Made by a program: the position numbers and the translations under genes | Sequence record: OR756193.1 | Length of the DNA: 44,198 nucleotides | Strand: one strand, 5' to 3' | Source: Escherichia phage vB_EcoS-EE09 | Notes under the pieces: generated by a model | What the model was told of the DNA's origin: nothing | The model's input: the letters and a program-made list of their open reading frames with translations, nothing else | The model's database searches: none | Shown here: positions 1 to 44,198 of the stretch, in pieces | How positions within the stretch are numbered: the stretch's first letter is position 1 | How the letters are laid out: every line of letters starts with the position of its first letter

Positions 1-5
1 ATCTT

Positions 6-34
6 AAGGGTGTCCGGTTGGACGCCCTTTTTTA
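6..34 (+). terminator. rho-independent terminator-like hairpin at left edge of window
   Basis: Inverted repeat AGGGTGTCC-ggtt-GGACGCCCT (one G-U wobble) followed by a T6 run, directly upstream of RBS GGAGA and the ATG at 53. Confidence 0.5.
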
Positions 35-52
35 ATACCTGGAGACAACACG

Positions 53-295
53 ATGAAATCATTATTTTTCGACTACGACGGCGACCTTCGATTTTGGGTG
101 ATCCTCACCCTCATGTTTGCCGTTTGTATTTGCGTTCCTACCGCTGCTATTTACTACACGGAACGCTACGGATGCAAGACCGTATATGCCGAGCAAACGG
201 GACGTAATACCCAATGGCGATACGGAGTCTGCTGGGTGGAGATGGATGGCAAATTTATTCCACGCAAAGAGATTCGCACTACGGAGATTAAATAA
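53..295 (+). CDS. hypothetical small membrane protein (80 aa)
   Basis: ORF track; RBS GGAGA about 8 nt upstream; one hydrophobic segment (WVILTLMFAVCICVPTAAIYY). Confidence 0.5.
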   Translation: MKSLFFDYDGDLRFWVILTLMFAVCICVPTAAIYYTERYGCKTVYAEQTGRNTQWRYGVCWVEMDGKFIPRKEIRTTEIK

Positions 296-760
296 ATGAA
301 AATTTTACAAGAAGAAAAAGCATACTGGGCCGCGCAATGCCTCGAAGCCCGCGAACAGGCCGAACGTGCGAACGCGTTGGCGGACACCAAACAGGCGAGC
401 TATGAAGGCGAGGAGAAGATGCGCAAGGAATTAGAGGAGCGCTTCGAACTGCTATTCGAATTGATGGGGATTATGCAGCGCACCGGATACACCACCAGCG
501 TCGCACTAAACCGCATCACTGCCGACGGGCTGCGTGAGCATTGCAAACGGGCCGAGGAGTACGTGCGTCCGAAGGGTCGCCAGTCTAAGGTTGACCGTAA
601 AGATTTGGTGCTTATGGCGTGGCGCAACCCTACAAATGGCAGCTTCTACCCGGACGCGCGCCCGCTTAGTGTCGAGGAGACAAAGCGCGTGCAACGCATT
701 CTCAAGACCGGCAATAAAATCGCCCTGTATGCGATAGACACCGACCATGCAGAAGAGTGA
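296..760 (+). CDS. hypothetical protein (154 aa)
   Basis: ORF track; ATG immediately after the preceding stop (TAAATG); no motif recognised. Confidence 0.5.
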   Translation: MKILQEEKAYWAAQCLEAREQAERANALADTKQASYEGEEKMRKELEERFELLFELMGIMQRTGYTTSVALNRITADGLREHCKRAEEYVRPKGRQSKVDRKDLVLMAWRNPTNGSFYPDARPLSVEETKRVQRILKTGNKIALYAIDTDHAEE

Positions 761-1232
761 GCAGAAGGATAGCTGGCGCACGCCGCCAGCTTTATTTAAA
801 CCGCTTCGGCGGAAGTACCGATTCCGTTACGATATGGCGGCAAGCGACACCAACCACCTGCTACCGCGTTACTTCACTGCGGAGCACAGCGCGCTCGATG
901 TGGACTGGTCAGAGTTGAAAGGGTGGAAGTGGTGCAACCCACCATATTCCGATCCGCTGCCGTGGGTCGAGTGTGCAGCGCACGGACGCCGTACCGTCAT
1001 GCTACTGAATCAGGACACGTCGACGAAGTGGGCGAAGCTGGCCCGGAAGACTGCAAACCTGATAATTCTTCTGGACTGGCGGATCCGATTCATACATGCT
1101 GTAACCGGTGAAGTCGGGCAGAGCAATAACAAGTGCCAGCAATTGATAATCTTTGACGAAGCGCCGCCCATCGGCAGCGCACAAATTGAAATAATGAGCG
1201 AAGGAGAACTACGTGAATATCTTAATCGTTGA
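747..1232 (+). CDS. dam: DNA N6-adenine methyltransferase, phage Dam type
   Basis: N-terminal W-R-T-P-P motif and catalytic N-P-P-Y tetrapeptide (WCNPPYSD), arrangement typical of the small phage Dam family; no cognate restriction enzyme nearby. Confidence 0.75.
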   Translation: MQKSEQKDSWRTPPALFKPLRRKYRFRYDMAASDTNHLLPRYFTAEHSALDVDWSELKGWKWCNPPYSDPLPWVECAAHGRRTVMLLNQDTSTKWAKLARKTANLIILLDWRIRFIHAVTGEVGQSNNKCQQLIIFDEAPPIGSAQIEIMSEGELREYLNR

Positions 1233-1437
1233 CCGCGACCACGCGGTCGTAGACCGAATGCAAAAAGACTATAACATCGACCCACGCCGCGATCGTGTGG
1301 TGCGCGCGTCTCGCCCCGAATACATCCTGGGCCTTGACCTCACCGGTTGGCTTGTCATGACCCGACGTTGTCATTTCGTGTGCAACTCTTACACCGCGCG
1401 TAGCGCCCGAGCCACCCTTATTGAGAGCCTAAAATGA
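1213..1437 (+). CDS. hypothetical protein (74 aa, GTG start)
   Basis: ORF track; strong RBS AAGGAGA 5 nt upstream of GTG; overlaps the 3' end of dam in another frame. Confidence 0.4.
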   Translation: MNILIVDRDHAVVDRMQKDYNIDPRRDRVVRASRPEYILGLDLTGWLVMTRRCHFVCNSYTARSARATLIESLK

Positions 1438-1904
1438 AATTACTGATTTGCGATTTGGATGGAGTTATTAACGGTTCAAGCGATGCGCGCGCCGACCTGG
1501 TGCCTGGTATAAAAACTAAATCCACCTTTTGGGCGAAGTGGCACAAGGCGCACGTACGCGAAGACCTGAATATGGATATGCTGCCGCTGCTGACCATGTA
1601 CAAAGAGCAAGGCTTCGAGATCGCGTATCTGACCAACCGGCAGCGAGAATGCTGGGACACCACAGCCGAGCAACTGGAAGTATTCCCGAACGGCCGGTTG
1701 TTTATGCGCCACATGCTGGACGACACCCCGCCGCCAGAGTTTAAAGCGTACGCTGTGTTCAAAATGGTCTGCTATGCGGACGTATCGGAACTGGTCATCA
1801 TTGAAGACTGTCCGAAGAACATCGCGGCAATTCGTCGGGCGTGCAGCGATTTAGTCCCTAAAATTTATGCGATAAACGTGGCAAAATTCACTTGCAACCA
1901 ATAG
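1434..1904 (+). CDS. HAD-superfamily phosphatase (nucleotidase or polynucleotide 3'-phosphatase-like)
   Basis: N-terminal HAD motif I LICDLDGV (DxDxV); start overlaps the upstream stop (ATGA). Confidence 0.6.
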   Translation: MKLLICDLDGVINGSSDARADLVPGIKTKSTFWAKWHKAHVREDLNMDMLPLLTMYKEQGFEIAYLTNRQRECWDTTAEQLEVFPNGRLFMRHMLDDTPPPEFKAYAVFKMVCYADVSELVIIEDCPKNIAAIRRACSDLVPKIYAINVAKFTCNQ

Positions 1905-1921
1905 GTTGGTTGCACTATAGT
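1892..1921 (+). promoter_or_regulatory. candidate sigma70-type promoter carrying an inverted pair of the TTGGTTGCA motif
   Basis: -35-like TTGCAA, 18-nt spacer, -10-like TATAGT; the spacer is the inverted repeat TGCAACCAA-tagg-TTGGTTGCA; lies upstream of the CDS at 1966. Confidence 0.4.
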
Positions 1922-1965
1922 AAACGTGTCGGGGCAATACGGCCCCTCACTAAAAGGGTAATACT

Positions 1966-2487
1966 GTGAAAGCATACGAATACTGCAAAAACGCCGCCAC
2001 CACTATGGAACAGCGCGGGAAAGAAAACGGCTATGACAACGCGAAAGAAGAACGCAGCGCTAAACAGATCGCCGCCGTGTTTAACGCGCTTACCGGTCGC
2101 GACCTGACCGAGCAAGAAGCCTGGACTTTCTTGATTTGCCTGAAGCTGGTACGCCAGCACCGCAAGCACCAGGAATATAATATCGTCGACCTGGTAGCGT
2201 ATTCCGCCCTGCTGGGCGAGTCGTACATGACCGTGCATGATGAGATTCAGATCGACACAACGGCAGCACAATTCGACAGCCTAAAAGGTTGGCCCATCGC
2301 CTCCGCCGGGACGTGGCATCCTTCTTCATCTGAGGGCAAGACGGTTAAAGCCGCTAATTTTGGCATCGCAGATCAGGACGTACAGCCTATGGTCGTACTC
2401 ACCGGCGAAGACGGATCTAAAATCCTCATGACGCCGGAAGACTTCCGTAACATGGAAAAAACACTGGTGGCTGGCGCACTTAAATAA
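1966..2487 (+). CDS. hypothetical protein (173 aa, GTG start; alternative ATG near 2005)
   Basis: ORF track; RBS-like AAAAGGG upstream of GTG; no motif recognised. Confidence 0.45.
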   Translation: MKAYEYCKNAATTMEQRGKENGYDNAKEERSAKQIAAVFNALTGRDLTEQEAWTFLICLKLVRQHRKHQEYNIVDLVAYSALLGESYMTVHDEIQIDTTAAQFDSLKGWPIASAGTWHPSSSEGKTVKAANFGIADQDVQPMVVLTGEDGSKILMTPEDFRNMEKTLVAGALK

Positions 2488-2529
2488 TTCTAATCGCGGG
2501 CCGAAGCCCGCATCAATGAGGGCAACACA

Positions 2530-3105
2530 ATGTACGGCGAATACGAAATAACCGGCAAACAATTCCACCTGGCGGCAATGATAGCAAGCATCGAGTTTGA
2601 CCAGTGGCGATACAAGTCTGACGCGTGCAAGCAAAGCCGTCTTGTCGGTGTGCTTGGCGAGATGTTTGCGGGCATGTACCTCGAAGGGCAGGCGGGCGGG
2701 CGTAGCTGTATTCCGCAAGGTTTGTTAATGCGTACCGGCCTGTTTAGCGCTAACACTATCGACCGCGGCGATATTATCATGGTCGGCAAACGCAAGGTAA
2801 AGTCTGGTCCAGACTTCCGCGAACATATGATTGATGCCGTCTGGACCTACGAGGTTAAGGCTACCAGCGGCATCCGTCGCGGACTGGTTGAGGCACGTTG
2901 CGCTCGCGAGTATCTCACTCGTCGAGTTGCCGGTGTTATTCTGGTGGGGGTGTCGTTCGGGCAGCATAGCGCCAGCGGCGTGATTGAGGATATTGCAGAG
3001 CCATACGTGATAGTGAACGACGGGCCTTTAGTGGAAGTGGAAGGAACGGAATACTACGAAAGCCCCCTGGTGCGGCGCAAAATGGACTGGGAAAACTCAA
3101 ACTAA
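2530..3105 (+). CDS. hypothetical protein (191 aa), possible PD-(D/E)xK-like fold
   Basis: ORF track; RBS GAGGG; D...E-V-K arrangement (GDIIMVG ... TYEVKAT) weakly suggestive of a nuclease fold. Confidence 0.5.
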   Translation: MYGEYEITGKQFHLAAMIASIEFDQWRYKSDACKQSRLVGVLGEMFAGMYLEGQAGGRSCIPQGLLMRTGLFSANTIDRGDIIMVGKRKVKSGPDFREHMIDAVWTYEVKATSGIRRGLVEARCAREYLTRRVAGVILVGVSFGQHSASGVIEDIAEPYVIVNDGPLVEVEGTEYYESPLVRRKMDWENSN

Positions 3106-3131
3106 AAAAGGGGCCGCATGGCCCCTTCTAA
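3104..3131. terminator. bidirectional rho-independent terminator between convergent genes
   Basis: Perfect hairpin GGGGCC-gcat-GGCCCC flanked by an A5 run on one side and a T-rich run on the other; sits between the stop at 3105 (+) and the stop at 3132 (-). Confidence 0.75.
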
Positions 3132-4952
3132 TTATTTCTTCAACGCCGCGATCTCGGCTTTCAAATCCTCCACTTCCGCCGACAGGCGTTTACACTCAGC
3201 GATCGCATATTGTGCGCACCCCATCAAGTCCATCACGATAGGGTTAACGTCTACCGACGGACGGTCGCGCGTCTTACCCCCGACGATGGCGTTAGTCTCG
3301 GGGTCCACCTCCACATCGTACGTCTCCTCTCGGTGTTTGATGTATTGAGGCGCAATCTCTTCTGCTTCCTCGGCAATGATGCCGAAGCGGACGCGCTCCT
3401 GCACATCGTCCTTATACACGTAGCGCACCATGCGCATTTGTTCAATGCGTGCAACCGCTTCGGTAACGTCCGCGTCGGTAATATCTTTCTTAAAGTCCCT
3501 TCCTGATGTACCCTGGAGGGCAATAACACCACCAGATGAGGGCCAGTTGACTGTGAAGCCAGTGCCGTCTCCCTTCTCAAAATATTTATAGATCAGGTTA
3601 CTATTGATATTAACCGTATCCCACATCGTGCGGAAGTTACCAGCCGGGACGGTAGCTTTTCCGTTGTTTAGAACGAAAGACAACGCTGAAGCTGTCTCTG
3701 TTGGGCGGACCGTGATATCTCGATGACTCATCATGCCGCTTATCCCCGATCCAGAGATCTCCATAACGGTATCGCGGTACGCGCCCGACGCGTCATATGA
3801 GTGCAACTTAAAATTGCCCGCGGCGTCGTTAATCCCCATGCGCCAGCGTACTTTATCGGCGGAATCAGCCCAACATACGCCACCAAAGCCCGACCCGTTC
3901 TGCTTAAGGATTAATCCATCTTGGGAGTCGCCGTTAGATTTGAATTGGCGGAACTCGGCGACGTTATCGCCGCGCCCCGTACCACCGAATGCAATCGGCA
4001 GCGGCATGGCTTTATTGTTGGCATTATCCCACCCGCCCCAGTCGCCATTTTCCTTAACGAAGATCCATTTATTCTTCGCCGCAGTCCTGATTTGTGTTTC
4101 GCCGCTGGTTATGTTTTGCGTTAGGCGGTCTACACCAATGTTTTCGCGCGCCACAGCCACATCCGCAACATCACTTAAGTTGTTGGCCTTCGCAAGTAGG
4201 TTTTCCGGGTTAACACTATTAGCGAATTGTTCGGCCTCATTGCGAAATCCTTGCGCGGCAGTGCGGGCAGCTTGCGCGTCCTCCTTCGCGGTATTGGCTT
4301 CATCACGAATAACGCCAGTGTCAGTCTTGATCTGATTCGTTTGGTCCTTGATCGCCTGCGTATCTGCCTTAAGTTGAGTGGTCTGGTCCTTGATCGCCTG
4401 CGTATCTGCCTTAAGTTGGCTGGTCTGCGTCTTGATGGTGTTGGCGTCGTTCTTGAAGCCTTCCGCCTCGTTACGGAATCCTTGCGCGGCTGCTTCCGAT
4501 GCGGCGGCTTGTTGTTGCAGGTTGCGCATCTCAACGGGGTCTACTTCCTTCAGCAAAGACGACAGGTAGCCCCACGACATACCCTGCATAACTTGCCCGT
4601 TCGGGAGCGTGACTGTGATTTCTTCAGCATCGCCGAAGATTGCACGCCAGTTGTTTTCATCTGCAATCATCAAGCGCAATGCTTTTTGGGCCTGTACGGT
4701 AACGCCCATCGTTGCCAGCGACATGGTATCGCGCTTAACGCCATCCCACGCAAGGCCGGTTGCCGTCGGGCCGTCGAACGGCAGCACCAGCGTAAGCGCC
4801 GTGTTACTTTCGATTGATGCGATCGCCACGGTGTAAGGCACTTGTCCTACCACCAGCGTTAAGAAGTCGCCAGCTTTAAACGCGGTAAACGTTGTGCCGA
4901 CCCCTACTACCGCCTTGCTGTTGTTCGTTACGGATAGAGTACCCGCTGCCAT
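3132..4952 (-). CDS. tail fibre protein with C-terminal intramolecular chaperone (peptidase S74-like) domain
   Basis: ORF track (track start at 4979 is a TTG inside the ATTGGTTGCA motif; ATG at 4952 with RBS GAGGA preferred); C-terminus has S-G-R-D-F-K-K-D-I followed by VRYVYKDD...RFGIIAEEAEEIAPQYI and a terminal coiled coil, the pattern of auto-cleaving chaperone domains of phage fibres. Confidence 0.75.
   Translation of the reverse strand: MAAGTLSVTNNSKAVVGVGTTFTAFKAGDFLTLVVGQVPYTVAIASIESNTALTLVLPFDGPTATGLAWDGVKRDTMSLATMGVTVQAQKALRLMIADENNWRAIFGDAEEITVTLPNGQVMQGMSWGYLSSLLKEVDPVEMRNLQQQAAASEAAAQGFRNEAEGFKNDANTIKTQTSQLKADTQAIKDQTTQLKADTQAIKDQTNQIKTDTGVIRDEANTAKEDAQAARTAAQGFRNEAEQFANSVNPENLLAKANNLSDVADVAVARENIGVDRLTQNITSGETQIRTAAKNKWIFVKENGDWGGWDNANNKAMPLPIAFGGTGRGDNVAEFRQFKSNGDSQDGLILKQNGSGFGGVCWADSADKVRWRMGINDAAGNFKLHSYDASGAYRDTVMEISGSGISGMMSHRDITVRPTETASALSFVLNNGKATVPAGNFRTMWDTVNINSNLIYKYFEKGDGTGFTVNWPSSGGVIALQGTSGRDFKKDITDADVTEAVARIEQMRMVRYVYKDDVQERVRFGIIAEEAEEIAPQYIKHREETYDVEVDPETNAIVGGKTRDRPSVDVNPIVMDLMGCAQYAIAECKRLSAEVEDLKAEIAALKK
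4341..4424 (-). repeat. two near-identical 42-bp tandem repeats inside the tail fibre gene
   Basis: TGGTCCTTGATCGCCTGCGTATCTGCCTTAAGTTG(A/G)(G/C)TGGTC twice with degenerate flanking copies; encodes 14-aa repeats (TQLKADTQAIKDQT-like). Confidence 0.8.
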
Positions 4953-4968
4953 AGCTAAATCCTCGTAA

Positions 4969-4978
4969 ATTGGTTGCA
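4969..4978. promoter_or_regulatory. ATTGGTTGCA motif in the divergent region between tail fibre and lipoprotein genes
   Basis: Exact 10-mer shared with 20819, 20832, 44170, 44187 and, in reverse, 1893, 31484, 31515, 34812. Confidence 0.5.
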
Positions 4979-5032
4979 ATCCTGGTTGAGCGGTGTAATA
5001 CTAAGACTCAACCAAATATAGGAGATGATAAC

Positions 5033-5251
5033 ATGAAAACTTTAATTATGATTTGTGCGGTTCTTCTGTCTGGTTGTGCCGGTATGCCGTCTAAAATCTG
5101 CGACGCGACGTACCAGAATAGCGGCATGGATTACTCAGTCCCCGTGTTTGGGGTTGCAGACTTCTCCGGGCATAAAATGCTAAGGGCTGGCTATCCGTTT
5201 AGCTTCCAGTACGTGTCGGTCAACCACTTCAAAAGCACCACCTGCAGATAA
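5033..5251 (+). CDS. small secreted lipoprotein (72 aa); candidate Cor/Llp-like superinfection exclusion protein
   Basis: RBS AGGAG 8 nt upstream of ATG; signal peptide with lipobox (MKTLIMICAVLLSGC); opposite orientation to the surrounding tail genes, terminator hairpins on both sides. Confidence 0.65.
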   Translation: MKTLIMICAVLLSGCAGMPSKICDATYQNSGMDYSVPVFGVADFSGHKMLRAGYPFSFQYVSVNHFKSTTCR

Positions 5252-5268
5252 GCCCCTTTCGGGGCTTT
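5251..5268. terminator. terminator hairpin between lipoprotein gene and the convergent minus-strand gene
   Basis: AGCCCC-tttc-GGGGCT hairpin followed by a T-rich run. Confidence 0.6.
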
Positions 5269-5270
5269 CT

Positions 5271-5945
5271 TCAATCATAATTGGCAGTGTTAATCGCCAT
5301 AATCGCGTTGCCGTTGTTAGTATACCCCACCACATCCCCCGTGGCGTTCCCCGACGACGCTGCCGATATACGCGTTCGCGACCCATCAAATCTGGCCCCC
5401 GTGTACGCCGTTACCGATATTACCTGCGGCTGGCCCTGCACAAAAAACCGGATCAGCGTAGACCCCAATATGCCCGGAGCGACGGCGTAGCTGCCGTTTA
5501 GCGTCTGGTCAATGTTAATCCCCCCGTTAGCGCCTGGCGATCCGACGGTAACTAAATCGCTTAGTACCCGGCTCTCGTTCGTCAGCACTAGCCTCCCCGT
5601 CTTATCCCAAATAGCGAAGCCCCACCGCGGAAGGGTCTGTGGGAATATGGCAAAGATGTAAGCCGTCATCGTGAAGCCTTGCCCGAATGGATTGCTGGCG
5701 CTCACCTTCACCACATTACCAACGCGAGAAGACCCTACGACGGTCGGCTGGGCGGTGTGCGTAGTTTTCACAAACGCTATTGCGGGGTAGTCGCCACCCA
5801 AATTAATATCGGCAGCCGCCGACTGCGCAGTGCCGTTAGCCGAAGACCCAACAACCACACGGCGGAATAGACAAAACGGCGTCGATTCTGGCGTGATAAA
5901 CGGGTTGCCGTTTGGTAAGTCAATCAACGCGCCGTAATTAGCCAT
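5271..5945 (-). CDS. hypothetical tail-associated protein (224 aa), possible receptor-binding component
   Basis: ORF track; start overlaps the upstream stop (TAATG); sits directly downstream of the J-like gene. Confidence 0.55.
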   Translation of the reverse strand: MANYGALIDLPNGNPFITPESTPFCLFRRVVVGSSANGTAQSAAADINLGGDYPAIAFVKTTHTAQPTVVGSSRVGNVVKVSASNPFGQGFTMTAYIFAIFPQTLPRWGFAIWDKTGRLVLTNESRVLSDLVTVGSPGANGGINIDQTLNGSYAVAPGILGSTLIRFFVQGQPQVISVTAYTGARFDGSRTRISAASSGNATGDVVGYTNNGNAIMAINTANYD

Positions 5946-6247
5946 TATGCTCGCTCCACAAAAACAATAACGTCACATTCAGATGCGGAGTAAACCCCGC
6001 CACCTACCGCACTTGCCGCGGAAACCGTGATAGTGTTCCCGCTGGCGGTTATTCTGCGGCCTGGCCCGACCGCGCCTTTATCCAGTGCGACCACGTATCC
6101 GACCTTCATCCCCGCCGGTACCGGGAATGACCATGCGCCTGATTTTTGTCCTTCCGCAAGATGAATCCTTCCGACAACCGATACCGGTTTAATCCCGTAG
6201 TTGTTCGGTCGCCCTTGTGCGTCCCATGTTGCTATTCCGAAAGCCAT
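5945..6247 (-). CDS. hypothetical tail-associated protein (100 aa)
   Basis: ORF track; RBS GGAG 8 nt upstream of ATG. Confidence 0.55.
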   Translation of the reverse strand: MAFGIATWDAQGRPNNYGIKPVSVVGRIHLAEGQKSGAWSFPVPAGMKVGYVVALDKGAVGPGRRITASGNTITVSAASAVGGGVYSASECDVIVFVERA

Positions 6248-6264
6248 GCTTTAACTCCAAAAGA

Positions 6265-6280
6265 AGGGGCCGAAGCCCCT
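6265..6280 (-). terminator. terminator/attenuator hairpin after the J-like gene
   Basis: AGGGGC-cgaa-GCCCCT hairpin with a T-rich run downstream on the minus strand. Confidence 0.5.
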
Positions 6281-6283
6281 ATA

Positions 6284-9200
6284 TTACCAACTGCCGGTGA
6301 GTTCTCCAATCTGCACGCGGAGAACGCCGTTTCCGTCCTTAACGCTGATTCGCGTGTTAGTCTGTTTCATCCCGCCGCCACTACCAGTGCCCAGGTTGAT
6401 AAACGTTCCGTCTTTCCCTAAGCGCCAGCCGCGCGTGCTGCCGTCGTAGTTATTCGATTGCAGCGTGTCTGTTATCTGCGCGAAGTTGATGGACGCGTTC
6501 TTGATGCGTGCCGTGTCGATATACACCGCGCCACCGTCCACAATAAACGCAGACGACAGCGTCCCATTGGACGGGTGCATGATGTAGAACTGGTCCGCCT
6601 TGAACGCAATACGTGATTTAACCGCGTTGCCAGACGTCACAACGGAAAGCTGCATACCAGCATCATAGTAAGTCCCGTTATACGTCACGCCCGCCTTAAG
6701 GCTATACGTGGCACTACCACCAGCGTGGTTAAACGAGGACGTCATCTTCTGCTCGATAGCGGCGGACTGCTGGCCGAACTGTGTCGCGACCTGGGTCTTA
6801 TATTCCGCCAGCGCTCCCGCCACGTCTGCGGTTGCCGTTTGTACCTGCTGGATGGCGGCTTCCTGTTCCCCGAACTTAGCGGCAACAGTTTGCTGATACT
6901 GGGCGAACGCTTGTTCCTGTGTGCTCTGCGCGGTCTGCAACGTGTGGATCGCAGCTTCCGCGTCATCAAGTCGCGTGCCGATCAACGTCTCCAGTTGAGC
7001 GACCGCCTTGTGGGCGTCCGCCGCCACGTTATACGCGACCGAGATTTCCGCATAAATACCCTTGTACTCGGCGCGGGCGTTGAACAATTGCTGCGCGTCG
7101 GTGAGCATCGCTTCATATATGCCTTGCGGGATCGTGTTAATAGCTTCCTGGAAGCGTTTACCATCCTCGGAAGTCAAGAACTCGTCATCAAGCCCCTTCA
7201 TGTACTCGTCAACTTTGTCACTCACCTGCCCTTCAAACGGGGCCGACCAGTCCGACCGGTTGCCGATTTTATCCACCACACGGGCGCGCAACTGCTGGTA
7301 AATCCCGAACTCCAGCGACGTTTGCGCATACTCTGCCCCAGGGTATGGGACGTTGGACAGGAATTTCCATTCCGTTTCGCCCGTCTTGCGCACTTCAAGC
7401 TCTGTGTAAGAGATATCCGTCGCGGCGTTGTTGTGGTTCCACTTCCATAGGATCTGGTGCAAACCTGAAATCGCGTTGGTGATGATTGGCGCATTAAGCC
7501 CACCGAGACGACCTTCCACCGGCGTGATCGCGGATGATACCCACGGAGATGAAATCTCGCCCATACCGATCGCACGGACGCGTGCCTGGTAGTTACCGGA
7601 GAACACGTTAGGAATGTGCGCGCCATTCGACGCCGTTCGTGGGATATTCACCCAGTCGTTACCCCACTGGATTTCCATATTCTGTAAGCTGGTGCGCCGC
7701 CACTGTATTTCATACACCACGGCGTCCTTCACCGGCGGGAAAACAATATCCACGTTGGTGATTAGCTGGCCTTGCGATGAAATCTGCGACGGGGTTATGG
7801 TCACGGATTCCGGCCCCTTCATCACACCGTCCGGCACTTGCGTAAAGATGCCTGGGTCAAGGCGCGCGCCATTATCAACGGCATCATATTTGCTATCGTT
7901 GTATTCAATCCCGCGCACCGAAAAAGTGCTGGTAGAGTCGTCATATTCCAGGTCGGTGATGCGGAACTTCTGCAACTGGATATCGTTGCCATCAACGCAA
8001 AACGGCTGGTCGGGAATCGGGTCGGCATCCAGTGCAGTTTTTAGCGTAACCTTGTTGCCGTTGACGCTGGCGATCTCGCGAGTCTCCACATTACCGCTAT
8101 CGGTGCGCACCAGGAACTTATCGCCAGGGCGGAACGTGATTTCGCTGTCCGTGTTCAGCACGGTACGCGTTCCGGGGTCCGACATCAGTCGACCGCCACG
8201 AGTCTCGAATCCGCCAGAAATATTAGTATCTGCGATCGCGACTACGCTACCAGGAATAAAGAATAACCCTTCCATGCCAACTTTAAAGCTAACTTGCTGG
8301 TCAAGCTGGTTGGAGATTAGCGCCCAGTGCCCGCGGCGTTGCGCTTCAGATTCACGCGTACAGCCGATCGCCGTGATATCAAGACGGTTAATCTTATGGC
8401 GGCGTACCAGTTCGACACGTTGCCCCGTTGCGATGGCATCTTCATAGTGGTTCTTCGGGTTGCCGTATGCGACCGCGAAAGTTGAATACCGAGTTTTCTG
8501 GCTGCCCGATGCGTAGTCGAATCGACCATCAATTACCGAGGCGTTGGTGATAGTGTGCGACACTGCTGCGACCGGTTGGTCACTGACGATATTCAACATC
8601 TGGTTGCCCCACCAGGTCATTCCGGCGAAGATGGCAGCCAAATCCTTAAGCACGGTCCAGGCATCCGTCTGTGACTGAATGTACATATCATTCTTAAAGC
8701 GGATTTCTCGACCACCGTTGCCGTCGCTGACCAACTGATCGCAGCGCTGCGCAATCTGGTAGAGCGCGTACCGGTTTAACATTTGCGGTTTGATACGCCG
8801 ACCGAGGCCGAAGCGCTCAGTAATACAAATATCGTACCAGTGCCACGCAGGGTTATCCGTCCATGCGCGTTTAAACGTGCCGTCCCAGTCCCCGGAATAG
8901 GTATGGTTAATCGGGTCGTAGTTGTTCGGTATTAGAACTTTGCGGCCTTTGCACTTGATGGACACGCGCGGGATGTTCTGGAACGCTTTGGCGTCGAACT
9001 CCACAAACAACAGCGCGGTTAGCGGGTAACGCAGACGGGCGTCAATAATCTCAGTGATGGACTGCACCCGGATATCATTAACCACTTTCGCCGATGTGGA
9101 GTCCGCCGTTATGCGGTGCACCTCCACTCGCCAGCCGGTATTCACGTTCGGCGGTAATTCGATGCGGTGGTCGCGCTCATACAGCGACATTGTTTTACCA

Positions 9201-9703
9201 ACGGCGGCGAATCTGAACTCACGCGGGTCGGCGTTATCCGTATACACAACTATCTTATAGTCGATGCGCCCGCCCACCAGGTCGCCATTATCTTCGTTAG
9301 TGTACAGGGCTGGAATGCCGATGCGAATGCGAACAGCGTCCAGACTGGTATCGTTAATCTGGCGCACCCACGGCGTGCCGTTTTCCAGTTTTACGCCGGC
9401 AGATTGCTCACTTTCCACCGCCGAAAATCCGTGGATCACATCCTGGTGCTGTGTGCCGGGGCGGAACTCCACCCGCGCTCCAGGGAAGTTTTCGGACAGG
9501 TCAGCATTCTGGATCGGCGTTCCGTCCAGATATACACGCTGCCGCAATTCGCTGGCGCTGGTAATACTTTCGAATTCCCCTTCGCCCAGTGCGAGCAAGA
9601 TGCGGATTTTAGCCAGCGAATGCAGGCTATCGGGCGTCTCCTGTGGGGTGTGCTGTTTGCCGCCGCCGCCTTTATGCCCAGTGACGTCGTAGATAATCGT
9701 CAT
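6284..9703 (-). CDS. central tail fibre / host specificity protein, lambda J-like (1139 aa)
   Basis: Size and position after I/K/L/M-like genes; start overlaps the I stop (ATGA). Confidence 0.85.
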   Translation of the reverse strand: MTIIYDVTGHKGGGGKQHTPQETPDSLHSLAKIRILLALGEGEFESITSASELRQRVYLDGTPIQNADLSENFPGARVEFRPGTQHQDVIHGFSAVESEQSAGVKLENGTPWVRQINDTSLDAVRIRIGIPALYTNEDNGDLVGGRIDYKIVVYTDNADPREFRFAAVGKTMSLYERDHRIELPPNVNTGWRVEVHRITADSTSAKVVNDIRVQSITEIIDARLRYPLTALLFVEFDAKAFQNIPRVSIKCKGRKVLIPNNYDPINHTYSGDWDGTFKRAWTDNPAWHWYDICITERFGLGRRIKPQMLNRYALYQIAQRCDQLVSDGNGGREIRFKNDMYIQSQTDAWTVLKDLAAIFAGMTWWGNQMLNIVSDQPVAAVSHTITNASVIDGRFDYASGSQKTRYSTFAVAYGNPKNHYEDAIATGQRVELVRRHKINRLDITAIGCTRESEAQRRGHWALISNQLDQQVSFKVGMEGLFFIPGSVVAIADTNISGGFETRGGRLMSDPGTRTVLNTDSEITFRPGDKFLVRTDSGNVETREIASVNGNKVTLKTALDADPIPDQPFCVDGNDIQLQKFRITDLEYDDSTSTFSVRGIEYNDSKYDAVDNGARLDPGIFTQVPDGVMKGPESVTITPSQISSQGQLITNVDIVFPPVKDAVVYEIQWRRTSLQNMEIQWGNDWVNIPRTASNGAHIPNVFSGNYQARVRAIGMGEISSPWVSSAITPVEGRLGGLNAPIITNAISGLHQILWKWNHNNAATDISYTELEVRKTGETEWKFLSNVPYPGAEYAQTSLEFGIYQQLRARVVDKIGNRSDWSAPFEGQVSDKVDEYMKGLDDEFLTSEDGKRFQEAINTIPQGIYEAMLTDAQQLFNARAEYKGIYAEISVAYNVAADAHKAVAQLETLIGTRLDDAEAAIHTLQTAQSTQEQAFAQYQQTVAAKFGEQEAAIQQVQTATADVAGALAEYKTQVATQFGQQSAAIEQKMTSSFNHAGGSATYSLKAGVTYNGTYYDAGMQLSVVTSGNAVKSRIAFKADQFYIMHPSNGTLSSAFIVDGGAVYIDTARIKNASINFAQITDTLQSNNYDGSTRGWRLGKDGTFINLGTGSGGGMKQTNTRISVKDGNGVLRVQIGELTGSW

Positions 9704-10317
9704 TCGTTCAAGTCCTCGGTTACGATTCCGGCTGAAATGATAGCGCCGCCGATCTCACGCTCGCCCCATAATACACCAAGAGCCGTGCCTTGCGCGGTAG
9801 TGTTTACTGGGCCTCCGAACGCATACGACGCCTTGTTATCCACGTCCTGCCTTGTCTGCAATCCTTTCGGTTGCGGCGATAGCAATTGCATAACGCCACC
9901 CAGCGCCATCGACATCCCGAACGAAAACGTCGCCGTCCCGATAGCGGCAGCGGTCGCCGCCGAAGCCCCAAAAGCGGCAGTAGCAAGTCCGCCGGTATAG
10001 AACGACGCCACCACTATTGCCACACCCGCCAGCAATTGGCCCAGACCTCTTTTTGCACCCGTCATAACCGGCGCGATGGTAACTACGCGGTTGCCGTGGA
10101 ACTCGCCCAGCTCATCATAGCCGGTCATCGTGTGGTCGCCTTTGCGCACTTTGAACATTATGTTGTCCAGGTGGGCCGACATTAGAAAGTCTTGTAAGCC
10201 GGGTAACTTCACGCACAGGCCAGTGATACCCTCGCCCGGAGTGAAGCAGTCCAGCTTATGCACTTTACCGAATCGACGCCCTAAGACGCCGTACAATTTA
10301 AACGTTGTCATTGCCAT
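9700..10317 (-). CDS. tail assembly protein, lambda I-like
   Basis: Position between K-like and J-like genes; N-terminal MAMTTFKLYGVLGRRFG and hydrophobic glycine-rich C-terminal half. Confidence 0.75.
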   Translation of the reverse strand: MAMTTFKLYGVLGRRFGKVHKLDCFTPGEGITGLCVKLPGLQDFLMSAHLDNIMFKVRKGDHTMTGYDELGEFHGNRVVTIAPVMTGAKRGLGQLLAGVAIVVASFYTGGLATAAFGASAATAAAIGTATFSFGMSMALGGVMQLLSPQPKGLQTRQDVDNKASYAFGGPVNTTAQGTALGVLWGEREIGGAIISAGIVTEDLNE

Positions 10318-11048
10318 TCTGTTATATTCCCCGGTAGGTCTTTATGACGTACCCATTTAACCACATTGTCCCGGAAAAATCCTGACCGGAAGGGTATCAC
10401 GCTCGACAGGCTGCCGTAGATATGGTGGAGTAGTTGGTTGCCAGGAAGGAATATCCCGGCATGGTTAGGTACTGGCGCGCTGATCTGCATGATAACCATC
10501 GCCCCCGGCGTATTCTCCTCGCATTCCCTGAAGCCAGCACCGTACCAATTATCCATATACAGATTTTCGCCTGTCTCCCACCAGTTATACGGCACGCGGA
10601 AGTCTGGCAAATTTACTCCCTGCTTTTTGTGCCAGTCCATGACGAGGCCGTAACAATCCGTAATTCCGAGAACAAATCGGCGGCCTACCAGCGGCGGGTC
10701 TTCCGGGTCTATCTCGATAAAGTCGCCATATTCGTTAGTGATGGTCCAGACGACGCCGCTGCCGTTGCATCCGTTAACGTCGCCCAGTGAGGGGGTTAAC
10801 TCGCGCTGACCCGGGTGTGAGTGGACTACGCGAACGACGTCGCCCATATCCTCGGCATCCATCCAGGCCATATCACTAATAGTAAATGCGTCTTTACGCG
10901 AACGCGCCCCGGTCGGGTCTTCGAAGACGTTAGGGCACGGGACAAAAACTTGCTTACGACCCACCATGACCACCAGGCCGCAGGCTTCTTCCGGCAGACA
11001 CGCCGCAACGTGCGCGGCGATATCGCTTTTAACCTTTTTCGTTAACAT
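10308..11048 (-). CDS. tail tip assembly protein, lambda K-like (MPN/JAMM plus NlpC/P60-like)
   Basis: JAMM-like H-S-H-P...S-L-G-D motif (VVRVVHSHPGQRELTPSLGD) followed by a Cys/His-containing C-terminal half. Confidence 0.75.
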   Translation of the reverse strand: MLTKKVKSDIAAHVAACLPEEACGLVVMVGRKQVFVPCPNVFEDPTGARSRKDAFTISDMAWMDAEDMGDVVRVVHSHPGQRELTPSLGDVNGCNGSGVVWTITNEYGDFIEIDPEDPPLVGRRFVLGITDCYGLVMDWHKKQGVNLPDFRVPYNWWETGENLYMDNWYGAGFRECEENTPGAMVIMQISAPVPNHAGIFLPGNQLLHHIYGSLSSVIPFRSGFFRDNVVKWVRHKDLPGNITEWQ

Positions 11049-11050
11049 GG

Positions 11051-11839
11051 CTACCCCTTAATTAATCTGGACCCAGGAAAGCCGCCGAAGTCCAGCACCG
11101 CCGCTTTCGGGTCCGCAAGCCCTTGCCCAAATCGAAGATAACAGTCTGACAAACAGCCGCCGCATCGGTCCATGTTCATCGCGATGACTTCATTACCTCG
11201 CTCGTCGTAATACTTGATACCAGGCTTCGCAAGGTTCCAGGTGCACCCGTCCCCGCTGGCGTACTTCCCGTTGAGCGCCCACTCGCACATATTCATGATT
11301 TGGCGACGGGGAACGACCTGCCCTTCCATATCCGCAGGCGAGGATAGCGCGAAAGTGATCTGCTTGCCCGGATTGCGCCCGACCTGTGAGTCGATGTAAT
11401 ACTCCTGGACACGTTTTTGCGTCGGGTCCGGGTCCGACCCGTTATCCAGGAACTTCGCGAACGTGTCGATTATTTCAACCTTCGCTCCCAGTAGCTGGTC
11501 GTGATTCAATGATAGCCGGGTGATTATGCCGCCAATATCGACGATTGTTAGTTGCGGTTCTGCCGCCGTCGATGTGGAGAAGTTAAGGCCGGACAAATCG
11601 AAGGGCCAAAATTCGAACTCCTGCCCGCCGAAGAAGATGGATTTTGGCTTCAGCTTATCCTCGTCACCCCCAGCGGCAGCAATATCCTCCGCAGTGTGCG
11701 GGATAAAGCAGTAATGAAAATAGTGATGGCCCGCGCCGATCGCGCCGTCTCCTGGTTCCACGTCCTGAGCGTCAATGTGAATCAGGCGAACGCGGCCCGA
11801 TGGGTCGAAGCGTGTCGCCTCGCGATATAGTTTATTCAT
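11051..11839 (-). CDS. minor tail protein, lambda L-like
   Basis: Position and size (262 aa) between M-like and K-like genes; several Cys near the C-terminus. Confidence 0.7.
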   Translation of the reverse strand: MNKLYREATRFDPSGRVRLIHIDAQDVEPGDGAIGAGHHYFHYCFIPHTAEDIAAAGGDEDKLKPKSIFFGGQEFEFWPFDLSGLNFSTSTAAEPQLTIVDIGGIITRLSLNHDQLLGAKVEIIDTFAKFLDNGSDPDPTQKRVQEYYIDSQVGRNPGKQITFALSSPADMEGQVVPRRQIMNMCEWALNGKYASGDGCTWNLAKPGIKYYDERGNEVIAMNMDRCGGCLSDCYLRFGQGLADPKAAVLDFGGFPGSRLIKG

Positions 11840-12435
11840 CTTACGAATCCAATAGCAGTCTTAAGGGTGGCGGATACCGTTGCCGTGTAGTGCCCGTTGT
11901 CCGTGTACGACAAGCTCGAACGCTCGACCACGAATAAACCTGTTTCTCCATCCGGCGCGGTGACGACAAACGGCTTGACGAAGTGCCCGCGAAGGAAGTT
12001 ATAAACCAGTTTGGGGTCGCACCACTTATCAGTAGTTAGCCCGACGAATTGCACGGGGAACTGTTTCGTTTCGGCGTTCGGGCCGTCCGCGATGTTCTGT
12101 CCGTAGCCATTACCGAATTGCAATTCCTCGGACCGGAAAGCTAACTGCACGTCGCCACCGCCCTGCAATTGCATGTGCCAGTAATAGGGCCATTCGTTTG
12201 ATCGCGGGTCGTGTGCTTCGATTAGCTCATATGCCGCACCGGATTTCGTTGGACCGGCCCAGTTATCTTTCAGTGTAATGACCGTGTTCGAGTTGAACGA
12301 CGCAATTTTGCCGGTGTAGTCGTTGCCGTCAATGCGGGCAAATACGCGTACCTTCCCGATCTCGCTAAGGAACGCCGTTCCCACGCCCGTAACGGTCTTA
12401 CTCCCCTTAGTTAATGTGATTGTACCTTGTGACAT
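11836..12435 (-). CDS. minor tail protein, lambda M-like
   Basis: Position directly downstream of the tape measure gene; 199 aa. Confidence 0.7.
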   Translation of the reverse strand: MSQGTITLTKGSKTVTGVGTAFLSEIGKVRVFARIDGNDYTGKIASFNSNTVITLKDNWAGPTKSGAAYELIEAHDPRSNEWPYYWHMQLQGGGDVQLAFRSEELQFGNGYGQNIADGPNAETKQFPVQFVGLTTDKWCDPKLVYNFLRGHFVKPFVVTAPDGETGLFVVERSSLSYTDNGHYTATVSATLKTAIGFVR

Positions 12436-12471
12436 AAAAAAGCCCCCACGATGGATGTGAGGGCCATTTTA

Positions 12472-15036
12472 TCATCGTTTGTAAAGTACACCACCTGGTT
12501 TAGTCGCTTTCACGATCTCGGACTTCACCGCCTCGGTGATTTGCTTGCCGAACGCCTGCGCGGTACGGACGCCAGACGCGGCAACGCCCAGTTTTCCGTC
12601 TGGCCCGCGCTTCAGTGGCATGATGGCCTCGGGTCCCGCCTCCCCCATCAACCCCGCGCCCTTAGCGAACGCCTGGACGCCATAACTGAAAAAGGTAGGC
12701 TGGCTTACCACTTTCCCCGAATAGGCCGCGAGATTGCCTCCTGCGTACGCTCCGCCGTCCGCATTCTTGGTGAGGCCCGAGAAGATAGCGCCGAACAATC
12801 CGTTTTTGCCGCCGTCGCCACCAAAAGCGCTAACGATCGACTTGAAAGCCTGCGAGGTAGCCAGCTTGATTAATTCGCTCAGGATGGACTTAACCATATC
12901 CTTTGCGTTCAGCTTGCCCGTCTCGAAAAACTCGTTCATCGTGTCTTGCATAGCGCTGAACGTGAATTTTGTGAGCGTCGTCATCTGCGTATATCCGTTA
13001 CCCATATCATCCACACTATCCTTAAGCCCGCGGCTGAAGCCATCCCATAGCGAGGCGTTAGCTCCGGTCTGTGCTTCCTGCACTTCGCGCAGCTTAGACA
13101 CCGCCTTGTCTATATCGGTATCGTTAGCGCCAACCCGCTTCAGGCGATCAATTAGCTGCAATTCTTCGCGCAGGTTTGCCGCTTCGCGAGTGGAAAGCGC
13201 ATACCCCGCGGCGGTGGCTTTTAGTTCGGCGTTCTGGTTCTTAACGAAGGCATCGATCTGCGCGTGCGCCTTAACCTGCTGCTCTTTCGCATCCAGCAAT
13301 TTGGCTTCTTCGACGATCTGCTCGCGGACTTCCTTCACGCGCCCGAACTCGACTAATTGCTGCTTTTCTGCTGCCGTTAGTGCTCTTTCTTTGCTCGCAG
13401 CGATTAACTGCTCATTGTCGGCGATCAGCTTGTTTAAGGCCGCTTGAGCGCGTTGCGTGCGGGTCTGCGTAGACGCGTTGGCTTCGATCTGCTTGCCGGA
13501 TTCTCGAAGCTGGGCCAGTTCGCTCCGTGCGACTTCCAGCATTTTCATACCGGCATCCACGCGAACAGCCGCGGCCTTTTTCGGGGCTGGGTCTTTGTAC
13601 CGCTCGTTTACCTGCTTCACCGCCTCGGCTAGTTCTTTCTCATCAATAACGCCGCGCTTATTCAGCAAATTGAGGCGGGCGATCTCGTCGGCGCGCTTCT
13701 TAGCGTTGGTGGCGTATTCCTTCTCGAACGCGGCGCGGTCACGGGCAGTGCGGTTGGCCTCCTCGTTCGCCTTTGCGGATTCGTCTGCGGCGCGGGCGTT
13801 GTCTCGCTCAGCACGGTTACGCAGGGTTAGCGACGCCACCACTTTTTCCTGGGCGACCAGTTCGCTGTAAAGCATGTTAATACGTGCTTTCTGCGCTTCA
13901 GTCATTACCCCACCGGCAGCGTTTACCGCTTTCATCTCGGCATAGTAAGCCGTGGTCAGCCGCTGCAGTGATTCGCGCGCTTTCATCTCGGATTCATTGG
14001 AGGACTGCGCGCGACCCACATCCAGGATAGCGTCCCACATCGATTTGGCTGCCGATGTGACGACGTTCATCGACCGCTCAAGCGTACCCATGTTCGCCTT
14101 GATCTCATTGGTCATGCTGGTGAACGACGCAGCGGCTGTTTTGTTAGCCAACGCAACTGCGTCTGTCTCACGACCCGCATCAACGAGCGACTGTACCTGC
14201 TGGATCTGCGCTTCGTTTACGACGTGATACTTATCCGCCAGCGCACGCAGTCCGCCAACGGGGTCGGTTGACAGCTTCGCCACCGCCGCTACCACATCCT
14301 CGATCGGCTGGCTTGATACCTTCGCGAAGTCATTCACTACCTTTGCCAATGCGCCGAAGTCACCACCCGCTTTCACACCCGCCGCCGCCAGTGCCTGGAT
14401 TGTGTCACGCGTCTTGCGGAATGACCCGCCCATGCGCTCGGCGTTCTCGGATAACACCAGGATCTGGTTTGCCGTTAGGCCGGAAATATTACCGGAAAGC
14501 GCCAGCGTCTTGTTAAGCGCGGCGACCTGGTTCTCTGCGCGGGACGTAATTGCCACGCCCACGCCTAACGTTGCCGTTACCGCAGCGAGGCCAACCCCTA
14601 CTGGGCCGAGGAAGCCCGCAACATAACGCAGCGTGTTACCCAATCCACCGAACGCCCCAGTTAGCTGCGGTAACTGCTGAAGCATGACGCGGTGAACAGG
14701 CATCCCCATCTCAAGCGTAACTGCGATATCCTGTAACTGGAATGCGGCGTTACGCGAGGCAAAGCCCAGGTTTTTGGTCGACATGCCTAACCTGTTGGCA
14801 AGTCGCTCCTGTTTCGTCATGCCATCGGCGGCGCGCTGCGATTCAGTCGCCAGCTTCTCCATTCCGCCCGCGGCGTCACTCGTCACCTTTTTGGATTTGC
14901 CGAGTGTGTCGTTTAATTTCTTAACCTTGTTTTCTGTGTTCTCGGATTTCTGTGCGAATGAATCAAGCACAGTATTCGCCGTTCTGATTTGTGCAACATC
15001 CGCCTTTAGCGTGATGCCTGCTGCTTGATCTGCCAT
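12472..15036 (-). CDS. tail tape measure protein (854 aa)
   Basis: Long alpha-helical, Ala/Lys/Glu-rich protein with a glycine-rich C-terminal region, upstream of M/L/K/I/J-like genes. Confidence 0.85.
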   Translation of the reverse strand: MADQAAGITLKADVAQIRTANTVLDSFAQKSENTENKVKKLNDTLGKSKKVTSDAAGGMEKLATESQRAADGMTKQERLANRLGMSTKNLGFASRNAAFQLQDIAVTLEMGMPVHRVMLQQLPQLTGAFGGLGNTLRYVAGFLGPVGVGLAAVTATLGVGVAITSRAENQVAALNKTLALSGNISGLTANQILVLSENAERMGGSFRKTRDTIQALAAAGVKAGGDFGALAKVVNDFAKVSSQPIEDVVAAVAKLSTDPVGGLRALADKYHVVNEAQIQQVQSLVDAGRETDAVALANKTAAASFTSMTNEIKANMGTLERSMNVVTSAAKSMWDAILDVGRAQSSNESEMKARESLQRLTTAYYAEMKAVNAAGGVMTEAQKARINMLYSELVAQEKVVASLTLRNRAERDNARAADESAKANEEANRTARDRAAFEKEYATNAKKRADEIARLNLLNKRGVIDEKELAEAVKQVNERYKDPAPKKAAAVRVDAGMKMLEVARSELAQLRESGKQIEANASTQTRTQRAQAALNKLIADNEQLIAASKERALTAAEKQQLVEFGRVKEVREQIVEEAKLLDAKEQQVKAHAQIDAFVKNQNAELKATAAGYALSTREAANLREELQLIDRLKRVGANDTDIDKAVSKLREVQEAQTGANASLWDGFSRGLKDSVDDMGNGYTQMTTLTKFTFSAMQDTMNEFFETGKLNAKDMVKSILSELIKLATSQAFKSIVSAFGGDGGKNGLFGAIFSGLTKNADGGAYAGGNLAAYSGKVVSQPTFFSYGVQAFAKGAGLMGEAGPEAIMPLKRGPDGKLGVAASGVRTAQAFGKQITEAVKSEIVKATKPGGVLYKR

Positions 15037-15094
15037 TATGCAGTCCCCTTTTTTATGCAGTTGCCGGTTGACATTGTATCAGCGAATTTAAAAC

Positions 15095-15420
15095 AAACCT
15101 TATTCAGTCTCAGACGAGGGGGGCCGTTGACCCCCGTCTAGTCTGAAAGACTGGAGTTTGTCCCGCCTGTCCCGATCGGCTGAAAACCGCGGCAGCACTG
15201 GCGGGGACGGGGTGCTGTCCCGCTTTGTCCCGCCCCTGGTCTGTCCCGCTTTCTGTCCCGTTTGGTTTATGCAGATTTCGTGCATAGGTATGCACACTTA
15301 GAGGGTGGGACAAAGCGGGACGTCCCGCCTGTCCCGCTTTGGGTTTATGCAGTGGGAGTGAGTAGATATGCAGTTTTACAGAGGCGGGACAAAACGGGAC
15401 GTCCCGCCTGTCCCGCTTCA
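15095..15420. repeat. non-coding structured element: hairpin plus arrays of GTCCCGC direct and inverted repeats
   Basis: Hairpin AGACGAGGGGGG-ccgttga-CCCCCGTCT, then at least eight GTCCCGC units (for example GGGACAAAGCGGGACGTCCCGCCTGTCCCGC) and recurring TTTATGCA; a diverged second copy lies at about 31670-31800. Confidence 0.7.
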
Positions 15421-16097
15421 TTATGCGGGGTTCTGCTGCGCCATCTCATCAAGCGCGATTCGCTCCATTAGCTTGATATCTTTAAACGCGCGCTGCTCGT
15501 TTTCGATACCGTGCATCTTAAATAACCACTCCAGCACGCCGTAGTCGATGCCGTATGCGCCACCAAAACCGGTGCGCCATTGCGTGGAACAATCTGTGAA
15601 GACTGCGACTACCTTCGCGTTGTCGGGCCATAGCGCAACAGGCGGACAAACATCTTCGGGGGCCGCACCCCATAAACTTGCGGCTAAATCTTCGGAGGGT
15701 GGCGGCGGGCCATAAAAGCGTCGCGCCGCCTCAATTAGTTTTTTTCACGCAACCCCATCAGTTCGAGATAGTACGACGTGTGGAACACACCGAACGCGCG
15801 TGGATAGTTGACCACCAGGCGGCGGACGTTCTCCGCGTTAAATTCGTCCGGCAGATTCCAGCCTTCTGCGACGTGCATGATGGCCTCGACCATAACGTTA
15901 AAGCCGTCCGGGTCATTGTCGTCATATTCCGACAACTTGCGCTCCGTGTCCTGCATGGTCTGCGAAAATTCGTCGATAGGGCGGTGGCGTACTGTAAACG
16001 TCATTTTGCCCGGTTCGTTTTCGCCTGGGCGCGGGATCTCAATCGGCAGCTTAAAGGTAGGCTTAGGGTCAAGTGTGAAAAGTGGTGCTTTAGCCAT
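15421..16097 (-). CDS. tail assembly chaperone GT fusion, made by programmed -1 ribosomal frameshift
   Basis: G frame ends ...CGT GAA AAA AAC TAA; the slippery heptamer A-AAA-AAC (plus-strand T7 run at 15739-15745) opens a -1 frame that stays open for about 105 codons to TAA at 15421-15423 and has no start codon of its own near its 5' end. Confidence 0.7.
15735..16097 (-). CDS. tail assembly chaperone, lambda G-like (120 aa)
   Basis: ORF track trimmed to the ATG with RBS GGAGA 8 nt upstream; sits between major tail and tape measure genes. Confidence 0.75.
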   Translation of the reverse strand: MAKAPLFTLDPKPTFKLPIEIPRPGENEPGKMTFTVRHRPIDEFSQTMQDTERKLSEYDDNDPDGFNVMVEAIMHVAEGWNLPDEFNAENVRRLVVNYPRAFGVFHTSYYLELMGLREKN

Positions 16098-16109
16098 TGT
16101 AGTATTCTC

Positions 16110-16137
16110 CAATAAAAAAAGGGGCCGTGCAGGCCCC
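16110..16137 (-). terminator. rho-independent terminator after the major tail protein gene
   Basis: GGGGCC-tgcac-GGCCCC hairpin followed by a T7 run on the minus strand. Confidence 0.75.
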
Positions 16138-16167
16138 ATATTATCACTCGCTATTTAAGCGACCAAA

Positions 16168-16893
16168 TCAAGACAATGCCTCGACCAGATCCTTACGGTA
16201 GATAACCATATCAGACTGCATGGTCAGAGTGGACTCCACCGTCTCCACGTTGTTTACTTCAGCCGATGGAATCTTCTGGAAAGACACCTTAGCCGGGTAA
16301 ATGCGGATCTCACCTTTGCCGCTTGCCGCTGCCGGGTTAGTGAACTTAATCACAGTGGTTTTCTGTGTGTCGTCCAGGTCTTCCAGAATCGGGCGGATCG
16401 GGTCTTCTTCGTCATGGGTGAAGGTGTAAGTCTGGACCAACGGGTTTTTCGTGGTATTCAGACTAATCGCGGTATTCACCTGCAACGGCTGGAAGGTAGT
16501 AGTCTGCTGGTCGCCACCAGACACGGCGACGTTAGTGATAAACGGGAAGTCGATAAAGCTCGACACCTTCACCACTTCGCCTGGTGTGCCTACGCCGAAA
16601 GCACCGGTCGGGTATTTGGTGACGTCCGAGGTGTCGAAGCGCGCCAGTGTAACAGCGTTCTCGGCTACTTTACCCACGATGAACGCGCGGTTCAGCGCAC
16701 GTACCCACGGGGTTTTAGTGAACATAACAACGTCGCCTACAACCAGGCCATGCGAAGCCGCGCAGGTAATTACGCAACCTTGCGTAAGGTCAGAGATCGA
16801 CGCGGCAGCGTTGGTAGCTGCCGTAACAGCGATGCCGCTGCCAAGTACGGACCCAATCTGGACGCTAGACCCGTTAGGAAGTTGATAACCCAT
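16168..16893 (-). CDS. major tail protein (241 aa)
   Basis: ORF track trimmed from a GTG to the ATG with RBS AGGAG 8 nt upstream; followed by a strong terminator then G/GT, the usual major-tail arrangement. Confidence 0.7.
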   Translation of the reverse strand: MGYQLPNGSSVQIGSVLGSGIAVTAATNAAASISDLTQGCVITCAASHGLVVGDVVMFTKTPWVRALNRAFIVGKVAENAVTLARFDTSDVTKYPTGAFGVGTPGEVVKVSSFIDFPFITNVAVSGGDQQTTTFQPLQVNTAISLNTTKNPLVQTYTFTHDEEDPIRPILEDLDDTQKTTVIKFTNPAAASGKGEIRIYPAKVSFQKIPSAEVNNVETVESTLTMQSDMVIYRKDLVEALS

Positions 16894-16954
16894 AATGAAC
16901 ACTCCTGTTTAGATATACGGTTCAATGATACAGCACGCGCAGAATAGCGCCAAA

Positions 16955-17377
16955 TCAGGCGCAACAGGTGTAGGGGACTGTAACCACAATGCGGGCACGA
17001 TCAACATCCTCAACCACTGAACTGGTATAGGGCGCATCCTGAAGCTGGAATGCCGCGCCGGAAATCTTTACCGCCAGCCACTTATCCGACGTAGCGATGG
17101 CGTCAGCCAGTTCGCTCGCGTACTGTGTGCCAGTGCCCGCCGGGAACACCACGGCAACCTGATATACGCCAGCATAGATCCGGCCCTTCTGCTGGAAGCC
17201 CACAAACTGGGTCGGGGCCGGTAGCAGGTACGGCTCCAGGTAGACACCGCTGCCGTTTGCGTGGTCGCCGCCCACGTTCTCCCAGTTAACCTTTATCGGG
17301 CGCGCGCTAGTGTTCAGGCTAACCGATAGCTCTTCGACAACGCTGTTAAGCGCCTTGCGGATTAGAGTATTGCTCAT
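16955..17377 (-). CDS. putative tail completion / tail terminator protein
   Basis: Position immediately upstream of the major tail gene; 140 aa. Confidence 0.45.
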   Translation of the reverse strand: MSNTLIRKALNSVVEELSVSLNTSARPIKVNWENVGGDHANGSGVYLEPYLLPAPTQFVGFQQKGRIYAGVYQVAVVFPAGTGTQYASELADAIATSDKWLAVKISGAAFQLQDAPYTSSVVEDVDRARIVVTVPYTCCA

Positions 17378-17970
17378 TATTTCACCTTCGAATTGATTTC
17401 TGCCGCTACGACGCGAACAATCCCCGCGGGCGCTTGTTTACTCCAGCCATATTCCAGTCGCTGGGCATACGGCACATTGTTAGTAAACCAGATCGACACG
17501 TATTCACCAGAATCGTAATGCGCCAGCACTTCACGCCCTGCGGCTAATGTTGCCGTTCCGGCCTTGTCCACGCGGTCAATAGCGCCGACAGCCGGGCGGT
17601 CGAACGTAACCTGCCAGTTTCCCCGGAAGCGTCCGCCGGTGTAATTCTTCGCGGCCCAGCCACGCTGGCGGAACGTGACGTTGCCGTTTTTAGTTTTAAA
17701 TGAGATGAGCACACTGGCGTGCTTCTTCTGCCCGCGCTTCAGTTTGCCGCCATTCTTGCGGCGCTGTGCGGCGTTCACCTTGTTCGCGTGCTGGCGGGCC
17801 ATCGCATAAGCCTTGTTAATCTTCCACCGGCGAGGATCGCCCACCGGGGAGATCTCAATAAGGCGTCCGAGTATTTGCATCCCGTACGCCCGCACCGCCT
17901 TATCGTTGTTCTCCTTCGTCTTATCCACCCACGTAGCAATAGTGGCGGCGAATGAGTAGACTTCAGCCAC
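17377..17970 (-). CDS. putative head-tail joining protein (HK97 gp10-like)
   Basis: Position; basic central region and C-terminal FTNNVPYAQRLEYGWS-type sequence. Confidence 0.45.
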   Translation of the reverse strand: MAEVYSFAATIATWVDKTKENNDKAVRAYGMQILGRLIEISPVGDPRRWKINKAYAMARQHANKVNAAQRRKNGGKLKRGQKKHASVLISFKTKNGNVTFRQRGWAAKNYTGGRFRGNWQVTFDRPAVGAIDRVDKAGTATLAAGREVLAHYDSGEYVSIWFTNNVPYAQRLEYGWSKQAPAGIVRVVAAEINSKVK

Positions 17971-17971
17971 G

Positions 17972-18325
17972 TTAGCCCCTTAGCTGTAGTTGAAACAGCA
18001 TGGTAGTGCCCGCCGGTTGCAGTGGGTTGGGGTTGACGACCCGGTAGTCAGTGCCGTTCAGGTTAACCAGGTCGCCCACCCGCAATTGCTCAACCGCCCG
18101 ACATAAAAACTTCACATCACCGGCAACGATACGCGTTCCGTCGATCTCGCTAGGCTTGTACTCCTCGCGAAGACCGATGACGTCAAACGACGTTGGCGGT
18201 CTTACCACTTCTTCGCCGTCTACGCGGTCAACCGATCCCGGACGCGTAACCGTAACGGTCATGCCGAATTTTTTAATCAGCGGATTCACTTTCCGCTTTA
18301 ATCCTGCGTAATTAAAGCCCGCCAT
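17972..18325 (-). CDS. putative head-tail connector / head closure protein
   Basis: Position in connector cluster; 117 aa. Confidence 0.45.
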   Translation of the reverse strand: MAGFNYAGLKRKVNPLIKKFGMTVTVTRPGSVDRVDGEEVVRPPTSFDVIGLREEYKPSEIDGTRIVAGDVKFLCRAVEQLRVGDLVNLNGTDYRVVNPNPLQPAGTTMLFQLQLRG

Positions 18326-18420
18326 CTTCTTCGCTCTCCTGTACCGGTGGTTCCGGTTCCGGTTCCGGTCGGCGTTTAGTATTTGCGGCGATAATAGCCG
18401 CGAGTAATGCAGGATTCATA
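18313..18420 (-). CDS. possible small protein (35 aa) with a PEPEPEP segment
   Basis: RBS AGGGGG 5 nt upstream of ATG; stop overlaps the start of the next gene; too short for the ORF track. Confidence 0.3.
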
Positions 18421-18921
18421 TTACCCCCTGAATACGTCGAAATTGCCTGCGGCGTTGCCGCCTGAATCAACCCAGTGGCCTAACAAGCCATCCCACCACG
18501 GGAACGACACCCCGCTACCAATCGTCGCGGGGTCATACTCCATCGTGATCGGGCCTACAGTTTCGCGGATAGTCTCCTTACCGTCCCCGATCGGAGAAAT
18601 ATCAACATCGTCCGCCACCAGCATAGCCAGCCGGTAAACGGCTTGCTCAACGGCAACAGGGATTGACGCGAAGTCTACAATCTGCCCAGCGGGAACTACT
18701 GCCAAATCTTCAGTAAGCGTGTTTTGCACCGGCTTACCGTCTGACGGGTAGTTGACGCGGGGCCATGCGTCAATTCCGGTCGGGTCCGCTTGTTCGCCGA
18801 TCCAGTCGATGCCGTTAAGGAAGTCATTAACAATGGTAAGGTGTCGCGTTGCGTCGCTCTGCGTAATTTCAACGCCTCGCGCAGCGGCATAAACAACAAA
18901 GGTTTGCGGGTCGCCATACAT
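18421..18921 (-). CDS. putative head-tail adaptor / head completion protein (166 aa)
   Basis: ORF track trimmed: the track start at 18951 lies inside the capsid terminator hairpin; ATG at 18921 has RBS AGGAG 8 nt upstream. Confidence 0.5.
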   Translation of the reverse strand: MYGDPQTFVVYAAARGVEITQSDATRHLTIVNDFLNGIDWIGEQADPTGIDAWPRVNYPSDGKPVQNTLTEDLAVVPAGQIVDFASIPVAVEQAVYRLAMLVADDVDISPIGDGKETIRETVGPITMEYDPATIGSGVSFPWWDGLLGHWVDSGGNAAGNFDVFRG

Positions 18922-18936
18922 CTTATTTGCTCCTAT

Positions 18937-18962
18937 AAAAAAGGCGGGCATAAGCCCGCCCC
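18937..18962 (-). terminator. rho-independent terminator after the major capsid gene
   Basis: GGCGGGC-ttat-GCCCGCC hairpin followed by a T6 run on the minus strand. Confidence 0.8.
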
Positions 18963-18979
18963 TTTGGGATTTGCGCCCG

Positions 18980-20080
18980 TTAAGACGCGGTAGTCGCAGT
19001 CAGCGTAACCAGTACGCCAGCCGTTTCCTTGATGTGACGGGTAGGCACTTCCTGTGCGGCCTGGGTCTTACGACGGCCTTTAGTATCGCCGTCGCCAACA
19101 GCGCCAACATCCTGAACGGTTGCCGGTGCGTTGTCTACTTGGCCCTGATCCAGTTCCCAGTTAGCGGAAGTGGTGATGTCGGACAGTTTGAACGAGCGAA
19201 CACCTTCGACCGGAGTACGTGCGGACGCCTTCAGACGATAGCCTTTAACCGCCACGTTGAAGTCGAACTCGCCCTGCCACCAACGTTCGATGTTCTCGTT
19301 ACCGCCTTTCTCCTGCGCCAGCATATCAAGACCGTTGGTGGTAACTGCAACCGCGCCAGGGACCAGACCCAGCATGTTACCCGTGCCCATAGCATCGGCA
19401 GCGGCATCGGAGATAATGAAGCGACGGCCCAGGCCATCACCCATTACCTGGAGATCGCCAATTGCGAATACCTGTTCAGCGGAAGGGAGTGCCTGGTACG
19501 CAATGAAGTTTGCCCAGGTAACGCCGTCCATAAACCAGGACTTAATCAAAGACGCCTGATCGCCGAACTTAGAAGCCGCCAGCGGGAAGTCTGCCAGGGT
19601 CGGGAAGGTACGACCGCCAACGCCGTCAACGCGCGCCGGTTGGGTGTATTTTGCCGCTGCGTTGCTCTCGATCGCCGCTTTACTTGCGCCGATGCCAGCC
19701 TTCAGGTAATGCAGCATAATCGCTTGAGTAGCCTGTGCCGCAATCTCAGCCGCAACGCTGTTAACGTTGGTTTCGATTTTAGCCATCATAGCCTTAGTGA
19801 TTGCTACCGGACCCACTTTCGCGGACAGGTTGACGGAGTTGGTCAGCATACGCGCCAGCACTTTTGCGGTCGCCGGAGTACCGACAGGGGCATAGGCGTT
19901 ACGGTCGGTAACGAGGTTGGCGATCAAGCCTACGGACATTTTTTCTACAACATCCTTCAGCACTTCACCCGTGCCGAGAACAACAGCACCGTTAGCGGCA
20001 GCGTTGAACACGTTCAGGTTATCGGGGATCATTTGCGTAACCGCGGTGACGAGTTTACGCTGGAACACTGTTAAAGACAT
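18980..20080 (-). CDS. major capsid protein (366 aa)
   Basis: RBS AAGGA 7 nt upstream of ATG; Ala/Gly-rich protein flanked by terminators, downstream of portal and scaffold-like genes. Confidence 0.8.
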   Translation of the reverse strand: MSLTVFQRKLVTAVTQMIPDNLNVFNAAANGAVVLGTGEVLKDVVEKMSVGLIANLVTDRNAYAPVGTPATAKVLARMLTNSVNLSAKVGPVAITKAMMAKIETNVNSVAAEIAAQATQAIMLHYLKAGIGASKAAIESNAAAKYTQPARVDGVGGRTFPTLADFPLAASKFGDQASLIKSWFMDGVTWANFIAYQALPSAEQVFAIGDLQVMGDGLGRRFIISDAAADAMGTGNMLGLVPGAVAVTTNGLDMLAQEKGGNENIERWWQGEFDFNVAVKGYRLKASARTPVEGVRSFKLSDITTSANWELDQGQVDNAPATVQDVGAVGDGDTKGRRKTQAAQEVPTRHIKETAGVLVTLTATTAS

Positions 20081-20149
20081 ATCGAAATCCTTTGAGTTGT
20101 GAGCATTCGCCCAGTACCGTTAATGTTACCTTAGATTTACGCGCTCGCA

Positions 20150-20175
20150 AAATTGCCCGCGAAAGCGGGCAATCT
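20150..20175 (-). terminator. terminator-like hairpin between scaffold-like gene and major capsid gene
   Basis: ATTGCCCGC-tttc-GCGGGCAAT hairpin followed by TTTTG on the minus strand. Confidence 0.5.
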
Positions 20176-20177
20176 GC

Positions 20178-20716
20178 TTACTCGTCGCCCATCTTAGCGA
20201 TGATTTCACCGGCCTGTTTCGTTAAGTCAGTGATACCGAAGCTGTGGCCCATAGTGATTTTAGACTTCACATCCTCGACAACCTGCGTCGGTTTGCTCGG
20301 TGCACCACCGGCTGGCGTGCCTGCCAGGACGGATGCAAAATCGGCGTTATTACGGAACTCTTTTTCAAGCTCTTCCATAGTCAGCGCGGACGGTTTGCCA
20401 TCCTGCAGGACACGCACCTTCAAGCTGCCGTCTTCGCCGTCTTCCAGCGTCAGGCGGTCCATAACGTGGCGTTGCATGATCCCGGCATTCTTACCGAATA
20501 GCTTCGACGCCAGGTCTTTGGCAGCGCTTCGGCGCGGCGTTCTGCTTCTGCTTTCTTCTCGCTCACCAGCTTCGCGTTGTTGTCTTTCAGACCCTTGATC
20601 TCCGCCTGTACTTCTTCGGCGGTCATGAACGTTGATTTATACCCGTCACCATCGGCAACAAAAAGCGCCTTCATACCTTCCGGCAACGCGTCATATTCTG
20701 CTTTAGTAAGTTTCAT
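20178..20716 (-). CDS. putative scaffolding protein, split into two overlapping frames
   Basis: Strong RBS AGGGGGA before ATG at 20716 (MKLTKAEYD...); frame A reads through a coiled-coil-like stretch then degenerates and stops at 20450; the -1 frame is open from about 20540 and continues as ...AAKDLASKLFGKNAGIMQRH... to 20178; no slippery site seen. Confidence 0.45.
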
Positions 20717-20805
20717 GCTATCCCCCTGGGATTGTGGCAAAGCGGGCCACCCGCTTGACTTCACGCCTTAATATTATCAGCGATAAAAATAATCGCAAAA
20801 TTCGC

Positions 20806-20841
20806 TTGCAATCCGCGTATTGGTTGCATATATTGGTTGCA
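20806..20841 (+). promoter_or_regulatory. candidate sigma70-type promoter with tandem ATTGGTTGCA motifs
   Basis: -35-like TTGCAA, 17-nt spacer containing ATTGGTTGCA, -10-like TATATT, then a second ATTGGTTGCA; 17-nt identity ATTGGTTGCACACCAAC with the reverse-strand motif upstream of the gene starting at 31460. Confidence 0.45.
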
Positions 20842-21628
20842 CACCAACAACGAGGACACAAAAAAGAGACTGACTAAAGACATTAAAAATCAGATTCTGG
20901 CTAACATCCTGCGCGACCACGAAATAGCGACAGAAGCAAAATCAATAATGATGGACTCGCGCGACCTGGCGTACGCCATTACGCTGGACTGTATGCCAGA
21001 AGGCATTCGCACGTTCGCCGAGCTACTCGCGCGCATTGAAGCAATCGGCGATGACCCGTCGCAGATGTACGGCGTCTGTGTATACACCAACAAGGCGACG
21101 TATAGTTATAACACCGACCGCCCGAAAGGCATCGGCAGCGTTTACGACGCCACTTTCGAAATCAACGCAGGCGGAAACGTCCGTACCGTGTCATTGAGCG
21201 GAGACGGATACCGATTCCGAGTACATCGCGGATACTGGGAGTATAAATACATGAATAAACTGTCTCCCGATCTCGGCGATATTGTGCCAGGGTATGAGGA
21301 AATTTTGTTAGCGTCAGTGTGCGAAGTCGACGACGACGGGAAAGCACTGCCGATATATCTCCCACGCGGCCGTGTAGACTACCCGGCGGATCATGATTTC
21401 TGTAAGCGCCTTGACCGTAACGATAAGGCCCGCCGCGATTTGCGAGCTAAGTATGACGCGTTCAAACTAACTGTTACCGGTGTGCTGGATATGCACAATA
21501 CCGATAAGAAGCTGATCAAGGAGTGGCCTGAAGTGGAACAGTTCATTCCTTACCCGGACAAGCCGAAGTCCACGGCGGTGGCGCTGGACGTTAAGACGTT
21601 AAACGAGATTTGCGGTATTCCGCGCTAA
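20837..21628 (+). CDS. hypothetical protein (up to 263 aa) on the opposite strand inside the head module
   Basis: ORF track; start uncertain (track start is a TTG inside the promoter motif; first in-frame ATG near 20947); own promoter-like region upstream and terminator downstream; no motif recognised. Confidence 0.55.
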   Translation: MHTNNEDTKKRLTKDIKNQILANILRDHEIATEAKSIMMDSRDLAYAITLDCMPEGIRTFAELLARIEAIGDDPSQMYGVCVYTNKATYSYNTDRPKGIGSVYDATFEINAGGNVRTVSLSGDGYRFRVHRGYWEYKYMNKLSPDLGDIVPGYEEILLASVCEVDDDGKALPIYLPRGRVDYPADHDFCKRLDRNDKARRDLRAKYDAFKLTVTGVLDMHNTDKKLIKEWPEVEQFIPYPDKPKSTAVALDVKTLNEICGIPR

Positions 21629-21630
21629 CG

Positions 21631-21655
21631 AAAAGGGGGCCATCACGGCCCCCGA
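21631..21655. terminator. bidirectional terminator
   Basis: GGGGGCC-atcac-GGCCCCC hairpin with an A-run upstream and T-runs on both strands; overlaps the last codons of the o-spanin gene. Confidence 0.7.
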
Positions 21656-21873
21656 ATTATTTTCTGCAACTCCAGCACTTGCGCCCTTAGCTTAGCCCCG
21701 CATTCCATATTTTTAACATCAACCAGCAAATCTTCGTCTGGATCTGCCGAGGCATTCTCAAAGGTGCAAGGAGGTCTATAGACCGACTCGGTTAGCGGCG
21801 TCGATGGCACGTTGCTTGATCCGCACGCGCTCATCATCAAAACTGCAATCAGGACGGTTAGGACGCGTAACAT
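21643..21873 (-). CDS. o-spanin (Rz1-like outer membrane lipoprotein)
   Basis: RBS AAGAGG; signal peptide with lipobox-like MMSAC, Pro-rich mature part; overlaps the i-spanin gene in another frame. Confidence 0.65.
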   Translation of the reverse strand: MLRVLTVLIAVLMMSACGSSNVPSTPLTESVYRPPCTFENASADPDEDLLVDVKNMECGAKLRAQVLELQKIIRGP

Positions 21874-22084
21874 ATTTTACAACCTCTTTCGTGATGGTCC
21901 TGTATTCCACGTCGCGGGCCTGTTCTGCCTGCACGACCCCCTCGACAACCTTAGTTTGCTGCCGTTGGGCTTTCGCTTGCGCTTCTTGCGCCGCTCTCGC
22001 CTCAACGCCAGTGCGGTAGGAATCACCCTGCCAGAATCCAACCGCCAGACCTATTACCAACCCAATCGCTGCATACTTAATCAC
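21776..22084 (-). CDS. i-spanin (Rz-like inner membrane protein)
   Basis: N-terminal transmembrane segment (IKYAAIGLVIGLAVGFW) followed by a charged, Gln/Ala-rich periplasmic part; track start is TTG, GTG at 22084 with RBS AGGGGG preferred. Confidence 0.6.
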   Translation of the reverse strand: MIKYAAIGLVIGLAVGFWQGDSYRTGVEARAAQEAQAKAQRQQTKVVEGVVQAEQARDVEYRTITKEVVKYVTRPNRPDCSFDDERVRIKQRAIDAANRVGL

Positions 22085-23180
22085 GCCATAGCCCCCTGTT
22101 TTTAAGCTGCGCAATAGTCATTAGTTCGCCCGTATCGGTGAACATCTTCGGCACTTTCACGCCTCGCATAATCTGGTCTGCGCGCTGCACTCCATATAAT
22201 TCCTCCAGAATATGGCGCGGCTGGCGCTGCACCCAGGAGAAGAAATCAGTCTGCGCGTCGACCTGCTCACTCAGCAATCTGCCCGCTTCAGCCTTCAGGG
22301 CCGGACGCTTACCACTGGGCCAATCTTCCATGCCCTTAACTTTCCACGTCTCCGTAGAACGGCAGCAATAATGCAGCTTGCCCGGACCAGCGCCATATTG
22401 TGATCCCGCCACCACTTTCCCGCCGCGTTTTCCTTTGGTGTCGGGAGTGACGTCAACAGGATAAAACAAGCGATCGCGTAGCTGGCACATAGGGGAGGTA
22501 TGAGTGTCCAATGTAGCCAACCATTGGCGACCTTCGAGAATATCGTCATTAGCTTTTACCATTAATTCGCGGGCGGTCGCCGCATAGTGGTTGACCGCGG
22601 ACTTAACAACGCTTGAGATTGCCTGCGCACTACGACCGCCAAGCGCGCGCCTCACGTCCGCGATAATTTCCATCGTTGGCTTGCCCTGGATGAATCCGGC
22701 GCGCACCTGATTGCCGATCTGCGTCCTGGTCCACTCGGAAAGTGAATCCGGCCATTGCATCATCGTATTACCCTGGAACGGGTTTTTCATAGCCGTCGCT
22801 GCAATCTGCGCGCCGGTAACAACGCCAACTACTTCAACAGCGGGTACGGCGACCGCGGGCTGGATCGCTGCCGTTAGTGTGTCGGCGAGATAATCAGCCT
22901 CGGTGTCGGCGAACTCCTGAAGGCTCTCCGCCAGCACTTTAAACTCGGCGCGCAGTTCCGTTTTGACGGTCTTGTCGAGTTGCGTTAATAGTGTGGTAAG
23001 TGCCTTGTTGCTCATGGACTTTTTGCCATCAAGTAACTCGGTCAACTTACCCAGTAAAGCGGGCCGGAACTTCTCCCACATAGTCAGCACCCTTCGCGCC
23101 TGGTCATTGCTCAGGCGCTGGGTGAAGATGTGACGGCGAATCATTCGATCCGCCATATATTGATTAATTGTCTTCGCCAT
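22077..23180 (-). CDS. putative head morphogenesis protein (367 aa)
   Basis: Position immediately downstream of portal with overlapping start and stop; size. Confidence 0.55.
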   Translation of the reverse strand: MAKTINQYMADRMIRRHIFTQRLSNDQARRVLTMWEKFRPALLGKLTELLDGKKSMSNKALTTLLTQLDKTVKTELRAEFKVLAESLQEFADTEADYLADTLTAAIQPAVAVPAVEVVGVVTGAQIAATAMKNPFQGNTMMQWPDSLSEWTRTQIGNQVRAGFIQGKPTMEIIADVRRALGGRSAQAISSVVKSAVNHYAATARELMVKANDDILEGRQWLATLDTHTSPMCQLRDRLFYPVDVTPDTKGKRGGKVVAGSQYGAGPGKLHYCCRSTETWKVKGMEDWPSGKRPALKAEAGRLLSEQVDAQTDFFSWVQRQPRHILEELYGVQRADQIMRGVKVPKMFTDTGELMTIAQLKNRGLWRD

Positions 23181-24684
23181 TGTCCGCTACCTTGTCCGGG
23201 TCTTCTTCGGTAGATTCTACCGCATCAGGGGACATTTGAGGCAATGGATTCTGATTTCGCAATTCGTCTTCCACCTGCTCGACGGTTTGCGAGTCGTCGA
23301 TAACGCCCTGCGCCATCATCCACTTGATGAAGTCAGCCAGTCGGACCGTACCAGTCTGCACACCAGACATCATTGCGGTCATAAGCTGCGCATCAACCGT
23401 GATTTCGGTGTAGAACTTGTTCAGCGTTACGCGCTGGTCGGCGGTGTCGCCCGTGAATAGCTGCACGATTTGCAGCGCACGGTTGAAAGCCTTTTCAACG
23501 TTACCGGCGATAAGCGACAGGATACTGTTATCAGTCTGCGCATCGTAGGCCGCCTCGGTTGCCGTCTTAGGTGCGGTCCCCTTCTCAACCAGGGCCGCGC
23601 CCAGTTTAGCCATTTGCAATTCGCGTCGCTCACACAGTGCAACAGACAAGTTGCGCTCCTCGGCCTGGATCAGTTTAGCATCCATGTTCTGGCCCAGGAT
23701 AACGCCCTTAGTCGCACCGAGGGCAATGCCGCCCTTCAGGTTCTTGTCAGCCCATGTTTGAGTCAAGCCCGTCGCAACAAGGGTAGGCTGGCCCACGATG
23801 TGCGCAATCTCGGCGACGTCCGCTTCGGCGTTGTAGTGCTTAATGTTGATGGATGCGATATCTGCCAGCGGAGCGGCGTCTGGCGTCGCGTTGTTGTCCA
23901 CCGCACCACACCAGCAAAACGGAAGTTGTGTCAGCGCATTACCGGCGGCATCCACCAGCGGCACAAGATCGGTGCGGGTGAATCCACGCGGCAAGTCCAT
24001 TTGCACCTCGGACGTGTCCGCGTTATAAAACCAGCGGCGGGCGTGTGCCGCACCGTTAATCATGCGAAGCTCGGTCCATATTGTTACTTCGTGGTTTGCG
24101 AAGTCGTCCGGGTCTTCGGTGCTGATTTCGTCCGTCTCCTTCAGCACGATTAGCGTGTCGACCCCGTGGGTCTGCCGCCAGTTAATGATCTGCTCTGCCG
24201 TATACAGGCGGATAAGCGGGCGGTGTGACGCCATCTCAGCGGCTGTCTGCGGCACTACGTTACCCAGTTCATCAAAGTTAGCCTGGCGGTCGTAGTCCAC
24301 CATAAAGCCTGCGCGGCCCGATTGCAGCACTTCCGACATAGCACCGCGCAGGAGTTGCGGCAGCGGCATACCACTGCCGTCTACGTCGTCAATCAGGTCC
24401 GCCATCGCCCCGGAAAGGTCCAGACTTACCGGTTTAGCAAAGGCAACGCCTAACAGCGCGTTAAGTGTGCGGGCGGTGGCGTTCAGGAATACAGCGCGTT
24501 GCTTGTACGCCTTATACCGCGCCCGTGCTTTCGGGTCAGTATTGTCGCCACTGGCGGGGTGAGGCAGGTACAAGGGGCCGCACGCCTTCACGGCGCGCTC
24601 CCCTGCGACACAATCACGGATCATTTTCCACTCTGGCGCGATGCGCGCATAAAGTGGGTGCTGGTTGTCAACGTTAACGGTCAT
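23164..24684 (-). CDS. portal protein (506 aa)
   Basis: Position immediately downstream of terminase large subunit; size; acidic C-terminus. Confidence 0.8.
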   Translation of the reverse strand: MTVNVDNQHPLYARIAPEWKMIRDCVAGERAVKACGPLYLPHPASGDNTDPKARARYKAYKQRAVFLNATARTLNALLGVAFAKPVSLDLSGAMADLIDDVDGSGMPLPQLLRGAMSEVLQSGRAGFMVDYDRQANFDELGNVVPQTAAEMASHRPLIRLYTAEQIINWRQTHGVDTLIVLKETDEISTEDPDDFANHEVTIWTELRMINGAAHARRWFYNADTSEVQMDLPRGFTRTDLVPLVDAAGNALTQLPFCWCGAVDNNATPDAAPLADIASINIKHYNAEADVAEIAHIVGQPTLVATGLTQTWADKNLKGGIALGATKGVILGQNMDAKLIQAEERNLSVALCERRELQMAKLGAALVEKGTAPKTATEAAYDAQTDNSILSLIAGNVEKAFNRALQIVQLFTGDTADQRVTLNKFYTEITVDAQLMTAMMSGVQTGTVRLADFIKWMMAQGVIDDSQTVEQVEDELRNQNPLPQMSPDAVESTEEDPDKVADNGEDN

Positions 24685-24695
24685 GGTCGTTTTCC

Positions 24696-26081
24696 TTAGT
24701 AGAAGTCTACAGTTGGAACAACGGCGATCGGACGAATCACTGGGAACAGGTGCGCAATTGGATAGCCCGCGGCATCGTTCATGTGGTCCACCCCAGCGGT
24801 TTTATCCGGCTCGCCTTTCTTCAGGTCGTAAACCTGCTGTTCCAGACATTTCGCTAGTGTAGGGCATTTATCCAGGTTGACAAAATACTGGCGCACGCCC
24901 TTCGAGTTGCACATCATCGTATTCATCGCGATCAATCGGTCTTTCACAGGCGGGTTAACGCTGTCGTACTCCACCTCGAAGCCTGCGTCTTCCAGTTGCG
25001 CGATATCTGACGACGATGCGTTGACAGTCTTGCGGGACTTGCCGCTGCTATCCGGGTAAACGACGACCCGACCGGCAGCACAATGATCGGGGTAGCGCTC
25101 CTCGATCGCCTCAATCATAGCCGGGGTGTCAAACAGATCCACAAATTCATCCACTGCGTGTATCTCGTCGCGGAACTCCTTGTTTTCGGTGGTACGCTGC
25201 CGTCTGACGTACACGACCGCCGCCATTTTCGTGACGTTAAAGTCCATACCGATAATCAGCGTGTCTTCCGGTTGTACTTCTTCGGTGCTGGCGTTCTCCT
25301 CGCGATTAAACATCTTGTACACCGCGCCCGACGTAAGGTTAACAAATAGGCCGTTCAGGTACGCGTCGATCAGGTTAGCCGGGTACTGACTGCGCAGCGT
25401 GTCGATAAAGTCTGCCGGTAAATGGTGGTTGTCGGTGGTCTTCGCCCGGATCAAACGTTTCTGGCTATCCTTCTCCACCTCGAAAATTTGATACATTGCC
25501 CGGAAGCCTTCCGGCGTGGATACGATGACAAACTGACGGACCACGCCCGCACGCAGACGACCTAGCAATTTGTGGTATGCCGCCATTGCGACGTCTTGCT
25601 TCGTGGTGTCGAACTCATCGGCAACAATCCACGCGGCGTTAACCCCGATCAGGCGGGTATAGTTCTCCATCGACTCACAGATAACGCGAGTCCATTTGCC
25701 TTTCACCAGAACGCTATAGATCTTGTCCTGCTTGTTGAACTTCCACCGGAAGCCAGCCTCGTCGAAAGCCTTTTCCAATTCCGGGTACATGATCTTAACC
25801 AGGAGTGGAATAGTCGGCTCTGTAACGATGCCATCATGACCAGGGTTCAGGGTTAAAAGCTGGATTACCTTACGGGCTGCGACCCATGACTTGCCGCCGC
25901 CGAAGCCAGAGCACAGGCCGAGGATTTTAGTCTTCGTGTCCCGCAGTAGTTCAACCTGGTGCGGTAGGCAATCAGGCTGGTAAAGACGCACCGCCTGCGC
26001 AACGCGTGTCGGGCGTGGTGGTCTGTTGCGCTTTGCGATCGCGCGTTCCAGTGCGCGGTGTTCTGCCGCATAGTTACGCAT
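24696..26081 (-). CDS. terminase large subunit (461 aa)
   Basis: Walker A-like GFGGGKSW near the N-terminus with acidic motifs downstream; start overlaps the small subunit stop (TAATG). Confidence 0.85.
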   Translation of the reverse strand: MRNYAAEHRALERAIAKRNRPPRPTRVAQAVRLYQPDCLPHQVELLRDTKTKILGLCSGFGGGKSWVAARKVIQLLTLNPGHDGIVTEPTIPLLVKIMYPELEKAFDEAGFRWKFNKQDKIYSVLVKGKWTRVICESMENYTRLIGVNAAWIVADEFDTTKQDVAMAAYHKLLGRLRAGVVRQFVIVSTPEGFRAMYQIFEVEKDSQKRLIRAKTTDNHHLPADFIDTLRSQYPANLIDAYLNGLFVNLTSGAVYKMFNREENASTEEVQPEDTLIIGMDFNVTKMAAVVYVRRQRTTENKEFRDEIHAVDEFVDLFDTPAMIEAIEERYPDHCAAGRVVVYPDSSGKSRKTVNASSSDIAQLEDAGFEVEYDSVNPPVKDRLIAMNTMMCNSKGVRQYFVNLDKCPTLAKCLEQQVYDLKKGEPDKTAGVDHMNDAAGYPIAHLFPVIRPIAVVPTVDFY

Positions 26082-26632
26082 TATTCGCCCTGGCCTTTGC
26101 CGGTAGGTTCCACAACGACGTCGCCGTTATCATCTTCGTCGTCATCCAGCGGAGCATCGTCGCGGACGCCGTGGTTGGCTTTAAGCAGGAACGTAGCGAA
26201 GCCCGCCGCGATGGTAACGCCGCCCGCTTCCATCAGGAAAGTTTTCTGCAACTCCATAGCGTCCGCCATCGCCTCGGCGAACTCCTCATGCGCACGCGCC
26301 CATCGATACAGGCAAGCTACGCCCACGCCGATTTCCGCGGCAAATCGACCGAAGGTTGGCATTTTGTTGCGAGGGATTACCTGCGCAGCGCCCTTGTCGG
26401 AGTAGTTGACCTGCCAGGCGTCGGCGTCGGCAAAATAGCGACGAAGCTGGTCGCAGTAAACAGATCGGTAGTCGGTAGGGCGTCCGCATTTGCCGCCTTT
26501 ACGGCGCTTGCCGTATTCGATCTCGGGTCCGAGATTGGTATGTTCGGTTTGCTCGCCTGGTTTACGGCGCGGGGTTACTGCTACTCGTCCGTCCAGTTTG
26601 GCGCGTCGGCCCTTAACTTTGATTTCTGCCAT
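26081..26632 (-). CDS. putative terminase small subunit (183 aa)
   Basis: ORF track trimmed to the internal ATG (MAEIKVKGRR...); translationally coupled to the large subunit; basic N-terminus. Confidence 0.55.
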   Translation of the reverse strand: MAEIKVKGRRAKLDGRVAVTPRRKPGEQTEHTNLGPEIEYGKRRKGGKCGRPTDYRSVYCDQLRRYFADADAWQVNYSDKGAAQVIPRNKMPTFGRFAAEIGVGVACLYRWARAHEEFAEAMADAMELQKTFLMEAGGVTIAAGFATFLLKANHGVRDDAPLDDDEDDNGDVVVEPTGKGQGE

Positions 26633-26762
26633 GATATAAGCCCTTTTGTGCATATGCGCCGACCATCGGCAACATAGGAGACAGCCCTGCCATCTAAGGG
26701 GGATTATAACAGGCACAAAAAAGCCCACCAAATCGGCAGGCTGGGAGGCTTACGGGTTGCCG

Positions 26763-27905
26763 TTACTTCAACATTTCCGGGCTAATGGTTAAGCGTGCAA
26801 CTTCGCCGTAGTTGGCGCTGTAGGTAATGACGTTGGCACTACGACCTGACATCCATCCGCCACGGCTGGCGTAGGCGTCTTTCGCTGCGAGCGTCCGGTG
26901 CTGTTCAACAATCATGTTGCGGGATTCTACAATCTTCTGGTGGTGCAAGTGGCCTACGTGCGCGTAGCTGTACTCACTGGATCCGAAAGCCTGTCTGAAT
27001 TTAGAAATCATAACCTGCTCGATAGCATCGAATCGCGCTTTGTGCCCGTGGTGGAAGAATAGCGTGGTCTTGCCGTGCTGCACCATTTTGTAGACGTCCG
27101 GGGACGTATCCACATCGACGCGCGGCTCGTTCTCGTACAGAGTATTGAACATCTCAGCCAGCCAAATCATACCCGACTCGTCATGATTTCCCTGGACGAT
27201 TAGCAGTTTTACTTTGTGGTGTTTTTGCAGCGCCAGTTCGACGACGTTGCGCACCATGCGAATCATGTATCGGACCAGTTTCTGGTAGCGGGTGTCGGCG
27301 TCCAGTACGTGACCACTTGCCGGAGTGACAGCGTCGAGGCTATCAAAGTGCGCCATATCACCGAGAATATTAATTACGGCAGTGCCCGCGTCCGGTGCGC
27401 GTGCGAAGGCTTCGACAAACCAGCGGTAAAACAGATCTTCGGCGATTGCCATATCCCAGTCCTCGCCAGTCTCCTCACCCCAGGCCAACATGCCCAGGTG
27501 GAAGTCTGACACGGTGTACAGGTTAAGCAAGTCGAGCGCCTGGATCGGGACTGGCGGGGCTTTCACTGGCGCTGCCGGTGTGATTTCGCTGTTCATACCC
27601 TCGACAACAGCGCGCATGGCTTCAAGCTGGCGCTCCTTGTCCTGCTCAGTGATAACCCACGACATGACCTCTTCGCCATTGCCGCGCACCAGGGCGGATA
27701 CGCGCTTAACGCCAAAGCCATCGGCAACGCGCTTACGGATTACGGCATCGTTACCGTGACCAATCCCTTTCTTCGACAGGCGGGCTTTTCGCATGTAGAC
27801 ATTTCGGAGGGAAAGACCGTATTTCTTCGCAATCTCTTTCGCGGTAGTGCCGGATTGTAATTCAGCAATCAATTGCTCGTCGGTGATTTTAGTTTGCGGG
27901 TGCAT
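26763..27905 (-). CDS. HTH domain fused to a calcineurin-like metallophosphoesterase (380 aa)
   Basis: ORF track trimmed to the ATG with RBS AGGAAGTGG; N-terminal helix-turn-helix-like TAKEIAKKYGLSLRNVYMRKARL; phosphoesterase motifs ILGDMAHF, VQGNHDE, GHLHH. Confidence 0.7.
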   Translation of the reverse strand: MHPQTKITDEQLIAELQSGTTAKEIAKKYGLSLRNVYMRKARLSKKGIGHGNDAVIRKRVADGFGVKRVSALVRGNGEEVMSWVITEQDKERQLEAMRAVVEGMNSEITPAAPVKAPPVPIQALDLLNLYTVSDFHLGMLAWGEETGEDWDMAIAEDLFYRWFVEAFARAPDAGTAVINILGDMAHFDSLDAVTPASGHVLDADTRYQKLVRYMIRMVRNVVELALQKHHKVKLLIVQGNHDESGMIWLAEMFNTLYENEPRVDVDTSPDVYKMVQHGKTTLFFHHGHKARFDAIEQVMISKFRQAFGSSEYSYAHVGHLHHQKIVESRNMIVEQHRTLAAKDAYASRGGWMSGRSANVITYSANYGEVARLTISPEMLK

Positions 27906-27967
27906 ATTAATCCACTTCCTGATTATGGGTCCGAGGACAATATACCACGGTCCCGAGTCAAGCAATA

Positions 27968-27992
27968 AAAAGCCCGGAATTAACCGGGCTTG
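27968..27992 (-). terminator. rho-independent terminator after the Ig-like protein gene
   Basis: AGCCCGG-ttaatt-CCGGGCT hairpin followed by TTTTTATT on the minus strand. Confidence 0.7.
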
Positions 27993-27997
27993 TGGTT

Positions 27998-28411
27998 TTA
28001 TTCTCCTGCTTCCGTTACGGTGAAGATGGCGGACGCCATTGCCCCGCTACCATCGGAGGCCACCCAAAAGATGTGGGCGCTACCTGCCGTTTGGGCTGTG
28101 ATTTCTCCGGTAGTCTGATCGATCGCCGCGCAGGCAGGATTAGACGACACCCACTTCCCTGCCTTGTTAGTCGCGTCTGGTGGCTGGACCGCAACCGAAG
28201 CGGTGGCATTCGCACCAACTGCGGCGGATTCCGGTGTGACAGTTACGGTTGCACTAGTCACCAGCTTACTTTCCGGCGGGCTGGGCAACTTCGCATCGAA
28301 GACCCCCGCATGGCTGATAGTGTCCGCGATGATAGCGCGTGCGCCAGGGTCTTCGGTTTTAGCCAGCGCGGCGAGCGCGTCGGCGTTATGATCAAGAATA
28401 CTTTTTAACAT
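27998..28411 (-). CDS. bacterial Ig-like (Big_2-type) domain protein (137 aa)
   Basis: Beta-rich, Thr/Ala/Val-rich sequence with a W-V-S-S-N-P...A-x-I-D pattern typical of Big_2 folds. Confidence 0.5.
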   Translation of the reverse strand: MLKSILDHNADALAALAKTEDPGARAIIADTISHAGVFDAKLPSPPESKLVTSATVTVTPESAAVGANATASVAVQPPDATNKAGKWVSSNPACAAIDQTTGEITAQTAGSAHIFWVASDGSGAMASAIFTVTEAGE

Positions 28412-28427
28412 ACTGTGTTACCCCGTA

Positions 28428-28919
28428 TTATGCTGCGTTACGTCCGATCTTCTCGGCAACGTCCCACTGCTTACCATCGAATAGCGCCTGCCTGCCGATT
28501 GCTCGACGGACCAGACCCTTAAGCACTTCCCCGCCTTGCTTGCGGAACTGCGGCAGAATAGCACGGACCTTCGCCCAGTCGCCCAGTCGCACCGCATCAT
28601 CGAAATCATTCGCTACGTCATCCGGTACGATCGGACCCGGACCGGCATTGATTACCAGGTCAACCAGCGCGTCGAATTGCGCTTGATTAATGCTCGGATG
28701 TGCGTATTTGTTCACCCAGTCCTCGGCATACGCCACATCGCGCTTGAGTAGCTCCAGCGCTTCCGCACGGGTAATGCTTCGAGGCGGGTTAGTGCCGGTA
28801 TGACCATAACCCCAGGTGTACAGGCCGCGGGCCTGCTCTTTCTTAGTCGCGAAATACGGCACTGGGCTGAAAGTCTCCCATGCTGCCGTAAATCGTAGAC
28901 CGTTGTCACTGAATCGCAT
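28428..28919 (-). CDS. endolysin, phage lysozyme (GH24, P22 gp19-like)
   Basis: Catalytic-region pattern E...Y...T-W-G-Y-G-H-T-G ... N-Q-A-Q-F-D-A-L-V-D-L-V-I-N-A-G; adjacent to holin genes. Confidence 0.8.
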   Translation of the reverse strand: MRFSDNGLRFTAAWETFSPVPYFATKKEQARGLYTWGYGHTGTNPPRSITRAEALELLKRDVAYAEDWVNKYAHPSINQAQFDALVDLVINAGPGPIVPDDVANDFDDAVRLGDWAKVRAILPQFRKQGGEVLKGLVRRAIGRQALFDGKQWDVAEKIGRNAA

Positions 28920-29151
28920 GTTTTACCCCATTCAAAACAGCATTACGCAGCGTGCGCAATGCAAACAGCCAGATTAACGCGGTCCAGGTGGTGTCAGATA
29001 CGTCTCCTGTCTGCAACAATCCGATAACGCAGATCATCGCCGTTAGCAGATATAACACCCGGCCTAAAATGCCATCCTGGACGGACGGCGCATACACGTT
29101 AAACAGGGACGAAGCCCCTATGATAACAAACAACAGGACGGAGATAATCAT
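28906..29151 (-). CDS. holin/antiholin-like small membrane protein (81 aa)
   Basis: Two to three predicted transmembrane segments; start overlaps the upstream stop; directly upstream of the endolysin. Confidence 0.6.
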   Translation of the reverse strand: MIISVLLFVIIGASSLFNVYAPSVQDGILGRVLYLLTAMICVIGLLQTGDVSDTTWTALIWLFALRTLRNAVLNGVKHAIQ

Positions 29152-29438
29152 TTTGCGCCCCCCGGAAGTCGGAACGACTCAATAGTCTCCCTGATCCGGG
29201 CGGCTATTGGCATCCAGAAGATTGCGGTTACGAAGCCCAAACCGGCGACAGTGCGCTCGCCAGATAATCCCGCCCACTCGGCGATAGCTGGCGCACCAAA
29301 TATGGCACACAGGAAGCCAACTACGACATATAAAACGAAGTTCAACGGCCCTTTCGTTGCCTCGCCATGAATGCGTGCGCCTACGAAGCCACCAGCAAGA
29401 CACGCAAGGGCGAATAACCACTCGTTTAGCTTATCCAT
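29148..29438 (-). CDS. holin-like membrane protein (96 aa)
   Basis: Three hydrophobic segments with a charged C-terminus. Confidence 0.6.
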   Translation of the reverse strand: MDKLNEWLFALACLAGGFVGARIHGEATKGPLNFVLYVVVGFLCAIFGAPAIAEWAGLSGERTVAGLGFVTAIFWMPIAARIRETIESFRLPGGAK

Positions 29439-29444
29439 AAAAAA

Positions 29445-29472
29445 GTCCCAGTAAGTTTTAGCTCACTGGGAC
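29445..29472 (-). promoter_or_regulatory. intercistronic stem-loop with T-run abutting the holin-like start codon
   Basis: Perfect 8-bp stem GTCCCAGT/ACTGGGAC with a 12-nt loop; on the minus strand it is followed by T6 and then ATG, with no Shine-Dalgarno sequence. Confidence 0.55.
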
Positions 29473-29476
29473 TATA

Positions 29477-29776
29477 TCACGCTTGCATAATTAATCGAAA
29501 ATGGACCACTTGCCGACGCCTTTCCACTCCCACCCTTCCGATCGGACGGCCTCGAACATCCGGCCCCCAATCATATCCCGATACCACAGACCGGGTCGGG
29601 TGCTCCGTGATTCCACGGCGCTTGTATACCTCGAACGTCATGCGGGTAATACTGGCGGCTTCCACGGCAGGCCATACCAGGAATACCCATATTGCTCCCA
29701 GCACTCCCGTAACCAGGCATAACATGCTGGCCATACCAAACCAATAAATCACATCATGAATCATAATCTGCTCCAT
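29477..29776 (-). CDS. small membrane protein (95-99 aa; alternative start at 29764)
   Basis: ORF track; long hydrophobic segment (YWFGMASMLCLVTGVLGAIWVFLVWPAV). Confidence 0.45.
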   Translation of the reverse strand: MEQIMIHDVIYWFGMASMLCLVTGVLGAIWVFLVWPAVEAASITRMTFEVYKRRGITEHPTRSVVSGYDWGPDVRGRPIGRVGVERRRQVVHFRLIMQA

Positions 29777-29874
29777 AGGTATTTAACCAGACTAATAACC
29801 GACGCCAACAGCACCAGGGCCGCCAGACTACCGCCACATACTACCGCGAAGACGTATAGCATCGAATTGCCCAT
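29761..29874 (-). CDS. possible 37-aa single-pass membrane peptide
   Basis: ATG...TGA ORF MGNSMLYVFAVVCGGSLAALVLLASVISLVKYLWSRL whose stop overlaps a downstream ATG (ATGA); weak RBS; too short for the ORF track. Confidence 0.3.
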   Translation of the reverse strand: MGNSMLYVFAVVCGGSLAALVLLASVISLVKYLWSRL

Positions 29875-29983
29875 TCCGGTTTGCCAATATGGCGCGCCCA
29901 TGCACGCGCCACGAAGTAATTGCGAAATACCCTACCGCCTATCTCGAAGCGGTTATGCTGAAGCATATCACGGATCGTCGCAC

Positions 29984-30556
29984 TCATTTCAGAATCACCG
30001 AGCGCGGGTCAATGGCTTTCATGCTGCCGTCTTGTTCCACCCGGATGAATCCAACGCCATATTCCTGCGCATGGCGCTGTGCATTCGTGACGGCATCAAA
30101 GCGATTGACGATTTCGTGTACGGCACGGCCCATCTTCGCTTGCACCTGGTGGGCGTCGTAGGTTGCGTAGGCGGGCTGCGACTTGCGGAACTCAACGCGC
30201 TCATGCGGCTGGCGGTTGCGCAGGCAGTATTTGCGCCCCACTCGTTCAAAGTGGATTAGCCCAAAGTACGTCATCCCCCTAATCATGTTGCCCGATACGC
30301 CATCCTTGCGGGATTGCATACGCAGGCCATGACGACCGACATACTCGACGACCCACAATTGCCCGTCGCGAATATCACGCAACACATCGCCGCGCTCAAT
30401 ATCGTGTGTGAGGACTTCGAAGAACTGCGGCAATGTGCCCTTCGATGCGCGGAATACCCGATCGCTTGCCGCGTGGTGCAAGCGGACGTAGGAATCCAGG
30501 GTCTGGATCGGCTTCAGTATGCGACCGTCTGATTTGCGGCGGAATAGTAATCTCAT
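29984..30556 (-). CDS. hypothetical protein (190 aa)
   Basis: ORF track; start overlaps the stop of a 50-aa upstream ORF (ATGA); no motif recognised. Confidence 0.55.
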   Translation of the reverse strand: MRLLFRRKSDGRILKPIQTLDSYVRLHHAASDRVFRASKGTLPQFFEVLTHDIERGDVLRDIRDGQLWVVEYVGRHGLRMQSRKDGVSGNMIRGMTYFGLIHFERVGRKYCLRNRQPHERVEFRKSQPAYATYDAHQVQAKMGRAVHEIVNRFDAVTNAQRHAQEYGVGFIRVEQDGSMKAIDPRSVILK

Positions 30557-30705
30557 TGCTCAGTCTCCTCAATCTCGTCAACAGTCTTATAGTCGCCATC
30601 GCATACCGTAGCGATGCCGTCCATCTCATAATCAGCTATGCAGGCGTCTACTGAAATAAACTTCTGCGAGAATCCCGTCATTAGTGCTCTTTGCATTGGT
30701 GTCAT
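30553..30705 (-). CDS. possible small acidic protein (50 aa)
   Basis: ORF MTPMQRALMTGFSQKFISVDACIADYEMDGIATVCDGDYKTVDEIEETEQ bridging two overlapping-stop/start junctions; too short for the ORF track. Confidence 0.35.
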   Translation of the reverse strand: MTPMQRALMTGFSQKFISVDACIADYEMDGIATVCDGDYKTVDEIEETEQ

Positions 30706-30971
30706 TTGCTCAGTCTCCAGTGTTTTCCTACCCGCTCAACGGCGGGCTTCCGGCGTAATGTAATACGAATCCCCATTGGTTGCAAGGAAGTCCGCACCCT
30801 GAAATCGTGTTGTGCTGCGAACTGGTGTAAGTAGCGAGTCTGCGTCAACGGCTTTACGTCGTCGCGATAGCACCAGAATACCGATTCGCCCTCAACTGCA
30901 TTCTCAGCCCATATTCGTATGCAATGCAGGGGAATATGCCACGAAAGCTGTTTTGCTCGTCTACGTCCCAT
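30702..30971 (-). CDS. hypothetical protein (89 aa)
   Basis: ORF track; RBS AAGGGG upstream of ATG. Confidence 0.5.
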   Translation of the reverse strand: MGRRRAKQLSWHIPLHCIRIWAENAVEGESVFWCYRDDVKPLTQTRYLHQFAAQHDFRVRTSLQPMGIRITLRRKPAVERVGKHWRLSK

Positions 30972-30980
30972 TTTGGCCCC

Positions 30981-31460
30981 TTATTTCGCAAGCTGGGCGA
31001 ATAACTCACGCTGGGCTTTAATCCTGGCGACGTTTGTCACTGCCTTCTCGCCAATACCGAAGCGATAAGCCAGGCGCTCACGGGAGAATGCCAGCGCGTA
31101 TTCATGGATTGCCTTACGCAGCGGACCCAGGTCATCCATGCTGGCGTCCATATCGTCTAGCGCACACATGATTGACTGGTGTGCCAGTGTCGCAAACTGG
31201 CGCGCACGGTCTACGTTGCCGTTCAGCGCCTTCGCTTCGTTCAGCTTTGCCAGGGCCAGTGAGTAATTCCAGATTAGTGCTCTCATTGTTCGGTCCTTCT
31301 TAGTGTTGTCGTCAACAATCGAGGCTTTTCCGGAATTAACACGAATCATCACATCGTCCAGGGTAGACATGCAAGTCGCCCCGCTTTCATAGGTGCCCTG
31401 GTCGTTGCTGGTGAAGGTGATAGTTGATTTACCGTCTTTGATGGTTACTGGAAATTTCAT
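30981..31460 (-). CDS. hypothetical protein (159 aa)
   Basis: ORF track; RBS GAGAGGA upstream of ATG; preceded on its strand by two ATTGGTTGCA motifs. Confidence 0.55.
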   Translation of the reverse strand: MKFPVTIKDGKSTITFTSNDQGTYESGATCMSTLDDVMIRVNSGKASIVDDNTKKDRTMRALIWNYSLALAKLNEAKALNGNVDRARQFATLAHQSIMCALDDMDASMDDLGPLRKAIHEYALAFSRERLAYRFGIGEKAVTNVARIKAQRELFAQLAK

Positions 31461-31479
31461 TTTGTTTGGTCCTCTCGTT

Positions 31480-31530
31480 GGTGTGCAACCAATCTAGCAG
31501 GGTGCCAGGCTGAATGCAACCAATATTAAT
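31480..31530 (-). promoter_or_regulatory. promoter-like region with two ATTGGTTGCA motifs (reverse strand)
   Basis: Two exact copies about 31 bp apart, 25-55 bp upstream of the start at 31460; the proximal copy extends to ATTGGTTGCACACCAAC, identical to the motif at 20832. Confidence 0.45.
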
Positions 31531-31669
31531 CATGCGTATGAAAAAGTTGATCGCTATCTGCTGTGGCTGCAAACTGCATTTTTCACTCAGCATAATACAA
31601 CCCGCATTGGTTGCCTAGTTCATCCGCGACCGCACTTCGCATCATGCTGCCGTGTATTTTGCAATCCCC

Positions 31670-31800
31670 GGATTTTATTCAGTCTCAGACGAGGGGGGCC
31701 GTTGACCCCCGTCTAGTCTGAAAGACTGGGGTGCTGTCCCGCTTTGTCCCGCCTAGTGTTTGTCCCGCTTTTTGTCCCGTTTGGTTTATGCAATAAAACT
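31670..31800. repeat. second copy of the hairpin plus GTCCCGC-array element
   Basis: TTATTCAGTCTCAGACGAGGGGGGCCGTTGACCCCCGTCTAGTCTGAAAGACTGG...GTCCCGCTTTGTCCCGCC...GTTTGGTTTATGCA matches the copy at about 15095-15285 apart from a roughly 50-bp internal deletion and a few substitutions. Confidence 0.7.
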
Positions 31801-31829
31801 GCATAACTATTCATCTCATCTACACTACA

Positions 31830-31930
31830 CGGCAACCAATACGACCAGATAAAAACACGCAAAATGGCAACCAATACGCGCACAAATTAATCGTCTAGCG
31901 ATATGGGAATTCCCATATCGGCAACCAATG
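31830..31930. repeat. three iteron-like GGCAACCAAT(A/G)CG repeats plus a 22-bp perfect palindrome
   Basis: Direct repeats cGGCAACCAATACGa, tGGCAACCAATACGc, cGGCAACCAATGCGc; palindrome CGATATGGGAATTCCCATATCG at about 31899-31920; AT-rich flank; directly 3' of the primase-helicase gene. Confidence 0.6.
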
Positions 31931-31940
31931 CGCGCAAAAT

Positions 31941-34282
31941 TTAATCTTTCAGGTCATCATCGGTCGCCGAAAGCGTGATGGGTATATTTGTTTTGATGAC
32001 GATATTCGACGACCCATAGATGGCCCCGGTGTGCGGATCTGTATAAAAACCTAGCACGCCGCGATCCACCATATCGTCTATTGCCTTCGTCGATGTGCCA
32101 CCTTTTGCCAATCCCGCCTGGCGGACGATTGCCGATTTACTGAATCCGGTATGGTCCGGGTTATCTTCCATCAGTTTTTCCAGTGCCGCATAAAGCACTT
32201 TCTCTTTTTCGTTGCGCGGCCCCGCGGCATTTTCTTCCTTAACTGCGGCTTTGCCAGCGGCCTTTGCCTGCTCAATAGCGAACGGTGCCAGGGCGACCGG
32301 TACGAGATACAGAGTCTCGTCGCGTGGCGTGGACGCGATCGGCTTGACGTCCCAACCGGCAACCACATCGCCGAAGTCAGGCCCGGTGCTGGTGGACTGG
32401 TGCGATTCGAACGCCTCGGACTTGCGGAGATCCACCTTAACCTTGCACTTGAGCAGGACGAATCCGCGCGGCGCTTGCTTGATGCCGTTACGTGCCTTTT
32501 CGTGATACAGGTTCAATTGGCCTGGTTGATTGTCGTCCGGTTGCTCCAGGAAGAACGCAGAATCAACAGCACCATGCAGCGCGCCGGACCCGCGTGGGGA
32601 TCTGCTGCCGTTTGCACCCTTCGCCGGGTGGTGGATGACGCCCGCACTGCCGCCTGTATTTTCCGCGATGGCCTTCAGCGCCTTGACCACTTCGCCCATA
32701 TCGCTGGCGTTGTTCTCGTCGAACGGTTTAGCATCGGCGGACCGCAGCGCAACAGTCTGGTTGAGTGAGTCGAACGCCACCAGGCCAACCGGTTCGCCGT
32801 TAGCGGTGCGGTTGATAAAGCTGATAACTTCACGCAAGCCGGATTTGCTGGTGATATCCCAGCCGCGAGATTGCAGGTCGATAATGTGCAGCTTGTCCAG
32901 GTCGTGCTCATATTTGATCTGCAATGCTTCCTTACGCTGGTTGGAGGCTTCGCCACCTTCCGCGTCGAAATAGAAGCAATGAGACTGGACGACCTTCGCA
33001 CCACCGAACGGGATCCCCGCGGCAACCGCACCCATTTGGCCCAGCACGTAGAACGATTTACCGATGTTCGATTCGCCAGCCATATACCAGGTCGATTTGA
33101 AGTTGACCAGGCCTTCTATGATCGGGTCGTGCTTACTGAACAGTGCGACCGGTTCGTTATCCAGGTCAGCGTCGGTACATACGCCGTACTCGTCGCCGTC
33201 TCCGACCGCATCAACGATATGCGCATAGCACGATTCCACTTCCTCGTCGTCCAGTCCTGGGAGGATGGCGGCGATTTGCTTACGTGACATGTTGTGCGGT
33301 TCGACGTTCAGGTGGTCCGGGATCCCGATAAGACGTAGCGCCAGGTGCTGGTGTCTGTTCAGTTCCGAGCAACACTCGTTGCCGGTGTGCATACACTTGA
33401 AACGGATCTCGCCATCCTTAACCATGATAGCGGTGGACCCTTCGCCGCTGTGCAGGTGTTCGTTCGGGCATGGCACTTCATAACCACGACCGGACGACAG
33501 CGGTTCGAATCCTGCCTGGAAGCACCAGTCCAGAATTCCGTCCGTTACGCCAGCGTCGCCCTGGGTCAGTTCGCGGCGCACTTCCTCTTTTTCCACTCCC
33601 CGCTTATCAGCCAGGCGGAGCAGACGACGGACGCGGGCGCGCTTGCCATAGTGGCACTTAATAACAGACTGCTGGTGTGGCAGGTACATCAGGCGGTTTG
33701 TGTCTTTCGTGCAGTCGTCGAAGTCCACATCGGACAAACCAAGTTGGTGTAATAGCGCATACTGGACGCGGCCCAGGTCTTCCGCCGGTACAGGCTTGTC
33801 GGTCAACACCAGGAAACGGGCGCAACGCGTGGCGCATACTGGACGCGGCCCAGGTCTTCCGCCGGTACAGGCTTGTCGGTCAACACCAGGAAACGGGCGC
33901 AACGCGTGCCGCCTTTCAGCGGGTGGCGGTCGCCGGTTGTGGTGTGAAATACGTGTTCCAGCCCCGCGTCAATGAACGCCTTACGGCAGCGGCGTAGGGT
34001 GCGGGTGTCGGTACGGTCGATATCAAAGAACAGGATCGAGCGGTCCACCGCACTGGTCTTACGACGCAATCCGTCACTGGTATACGCCACGATGCCATCG
34101 GCCTTACGCTTGCGGCGCGCATACTCGGCTTTATCTTCCGTCTTATTGATATGCACCGAGGAGATTTCTTTCGCATCATTGATAAATTCGAAAAATTCAT
34201 CGGTGGTCATCTGGAAGTTTTCCGCCCTGGCTTTTTCGCCTTTTTTAGCGGGTCTTGTTACAGCGAATTTAATTAAGCTCAT
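31941..34282 (-). pseudogene. DNA primase-helicase (AEP/PrimPol-like N-domain plus P-loop NTPase), frame broken by a 77-bp tandem duplication
   Basis: N-terminal ORF (33803-34282) has the AEP motif LFFDIDR and a conserved His; the C-terminal ORF (31941-33902) has a Cys/His cluster and Walker A GESNIGKS; both contain TRCARFLVLTDKPVPAEDLGRVQYA; removing one 77-bp copy gives a single 2265-nt (754-codon) frame. Confidence 0.7.
33755..33908. repeat. perfect 77-bp tandem direct duplication (two copies)
   Basis: 33755-33831 is identical to 33832-33908 (GCGCATACTGGACGCGGCCCAGGTCTTCCGCCGGTACAGGCTTGTCGGTCAACACCAGGAAACGGGCGCAACGCGTG). Confidence 0.9.
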
Positions 34283-34292
34283 TGCCGTGGCC

Positions 34293-34622
34293 TTACTTAG
34301 AAGTTTTATTATTGCGTACCCAGGAGCGCACTGTGCTCTGATTAATTCCGGTCAACTCGGCAATCATCGCCCAGGATTTGCCCTCGGCGCGCAAACGGAT
34401 AACCTGTTTTTTGTATTCTTCCATTTCTTCATTGTGCTTTTGCAGCTTGCTTGCTGCAGTACCGTTGAGTAATTCCAGCTTCGCGCGCAATTCTTTTTCG
34501 GTAAGTCGCAGACGTTCGATTTCAAATAGCACCGCACCCACGGCATCGGTATACGCCCATGACCGGCTTGTTTCACTGCTAACAGTCTTCGTTAACATTT
34601 CGATTGCGTCGTTTACATTCAT
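34293..34622 (-). CDS. small HTH DNA-binding protein (109 aa), putative regulator
   Basis: Coiled-coil-like N-terminus and C-terminal helix-turn-helix-like KSWAMIAELTGINQSTVRSWV; first gene of the leftward unit. Confidence 0.55.
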   Translation of the reverse strand: MNVNDAIEMLTKTVSSETSRSWAYTDAVGAVLFEIERLRLTEKELRAKLELLNGTAASKLQKHNEEMEEYKKQVIRLRAEGKSWAMIAELTGINQSTVRSWVRNNKTSK

Positions 34623-34653
34623 TGTTCTGTCCCCAGTTGGTTAATGACCAATG

Positions 34654-34682
34654 AAACTACACCTAAAACCGCAAGGTGTCAA
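34654..34682 (-). promoter_or_regulatory. candidate leftward sigma70 promoter with overlapping palindromic operator
   Basis: On the minus strand: TTGACA, 17-nt spacer, TAGTTT; near-palindrome TTGGTTAATGACCAA (about 34637-34651) lies between the predicted start site and the RBS of the HTH gene. Confidence 0.4.
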
Positions 34683-34753
34683 ATCCTTTGGATATTGAAA
34701 CGGGCGCGCACGCGTGTAATAATAATTCCCGTCTCATTGTCTCTTATTGGTTA

Positions 34754-34787
34754 GCGCCGTCGCATTTTGCCTCGGCGCTTTTTTTTT
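34754..34787 (+). terminator. plus-strand rho-independent terminator inside the divergent control region
   Basis: GCGCCG-13 nt loop-CGGCGC hairpin followed by a T9 run; no annotated plus-strand gene upstream. Confidence 0.6.
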
Positions 34788-34798
34788 GAAATTAGTTG

Positions 34799-34828
34799 TT
34801 GACACCCATCCTGCAACCAATCTATTAT
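34799..34828 (+). promoter_or_regulatory. candidate strong rightward sigma70 early promoter
   Basis: Consensus -35 TTGACA, 18-nt spacer containing TGCAACCAAT, -10 TATTAT; about 200 bp upstream of the first rightward gene. Confidence 0.5.
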
Positions 34829-35024
34829 TCACTCCGTCGACAGGATGCAGGACGCAAACTGGAGAGGGGCAACGCAGGGGCCGGATCGAAGTGTCAGGAT
34901 TCCCAACCGTGATTATATAACCTGGTCCACTACCCGAACGGGAGAACGCGCAACCGGGCAATATGTTAAGGCCACCGACGAAGTTAACTGCCGACATCTA
35001 AACTTAACCAATCGGAGATATACC

Positions 35025-35543
35025 ATGTTTGAGCAAATCGTAAACCTGATCACTCGCGGCGTAGTAGCACTGGAAACCATCGCTAAACATTATGAAACCG
35101 TTGGCGCTGCCGTTGGTAAGCAGGAAGACAAGAAGCCGTCTAAGGCCAAAAAAGAAGTTGTCGAAGATGACGACGATGAAGTCGAAGACGAAAAACCGGC
35201 TAAATCTAAAAAAGCCCCGGCGAAAGGTAAATCCAAAAAAGAAGTCGTAGAAGATGACGACGACGAGGATGCCGAAGATGAAAAACCGGCTAAGTCTAAA
35301 AAAGCACCGGCGAAAGGCAAAGGTAAGAAAGATGCCGATCCGCTGGCGGAGATGCGCGACGAAATCAAACAGTATGCCGCGATTATCGCCGGTGGCGATG
35401 ACGACGATGCGAACGACGAATTCGACGACCTGCTGGAATCGTTCGAGATCAAATCAATCGCCAAGCTGGAAGATGACGACGTCGAAGACTTCCACAAAGA
35501 GCTAAAAGAAATCGTCGAAACCTATTTCGAACTGGAAGATTAA
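35025..35543 (+). CDS. highly charged repeat protein (172 aa), first gene of the rightward early operon
   Basis: ORF track trimmed to the ATG with RBS GGAGA 6 nt upstream; two tandem ~29-aa repeats KKEVVEDDDDE..EDEKPAKSKKAPAKGK; strongly acidic C-terminal half. Confidence 0.65.
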   Translation: MFEQIVNLITRGVVALETIAKHYETVGAAVGKQEDKKPSKAKKEVVEDDDDEVEDEKPAKSKKAPAKGKSKKEVVEDDDDEDAEDEKPAKSKKAPAKGKGKKDADPLAEMRDEIKQYAAIIAGGDDDDANDEFDDLLESFEIKSIAKLEDDDVEDFHKELKEIVETYFELED

Positions 35544-35591
35544 TATATTCCGGCCCGCTAATCTGCGGGCCTATTTTTAGAGGACGAGACA

Positions 35592-35843
35592 ATGGCACGC
35601 TTCACGCTAATCGAGGCGGTGGACTCCCGCGACCAGCGCCCGTACTATTGGCTATTCGAACGCATCGGCAGCTTTCAGTCACGCGTTGCCGTAATAGATA
35701 AACGCCGTAACACCCCCGCGCAAATTAAGCGCACCACCTTTACTAACCCCGACTTTTATATTTGGGCGGATTCCAATCTGGAATATGTTCGCTTCGCAGT
35801 TGCATCCGAAGCAAAAACAATTGACCGCTGGGAGACAAAATAA
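35592..35843 (+). CDS. hypothetical protein (83 aa)
   Basis: ORF track; RBS GAGGA upstream of ATG. Confidence 0.55.
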   Translation: MARFTLIEAVDSRDQRPYYWLFERIGSFQSRVAVIDKRRNTPAQIKRTTFTNPDFYIWADSNLEYVRFAVASEAKTIDRWETK

Positions 35844-36032
35844 ATGGCTATATTCTTTGTTTTATTTCGTTGCCGTATTACCGGCGACGAGCAACCGGAA
35901 ATTGTTATGAATCAAAACTGGAATTGCTGCTGGATGCAAGCCCGAGGACTGGCGGCTACCATGAACAATGCCGCTAAGCGGGCCAATGTTGAACATGACT
36001 ATTACATTGCTCAATTTACACGGGTGGAATGA
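35844..36032 (+). CDS. hypothetical protein (62 aa)
   Basis: ORF track; start and stop coupled to neighbours (TAAATG, ATGA). Confidence 0.4.
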   Translation: MAIFFVLFRCRITGDEQPEIVMNQNWNCCWMQARGLAATMNNAAKRANVEHDYYIAQFTRVE

Positions 36033-37462
36033 TGGCGATTAAACCAAAACGTAAAACGCAATCCGGTAGCAATACGGAGCACTCATTACTCGGGCCATCC
36101 GGTGCTAAAAAATGGATGGGTTGCCCTGCCGCCCTGGTGGTGGAAAAAGATATCCCGAACGAATCCGGGCAAGCCGCGATTAACGGTACGAGTATGCACA
36201 CCGTATCGGAGGTGGTGCTAAACCGCATTATCGCCGGTGAGAAGCTGATAACCGCGAAGACGTATAAAGGGTGCTACGTCGAGAACGAAGGCAAGGGGCC
36301 GGTAAAGGCGCACCCGAAAGCACCGAAAGGCGGCGTACTGGTCACCGACGATATGGTGAAACAGTGCGACGCGTACATCGACCACTGGCGACCGCTCCTC
36401 GAAGTGGCGGAGTTTGTTCGGCTTGAGATGCGCGCCGATCTGACCCGCGTCCTACACTCTGGCTTCGAGATCGACGGCAACCGGGTTAAGACGTTCGGTA
36501 CTGCCGATATGGTCATGGTCATGAAGAAGACCGACGGCACGTACATGCTGATTGTTGGCGACCTGAAGACGGGGCGGCATAAGGTCGAGGCGAAAGAAAA
36601 CAAACAGCTTATGTTGTATGCGCTGGGCCTGCTGCGCAAGCTGAAAACCATGTACGACATTACGACCGTGCGCCTGGCTATCTTCCAGCCGTATTGCGGC
36701 GGGGCGTCGGAGTGGGATATTTCGGTAGAAGCCCTGGAGATATTCGCGAAGTTTGCGGCCAAGCGTGCGATCGCCGCCCTGGAAGCGTACGCCCGCGGTA
36801 AGAAAGGACTCACCCGTGCCGACTTCCGACCGAGCGTTGATGCGTGCCAGTGGTGCAGATTTGCGGATCAGTGTAGTGCCCGCGCTAAGGCCGCAATCGA
36901 CACGATGACACCTCCAACGGCAACCGACGAAGACCTGGGCGACGACGTGAGTATCGCTACAGAGGAGGAATGCGCCAACCACGATCGCAATATGGCCCGC
37001 GAAGCCCGGAAGGCGGCACGACGTGCGAAGCGTGGCAAGAAAGAAGCGGCCCCCGGCGCTATGACCGCCGCAGAACTGCGCAAGGCATATGAAGGTCTAG
37101 ACGCAATGCGCCAGCACATCAAGGCTATCGAGTACGCAGTATTCAAGGCTGTGATGGCGGGCAATGGTGAATCGCTGGGCCTCAAGATGGTTGCCGGTAA
37201 GGAAGGGATCCGCAAATGGGCGGACGAGAGCGAGGTGATTGAAATCTTCACGAAGGCCCGGATCAAGCGCGACGTGATGTACAAAGAAACATTGCTCAGT
37301 CCTACCGACGCCGAGAAGGTATTGAAGGACGAGAAACCGAAAGTGTGGGCGAAATTGTGTGATAAAATCACGCGCGCACCGGCTAAACCTGTATTAGCAC
37401 CAATTGACGACCCGCGCCCCGCGTGGTCTGAAGCTACCGACGAGGACTTAAGTAATGAATAA
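36029..37462 (+). CDS. PD-(D/E)xK nuclease, Cas4-like / DUF2800-type (477 aa)
   Basis: Nuclease core D...IVGDLKTG and a C-terminal Cys cluster C-x2-W-C-x5-C consistent with an Fe-S Cas4/RecB-like exonuclease. Confidence 0.65.
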   Translation: MMAIKPKRKTQSGSNTEHSLLGPSGAKKWMGCPAALVVEKDIPNESGQAAINGTSMHTVSEVVLNRIIAGEKLITAKTYKGCYVENEGKGPVKAHPKAPKGGVLVTDDMVKQCDAYIDHWRPLLEVAEFVRLEMRADLTRVLHSGFEIDGNRVKTFGTADMVMVMKKTDGTYMLIVGDLKTGRHKVEAKENKQLMLYALGLLRKLKTMYDITTVRLAIFQPYCGGASEWDISVEALEIFAKFAAKRAIAALEAYARGKKGLTRADFRPSVDACQWCRFADQCSARAKAAIDTMTPPTATDEDLGDDVSIATEEECANHDRNMAREARKAARRAKRGKKEAAPGAMTAAELRKAYEGLDAMRQHIKAIEYAVFKAVMAGNGESLGLKMVAGKEGIRKWADESEVIEIFTKARIKRDVMYKETLLSPTDAEKVLKDEKPKVWAKLCDKITRAPAKPVLAPIDDPRPAWSEATDEDLSNE

Positions 37463-37697
37463 AGTATTCGCAGTCTTATTGATGTTTTTTCTCGGCGCGC
37501 TGGGCTTTATCCTGCATTGCGTGCAAGGCGTGTTAATGGTGGCGTGGATGATTCGCCATCCGACCCGCTGGCTGGATGACGGCTATAGCGAAGTTGCCGT
37601 CGATTGGGTGGAAAAGAACATCGACCGACCGCCGCTAAGCTGGATCGAGAACGCCACCAACTACGTTACCCGAAATCTTTTTAATGAAAATGCTTGA
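37455..37697 (+). CDS. small membrane protein (80 aa)
   Basis: ORF track; N-terminal hydrophobic segments (VFAVLLMFFLGALGFILHCVQGVLMVAWMI). Confidence 0.45.
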   Translation: MNKVFAVLLMFFLGALGFILHCVQGVLMVAWMIRHPTRWLDDGYSEVAVDWVEKNIDRPPLSWIENATNYVTRNLFNENA

Positions 37698-37787
37698 CCG
37701 CTTAGGCGCAACCAAGTAGATTAGCAACCAAGCCGAACGGGGTGGCTTCCAATAACCCCGATACATGTGAAAATGAGGAATTGGAAA

Positions 37788-38573
37788 ATGGCTAAAGTCA
37801 ACCTGAAAAATGTGCGTGTATGTTTCCTGAAAATTTGGGAACGTGATACCCCTAAACAGGATGGACAAAAACCGGCATACCGTGCCGTGATTCTTCTTGA
37901 TAAAGAAGATCCGCAGGTGGACAAAGTGGAAGCGGCAGCGCGCGCAGTGCTCACCGACAAGCTGAAATCTGAGAAGAATGCCGATAAGTGGATGGACCGC
38001 CACTACGCCCAGGATTCTAAGGAATGCGCAGTTCGTGACGGTGACGAGCGCGACGAAGTAACCGAAGAATTCGAAGGCATGTTGTACATCAACGCTAAAT
38101 CGTTCAAACAGCCAAACATTCAAACGTCACTCGGCGAGAAGCAGACCGAACAGGGTCTGACCGTAGAAGGCGACGAGATCGAAGGCCAGGAGATCTACTC
38201 CGGTTGTTATTGCAACGTGTCCCTTGATATCTGGGCGTGGAACAATACCAACGGCAAGGGACTCGGTGCTGGCTTGCTGGGTTTACGCTTCCGTGATGAC
38301 GGTGAAGCCTTCGGGGGTGGCGGGTCTTCTTGCTCCGATGAAGACCTGGACAACGACGACGAAGACGAAGCACCGCGCAAGTCCAAAAAGTCAAAACGTC
38401 GTGATGACGATGATGAAGATGACAAGCCGCGCAAGTCCAAGAAATCCAAGCGCCGCGATGACGACGACGATGAGGAAGATGAAAAACCTCGCAAACGTCG
38501 TAAGCCACGCGATGACGAAGATGAGGACGACGACGACGAAGACGAAGCGCCACGTAAACGTCGCCGCCGTTAA
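37788..38573 (+). CDS. DUF2815-like putative ssDNA-binding protein with charged repeat tail
   Basis: ORF track trimmed to the ATG with RBS GAGGA 7 nt upstream; MAKVNLKNVRV... N-terminus; C-terminal ~85 aa of tandem PRKSKKSKRRDDDDED-type repeats. Confidence 0.55.
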   Translation: MAKVNLKNVRVCFLKIWERDTPKQDGQKPAYRAVILLDKEDPQVDKVEAAARAVLTDKLKSEKNADKWMDRHYAQDSKECAVRDGDERDEVTEEFEGMLYINAKSFKQPNIQTSLGEKQTEQGLTVEGDEIEGQEIYSGCYCNVSLDIWAWNNTNGKGLGAGLLGLRFRDDGEAFGGGGSSCSDEDLDNDDEDEAPRKSKKSKRRDDDDEDDKPRKSKKSKRRDDDDDEEDEKPRKRRKPRDDEDEDDDDEDEAPRKRRRR

Positions 38574-38592
38574 GGGCAAAGCCCACTATTCA

Positions 38593-38616
38593 AGCCCGCT
38601 TAATGCGGGCTTTTTA
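38593..38616 (+). terminator. rho-independent terminator after the DUF2815-like gene
   Basis: AGCCCGC-ttaat-GCGGGCT hairpin followed by T5. Confidence 0.7.
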
Positions 38617-38631
38617 ATAGGACAATGAAAA

Positions 38632-38802
38632 ATGCGTATTAAAGCCAGCGAAGTAAAAGTCGGAATGCAAGTATGGTCCAAGCTACTGGGGGAATATTTC
38701 ACAGTTGCCGAGATTCGCAACAACGGCGAAGAGATCGCCCTGTCAGACGGCATCTTCTCCACGATCGGCAGCGCTGACGCCGTAGTGAGGATAAAGCAAT
38801 GA
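38632..38802 (+). CDS. small hypothetical protein (56 aa) coupled to the DNA polymerase gene
   Basis: RBS AGGA; stop overlaps the polymerase ATG (ATGA); too short for the ORF track. Confidence 0.45.
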   Translation: MRIKASEVKVGMQVWSKLLGEYFTVAEIRNNGEEIALSDGIFSTIGSADAVVRIKQ

Positions 38803-40958
38803 AAGACTTCGAACGTCTGTTTCTCGACACCGAGACATTTAGCGGGGTGGACCTGAAGAAAGTAGGGGCGTACGCCTACGCAGAGCACCCAACCACCGAG
38901 ATTATGATTTGCACCTACGCCATCGACGAAGGCCGCGTGCAGACATGGGATGCCACTGAATCCCCAACAATGCCGCGTGAACTGCGCAAGGCGCTCCGTC
39001 AGGTATCCCGCAAGAAAGCAAAAATCGTGATGGCTAACGGCCTCCTGTTTGACCGCCTGGTTATCCGTGAGAAGTGGGGAATCGACCTGCCGGTAAGCCA
39101 GATCGAAGATACCATGATTATGGCCTTTCGCCACGCGCTGCCGGGTAGTCTCGATATGCAGTGTCAGGTGCTGGGCGTTGACGCAGAGCACGCGAAGGAT
39201 AAGGCCGGCAAGGCGCTGATCAAACGATTCTGTAAGCCTACCCCTAAGACCTACAAAATACGCCGCTACACGCGCGAGACTCACCCTGAAGAATGGGCCA
39301 AATTTCTGCGATATGCCGCTCTTGATATTATCGCGATGCGTGAGGTCTACTGGCGCATACCGGACTGGGGTAATACTCCGAAGGAAGACGAGATACTGCT
39401 TATTGACCAGTTGATCAACGACCGCGGCTTCTATGTGGACGTTGACCTGGCGAACGCCGCGATCAAAGCGGTGCAGGCGCATAAGGAAGAATTGAAGGAG
39501 GAAGCCTGGGAGCGATTTGGCGGTAAGCTGACCGGCAATGACTTCCTGCCAATCCTGCGTGATATCGCCCCAGCGTTCACAATCCACAACGCGCAGAAAT
39601 CCACACTTAACGACCTGCTTGAAGACCCGGACTTCCCCGACGAAGGCAAAGCGCTTATCGAAATGCGCCTCGGTGCGTCATCAACGGCATCGACTAAGTA
39701 CAATCCGCTAGTTAACGGCTTATCCGCAGACGGTCGCCGCCGTGGGTGTCTTCAGTATGGTGGTGCAAAGCGCACGCTGCGCTGGGCCGGTAAAGGCTTC
39801 CAGCCGCAAAACCTGGCACGCGGCGAGTATAGCGACGATCACGAAGGGAAGATTAAGCGCCGCGAAGGCGAGAGCGACGTTGCTTTTTGGGTCCGGTCGC
39901 ACATGCTCACCAACGGCATCAATTCCCTGTTACGCGGGACCGCGCACTGGGCGTATGACATATCTAAGCTAACAGCCTCGACCGTTCGCGGGTGCATTAT
40001 CCCGGCTAAGGGCAAGAAGTTTGTCGTAGCGGACTACTCCAACGTGGAAGGGCGTGGACTTGCCTGGATCGCGGGCGAGAAAACAGCGCTCATGGTGTTT
40101 AAGGCCGGTCGCGATATCTATTGTGAGACTGCCGGTAAGATGTTCGGCCTGGACCCGGACTACATTAAAGCCAACCGCAAGGACTTGCGCCAGATCGGTA
40201 AGGCGTGCGAATTGGGGCTGGGCTATGGTGGCGGCGTCGCGGCGTTCTTGCAGTTCGCTAAAAACCTGGGACTCGACCTTTACACTATGGCGGACGTGAT
40301 GAAAGGCACGTTCCCGGATCACATTTGGGCGGCGGCGAAGCGCGGTTATGAGTACGCCCGCATTAACGAAGCGAAACGCCCACCGAAGCCGGGTAAGAAG
40401 GACGAGCGCCCGACTTACATACTGCCGAAAAACGTATGGCTTACTTGTGACGCGATCAAACGTATGTGGCGTGAGGCTCACCCGAAGACGGTAGCCTTTT
40501 GGGCCGAGCTTGAGGACGCGGTGTTGTGTGCAATCCGCAATCCGGGCAAAGCATACTGGGCTGGTGCGAACGTTCACCCGGACGGTGGCATCGCGCTGTC
40601 TGTCACTACCGAGATCGACGAAGACACCGGCAAGAAGCGCACCAGCACACGCATTAAATATCAGGGCGAGAATCAGACGACGCGCCAGTGGGGCTTCCAG
40701 TATACCTACGGCGGCAAACTGACGGAGAACATCGTACAGGCGTTATGCCGTGATATTCTCGCCTGGTCAATGCCTGGCGTTGAAGCTGCGGGCTATGAAA
40801 TCGTTCTATCGGTGCATGATGAATTGATCACAGAAGTGCCGGACACCGACGACTACACGACCGAGGAGCTTTGCGCGCTGATGTGCGACCTGCCTATTTG
40901 GGCAAAAGGCTTCCCACTTGCCGCGGAAGGCGACATCATGTACAGGTACAGGAAATAA
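38799..40958 (+). CDS. family A DNA polymerase with 3'-5' exonuclease domain (719 aa)
   Basis: Exo I motif LDTETFS near the N-terminus; polymerase motifs R-Q-I-G-K-A-C-E-L-G-L-G-Y-G-G-G (motif B-like) and V-H-D-E-L (motif C). Confidence 0.85.
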   Translation: MKDFERLFLDTETFSGVDLKKVGAYAYAEHPTTEIMICTYAIDEGRVQTWDATESPTMPRELRKALRQVSRKKAKIVMANGLLFDRLVIREKWGIDLPVSQIEDTMIMAFRHALPGSLDMQCQVLGVDAEHAKDKAGKALIKRFCKPTPKTYKIRRYTRETHPEEWAKFLRYAALDIIAMREVYWRIPDWGNTPKEDEILLIDQLINDRGFYVDVDLANAAIKAVQAHKEELKEEAWERFGGKLTGNDFLPILRDIAPAFTIHNAQKSTLNDLLEDPDFPDEGKALIEMRLGASSTASTKYNPLVNGLSADGRRRGCLQYGGAKRTLRWAGKGFQPQNLARGEYSDDHEGKIKRREGESDVAFWVRSHMLTNGINSLLRGTAHWAYDISKLTASTVRGCIIPAKGKKFVVADYSNVEGRGLAWIAGEKTALMVFKAGRDIYCETAGKMFGLDPDYIKANRKDLRQIGKACELGLGYGGGVAAFLQFAKNLGLDLYTMADVMKGTFPDHIWAAAKRGYEYARINEAKRPPKPGKKDERPTYILPKNVWLTCDAIKRMWREAHPKTVAFWAELEDAVLCAIRNPGKAYWAGANVHPDGGIALSVTTEIDEDTGKKRTSTRIKYQGENQTTRQWGFQYTYGGKLTENIVQALCRDILAWSMPGVEAAGYEIVLSVHDELITEVPDTDDYTTEELCALMCDLPIWAKGFPLAAEGDIMYRYRK

Positions 40959-41236
40959 TGACACCAGAAGGCAAGATTCAAAGTCACCTGATGAGACGGG
41001 TGAAAGATGTTGGCGGATTCTGCCGAAAACTGGCATGGGAGGGGCGCGCAGGTGCGCCCGACCTGATTATTATCATCAACGGCAAAATAGTGTTCGTCGA
41101 AGTGAAGCGCCCCGGAGGAAAACCGAAGCCGCACCAGGTACGTGAACATGAGCGAATGGCCCGCCGCGGTGCGGACGTTCGTGTTATCGACAACATAGCC
41201 GACTGCGATTTATTGGTTGCTGAATTGGTCGCGTAG
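40958..41236 (+). CDS. VRR-NUC domain nuclease (92 aa)
   Basis: ORF track trimmed to the ATG overlapping the polymerase stop (TAATG); PD-(D/E)xK core DLIIIINGKIVFVEVK. Confidence 0.6.
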   Translation: MTPEGKIQSHLMRRVKDVGGFCRKLAWEGRAGAPDLIIIINGKIVFVEVKRPGGKPKPHQVREHERMARRGADVRVIDNIADCDLLVAELVA

Positions 41237-41276
41237 CGGTATAGTGTGCAGGTTGGCACTATCGAGGATTTTAGAA

Positions 41277-41450
41277 ATGATTGAAGAAAAACGTTGTAGT
41301 AATTGCGGATGCATCAAGCCGCTATCCCAGTTCCACAAGTACACCGGCAAGACTGCGCGAAGTCCAGACGGTCATCGGGCCGAGTGCAAGTCGTGCCGCA
41401 ATAAGAAAGAGCGCGAACGGCAGCGCCGCTATCGCGCAGAACAAGAATAA
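41277..41450 (+). CDS. small zinc-ribbon protein (57 aa)
   Basis: RBS GAGGA 8 nt upstream of ATG; C-x2-C...C-x2-C pattern (CSNCGC ... ECKSC) with a basic C-terminus. Confidence 0.45.
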   Translation: MIEEKRCSNCGCIKPLSQFHKYTGKTARSPDGHRAECKSCRNKKERERQRRYRAEQE

Positions 41451-41457
41451 TCAATAC

Positions 41458-41480
41458 GGCGGGCTTGTCCCGCCATTTTT
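41458..41480 (+). terminator. rho-independent terminator
   Basis: GGCGGG-cttgt-CCCGCC hairpin followed by ATTTTT. Confidence 0.6.
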
Positions 41481-41494
41481 AGAGAGACATGACG

Positions 41495-41713
41495 ATGAAA
41501 GAACACTACCGACTCACCAAGCTGGGCGAATGTAAGCCGGGCGATCGCGTATGGTTTATTGCGGGCATGAATGACCCGCTGCCGTTGACGGTATGCTGGC
41601 AAAAATTTAAGAGCTTCCGGGCTACCGGTGTCCACGTCGGACACGCCACCAACTACGACGCCACAAAGAGGAACTGGGATAGTGAAACTGAAGTCTGGAA
41701 AAAGGCGGAATAA
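41495..41713 (+). CDS. hypothetical protein (72 aa)
   Basis: RBS AGAGAG 8 nt upstream of the second ATG of the track ORF. Confidence 0.45.
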   Translation: MKEHYRLTKLGECKPGDRVWFIAGMNDPLPLTVCWQKFKSFRATGVHVGHATNYDATKRNWDSETEVWKKAE

Positions 41714-41717
41714 AGAG

Positions 41718-43142
41718 ATGGCACGATTCCGACGCCGCGAATATCAGAAGTTGATAACCGCGTTCATCCTCAAGCATAAGCGATGCAATATATGGGCGAC
41801 AATGGGGTCGGGTAAAACCGGCGCGACTATGTGGGCGCTGAACAAAATGTTCCAGACTGGCGTCCTGTCCCATCATGAGGACCGCGTACTGGTGCTGGCC
41901 CCGCTGCGTGTTGCGTCCGGTACGTGGCCCCCGGAGCAAGAAAAATGGCGATTCCCCGCCTTGCTGGTCGTAGACGGCACCGGACCGGAGAAGGACCGGA
42001 TTGCAGCGCTTGAGAGCGACGCTAACGTGGTTTGTGTTAACTACGATGTGGTTGAGTGGCTGGTTGACTATTACGGCGATGCGTGGCCCTTTACGGTCGT
42101 TGTTGCCGATGAATCCACTAAGCTGAAAGGCTACCGCAGTAAGCAGGGTAGTAAGCGCGCACGCGCACTGGCGGCGATCGCACATAAGCACGTCAAGCGC
42201 TGGATTAATCTGACCGGCACACCAGCGCCAAACGGGCTGAAAGACTTATGGGGTCAGACGTGGTTTGTCGACGGTGGCGAACGACTCGGCAGTAGTTATA
42301 AGGCATTTACCGATCGCTGGTTCATTAGCAAGCCGGTTAAGCCTGGCAGCTTCACTATGCAGCACGCCCCGCTAAAGAACTCCGAGAAAGAAATACAACA
42401 ACGCCTGTCTGACGTATCCCTCACCGTTGACGCGGCTGAATACTTCGGATGTGACAAGCCAATATATACGCCGGTTGTTGTGGATCTGCCGAAGAAAGCC
42501 CGCAAGATTTACGACCAGTTTGAAAGCGAGCTATTTGCCGAACTGGAAAGCGGAACAGTGGAAGCGGCGAACGCGGCATCGAAGACTATTAAGTGCCTTC
42601 AGCTTGCTTCGGGGGCCGTGTATAAAGTCGACGAAGACGGCGAGCGCACCGACGAATGGGTGAAGATTCACGACGCCAAACTGGACGCGCTGGAAAGTAT
42701 CGTGGAGGAGTTGAACGGCGCGCCGTTGCTCGTTGCGTATCAGTATAAGCATGACCTGGCACGTCTTAAGAAGAAATTTCCGTACGGCGTCGCGTTGGGT
42801 AAGGGTAAGCAGGGCAATAAGGATATGGAAGCGTGGAACAGAGGCGAGATCCCCATCATGTTTGCACACCCGGCATCGGCGGGCCACGGCCTTAACTTGC
42901 AGGACGGCGGTCATCACCTGGCAATCTTCTCCGATACCTGGAACTTTGAGCACTTTTCGCAGATCGTTGAACGTATCGGGCCGGTTCGCCAGATGCAGGC
43001 CGGACACCCTCGACCGGTATTCGTCTACATTATCCAGGCGCGCGGAACACTGGACGAACTGGTCGCCGAGCGTCGCGACAGTAAGCGAGATATACAGGAC
43101 GACTTGATGGAATACATGAAAGCTAAAAAGGCGCGCAAATGA
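41718..43142 (+). CDS. SNF2/DEAD-like superfamily 2 helicase (474 aa)
   Basis: ORF track trimmed to the ATG after the upstream stop; Walker A-like ATMGSGKTGA and DExx box VVADEST. Confidence 0.75.
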   Translation: MARFRRREYQKLITAFILKHKRCNIWATMGSGKTGATMWALNKMFQTGVLSHHEDRVLVLAPLRVASGTWPPEQEKWRFPALLVVDGTGPEKDRIAALESDANVVCVNYDVVEWLVDYYGDAWPFTVVVADESTKLKGYRSKQGSKRARALAAIAHKHVKRWINLTGTPAPNGLKDLWGQTWFVDGGERLGSSYKAFTDRWFISKPVKPGSFTMQHAPLKNSEKEIQQRLSDVSLTVDAAEYFGCDKPIYTPVVVDLPKKARKIYDQFESELFAELESGTVEAANAASKTIKCLQLASGAVYKVDEDGERTDEWVKIHDAKLDALESIVEELNGAPLLVAYQYKHDLARLKKKFPYGVALGKGKQGNKDMEAWNRGEIPIMFAHPASAGHGLNLQDGGHHLAIFSDTWNFEHFSQIVERIGPVRQMQAGHPRPVFVYIIQARGTLDELVAERRDSKRDIQDDLMEYMKAKKARK

Positions 43143-43849
43143 CTATTGCTAAAATGACAATTTGGTCATTGTTTGACGGCAGCGGCTTGATGATTGAGCG
43201 TGCTGCCGAGATGGGGCATAAGTGTTATTGCTTCAACTACTCCGAAGCCGACCACGGGTCTTACCTTGACTACCGGATTTATGGTCGCGGAATCCGGTAT
43301 CGCAATGAGTTTATCGATCTGGACTTTGTAGACCGTGCGATGAATGGCGATTTCGGTACGCCAGATATCATCTACGCATTCCCGCCGTGTACTGATCTGG
43401 CGGTGAGCGGTGCGCCAGCTTTCCCGCGCAAACGCGCCCGCGACCCGGCCTTCCAGCTTAAGGCGGTGCGCACCGCGAAGATCGCAGCTTACCTGGGTGA
43501 CTTCTTCGAAGTGCCATATATGATTGAGAATCCGCGCAGTGTGCTTTCCACCCAGTGGCGCAAGCCGGATCACTCATTCGACCCGTGGGAGTATGGGGGA
43601 TATCTGCCGGAGGATGACGTACACCCGCTCTTCCCGGAATACATCAACGCCCGCGATTCATATCCGAAGCTGACCTGCTTATGGACCGGCAACGGCTTCC
43701 GTATGCCAGAGAAGAAACCTGTTTTCGTTGAAAAAGGGTACTCGAAGCAGTATAGTCGCCTCGGAGGCAAATCAGCCCGCACAAAATTAATCCGGTCGCT
43801 CACCCCGCGCGGCTTCGCGATAGCGGTCAATGAGGAAAATTTAAAATGA
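43139..43849 (+). CDS. putative DNA (cytosine-5) methyltransferase-like protein (236 aa)
   Basis: Motif I-like LFDGSG, P-C dipeptide in AFPPCTD (motif IV-like), E-N-P in MIENPRSV (motif VI-like); short for a complete C5 methyltransferase. Confidence 0.4.
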   Translation: MTIAKMTIWSLFDGSGLMIERAAEMGHKCYCFNYSEADHGSYLDYRIYGRGIRYRNEFIDLDFVDRAMNGDFGTPDIIYAFPPCTDLAVSGAPAFPRKRARDPAFQLKAVRTAKIAAYLGDFFEVPYMIENPRSVLSTQWRKPDHSFDPWEYGGYLPEDDVHPLFPEYINARDSYPKLTCLWTGNGFRMPEKKPVFVEKGYSKQYSRLGGKSARTKLIRSLTPRGFAIAVNEENLK

Positions 43850-44169
43850 ATACTACATTCGAAGCCATTGATTTTTCGGTTGCAATGACTAACCAGTTAT
43901 TCTCCTACGACAGCAAAACCGGCGTCATTCGTCTGAAGTCCACCGGCTGCAAAATTGGCAACCTCAACACTGCCGATGGCGGCACGCGCATCGAATGCAA
44001 CGGCAAAACTCTATCGGGCGCACGCGTGGCGTGGATTATCGCGACCGGCAATACAATTCCTCCAGGCTACGCCGTTGTGTGCCGCCAGCGAACACCAGGC
44101 CACTACGGCAACCGAATCAGCAATCTGTATCTGGTAGACGTTGCACGCGACCCAAATTTTTATTCGTAA
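43846..44169 (+). CDS. HNH-endonuclease-like protein, possibly degenerate (107 aa)
   Basis: N-terminal F-S-Y-D-x-x-T-G and C-terminal G-N-R-I-S-N-L resemble phage HNH proteins, but the expected metal-binding His positions are not evident. Confidence 0.4.
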   Translation: MNTTFEAIDFSVAMTNQLFSYDSKTGVIRLKSTGCKIGNLNTADGGTRIECNGKTLSGARVAWIIATGNTIPPGYAVVCRQRTPGHYGNRISNLYLVDVARDPNFYS

Positions 44170-44196
44170 ATTGGTTGCATAATTAGATTGGTTGCA
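44170..44196 (+). promoter_or_regulatory. tandem ATTGGTTGCA motifs at the right edge of the window
   Basis: Two exact copies 17 bp apart immediately after the stop of the last gene, same tandem arrangement as at 20819-20841. Confidence 0.5.
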
Positions 44197-44198
44197 TT

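Follow-up and report, generated by a model that had tools for sequence, protein, structure and literature searches.

Escherichia phage vB_EcoS-EE09 (EE09) is an HK578-like siphovirus of E. coli, genus Dhillonvirus, and its genome is deposited as OR756193 with a length of 44,198 bp (accession and length from PMC10673088). All 44,198 nucleotides of this record were analysed, and we refer to this whole stretch of DNA as the window. On the minus strand, positions 31941-34282 (2342 nt as deposited) hold the replicative helicase-primase gene, which the record presents as two CDSs. CDS53 (33803-34282, minus strand) encodes the 159-aa protein WPH67459.1, named 'replicative DNA helicase', while CDS52 (31941-33806, minus strand) begins with a TTG at 33806 and encodes the 621-aa protein WPH67458.1, named 'putative helicase primase'. 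As annotated, the two CDSs overlap by 4 nt (supplementary annotation table). The ORF listing gives a 159-aa frame (33803-34282, minus strand) and a longer frame of 653 aa, also with a TTG start (31941-33902, minus strand). Both ORFs encode TRCARFLVLTDKPVPAEDLGRVQYA, in agreement with the first-pass annotation, in which they had been described as one gene split by a repeat.

The repeat consists of positions 33755-33831 and 33832-33908. As had been noticed earlier, these are two identical 77-nt units, 77 of 77 bases being the same on direct comparison. At the junction between the copies (33831/33832), GGGCGCAACGCGTG is joined to GCGCATACTGGACG, and the sequence spanning the junction is GGGCGCAACGCGTGGCGCATACTGGACG. 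TRF on the window reports a period of 77, 2.1 copies and a score of 309, and the 77-nt periodicity extends 0 nt beyond either flank. In a scan of the window for tandem duplications with a period of 30-199 and an identity of at least 93%, the 77-nt pair is the sole tandem duplication, barring a diverged 42-nt in-frame repeat. Because 77 = 3 x 25 + 2, the reading frame shifts at the repeat and gene callers split the gene.

Deletion of one copy in silico repairs the gene. The 2342-nt span minus one copy leaves 2265 nt, which read as 754 codons plus a stop without any internal stop, and the continuous frame claimed in the first-pass annotation is thereby confirmed. The last 9 residues of WPH67459.1 (PRVAPVSWC) are out-of-frame read-through, and this protein covers positions 3-152 only of the phrog_3228 profile ('replicative helicase-primase'). 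The repaired protein, by comparison, aligns to the same profile in one stretch, with residues 1-752 matching positions 3-765 of 766 (E=0). Residues 357-531 of the repaired protein match AAA_25, the RepA-type helicase core (E=6e-19). The N-terminal part had been described as PrimPol-like. Here, a weak match of residues 24-177 to phrog_9765 'DNA primase' (E=4.5e-6) speaks for a primase, while Pfam and PDB sequence searches returned nothing significant for this domain and the PrimPol label itself finds no Pfam match.

The helicase-primase gene adjoins a gene for a 109-aa helix-turn-helix protein (34293-34622, minus strand) that is named 'putative transposase' in OR756193. In relatives, near-identical proteins go by the names Gam nuclease inhibitor, resolvase, transposase, NarL/FixJ regulator or HTH protein. 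The name is inconsistent among records and has probably been propagated from one to another.

The helicase-primase region is matched by 158 phage records with an identity of ~93-94%, and 144 related phage records cover the region. Among the matches listed, the relatives span 2524 nt compared to 2601 nt in the query, a shortfall of exactly 77 nt, with PQ843332.1 as the one exception. Again among the matches listed, the relatives carry a single 2265-nt CDS named 'replicative helicase/primase'. For example, phage JLBYU60 has one copy of the 77-nt unit. PQ843332.1 fills the 2601-nt query span, and its extra 77 nt are a different period-77 repeat, located at the start of the gene.

At the protein level, the repaired product is 98% identical over 100% of the length to the cluster representative P0001 (754 aa). 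This 754-aa product was aligned to homologues, a check proposed in the first-pass annotation; the alignment with 13 of them has no indel across the repeat junction. The duplicated peptide sits within RFLVLT.KP, a block that is conserved in the N-terminal domain. The phrog_3228 helicase-primases found in Dhillonvirus and related siphoviruses, such as JLBYU60_50 (UGO55306.1) and gp48 of Sodalis phage SO-1 (YP_003344983.1), are like the repaired EE09 protein. We find no biological difference between them and EE09: the deposited annotation alone differs, with two CDSs in the place of one.

These comparisons bear on a first alternative, in which this lineage naturally has a split or recoded gene, with two subunits or a programmed frameshift. 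The two CDSs annotated by the depositors, with their 4-nt overlap, would be in line with such an arrangement. However, all 327 homologues listed at a cut-off of E<=1e-50, down to 44% identity (range 44-98%), are single proteins, most of them of ~750-780 aa, and the sole short one is a 424-aa fragment that comes from a 1362-nt contig. A natural split, which the first-pass annotation had named as the observation that would count against a broken gene, was looked for among these 327 and none was found. We read 40 of the 517 cluster members; the 15 members listed are 754 aa each, save the two EE09 fragments (159 aa and 621 aa). Furthermore, the split vanishes exactly on removal of one copy, and phrog_3228 aligns across it in one stretch. 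We consider a natural split or recoding of the gene extremely improbable.

A second alternative is that the sequenced phage stock genuinely carries a 77-bp tandem duplication of very recent origin, either fixed or present in a defective or sub-population variant, which would leave the helicase-primase in two polypeptides. In its favour, the duplication is present in the sequence as deposited. Against it, the flanking microhomology often expected of such an event is not there: none was found on either side of window positions 33755-33908. The duplication is also not found in more than 140 relatives, and the break falls within the conserved RFLVLT.KP block. The split proteins belong to the OR756193 record alone, since an exact look-up in ~15 billion proteins places WPH67458.1 and WPH67459.1 each on one contig, that of OR756193. 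The repaired 754-aa protein has no exact match in the same collection, Logan/ENA assemblies included, and we found no independent assembly of the EE09 stock there.

The junction itself was searched for in two further collections. With blastn against the phage collection, each 'full' match turned out to be two pieces re-using a single unit, and the junction was found nowhere else. An exact 28-mer scan of IMG/VR gave 0 matches to the junction, with low power at ~94% identity: the single-copy control 28-mer gave only 1.

EE09 is plaque-forming and its burst sizes have been measured (PMC10673088). A frameshift in the sole replicative helicase-primase is therefore hard to reconcile with a phage that forms plaques and has a burst, and the normal growth of EE09 weighs against a genuine duplication.

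The history of the deposited sequence bears on where the repeat comes from. For EE09, NovaSeq paired-end reads were assembled with SPAdes 3.10, after which the genome was "reordered" with PhageTerm (PMC10673088). The PhageTerm report on the input contig places the termini at 10368 (left) and 10377 (right), with the type COS (5') and the cohesive sequence ATCTTAAGGG (PMC10673088 supplement). The window opens with ATCTTAAGGG. Accordingly, the PhageTerm-predicted 'cos 5'' at positions 1-10 (plus strand) is the rotation point and corresponds to positions 10368-10377 of the input contig. In alignments to Pandora71 and BF9, the end and the start of the window abut without gap or overlap, and the window is therefore a full circle opened at this point.

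Rotation to the start of a reference genome was also considered as the origin of position 1 and was rejected. The start of the window has no match among the starts of 142 related records, none of which begins there, and the PhageTerm cos call explains the start instead.

We undid the rotation (by 10367). Old base 1 then corresponds to window position 44198-10367+1 = 33832 and the old end to window position 33831. The old contig ends thus coincide to the base with the boundary between the 77-nt copies: copy 1 (33755-33831) is the last 77 nt of the pre-PhageTerm SPAdes contig (old 44122-44198) and copy 2 (33832-33908) is its first 77 nt (old 1-77). The reconstructed contig of 44,198 nt starts with GCGCATACTGG, its first 77 nt are identical to its last 77 nt, its longest terminal overlap is 77, and ATCTTAAGGG lies at 10368-10377. 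By our estimate, a base-exact coincidence of this kind would occur by chance in about 1 in 44,000 cases (~1 in 44,000).

The length of the repeat can be related to the assembler. From the paper's Table S3, the mapped reads have a mean length of 11681.26 x 44198 / 3571163 = 144.6 nt. This mean fits reads of the 150-nt class. For reads of at least 150 nt, the default largest k of SPAdes is 77. The repeat length of 77 nt equals this largest k, a value that we infer from the default and that is unstated in PMC10673088.

Identical ends of k-mer length have been described in SPAdes phage assemblies, where the phenomenon is the same (10.1101/2022.06.14.493971), and a mitochondrial contig has been reported with its first and last 77 bp identical (PMC8767329). 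The PhageTerm output genome is 'reorganized according to termini positions' (PMC5557969), which amounts to a rotation; the sentence is silent on the trimming of terminal overlaps.

Taken together, the duplication is almost certainly an assembly and finishing artefact in OR756193, a k-mer overlap internalised by rotation. SPAdes, with a largest k of 77 and ~150-nt reads, would have traversed a circular path in the de Bruijn graph and opened the circle at an arbitrary 77-mer, which by chance lay inside the helicase-primase gene. The same 77-mer would then have been written at both ends of the linear 44,198-nt contig, and this terminal overlap would have been left untrimmed. PhageTerm, treating the contig as a circle, would have restarted it at the predicted cos (old 10368) and joined the old end to the old start, which would give the internal head-to-tail 77+77-nt repeat at 33755-33908. 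Gene callers would then return two CDSs, of 159 aa and 621 aa. Pilon never saw the junction because it was run before the rotation, and we infer that reads spanning the junction are absent.

The terminal k-mer overlap of circular SPAdes contigs (identical ends of 55, 77 or 127 nt) is normally trimmed before circularisation. The EE09 repeat resembles such an overlap in its length of 77, in its perfect copies and in its location at the original contig ends. It differs from the usual case in being untrimmed and in lying in the interior after the PhageTerm reordering. The overlap in EE09 therefore appears as an internal, gene-frameshifting tandem duplication and not as a terminal direct repeat.

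The base-exact match to the contig ends rules out real duplications of any length but 77 nt. A real duplication is compatible with the match if its length is exactly 77 nt because, by de Bruijn logic, the k=77 graph would break there too and the main contig would look alike, with identical 77-nt ends. Nonetheless, the length of such a duplication must equal the k of the assembler by chance. If the duplication were carried by a minority variant, the consensus, which is backed by a coverage of ~11,700x (PhageTerm supplement), would not write the minority sequence. On balance, a genuine recent duplication is very unlikely. Less probable again is the specific case in which the EE09 stock carries a true 77-bp duplication and is viable with its primase-helicase split in the middle of the N-terminal domain, or is a mixture in which intact genomes provide complementation.

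The first-pass annotation had spoken of a fresh duplication and had listed three origins for it, an assembly artefact, a defective variant and an unstable hotspot. The first of these is the one that the match to the contig ends, the length equal to a k of 77 and the unsplit gene of the relatives bear out. In the light of the same three observations (the boundary at the SPAdes contig ends, the length and a gene unbroken in the relatives examined), the fresh duplication, the defective variant and the hotspot find no support. One of the two 77-nt copies is redundant. Most likely, the real genome is ~44,121 bp long, with one copy of the unit and one intact gene for a 754-aa helicase-primase.

The exceptional record among the relatives shows period-77 repeats on a different scale. 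PQ843332.1 (Escherichia phage P-GXEC-L2P5) is also a Dhillonvirus, and at 88,607 bp it is about two genome lengths long. Its positions 1-50000 (L006) contain 49 near-perfect tandem duplications, every one with a period of 77, and no repeat of any other period was found in these first 50 kb in the scan of periods 30-199. Many of the repeats have 1-4 mismatches, and they fall in all kinds of genes as well as in intergenic regions. Examples in the stretch L001 of this record are found at 607-760, 3850-4003 and 4565-4716. Since 49 of 49 repeats have a period of 77, this number is a signature of the assembler in public records of Dhillonvirus.

PQ843332.1 is like EE09 in its genus, in the repeat period of 77 and in having genes that are disrupted or padded. 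It is unlike EE09 in having 49 repeats in 50 kb, many of them mismatched, compared to a single perfect junction. This pattern suggests that edges of a mixed-population assembly graph were concatenated with their k=77 overlaps untrimmed, and the record looks heavily corrupted.

The period-77 repeat in the helicase-primase gene of PQ843332.1 could also be taken as a sign of a recurrent duplication hotspot in the helicase-primase genes of Dhillonvirus. However, the repeats of PQ843332.1 number 49, are spread over 50 kb and include none of another period between 30 and 199. The repeat in question (L001 3850-4003) is thus just one among many artefacts of the assembler. Moreover, it is situated at the beginning of the helicase-primase gene, a different position from that of the EE09 repeat. 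A recurrent hotspot is accordingly as improbable to us as a naturally split gene. In its gene-specific form, a hotspot is ruled out by the period scan of PQ843332.1.

We ascribe no biological significance to the EE09 repeat, which is a matter of data quality: OR756193 is 77 nt too long, its true length being ~44,121 bp. CDS53 is an artefactual N-terminal fragment and CDS52 an artefactual C-terminal fragment of the gene, which without the redundant copy measures 2265 nt (754 aa). WPH67458.1 and WPH67459.1 are accordingly spurious proteins in databases and are also included in the published CDS count of 69, and CDS52 and CDS53 are to be merged as one 754-aa helicase-primase. For triage, we propose that internal tandem duplications with perfect copies and a length of 55, 77, 99 or 127 nt be taken for rotated k-mer overlaps unless reads prove the contrary. 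This rule applies to short-read assemblies of phages, plasmids and organelles. PQ843332.1 illustrates how badly the error of untrimmed overlaps can scale.

The cos 5' call that stands behind position 1 of the window looks weak. The PhageTerm 'cos 5'' peaks have a T of only 0.30 and 0.36, and rival peaks elsewhere reach 0.21-0.34. An intrinsic-terminator hairpin lies at 6-29 and is followed by a T-run; its 5' arm shares bases with the 10-nt 'cohesive' sequence, and a gene for an HNH endonuclease lies directly upstream of this hairpin (window 1-32 and 44150-44198). Based on synteny with PQ843332.1, the terminase gene is roughly 18-20 kb from the window start. The true termini and the packaging mode may be different from those called.

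In contrast to the artefactual 77-nt pair, the window also has genuine tandem repeats, at 35146-35321 (plus strand), 38337-38557 (plus strand) and 4318-4401. Their periods are 90, 54 and 42 nt, each a multiple of 3, and their units are diverged, with 76-92% identity. The 90-nt repeat codes for acidic and lysine-rich units (KKEVVEDDDDE...KPAKSKKAPAKGK) and has a counterpart in a relative (L001 4919-5092).

Finally, a module of ~120 nt is found in two intergenic regions that lie 16.5 kb apart, at 15100-15273 and 15304-15418 in the first and at 31675-31792 in the second, with 98% and 91% identity. The second of these copies is located just downstream of the helicase-primase gene. In the module, arrays of (T)GTCCCGC(TTT) follow a hairpin-like element, and in a relative a 12-nt-period CTGTCCCGCTTT array occupies the corresponding place (L001 1435-1483). 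The module may comprise sites for regulation or protein binding.

Follow-up and report, generated by a model that had tools for sequence, protein, structure and literature searches.

What lies in the 402 bp (34623-35024) between a leftward helix-turn-helix (HTH) gene (34293-34622) and a rightward gene whose ATG lies at 35025 in Escherichia phage vB_EcoS-EE09, a gap that most Dhillonvirus records leave unannotated? The window, by which we mean the whole stretch of 44,198 nucleotides that was analyzed (OR756193.1), belongs to a Dhillonvirus, an HK578-like E. coli siphophage, and its positions 34200-35600 are 95-96% identical to ~140 Dhillonvirus genomes, e.g., Gluttony_ev152, SO-1, and PTXU06. 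An earlier note, made from the letters of the sequence, read the gap as a divergent control region; that reading stands, and each element that the note listed lies within 0-2 bases of where it had been placed (Table 1). Absent from the note was the 195-nt leader after the rightward promoter, and no other feature of the region is as significant as the one found in this leader.

Three promoter-like sites were found in the region, which is no excess over the 2.1 ± 1.7 seen in shuffled sequences, and the case for real promoters consequently rests on conservation. For the left half of the gap, conservation was judged on an alignment of 19 distinct Dhillonvirus variants. Both hexamers of the leftward promoter P-left, the palindrome beside it, the third promoter P-s, the 25 nt after P-s, and the terminator are invariant or near-invariant in this alignment, and the spacers and the ribosome-binding region of the HTH gene vary. 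Comparison of the 19 variants shows selection on every element that the note listed, the rightward promoter included. Phage Ioannina, which is only ~85% identical in the control region, keeps the same layout.

Table 1. Features of the control region and its immediate surroundings, in window coordinates
Feature	Position	Strand	Description	Basis
HTH gene	34293-34622	-	109-aa product	ORF list; PHROG 9366
Palindrome, candidate operator	34637-34651	.	TTGGTTAATGACCAA; TTGGT-TAATG-ACCAA, perfect 5+5 inverted repeat
P-left	34654-34682	-	TTGACA (34682-34677), 17 nt, TAGTTT (34659-34654)	sequence
P-s	34695-34723	+	TTGAAA-17-AATAAT + TG extension	scanner, 10/12
Putative ~57-nt terminated transcript	34730-34787	+	body GUCUCAUUGUCUCUUAUUGGUUA, hairpin, U tract
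Intrinsic terminator	34753-34787	+	AGCGCCG/CGGCGCT stem 34753-34779, inner GCA/UGC stem, U9
P-right	34799-34828	+	TTGACA-18-TATTAT	11/12
Copy of ATTGGTTGCA	34812-34821	-	within the spacer of P-right, stopping 1 nt short of the -10
Structured leader RNA domain	34836-34995	+	160 nt, eight helices	covariance model, pair counts
P1	34836-43/34988-95
P2	34846-48/34854-56		GGA loop
P3	34858-60/34982-84
P4	34866-70/34971-76		A34974 bulged
P5	34872-74/34908-10
P6	34877-86/34893-34904		AU bulge 34899-900
P7	34921-26/34953-58
P8	34930-35/34940-44
Linker	34996-35024	+	G-poor, A/C-rich, with Shine-Dalgarno GGAGA (35014-35018)
First rightward gene (gene 1)	35025-35543	+	172-aa acidic repeat protein	ORF; PHROG 3127
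Strong intrinsic terminator after gene 1	35552-35578	+	7 G-C pairs + T run	scanner

The product of the leftward gene carries its helix-turn-helix in the C-terminal third (residues ~65-106), with Pfam matches to HTH_23 (30.7 bits), HTH_28 (28.4), and Sigma70_r4_2 (27.9) that are all above cut-off. P-left is present where it had been described; its -35 is perfect and its -10 agrees with the consensus at only 3/6 positions, which put it under the threshold of the promoter scanner and explains why the scanner did not list it. Both hexamers are invariant across relatives, Ioannina included, while the spacer between them varies. The palindrome TTGGTTAATGACCAA had been reported to overlap this promoter, and it does cover the expected start site (about -3 to +11), although it touches neither hexamer and begins 2 nt downstream of the -10.

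The palindrome is near-invariant in 18/19 Dhillonvirus variants and is kept wherever this HTH gene is present. In CHD5UKE2 it is absent, and its position is taken by GCATACTATGC, another palindrome, which lies over the -10 of P-left; this phage encodes a different HTH_23 protein of 149 aa, with 47% identity only across the C-terminal HTH. Regulator and palindrome have therefore been exchanged together, a joint swap consistent with an operator but also explicable by linkage alone. The core TTGGT-N5-ACCAA has three exact occurrences in the window (the others at 20833 and 31478), and the related 10-mer ATTGGTTGCA has 16 sites with at most one mismatch compared to 3.0 expected, a number reached in 0/100 shuffles. 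Because core and 10-mer recur across the genome, the palindrome is part of a genome-wide family of sites and not a private operator; string searches of the literature with ATTGGTTGCA gave nothing relevant. The proposal of autoregulation through this palindrome gains indirect support from its conservation with the HTH gene, from the joint swap, and from the recurring sites. P-left is probably repressed by its own HTH product at this candidate operator.

Between P-left and the rightward promoter the earlier note had also placed a weaker promoter, read as TTGAAA, 16 nt, TAATAA. A promoter is present there (P-s), but it is best read with a 17-nt spacer, AATAAT, and a TG extension. It is almost invariant across Dhillonviruses, and its spacer contains the GC-rich palindrome CACGCGTG (34709-34716). 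The plus-strand intrinsic terminator that follows was confirmed (-16.7 kcal/mol, z = -3.3, 0/200 shuffles equally stable); our scanner missed it because its apical part exceeds the scanner's loop limit. In Ioannina the stem reads ATCCCCG/CGGGGAT, which amounts to two compensatory pairs relative to AGCGCCG/CGGCGCT. The body of the unit enclosed by P-s and this terminator is invariant in the 19 variants (the 25 nt after P-s are GTCTCATTGTCTCTTATTGGTTA), and the unit is predicted to fold into an unpaired 5' part followed by the terminator hairpin.

A conserved promoter, a conserved body, and a covarying terminator together favor a real unit of ~57 nt, a putative transcript that would be either a small RNA or an insulator shielding P-right. 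What is expected of a small RNA is found in it: its own promoter and terminator and a conserved body predicted to be single stranded. Part of the body could pair with the ribosome-binding sites of the two genes on either side, but the best non-self duplexes predicted are weak, at -17.7 kcal/mol each; they lie only ~1.9 sd better than the window-wide background of -10.6 ± 3.8 kcal/mol, in which unrelated sites reach -25.

The near-consensus rightward promoter, P-right, was borne out as described and is kept in all Dhillonviruses, whether the leader RNA is present or not. A structured domain begins ~7 nt after its -10, and the linker behind the domain is the same in relatives that have no such domain. 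Several GenBank records annotate a 'hypothetical protein' over this leader, and in the window an open reading frame of 232 aa (34845-35543) is indeed open and in frame with gene 1, which it would extend at the N terminus. We give this coding reading practically no chance. There is no Shine-Dalgarno ahead of 34845, variable sites show no third-position bias (5/3/6 by codon position), frame-breaking spacing or indels occur in 4/14 distinct Dhillonvirus sequences, and all other lineages have in-frame stops. Compensatory changes in the leader match helices and not codons, and Envy has the same protein from the equivalent of the start at 35025, a start that is also maintained in rolling, both phages being without the leader domain. 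From these comparisons of related sequences, we conclude that the leader domain is non-coding. The product of gene 1 itself has no Pfam match.

The helices of the domain (Table 1) were derived by hand, and a covariance model was built from ten well-aligned Jilinvirus-like copies and then used to align the others. The fold has two branch points and spans 153-160 nt across carriers. Searched against the window, the model gave one match, on the plus strand only (34839-34992, 98.6 bits, E = 1.7e-17); it gave one match per carrier locus and no match in Envy, rolling, Ioannina, CHD5UKE2, or T1. Pairs were counted on 35 distinct sequences, in an alignment that was fitted to the model and so favors the structure: 94.3% of cells are standard pairs, compared to 30-41% when the partners are slid by 1-3 columns, and the covariation score is 0.369, compared to 0.02-0.07 in the same slid controls. 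Half of the pairs (21/42) have changed on both sides, and 0/500 column shuffles reach the observed values. RNAalifold, run de novo on the same alignment, recovered P2-P8.

Most of the covariation is carried by P1, P7, and P8. P5 never varies, so the pair count does not test it, and the invariant G-U pairs of P6 fix the plus strand. The P1 of Dhillonvirus rows is clipped or misaligned in the model alignment and was therefore tabulated by hand, which gave 12 different strand pairs in four unrelated sequence families, with 5-8 of the 8 positions paired in each. P1 and P7 were also shifted out of register by MAFFT, in two plain alignments and in one made with artificial end tags. For the window, the comparative structure (-40.6 kcal/mol) comes close to the minimum free energy (MFE) fold (-41.1 kcal/mol); single-sequence folding of the leader is no more stable than shuffles (z = +1.4), so the domain is revealed only by comparison. 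Near-invariance is seen in the core, that is, in the GGAGA/GACGAA internal loop, P5-P6, CACU, and AGAACGC. Taken together, the comparative data establish the fold of the leader, its strand, its position after the promoter, and its independence from the downstream gene.

An additional helix, 34915-18 with 34963-66, is a candidate that fits all three lineage types. We dropped a kink-turn reading of the GGAGA/GACGAA loop, as well as a resemblance by eye to 5S and 4.5S RNA, for misfitting geometry and lack of a model match. Sequestration of the Shine-Dalgarno by a 5' CUCCG, as seen in the MFE fold, was rejected because the CUCCG bases lie upstream of the expected start.

Where else does this domain occur? 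By sensitive blastn of the gap, 34847-34912 matches, at 86-94% identity, DNA that carries no annotation in a set of unrelated phages, among them Jilinvirus Arya, Serratia MQ-4, Alux-21, and the Drexlerviridae Tempevirinae phages slyngel, tunus, swan01, PHB17, and KMI8. For some Dhillonviruses, such as Envy, YD-2008.s, and rolling, the match is confined to the left 222 bases of the gap. When copies were read side by side, compensatory changes were obvious. A blastn search with the Arya copy returned 171 phage records. The domain is thus found in ~170 records from three unrelated groups, namely Dhillonvirus, Drexlerviridae Tempevirinae, and Jilinvirus-like phages, and carriers include SECphi4, SECphi18, and members of the BASEL collection, e.g., GeorgBuechner, Oekolampad, TheodorHerzl, PaulFeyerabend, and KarlBarth. 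The annotation of these records either omits the domain or wrongly calls it a protein.

No copy was found in 5,426 complete E. coli genomes, in 72,556 plasmids, in the reference bacterial genomes or prophages searched, or in T1. Scans with degenerate patterns, run on IMG/VR, metagenomes, and GTDB genomes, yielded few further variants plus two matches by chance, and the single 'bacterial' match is a 42.8-kb MAG contig whose copy is one base off that of Klebsiella phage IME279. Rfam 15 gave nothing in the whole window at gathering scores and, at E ≤ 10, nothing overlapping 34836-34995 on the plus strand; the core string had no relevant match in literature text, a search that did not extend to the tables of one large viral-RNA survey. 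In our reading, the domain represents a family of phage RNAs not described before, which has been passed horizontally among unrelated enterobacterial phages. It would be a new family of a familiar general kind, the structured 5' leader, and its function may well be new. A whole-genome tblastn between the window and Arya found only the endolysin in common; any partner of the domain should therefore be host-encoded or a small molecule, or there is none.

Accessory counter-defense functions typically show a patchy presence in close relatives and a horizontal spread through unrelated virulent phages, as this domain does, and it is missing from the bacteria, prophages, and plasmids searched. It might accordingly be a trans-acting decoy or sponge for a host protein (an RNA- or tRNA-targeting defense nuclease, CsrA, or RNase E), produced in bulk by the strongest promoter as infection begins, with the mRNA incidental. 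The loop of P2 retains CAGGAUG/AAGGAU, the repeat motif of CsrB, and 8/15 lineage variants have (N)CCA immediately 3' of P1, resembling a tRNA 3' end. We consider a decoy unlikely all the same: no terminator or conserved processing site would free the domain from the mRNA, and the GGA motif leaves most of the conserved core unexplained. Nor is there a match to a tRNA, as ARAGORN found 0 tRNA or tmRNA genes in the window and the Rfam tRNA and tmRNA models were also without match.

The surroundings of the domain are informative as to how it is transcribed. All 30 distinct upstream regions have a -10-like hexamer that stops 7-11 nt short of P1, and from this fixed spacing it follows that the transcript would start at P1 or within ~4 nt of it in at least two of the three lineages. 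Dhillonvirus and the majority of Jilinvirus-like phages have a good -35. In Tempevirinae the -35 is poor, and the conserved upstream sequence is limited to a -10-like CATAAT; the consensus promoter nearest to the swan01 copy is two genes upstream. In Tempevirinae, to judge by these sites, the domain may be internal to a longer transcript. Downstream, each copy is followed by a G-poor linker of 26-70 nt, unrelated between lineages, a Shine-Dalgarno, and then unrelated genes, the first of which encode small proteins with no pathway in common. No terminator or platform pairing with the Shine-Dalgarno is common to the lineages.

These surroundings bear on the reading of the domain as a riboswitch aptamer, which would tune the operon to a metabolite, an ion, or a signaling nucleotide. 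A multi-helix junction closed by P1, with many invariant unpaired nucleotides, in a 5' UTR is what one would look for in an aptamer, and the conservation is of the aptamer type and backed by covariation. With unrelated linkers and no terminator after the domain, there is no conserved expression platform, the Shine-Dalgarno lies at least 19 nt beyond P1 and is unpaired with the domain, and the downstream genes lack a common pathway, all of which leads us to regard a riboswitch as improbable, somewhat more so than a decoy. Phages commonly carry small ribozymes whose role is unknown, and the conserved junction core would also suit a new class of self-cleaving ribozyme, one able to trim the 5' end or to cut itself loose from the mRNA. 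We think this very improbable, given that no Rfam ribozyme family matches and that no conserved candidate cleavage site is common to Dhillonvirus and the other lineages.

Natural variation at the locus offers another view of function. Four relatives without the domain, namely Envy, rolling, CHD5UKE2, and Ioannina, still have P-right, the linker, and gene 1, and on the same P1 foot they have a hairpin of 10-28 nt in its place (GUCGACAGGGCAUACCGCCCGGAC in Envy, GUCG-AAA-CGAC in Ioannina). The existence of such variants means that the leader domain is dispensable. Envy and rolling also have the identical gene order and the identical terminator after gene 1, which is relevant to the possibility that the domain binds the RNA polymerase that made it, in the manner of HK022 put, the Bacillus EAR element, or conAn2, and renders it resistant to pausing and termination so that it reads through the terminator at 35552 to distal genes. 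HK022 put RNA binds the zinc-binding domain of the RNA polymerase beta' subunit and suppresses pausing and termination. The promoter-proximal position of the leader domain matches that of putL, the domain is independent of downstream gene identity, and the core is conserved across hosts with a common RNA polymerase. Moreover, the gene after the 7-GC-pair terminator begins only 20 nt past it with no promoter in between, and a second terminator stands at 41458. The presence of the domain is uncorrelated with a downstream terminator, however: Envy and rolling manage the same terminator without it, in BUCT618 and Arya the domain heads a unit that closes with a terminator or hairpin, after which a new promoter begins the next unit, and no internal terminator was detected in swan01. 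Its 160 nt and eight helices also differ from the 73 nt and two stem-loops of put. We therefore find antitermination unlikely, to about the degree that we find a decoy unlikely.

The best explanation overall, to which we would give an even chance, is a three-promoter control hub with a structured leader RNA. In such a hub, P-left would drive the HTH gene and be repressed by its product at the start-site palindrome, and P-s, back to back with it, would drive the ~57-nt unit that is ended by the strong terminator. The P-right transcript would start at or next to G34836, so that the nascent RNA would open with the 160-nt domain. For the leader itself, we favor an action in cis, with confidence that falls a little short of even, in which P1 buries the 5' end and the core engages a host factor to give more output of the first unit. 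Pairing of the triphosphate 5' end by P1 would protect the message from 5'-end-dependent decay, and the simple hairpin of domain-less relatives would provide the same protection. Since this protection needs just a hairpin, it leaves the conserved core of 150 nt unexplained. The near-invariant core may be read by a host component conserved across Enterobacterales, and this recognition would raise the yield of the first transcription unit. It is possible, though on balance doubtful, that the domain is the first member of a new functional class, an RNA-only phage module that spreads horizontally between unrelated virulent phages and, as the first product of infection, reprograms or disarms a conserved host machine without any phage protein; candidates for this machine are RNA polymerase, the ribosome, and an RNA- or tRNA-directed immune nuclease or sensor.

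It is rare to find, in E. coli phages, a large RNA that covaries this strongly and has no known function. The domain-less relatives with their mini-hairpins are natural near-isogenic controls, which makes the role of the domain directly testable in K-12. If mRNA stabilization, RNA polymerase modification, or the blocking of a defense proved true, the domain would be a new RNA tool in phage biology, and its recognition would correct gene calls in many phage records, including those of lab workhorses.

Elements of this control region resemble several known systems. The OOP RNA of lambda is a short terminated transcript in a phage control region, and the ~57-nt unit is similar in being a tiny promoter-to-terminator unit between regulatory genes but, unlike OOP, is not antisense to any gene. 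Among 5' leaders, the ompA 5' UTR is a 5'-terminal stabilizer hairpin, and the 5' end of flhDC is protected by CsrA. The leader domain shares with these the pairing of the first transcribed bases, in its P1, along with the GGA loop of P2 and the plain hairpin of domain-less relatives; the ompA and flhDC elements are simple hairpins, however, and do not explain a core of 150 nt that is near-invariant across phage families. Riboswitch aptamers resemble the domain in lying in a 5' UTR and in having a multi-helix junction that P1 closes and in which unpaired bases are invariant, whereas the domain has no expression platform, no common class of downstream gene, and no Rfam match.

Other comparable systems are antitermination RNAs. 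EAR is the processive-antitermination RNA of the Bacillus eps operon. conAn2 is a larger structured antitermination RNA near the start of long mobile-element operons (PMC8191782). The leader domain is like both in being a larger structured RNA near the start of an operon, but by their description these are set apart from it, occurring in Gram-positive conjugative elements or Bacillus, and conAn requires a protein partner. The putL site of HK022 starts at +2 of the PL transcript and pairs from nucleotide 3, and put RNA, of ~70 nt in two stem-loops with a V shape, needs no phage protein (PMC9378689). Like put, the leader domain is a folded cis RNA directly after a sigma-70 phage promoter and is indifferent to the genes behind it; unlike put, which belongs to lambdoid temperate phages, it is found in virulent phages and builds eight helices from 153-160 nt.

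Counting sites with at most one mismatch, the 10-mer ATTGGTTGCA is about five-fold over-represented in the window, where 16 sites were found and 3.0 were expected. Its copies are frequently paired or arranged as inverted repeats, such as those at 1893 and 1905, and three of the sites have the longer form TAGATTGGTTGCA in common. In some Jilinvirus-like contigs (L027, L032, and L037), the promoter ahead of the RNA domain also has GTTGGTTGCAA as its -35 region; this domain is the 160-nt leader of eight helices that follows the rightward promoter in the window. GTCCCGC occurs four times as a direct repeat in the 480-bp intergenic gap, which also contains GCGCG(C/T)ATTGGTTGCC in three spaced copies and three further ATTGGTTGC sites. 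This gap may serve as an origin of replication or as a second control hub.

Coordinates of repeats, palindrome, duplication, and other features
Feature	Position	Remark
ATTGGTTGCA sites	1893, 1905, 4969, 20819, 20832, 30775, 31484, 31515, 31606, 31831, 31866, 31920, 34812, 41212, 44170, 44187	window
480-bp gap	31461-31940	leftward gene on one side, end of primase-helicase gene on the other
GTCCCGC x4, direct repeats	about 31735-31785	within the gap
77-bp tandem duplication	33755-33831 + 33832-33908	perfect
Primase-helicase ORFs	31941-33902 and 33803-34282	
Perfect palindrome CACGCGTG	34709-34716	GC-rich block in third-promoter spacer
Position 3' of P1	34996-34999	equivalents in other loci e.g. 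L005 1634-1637, L007 1636-1639, L008 1646-1649
Gene 1	35025-35543	first rightward gene
Post-gene-1 terminator	35552-35571	L003 (phage bob) about 2857-2876

The primase-helicase gene itself contains a perfect 77-bp tandem duplication, and the resulting frameshift breaks it into two ORFs. The best-matching relatives have one copy of the 77-bp unit, and the matches in these relatives, which fall in two pieces, are 77 bp shorter. The duplication reflects either an artefact of assembly or sequencing or a disabling mutation. Within the spacer of the third promoter (TTGAAA-17-AATAAT), the palindrome CACGCGTG is nearly invariant among Dhillonviruses and may be an additional protein site.

The product of gene 1 is very acidic, with internal tandem repeats (KKEVVEDDDDE...EKPAKSKKAPAKGK), and had no match in Pfam; a repeat region inside the gene is annotated in the GenBank records of phages welsh and bob. 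We speculate that this protein may be a DNA mimic or a host-takeover protein. The stem of the terminator that follows gene 1 is identical in the window and in bob, and the loop is inverted, reading CAGATTAG in bob versus CTAATCTG in the window.

Because phage Arya (L057) carries tail sheath and baseplate genes (37311-39390), the RNA domain is not limited to siphophages. MQ-4 (L009, about 1655-1680) and Alux-21 (L008, about 1660-1682) have an additional G+C-rich hairpin, lacking a U tract, inserted after the domain and before the ribosome-binding site. Immediately 3' of P1, the helix that closes the domain, (N)CCA is present in 8 of 15 lineage variants and ACC in 11 of 15; the sequence in the window itself is AUCU. 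The occurrence of (N)CCA or ACC directly after P1 resembles the 3' end of a tRNA following an acceptor-like stem.

Follow-up and report, generated by a model that had tools for sequence, protein, structure and literature searches.

The first gene downstream of a consensus-like promoter in the genome of Escherichia phage vB_EcoS-EE09 (OR756193.1) encodes a small, highly charged protein with tandem repeats, and the question raised by this locus is what such a protein does for the phage. An initial annotation had offered two answers: an early DNA mimic or anti-restriction factor resembling T7 Ocr, or a DNA-binding protein resembling histone H1 or HMG proteins, either of which would serve early host takeover or anti-defence. 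It had suggested compositional analysis, disorder and structure prediction, and a homology search as checks. Here, we follow the gene through its sequence, its relatives and its neighbours in the window (i.e., the whole 44,198-nucleotide stretch of DNA that was analysed, with positions counted from its first letter).

The gene encodes an acidic protein with alternating charge blocks

35025–35543, + strand: coding sequence, 172 aa (ATG 35025, TAA 35543), HK578 gp44 family (PHROG 3127)
35014–35017, + strand: Shine-Dalgarno sequence GGAG, 7 nt 5' of the ATG, read directly from the sequence
35148–35234, + strand: repeat unit 1, 29 aa, an acidic block followed by a basic block, KKEVVEDDDDEVEDEKPAKSKKAPAKGKS
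35235–35324, + strand: repeat unit 2, 30 aa, KKEVVEDDDDEDAEDEKPAKSKKAPAKGKG

The open reading frame, the repeat and the composition all agree with the initial description of a highly charged 172-aa protein (hereafter gp44, after its HK578 counterpart) that carries two tandem repeats of ~29 aa. Tandem Repeats Finder placed the repeat at 35146–35321 (period 90, 2.0 copies, 87% matches, score 273), and the 87/90-bp DNA repeat yields in-frame units of 29 and 30 aa. Ten codons differ between the two copies, eight synonymously and two non-synonymously, in addition to a one-codon indel, which argues that the repeat is translated and under purifying selection rather than a product of chance. The protein contains 53 D/E and 30 K/R residues, and compositional analysis gave a pI of 4.46 and a net charge of -23. 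Over its first 33 aa the charge is neutral; the linker that follows, in which acidic and basic blocks alternate, carries a net charge of -3 because an equal acidic block neutralises each basic block; and the last 68 aa carry -20. This last part is the strongly acidic C-terminal region that had been pointed out from the sequence, and it corresponds to a conserved domain. A longer open reading frame of 232 aa, beginning at 34845, was rejected as an artefact: it crosses a non-coding RNA element that is missing in some phages with a full-length gp44-type open reading frame.

Two conserved ends flank a linker of variable length

Structure prediction and family alignments divided the protein into three parts:

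35028–35105, + strand: N-terminal amphipathic helix (aa 2–27), conserved; AlphaFold helix with pLDDT of about 50–60
35106–35336, + strand: disordered mixed-charge linker (aa 28–104) with a Lys-rich patch; pLDDT <50, net charge -3
35337–35540, + strand: C-terminal acidic three-helix bundle (aa 105–172), net charge -20, the most conserved part; pLDDT of about 90

Disorder was predicted for the linker, and with it for a large part of the protein, and the acidic C-terminal domain was predicted by AlphaFold2 to fold into helices at residues 106–123, 127–139 and 150–168. The N-terminal helix was undocked from the C-terminal domain in AlphaFold models of both the 172-aa form and a natural 115-aa variant. 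Packing of the helix onto the domain, tried with the 115-aa variant, gave no confident docking.

The same layout recurred in alignments of the family, where a conserved N-terminal segment and a conserved C-terminal domain flank a charged middle that cannot be aligned. At least 90% of family sequences retain M1, L8, R11, A15, E17 and A20, and the C-terminal domain follows the pattern LR.EI...A..I..GD.D...D.FDDLLE.F.VK.V.KL.D.DV..FH..LK.IV..YF. As read from these alignments, both ends are under strong purifying selection, with no diversification. The linker ranges from 13 to 125 aa across the family. Among 97 representatives of Dhillonvirus-type clusters, it contains no acidic block (n = 6), one block (n = 41) or two blocks (n = 50), and the lengths of these same representatives cluster at about 115–124, 140–147 and 163–173 aa. 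Family-wide, the C-terminal domain has a median charge of -18 (range -22 to 0) and the linker a median of -2.

A reading of the repeats as the functional unit does not hold: natural homologues have zero, one or two units, with the N-terminal helix and C-terminal domain nearly invariant, which argues that the repeats are a length-variable tether rather than the functional core. The conserved ends are the likely functional elements, and the N-terminal helix is probably a docking or oligomerisation element. The AKxxKK segments, which had been likened to H1 or HMG repeats, fared differently in their two parts. A K/R-rich patch is indeed conserved just 5' of the C-terminal domain in 137/149 family sequences (median of 6 K/R in the best 12-aa window), but a kinship with H1 or HMG proteins is unsupported, given the lack of homology and the net charge of the linker.

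gp44 belongs to a small phage-only family

The region 34600–36100 is 95–97% identical to many genomes of Dhillonvirus (HK578-like E. coli siphophages), with 175 matching records that include PTXU06, Over9000, Gluttony, welsh and Sodalis phage SO-1. Counterparts of the gene are HK578_044 (gp44), SO-1 gp46 and VOG1545, and nearly every record calls the product a "hypothetical protein". The PHROG 3127 profile matched residues 1–172 (E = 1.6e-53), spanning both the N-terminal helix and the C-terminal domain, and the same profile was matched by 37/38 diverse family members. Searching 5.8 billion proteins recovered 166 relatives, none of them with a Pfam domain, while 1.84 billion cluster representatives, searched exhaustively with a profile, yielded 61 clusters only, all of small proteins of 31–212 aa. 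A tblastn search with a clade-B member matched at least 631 phage records, mainly of Salmonella and Escherichia phages. Among enterobacterial phages, the family is spread over Dhillonvirus, Guernseyvirinae (including Jerseyvirus), Kagunavirus and others.

Some of the tblastn matches are named "13.88 kDa late protein". The homologue in Salmonella phage MB78 bears this legacy name which, if experimentally based, clashes with early expression.

Searches for known functions covered profiles, PDB sequences and folds. A Pfam scan of the 172-aa protein at E <= 1 gave four weak compositional matches and no Ocr, ArdA, linker histone or HMG, and the same scan over 38 family members likewise matched none of these. 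NCBIfam and PDB-sequence searches returned compositional noise or nothing, and no Ocr or ArdA. Foldseek of the predicted structure against the PDB found no match below E = 0.39, and a BFVD search found family members and uncharacterised proteins of similar architecture only. Across the profile, PDB and fold searches, we found no sequence or fold likeness to Ocr, ArdA, Gam, gp5.9, linker histones or the HMG box. The homology check matched no structural-protein family, and PHROG 3127, which it did match, has no assigned function. No paper on the gp44 protein was found in the literature. By these searches, the gene is a member of a small, phage-only family with HK578 gp44 as its Dhillonvirus representative.

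gp44 leads a conserved replication-recombination module

The neighbours of gp44 in the window are as follows:

34293–34622, - strand: divergent 109-aa HTH_23 protein, HK578 gp45 homologue; Pfam HTH families only
35592–35843, + strand: next gene, 83 aa, HK578 gp43 homologue (PHROG 4965), same module; a homologue lies 3' of the gp44-type gene in many loci
36029–37462, + strand: DUF2800 / PD-(D/E)XK (Cas4-like) exonuclease (Pfam E = 6e-66)
37767–38573, + strand: Enc34-type (T7 gp2.5-like, DUF2815) SSB with a tail of acid/basic block repeats ending PRKRRRR (Pfam E = 1e-31)
38799–40958, + strand: family A DNA polymerase (PolA; Pfam)

The full order is primase-helicase (-), HTH_23 protein (-), gp44 (+), the 83-aa and a 62-aa gene, the DUF2800 / PD-(D/E)XK nuclease, an 80-aa gene, the Enc34-type SSB and PolA, with a SNF2 helicase farther 3' of PolA. 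A "Gam" label on the 109-aa neighbour proved spurious (Pfam gives HTH families and no Gam); elsewhere this protein is labelled "transposase" or "resolvase".

We examined gene order at 43 IMG/VR loci with relatives at 28–97% identity, of which 41 extend far enough to be informative. The search was seeded with a closer alignment (A1), the whole-family alignment being too variable for seeding. At all 41 informative loci, DUF2800 starts 0.5–1.45 kb past the start of the gp44 homologue, followed on the same strand by SSB (+2.0 to 3.3 kb) and PolA (+2.9 to 4.6 kb from the same start). The same order was found in a metagenomic clade, in Guernseyvirinae including Jerseyvirus S100, and in Scappvirus. 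It also held in a divergent contig in which the gp44-type gene, rather than being first, lies mid-operon with the nuclease directly after it.

The arrangement also extends to more distant phages. In roseophage RDJL Phi 2, gp40 is the opening gene of the strand that diverges from the primase; two small ORFs and the DUF2800 nuclease come next, and an Enc34-type SSB and PolA lie farther downstream among other genes; the C-terminal domain of gp40 aligned to the family profile (hhalign E = 2e-4) and resembles that of members P0171 and P0173. Enc34 ORF3 occupies the same slot with the same design (helix, Lys-rich linker, helical domain) and no significant sequence similarity.

This genomic context is the strongest evidence in our analysis. 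Judged from conserved gene order, a more fitting description of gp44 is that of a conserved gene heading a common replication-recombination module. Because the gene is fixed in the module across several phage genera and host classes, a function within the module fits better than a host-specific anti-defence accessory.

A strong promoter and a terminator bracket the gene

34799–34828, + strand: sigma-70-type promoter TTGACA-18-TATTAT (11/12 consensus positions), predicted transcription start near 34835
34831–34992, + strand: optional 5'-leader element of structured RNA, not gene-specific (covariance model R1 score 159 bits)
35552–35580, + strand: intrinsic terminator, GGCCCGC-loop-GCGGGCC (hairpin 35552–35571) and a T run, kept in relatives

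The consensus-like promoter that had been noted ahead of the gene is well founded: it is kept in 6 Dhillonviruses, and the HK578 record annotates a promoter at the equivalent place. An intrinsic terminator lies directly 3' of the gp44-type gene in 17/20 related loci, and in the other 3/20 a small extra ORF precedes it. The combination of a strong sigma-70-like promoter and the gene's own terminator would favour high expression of gp44 relative to the downstream genes. The early expression that had been claimed is probable, as judged from promoter type and position.

The 5' leader contains a structured RNA motif with covariation support

The 400-bp intergenic region is better conserved than the flanking genes, and a block of ~160 nt between the promoter and the Shine-Dalgarno sequence (34831–34992) is absent from phage "rolling". 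This leader RNA is present in 11/15 Dhillonvirus loci and missing in 4/15. Intergenic copies with 83–92% identity also occur in Murrayvirus, Jilinvirus, several Drexlerviridae and Serratia phage MQ-4, always on the sense strand and shortly 5' of unrelated small genes.

An RNAalifold consensus from 10 sequences comprises 6 helices with 32 pairs, of which 14 have changed on both sides. Paired cells amounted to 96.9%, against 85.3 ± 1.3% in shuffles (0/500 reached the observed value) and 30–49% when partners were slid; the single-sequence folding energy is unremarkable. The covariance model located a single copy in the window, beyond Dhillonvirus it found no copy beside gp44 homologues, and a search of Rfam 15 gave no match. 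These comparative data make a new structured RNA motif, separate from the gp44 family, a credible interpretation.

The gp44 linker resembles the tail of the module SSB

The SSB of this phage ends in DEAPRKSKKSKRRDDDDEDDKPRKSKKSKRRDDDDDEEDEKPRKRRKPRDDEDEDDDDEDEAPRKRRRR, where an acidic run and a basic "KP-x-KSKK" run alternate as they do in the gp44 linker. The tail consists of 1–4 copies of DDDDEDDKPRKSKKSKRR and closes with PRKRRRR; all SSBs in the 41 loci have 1–4 units of this kind and an Arg-rich tip. By contrast, T7-type SSBs typically have purely acidic tails, Enc34 ORF6 included (PMC5686142). When gp44 linker and SSB tail were aligned, the DNA local score was 47 (24.9 ± 4.0 in codon shuffles, maximum 38) and the protein score 127 (71 ± 8.9 in residue shuffles, maximum 106). 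The likeness exceeds what composition gives, although shared low-complexity mutational processes could also produce it.

The two phages with purely acidic SSB tails (RDJL Phi 2, gp29, and Enc34, ORF6) also have a gp44-position protein with a far less acidic C-terminal domain. This co-occurrence in two contrasting phages only, confounded by phylogeny, suggests that the acidic bundle may bind basic parts of the SSB tail, either its tip or its blocks.

A tethered adaptor is the favoured role of gp44

We tentatively favour a role for gp44 as a non-enzymatic tethered adaptor or regulator of the replication-recombination module, possibly acting via the SSB tail; we hold this to be plausible, at somewhat below even likelihood. 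In such a mechanism, gp44 would be a stoichiometric, two-ended component of the replication-recombination machinery. The N-terminal helix would anchor or oligomerise the protein, the acidic bundle would bind a basic surface on a candidate partner, and the number of repeats would tune reach or valency only. The most specific candidate partner is the module SSB, with its unusual acid/basic tail and Arg-rich tip, and the nuclease is an alternative. Strong purifying selection at both ends is compatible with a conserved partner rather than an arms race.

Alternatively, the acidic three-helix domain could be a DNA-mimic decoy that occupies a host DNA-binding enzyme, with RecBCD as the prime target and a restriction enzyme or nucleoid protein as others. 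Of the functional analogies that we considered, DNA mimicry by the C-terminal domain may be the sole one left standing, and we regard it as possible but unlikely. The concentrated negative charge of the last 68 aa and the strong promoter with its own terminator speak for such a decoy. In lambda (gam-bet-exo) and T7 (5.9-6), inhibitor genes adjoin exonuclease and annealing genes, and gp44 likewise lies upstream of an exonuclease and an SSB; synteny alone therefore accommodates an anti-RecBCD role, because lambda gam also adjoins bet and exo. Dhillonviruses are moreover sensitive to P2 OLD, for which RecBCD inhibitors are the known triggers (bioRxiv 10.64898/2026.07.10.737580). However, HK578 escapers of OLD carry a gp43 frameshift, a point mutation within the helicase-primase gene gp46 or a deletion that falls in the gp45-gp46 promoter region, and none maps to gp44. 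The deleted region is the same divergent intergenic region that holds the gp44 promoter.

Further evidence speaks against the decoy. Neither sequence nor fold searches link the protein to Ocr, ArdA, Gam or gp5.9, and its ends show strong purifying selection instead of diversification. Phages of both Alpha- and Gammaproteobacteria keep the family and its position, and in some members the C-terminal domain is close to neutral. The BASEL study describes Queuovirinae as resisting both type I and type II restriction, "particularly if compared to" Dhillonvirus and Drexlerviridae (PMC8594841), and the comparative sensitivity of Dhillonviruses argues against an Ocr-like activity. With no match in sequence or fold, a genus reported as restriction-sensitive and a fixed place in the module, assignment to the Ocr-like anti-restriction family is unsupported.

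Defence triggers and countermeasures mapped in these phages lie in other genes. Ksap1, which triggers KpAvs2, is 74 aa long and encoded elsewhere in Dhillonvirus, the Dhillonvirus Anti-Tmn is ORF35 (with a beta-sheet fold), the RAZR trigger is the portal protein, and escapers of Retron-Eco8 and Borvo map to SSB and polymerase; each of these is distinct from gp44. For the Retron-Eco7 trigger of Dhillonvirus "phage98", the gene is not named.

The other initial suggestion, a histone H1-like or HMG-like binder whose Lys/Ala/Pro-rich blocks coat or condense phage or host DNA or bind RNA, is very unlikely. The KPAKSKKAPAKGK blocks do look like H1 tails, and the K/R-rich patch before the C-terminal domain is widespread (137/149 sequences, see above). 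Yet every basic block comes with an acidic block of the same length, leaving linker and protein net negative (-3 and -23), the three-helix domain is acidic and not basic, no linker-histone or HMG Pfam family matched at E <= 1, and the repeats are dispensable in natural variants.

We consider it highly improbable that gp44 is a transcription regulator of the early-to-middle switch, acting like lambda N to pass its own terminator into the replication genes. The layout (promoter, long leader, first gene, terminator, replication genes) and the divergent HTH regulator would suit such a factor, but gp44 lacks an Arg-rich RNA-binding motif and any likeness to antiterminators or sigma/anti-sigma factors, and the divergent contig has the gene in mid-operon, immediately ahead of the nuclease. 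The terminator is present both with and without the leader RNA and is uninformative for antitermination, including a put-like role of the leader RNA.

A virion, scaffold or "prohead core" protein is scarcely credible: the product name in phage vB_EcoS-UDS3lw and the acidic, helical, partly disordered character typical of scaffolds would allow it, but the gene belongs to the replication module, a long way from the head-morphogenesis genes where a scaffold gene is expected, PHROG 3127 carries no functional annotation, and no structural-protein family matched.

The tethered adaptor can be taken one speculative step further, to a core accessory that works as a "charge-block zipper". Here, the alternating linker and acidic head would pair with the Arg-tipped acid/basic tail of the SSB and bring SSB, nuclease and replisome into order on phage DNA, perhaps in the form of an electrostatic condensate, with repeat gain and loss in both proteins tuning valency; in most Dhillonviruses the mRNA would also carry a mobile structured RNA of a class outside Rfam 15. 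We judge this extended model quite unlikely as a whole.

These results turn an unstudied gene into a testable hypothesis on the organisation of a common replication module, in a family borne by many phages that are candidates for therapy or biocontrol. They also bear on nomenclature, since family members are misleadingly named "13.88 kDa late protein", "prohead core protein" or "TolA" where they are not simply "hypothetical", and the tempting "Ocr-like" label is unsupported and has been removed. Independently of this, the leader RNA offers a starting point for work on the RNA biology of lytic phages.

Comparison with known systems

Ocr (T7 gp0.3) and ArdA are, like gp44, small, very acidic and probably early and abundant. 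They are fully folded, elongated dimers that mimic bent B-DNA, whereas gp44 is predicted to be mostly disordered with a generic three-helix bundle of 60 residues, and its model shows nothing like their elongated dimeric fold, in which carboxylates form a DNA-like array. The RecBCD inhibitors lambda Gam, T7 gp5.9 and P22 Abc2 share with gp44 a small, helical, acidic character and a place beside exonuclease and annealing or SSB genes; they show no likeness to it in sequence or fold, and the HK578 OLD escapers hit gp43 and replication-initiation genes.

H1 tails, bacterial H1-like proteins and HMGB1 contain disordered Lys/Ala/Pro-rich blocks, and HMGB1 too joins basic and acidic segments. Linker histones combine a winged-helix globular domain with a net-basic Lys-rich tail, and the HMG box is a basic, L-shaped, three-helix DNA-binding domain; gp44 has neither, its basic blocks are neutralised and its repeats are dispensable.

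The C-terminal tails of SSBs (E. coli SSB, T7 gp2.5, Enc34 ORF6) are flexible, charged segments that contact the replisome, and the gp44 linker shares with the tail of its module SSB a D/E run followed by KP-x-KSKK. Canonical SSB tails, however, are purely acidic (PMC5686142), whereas the blocks of gp44 alternate in charge and lie between folded or helical elements of a separate protein. The C-terminal three-helix bundle of Red-beta, which binds lambda Exo, is, like that of gp44, a small bundle in a recombination module that could bridge a nuclease and an ssDNA-binding partner; the Foldseek comparison of the two was not significant (E = 5.3), and there is no sequence similarity.

Stalk-type proteins also invite a comparison in design. 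The charged linker of RDJL Phi 2 gp40 earned that protein the annotation "TolA". TolA and TonB have a membrane anchor; in gp44 the N-terminal helix, amphipathic and with R11 and E17 conserved, is no transmembrane anchor. Without homology to them, gp44 shares with bL12, P1/P2 and the spacers of TonB and TolA the same logic of anchor, linker and head, and the same tolerance of linker length.

A structured RNA leads into the gp44 homologue

Our analysis of the region between the main promoter and the 172-aa gene homologous to HK578 gp44 revealed a structured RNA in the 5' leader of that gene.

34831-34992 (+), structured RNA of ~160 nt, 5' leader of the gp44 homologue

The consensus fold comprises 32 pairs in 6 helices; in 10 sequences drawn from 8 phage lineages, 14 of these pairs show compensatory changes. 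This RNA is present at 11 of 15 Dhillonvirus loci. Beyond Dhillonvirus, it was also found in Murrayvirus, Jilinvirus, several Drexlerviridae and Serratia phage MQ-4, where it precedes unrelated genes. A search of Rfam 15 returned no match for this RNA. We consider it a candidate for a new class of cis-regulatory RNA or ribozyme.

Directly 5' of the main promoter, the sequence contains two further elements on the same strand.

34695-34723 (+), promoter-like TTGAAA-17-AATAAT with extended TG
about 34752-34788 (+), stem-loop with a T9 terminator, ~30 nt past the promoter-like site

Together, these elements could produce a small RNA of ~55-60 nt from 34695-34788 (+). The sequence of this interval is unchanged across six Dhillonviruses, even where the DNA on either side of it diverges. 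In the HK578 record, a promoter is annotated at the site equivalent to 34695-34723. On the far side of the gp44 homologue, the terminator at 35552-35571 keeps its stem (GGCCCGC/GCGGGCC) among the window and related loci L029, L030, L036 and L037, while its loop varies between these phages, reading either CTAATCT or the inverted form CAGATTAG.

Neighbours of the gp44 homologue

Two adjacent genes were characterized by homology and by family matches.

35592-35843 (+), 83-aa gene, HK578 gp43 homologue
34293-34622 (-), 109-aa HTH protein matching HTH_23, HTH_28 and sigma-70 region 4

Homologues of gp43 are found alongside those of gp44 at many loci outside Dhillonvirus, and HK578 escapes the P2 OLD defence via a 1-nt deletion in gp43 (bioRxiv 10.64898/2026.07.10.737580). 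For a role as OLD trigger or a RecBCD-related function, the gp43 homologue is a better-fitting candidate than the gp44 homologue. Records name the 109-aa protein variously as 'DNA recombination nuclease inhibitor Gamma', 'transposase' or 'resolvase'; we found no match to the Gam family, only to the HTH families, and this protein probably regulates the divergent promoters.

Repeats elsewhere in the window

Three other genes carry repeated segments.

33755-33908, perfect 77-bp tandem duplication (77/77 identical) within the - strand primase-helicase gene (31941-34282)
4342-4436, 42-bp tandem repeat (2.3 copies, 92% identity) in a - strand ORF (3132-4979, 615 aa)
38400-38573 (+), C-terminus of the Enc34-type SSB, with 3-4 alternating acidic and basic blocks and PRKRRRR at its end

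The 77-bp duplication breaks the primase-helicase gene into ORFs of 159 aa and 653 aa; without it, the gene would have 755 codons, matching relatives. SPAdes assemblies commonly use a k-mer size of 77, and the duplication is therefore likely an untrimmed assembly overlap remaining after re-orientation of a circular contig rather than a real frameshift. The 42-bp repeat translates to a repeated heptad-like segment, IKTQTSQLKADTQAIKDQ, and our guess is that the 615-aa product is a tail-fibre or coiled-coil protein. Finally, the number of units in the SSB tail ranges between 1 and 4 across related phages. Whereas the tail of T7-type SSBs is normally purely acidic, acidic and basic blocks alternate in that of the window's SSB.
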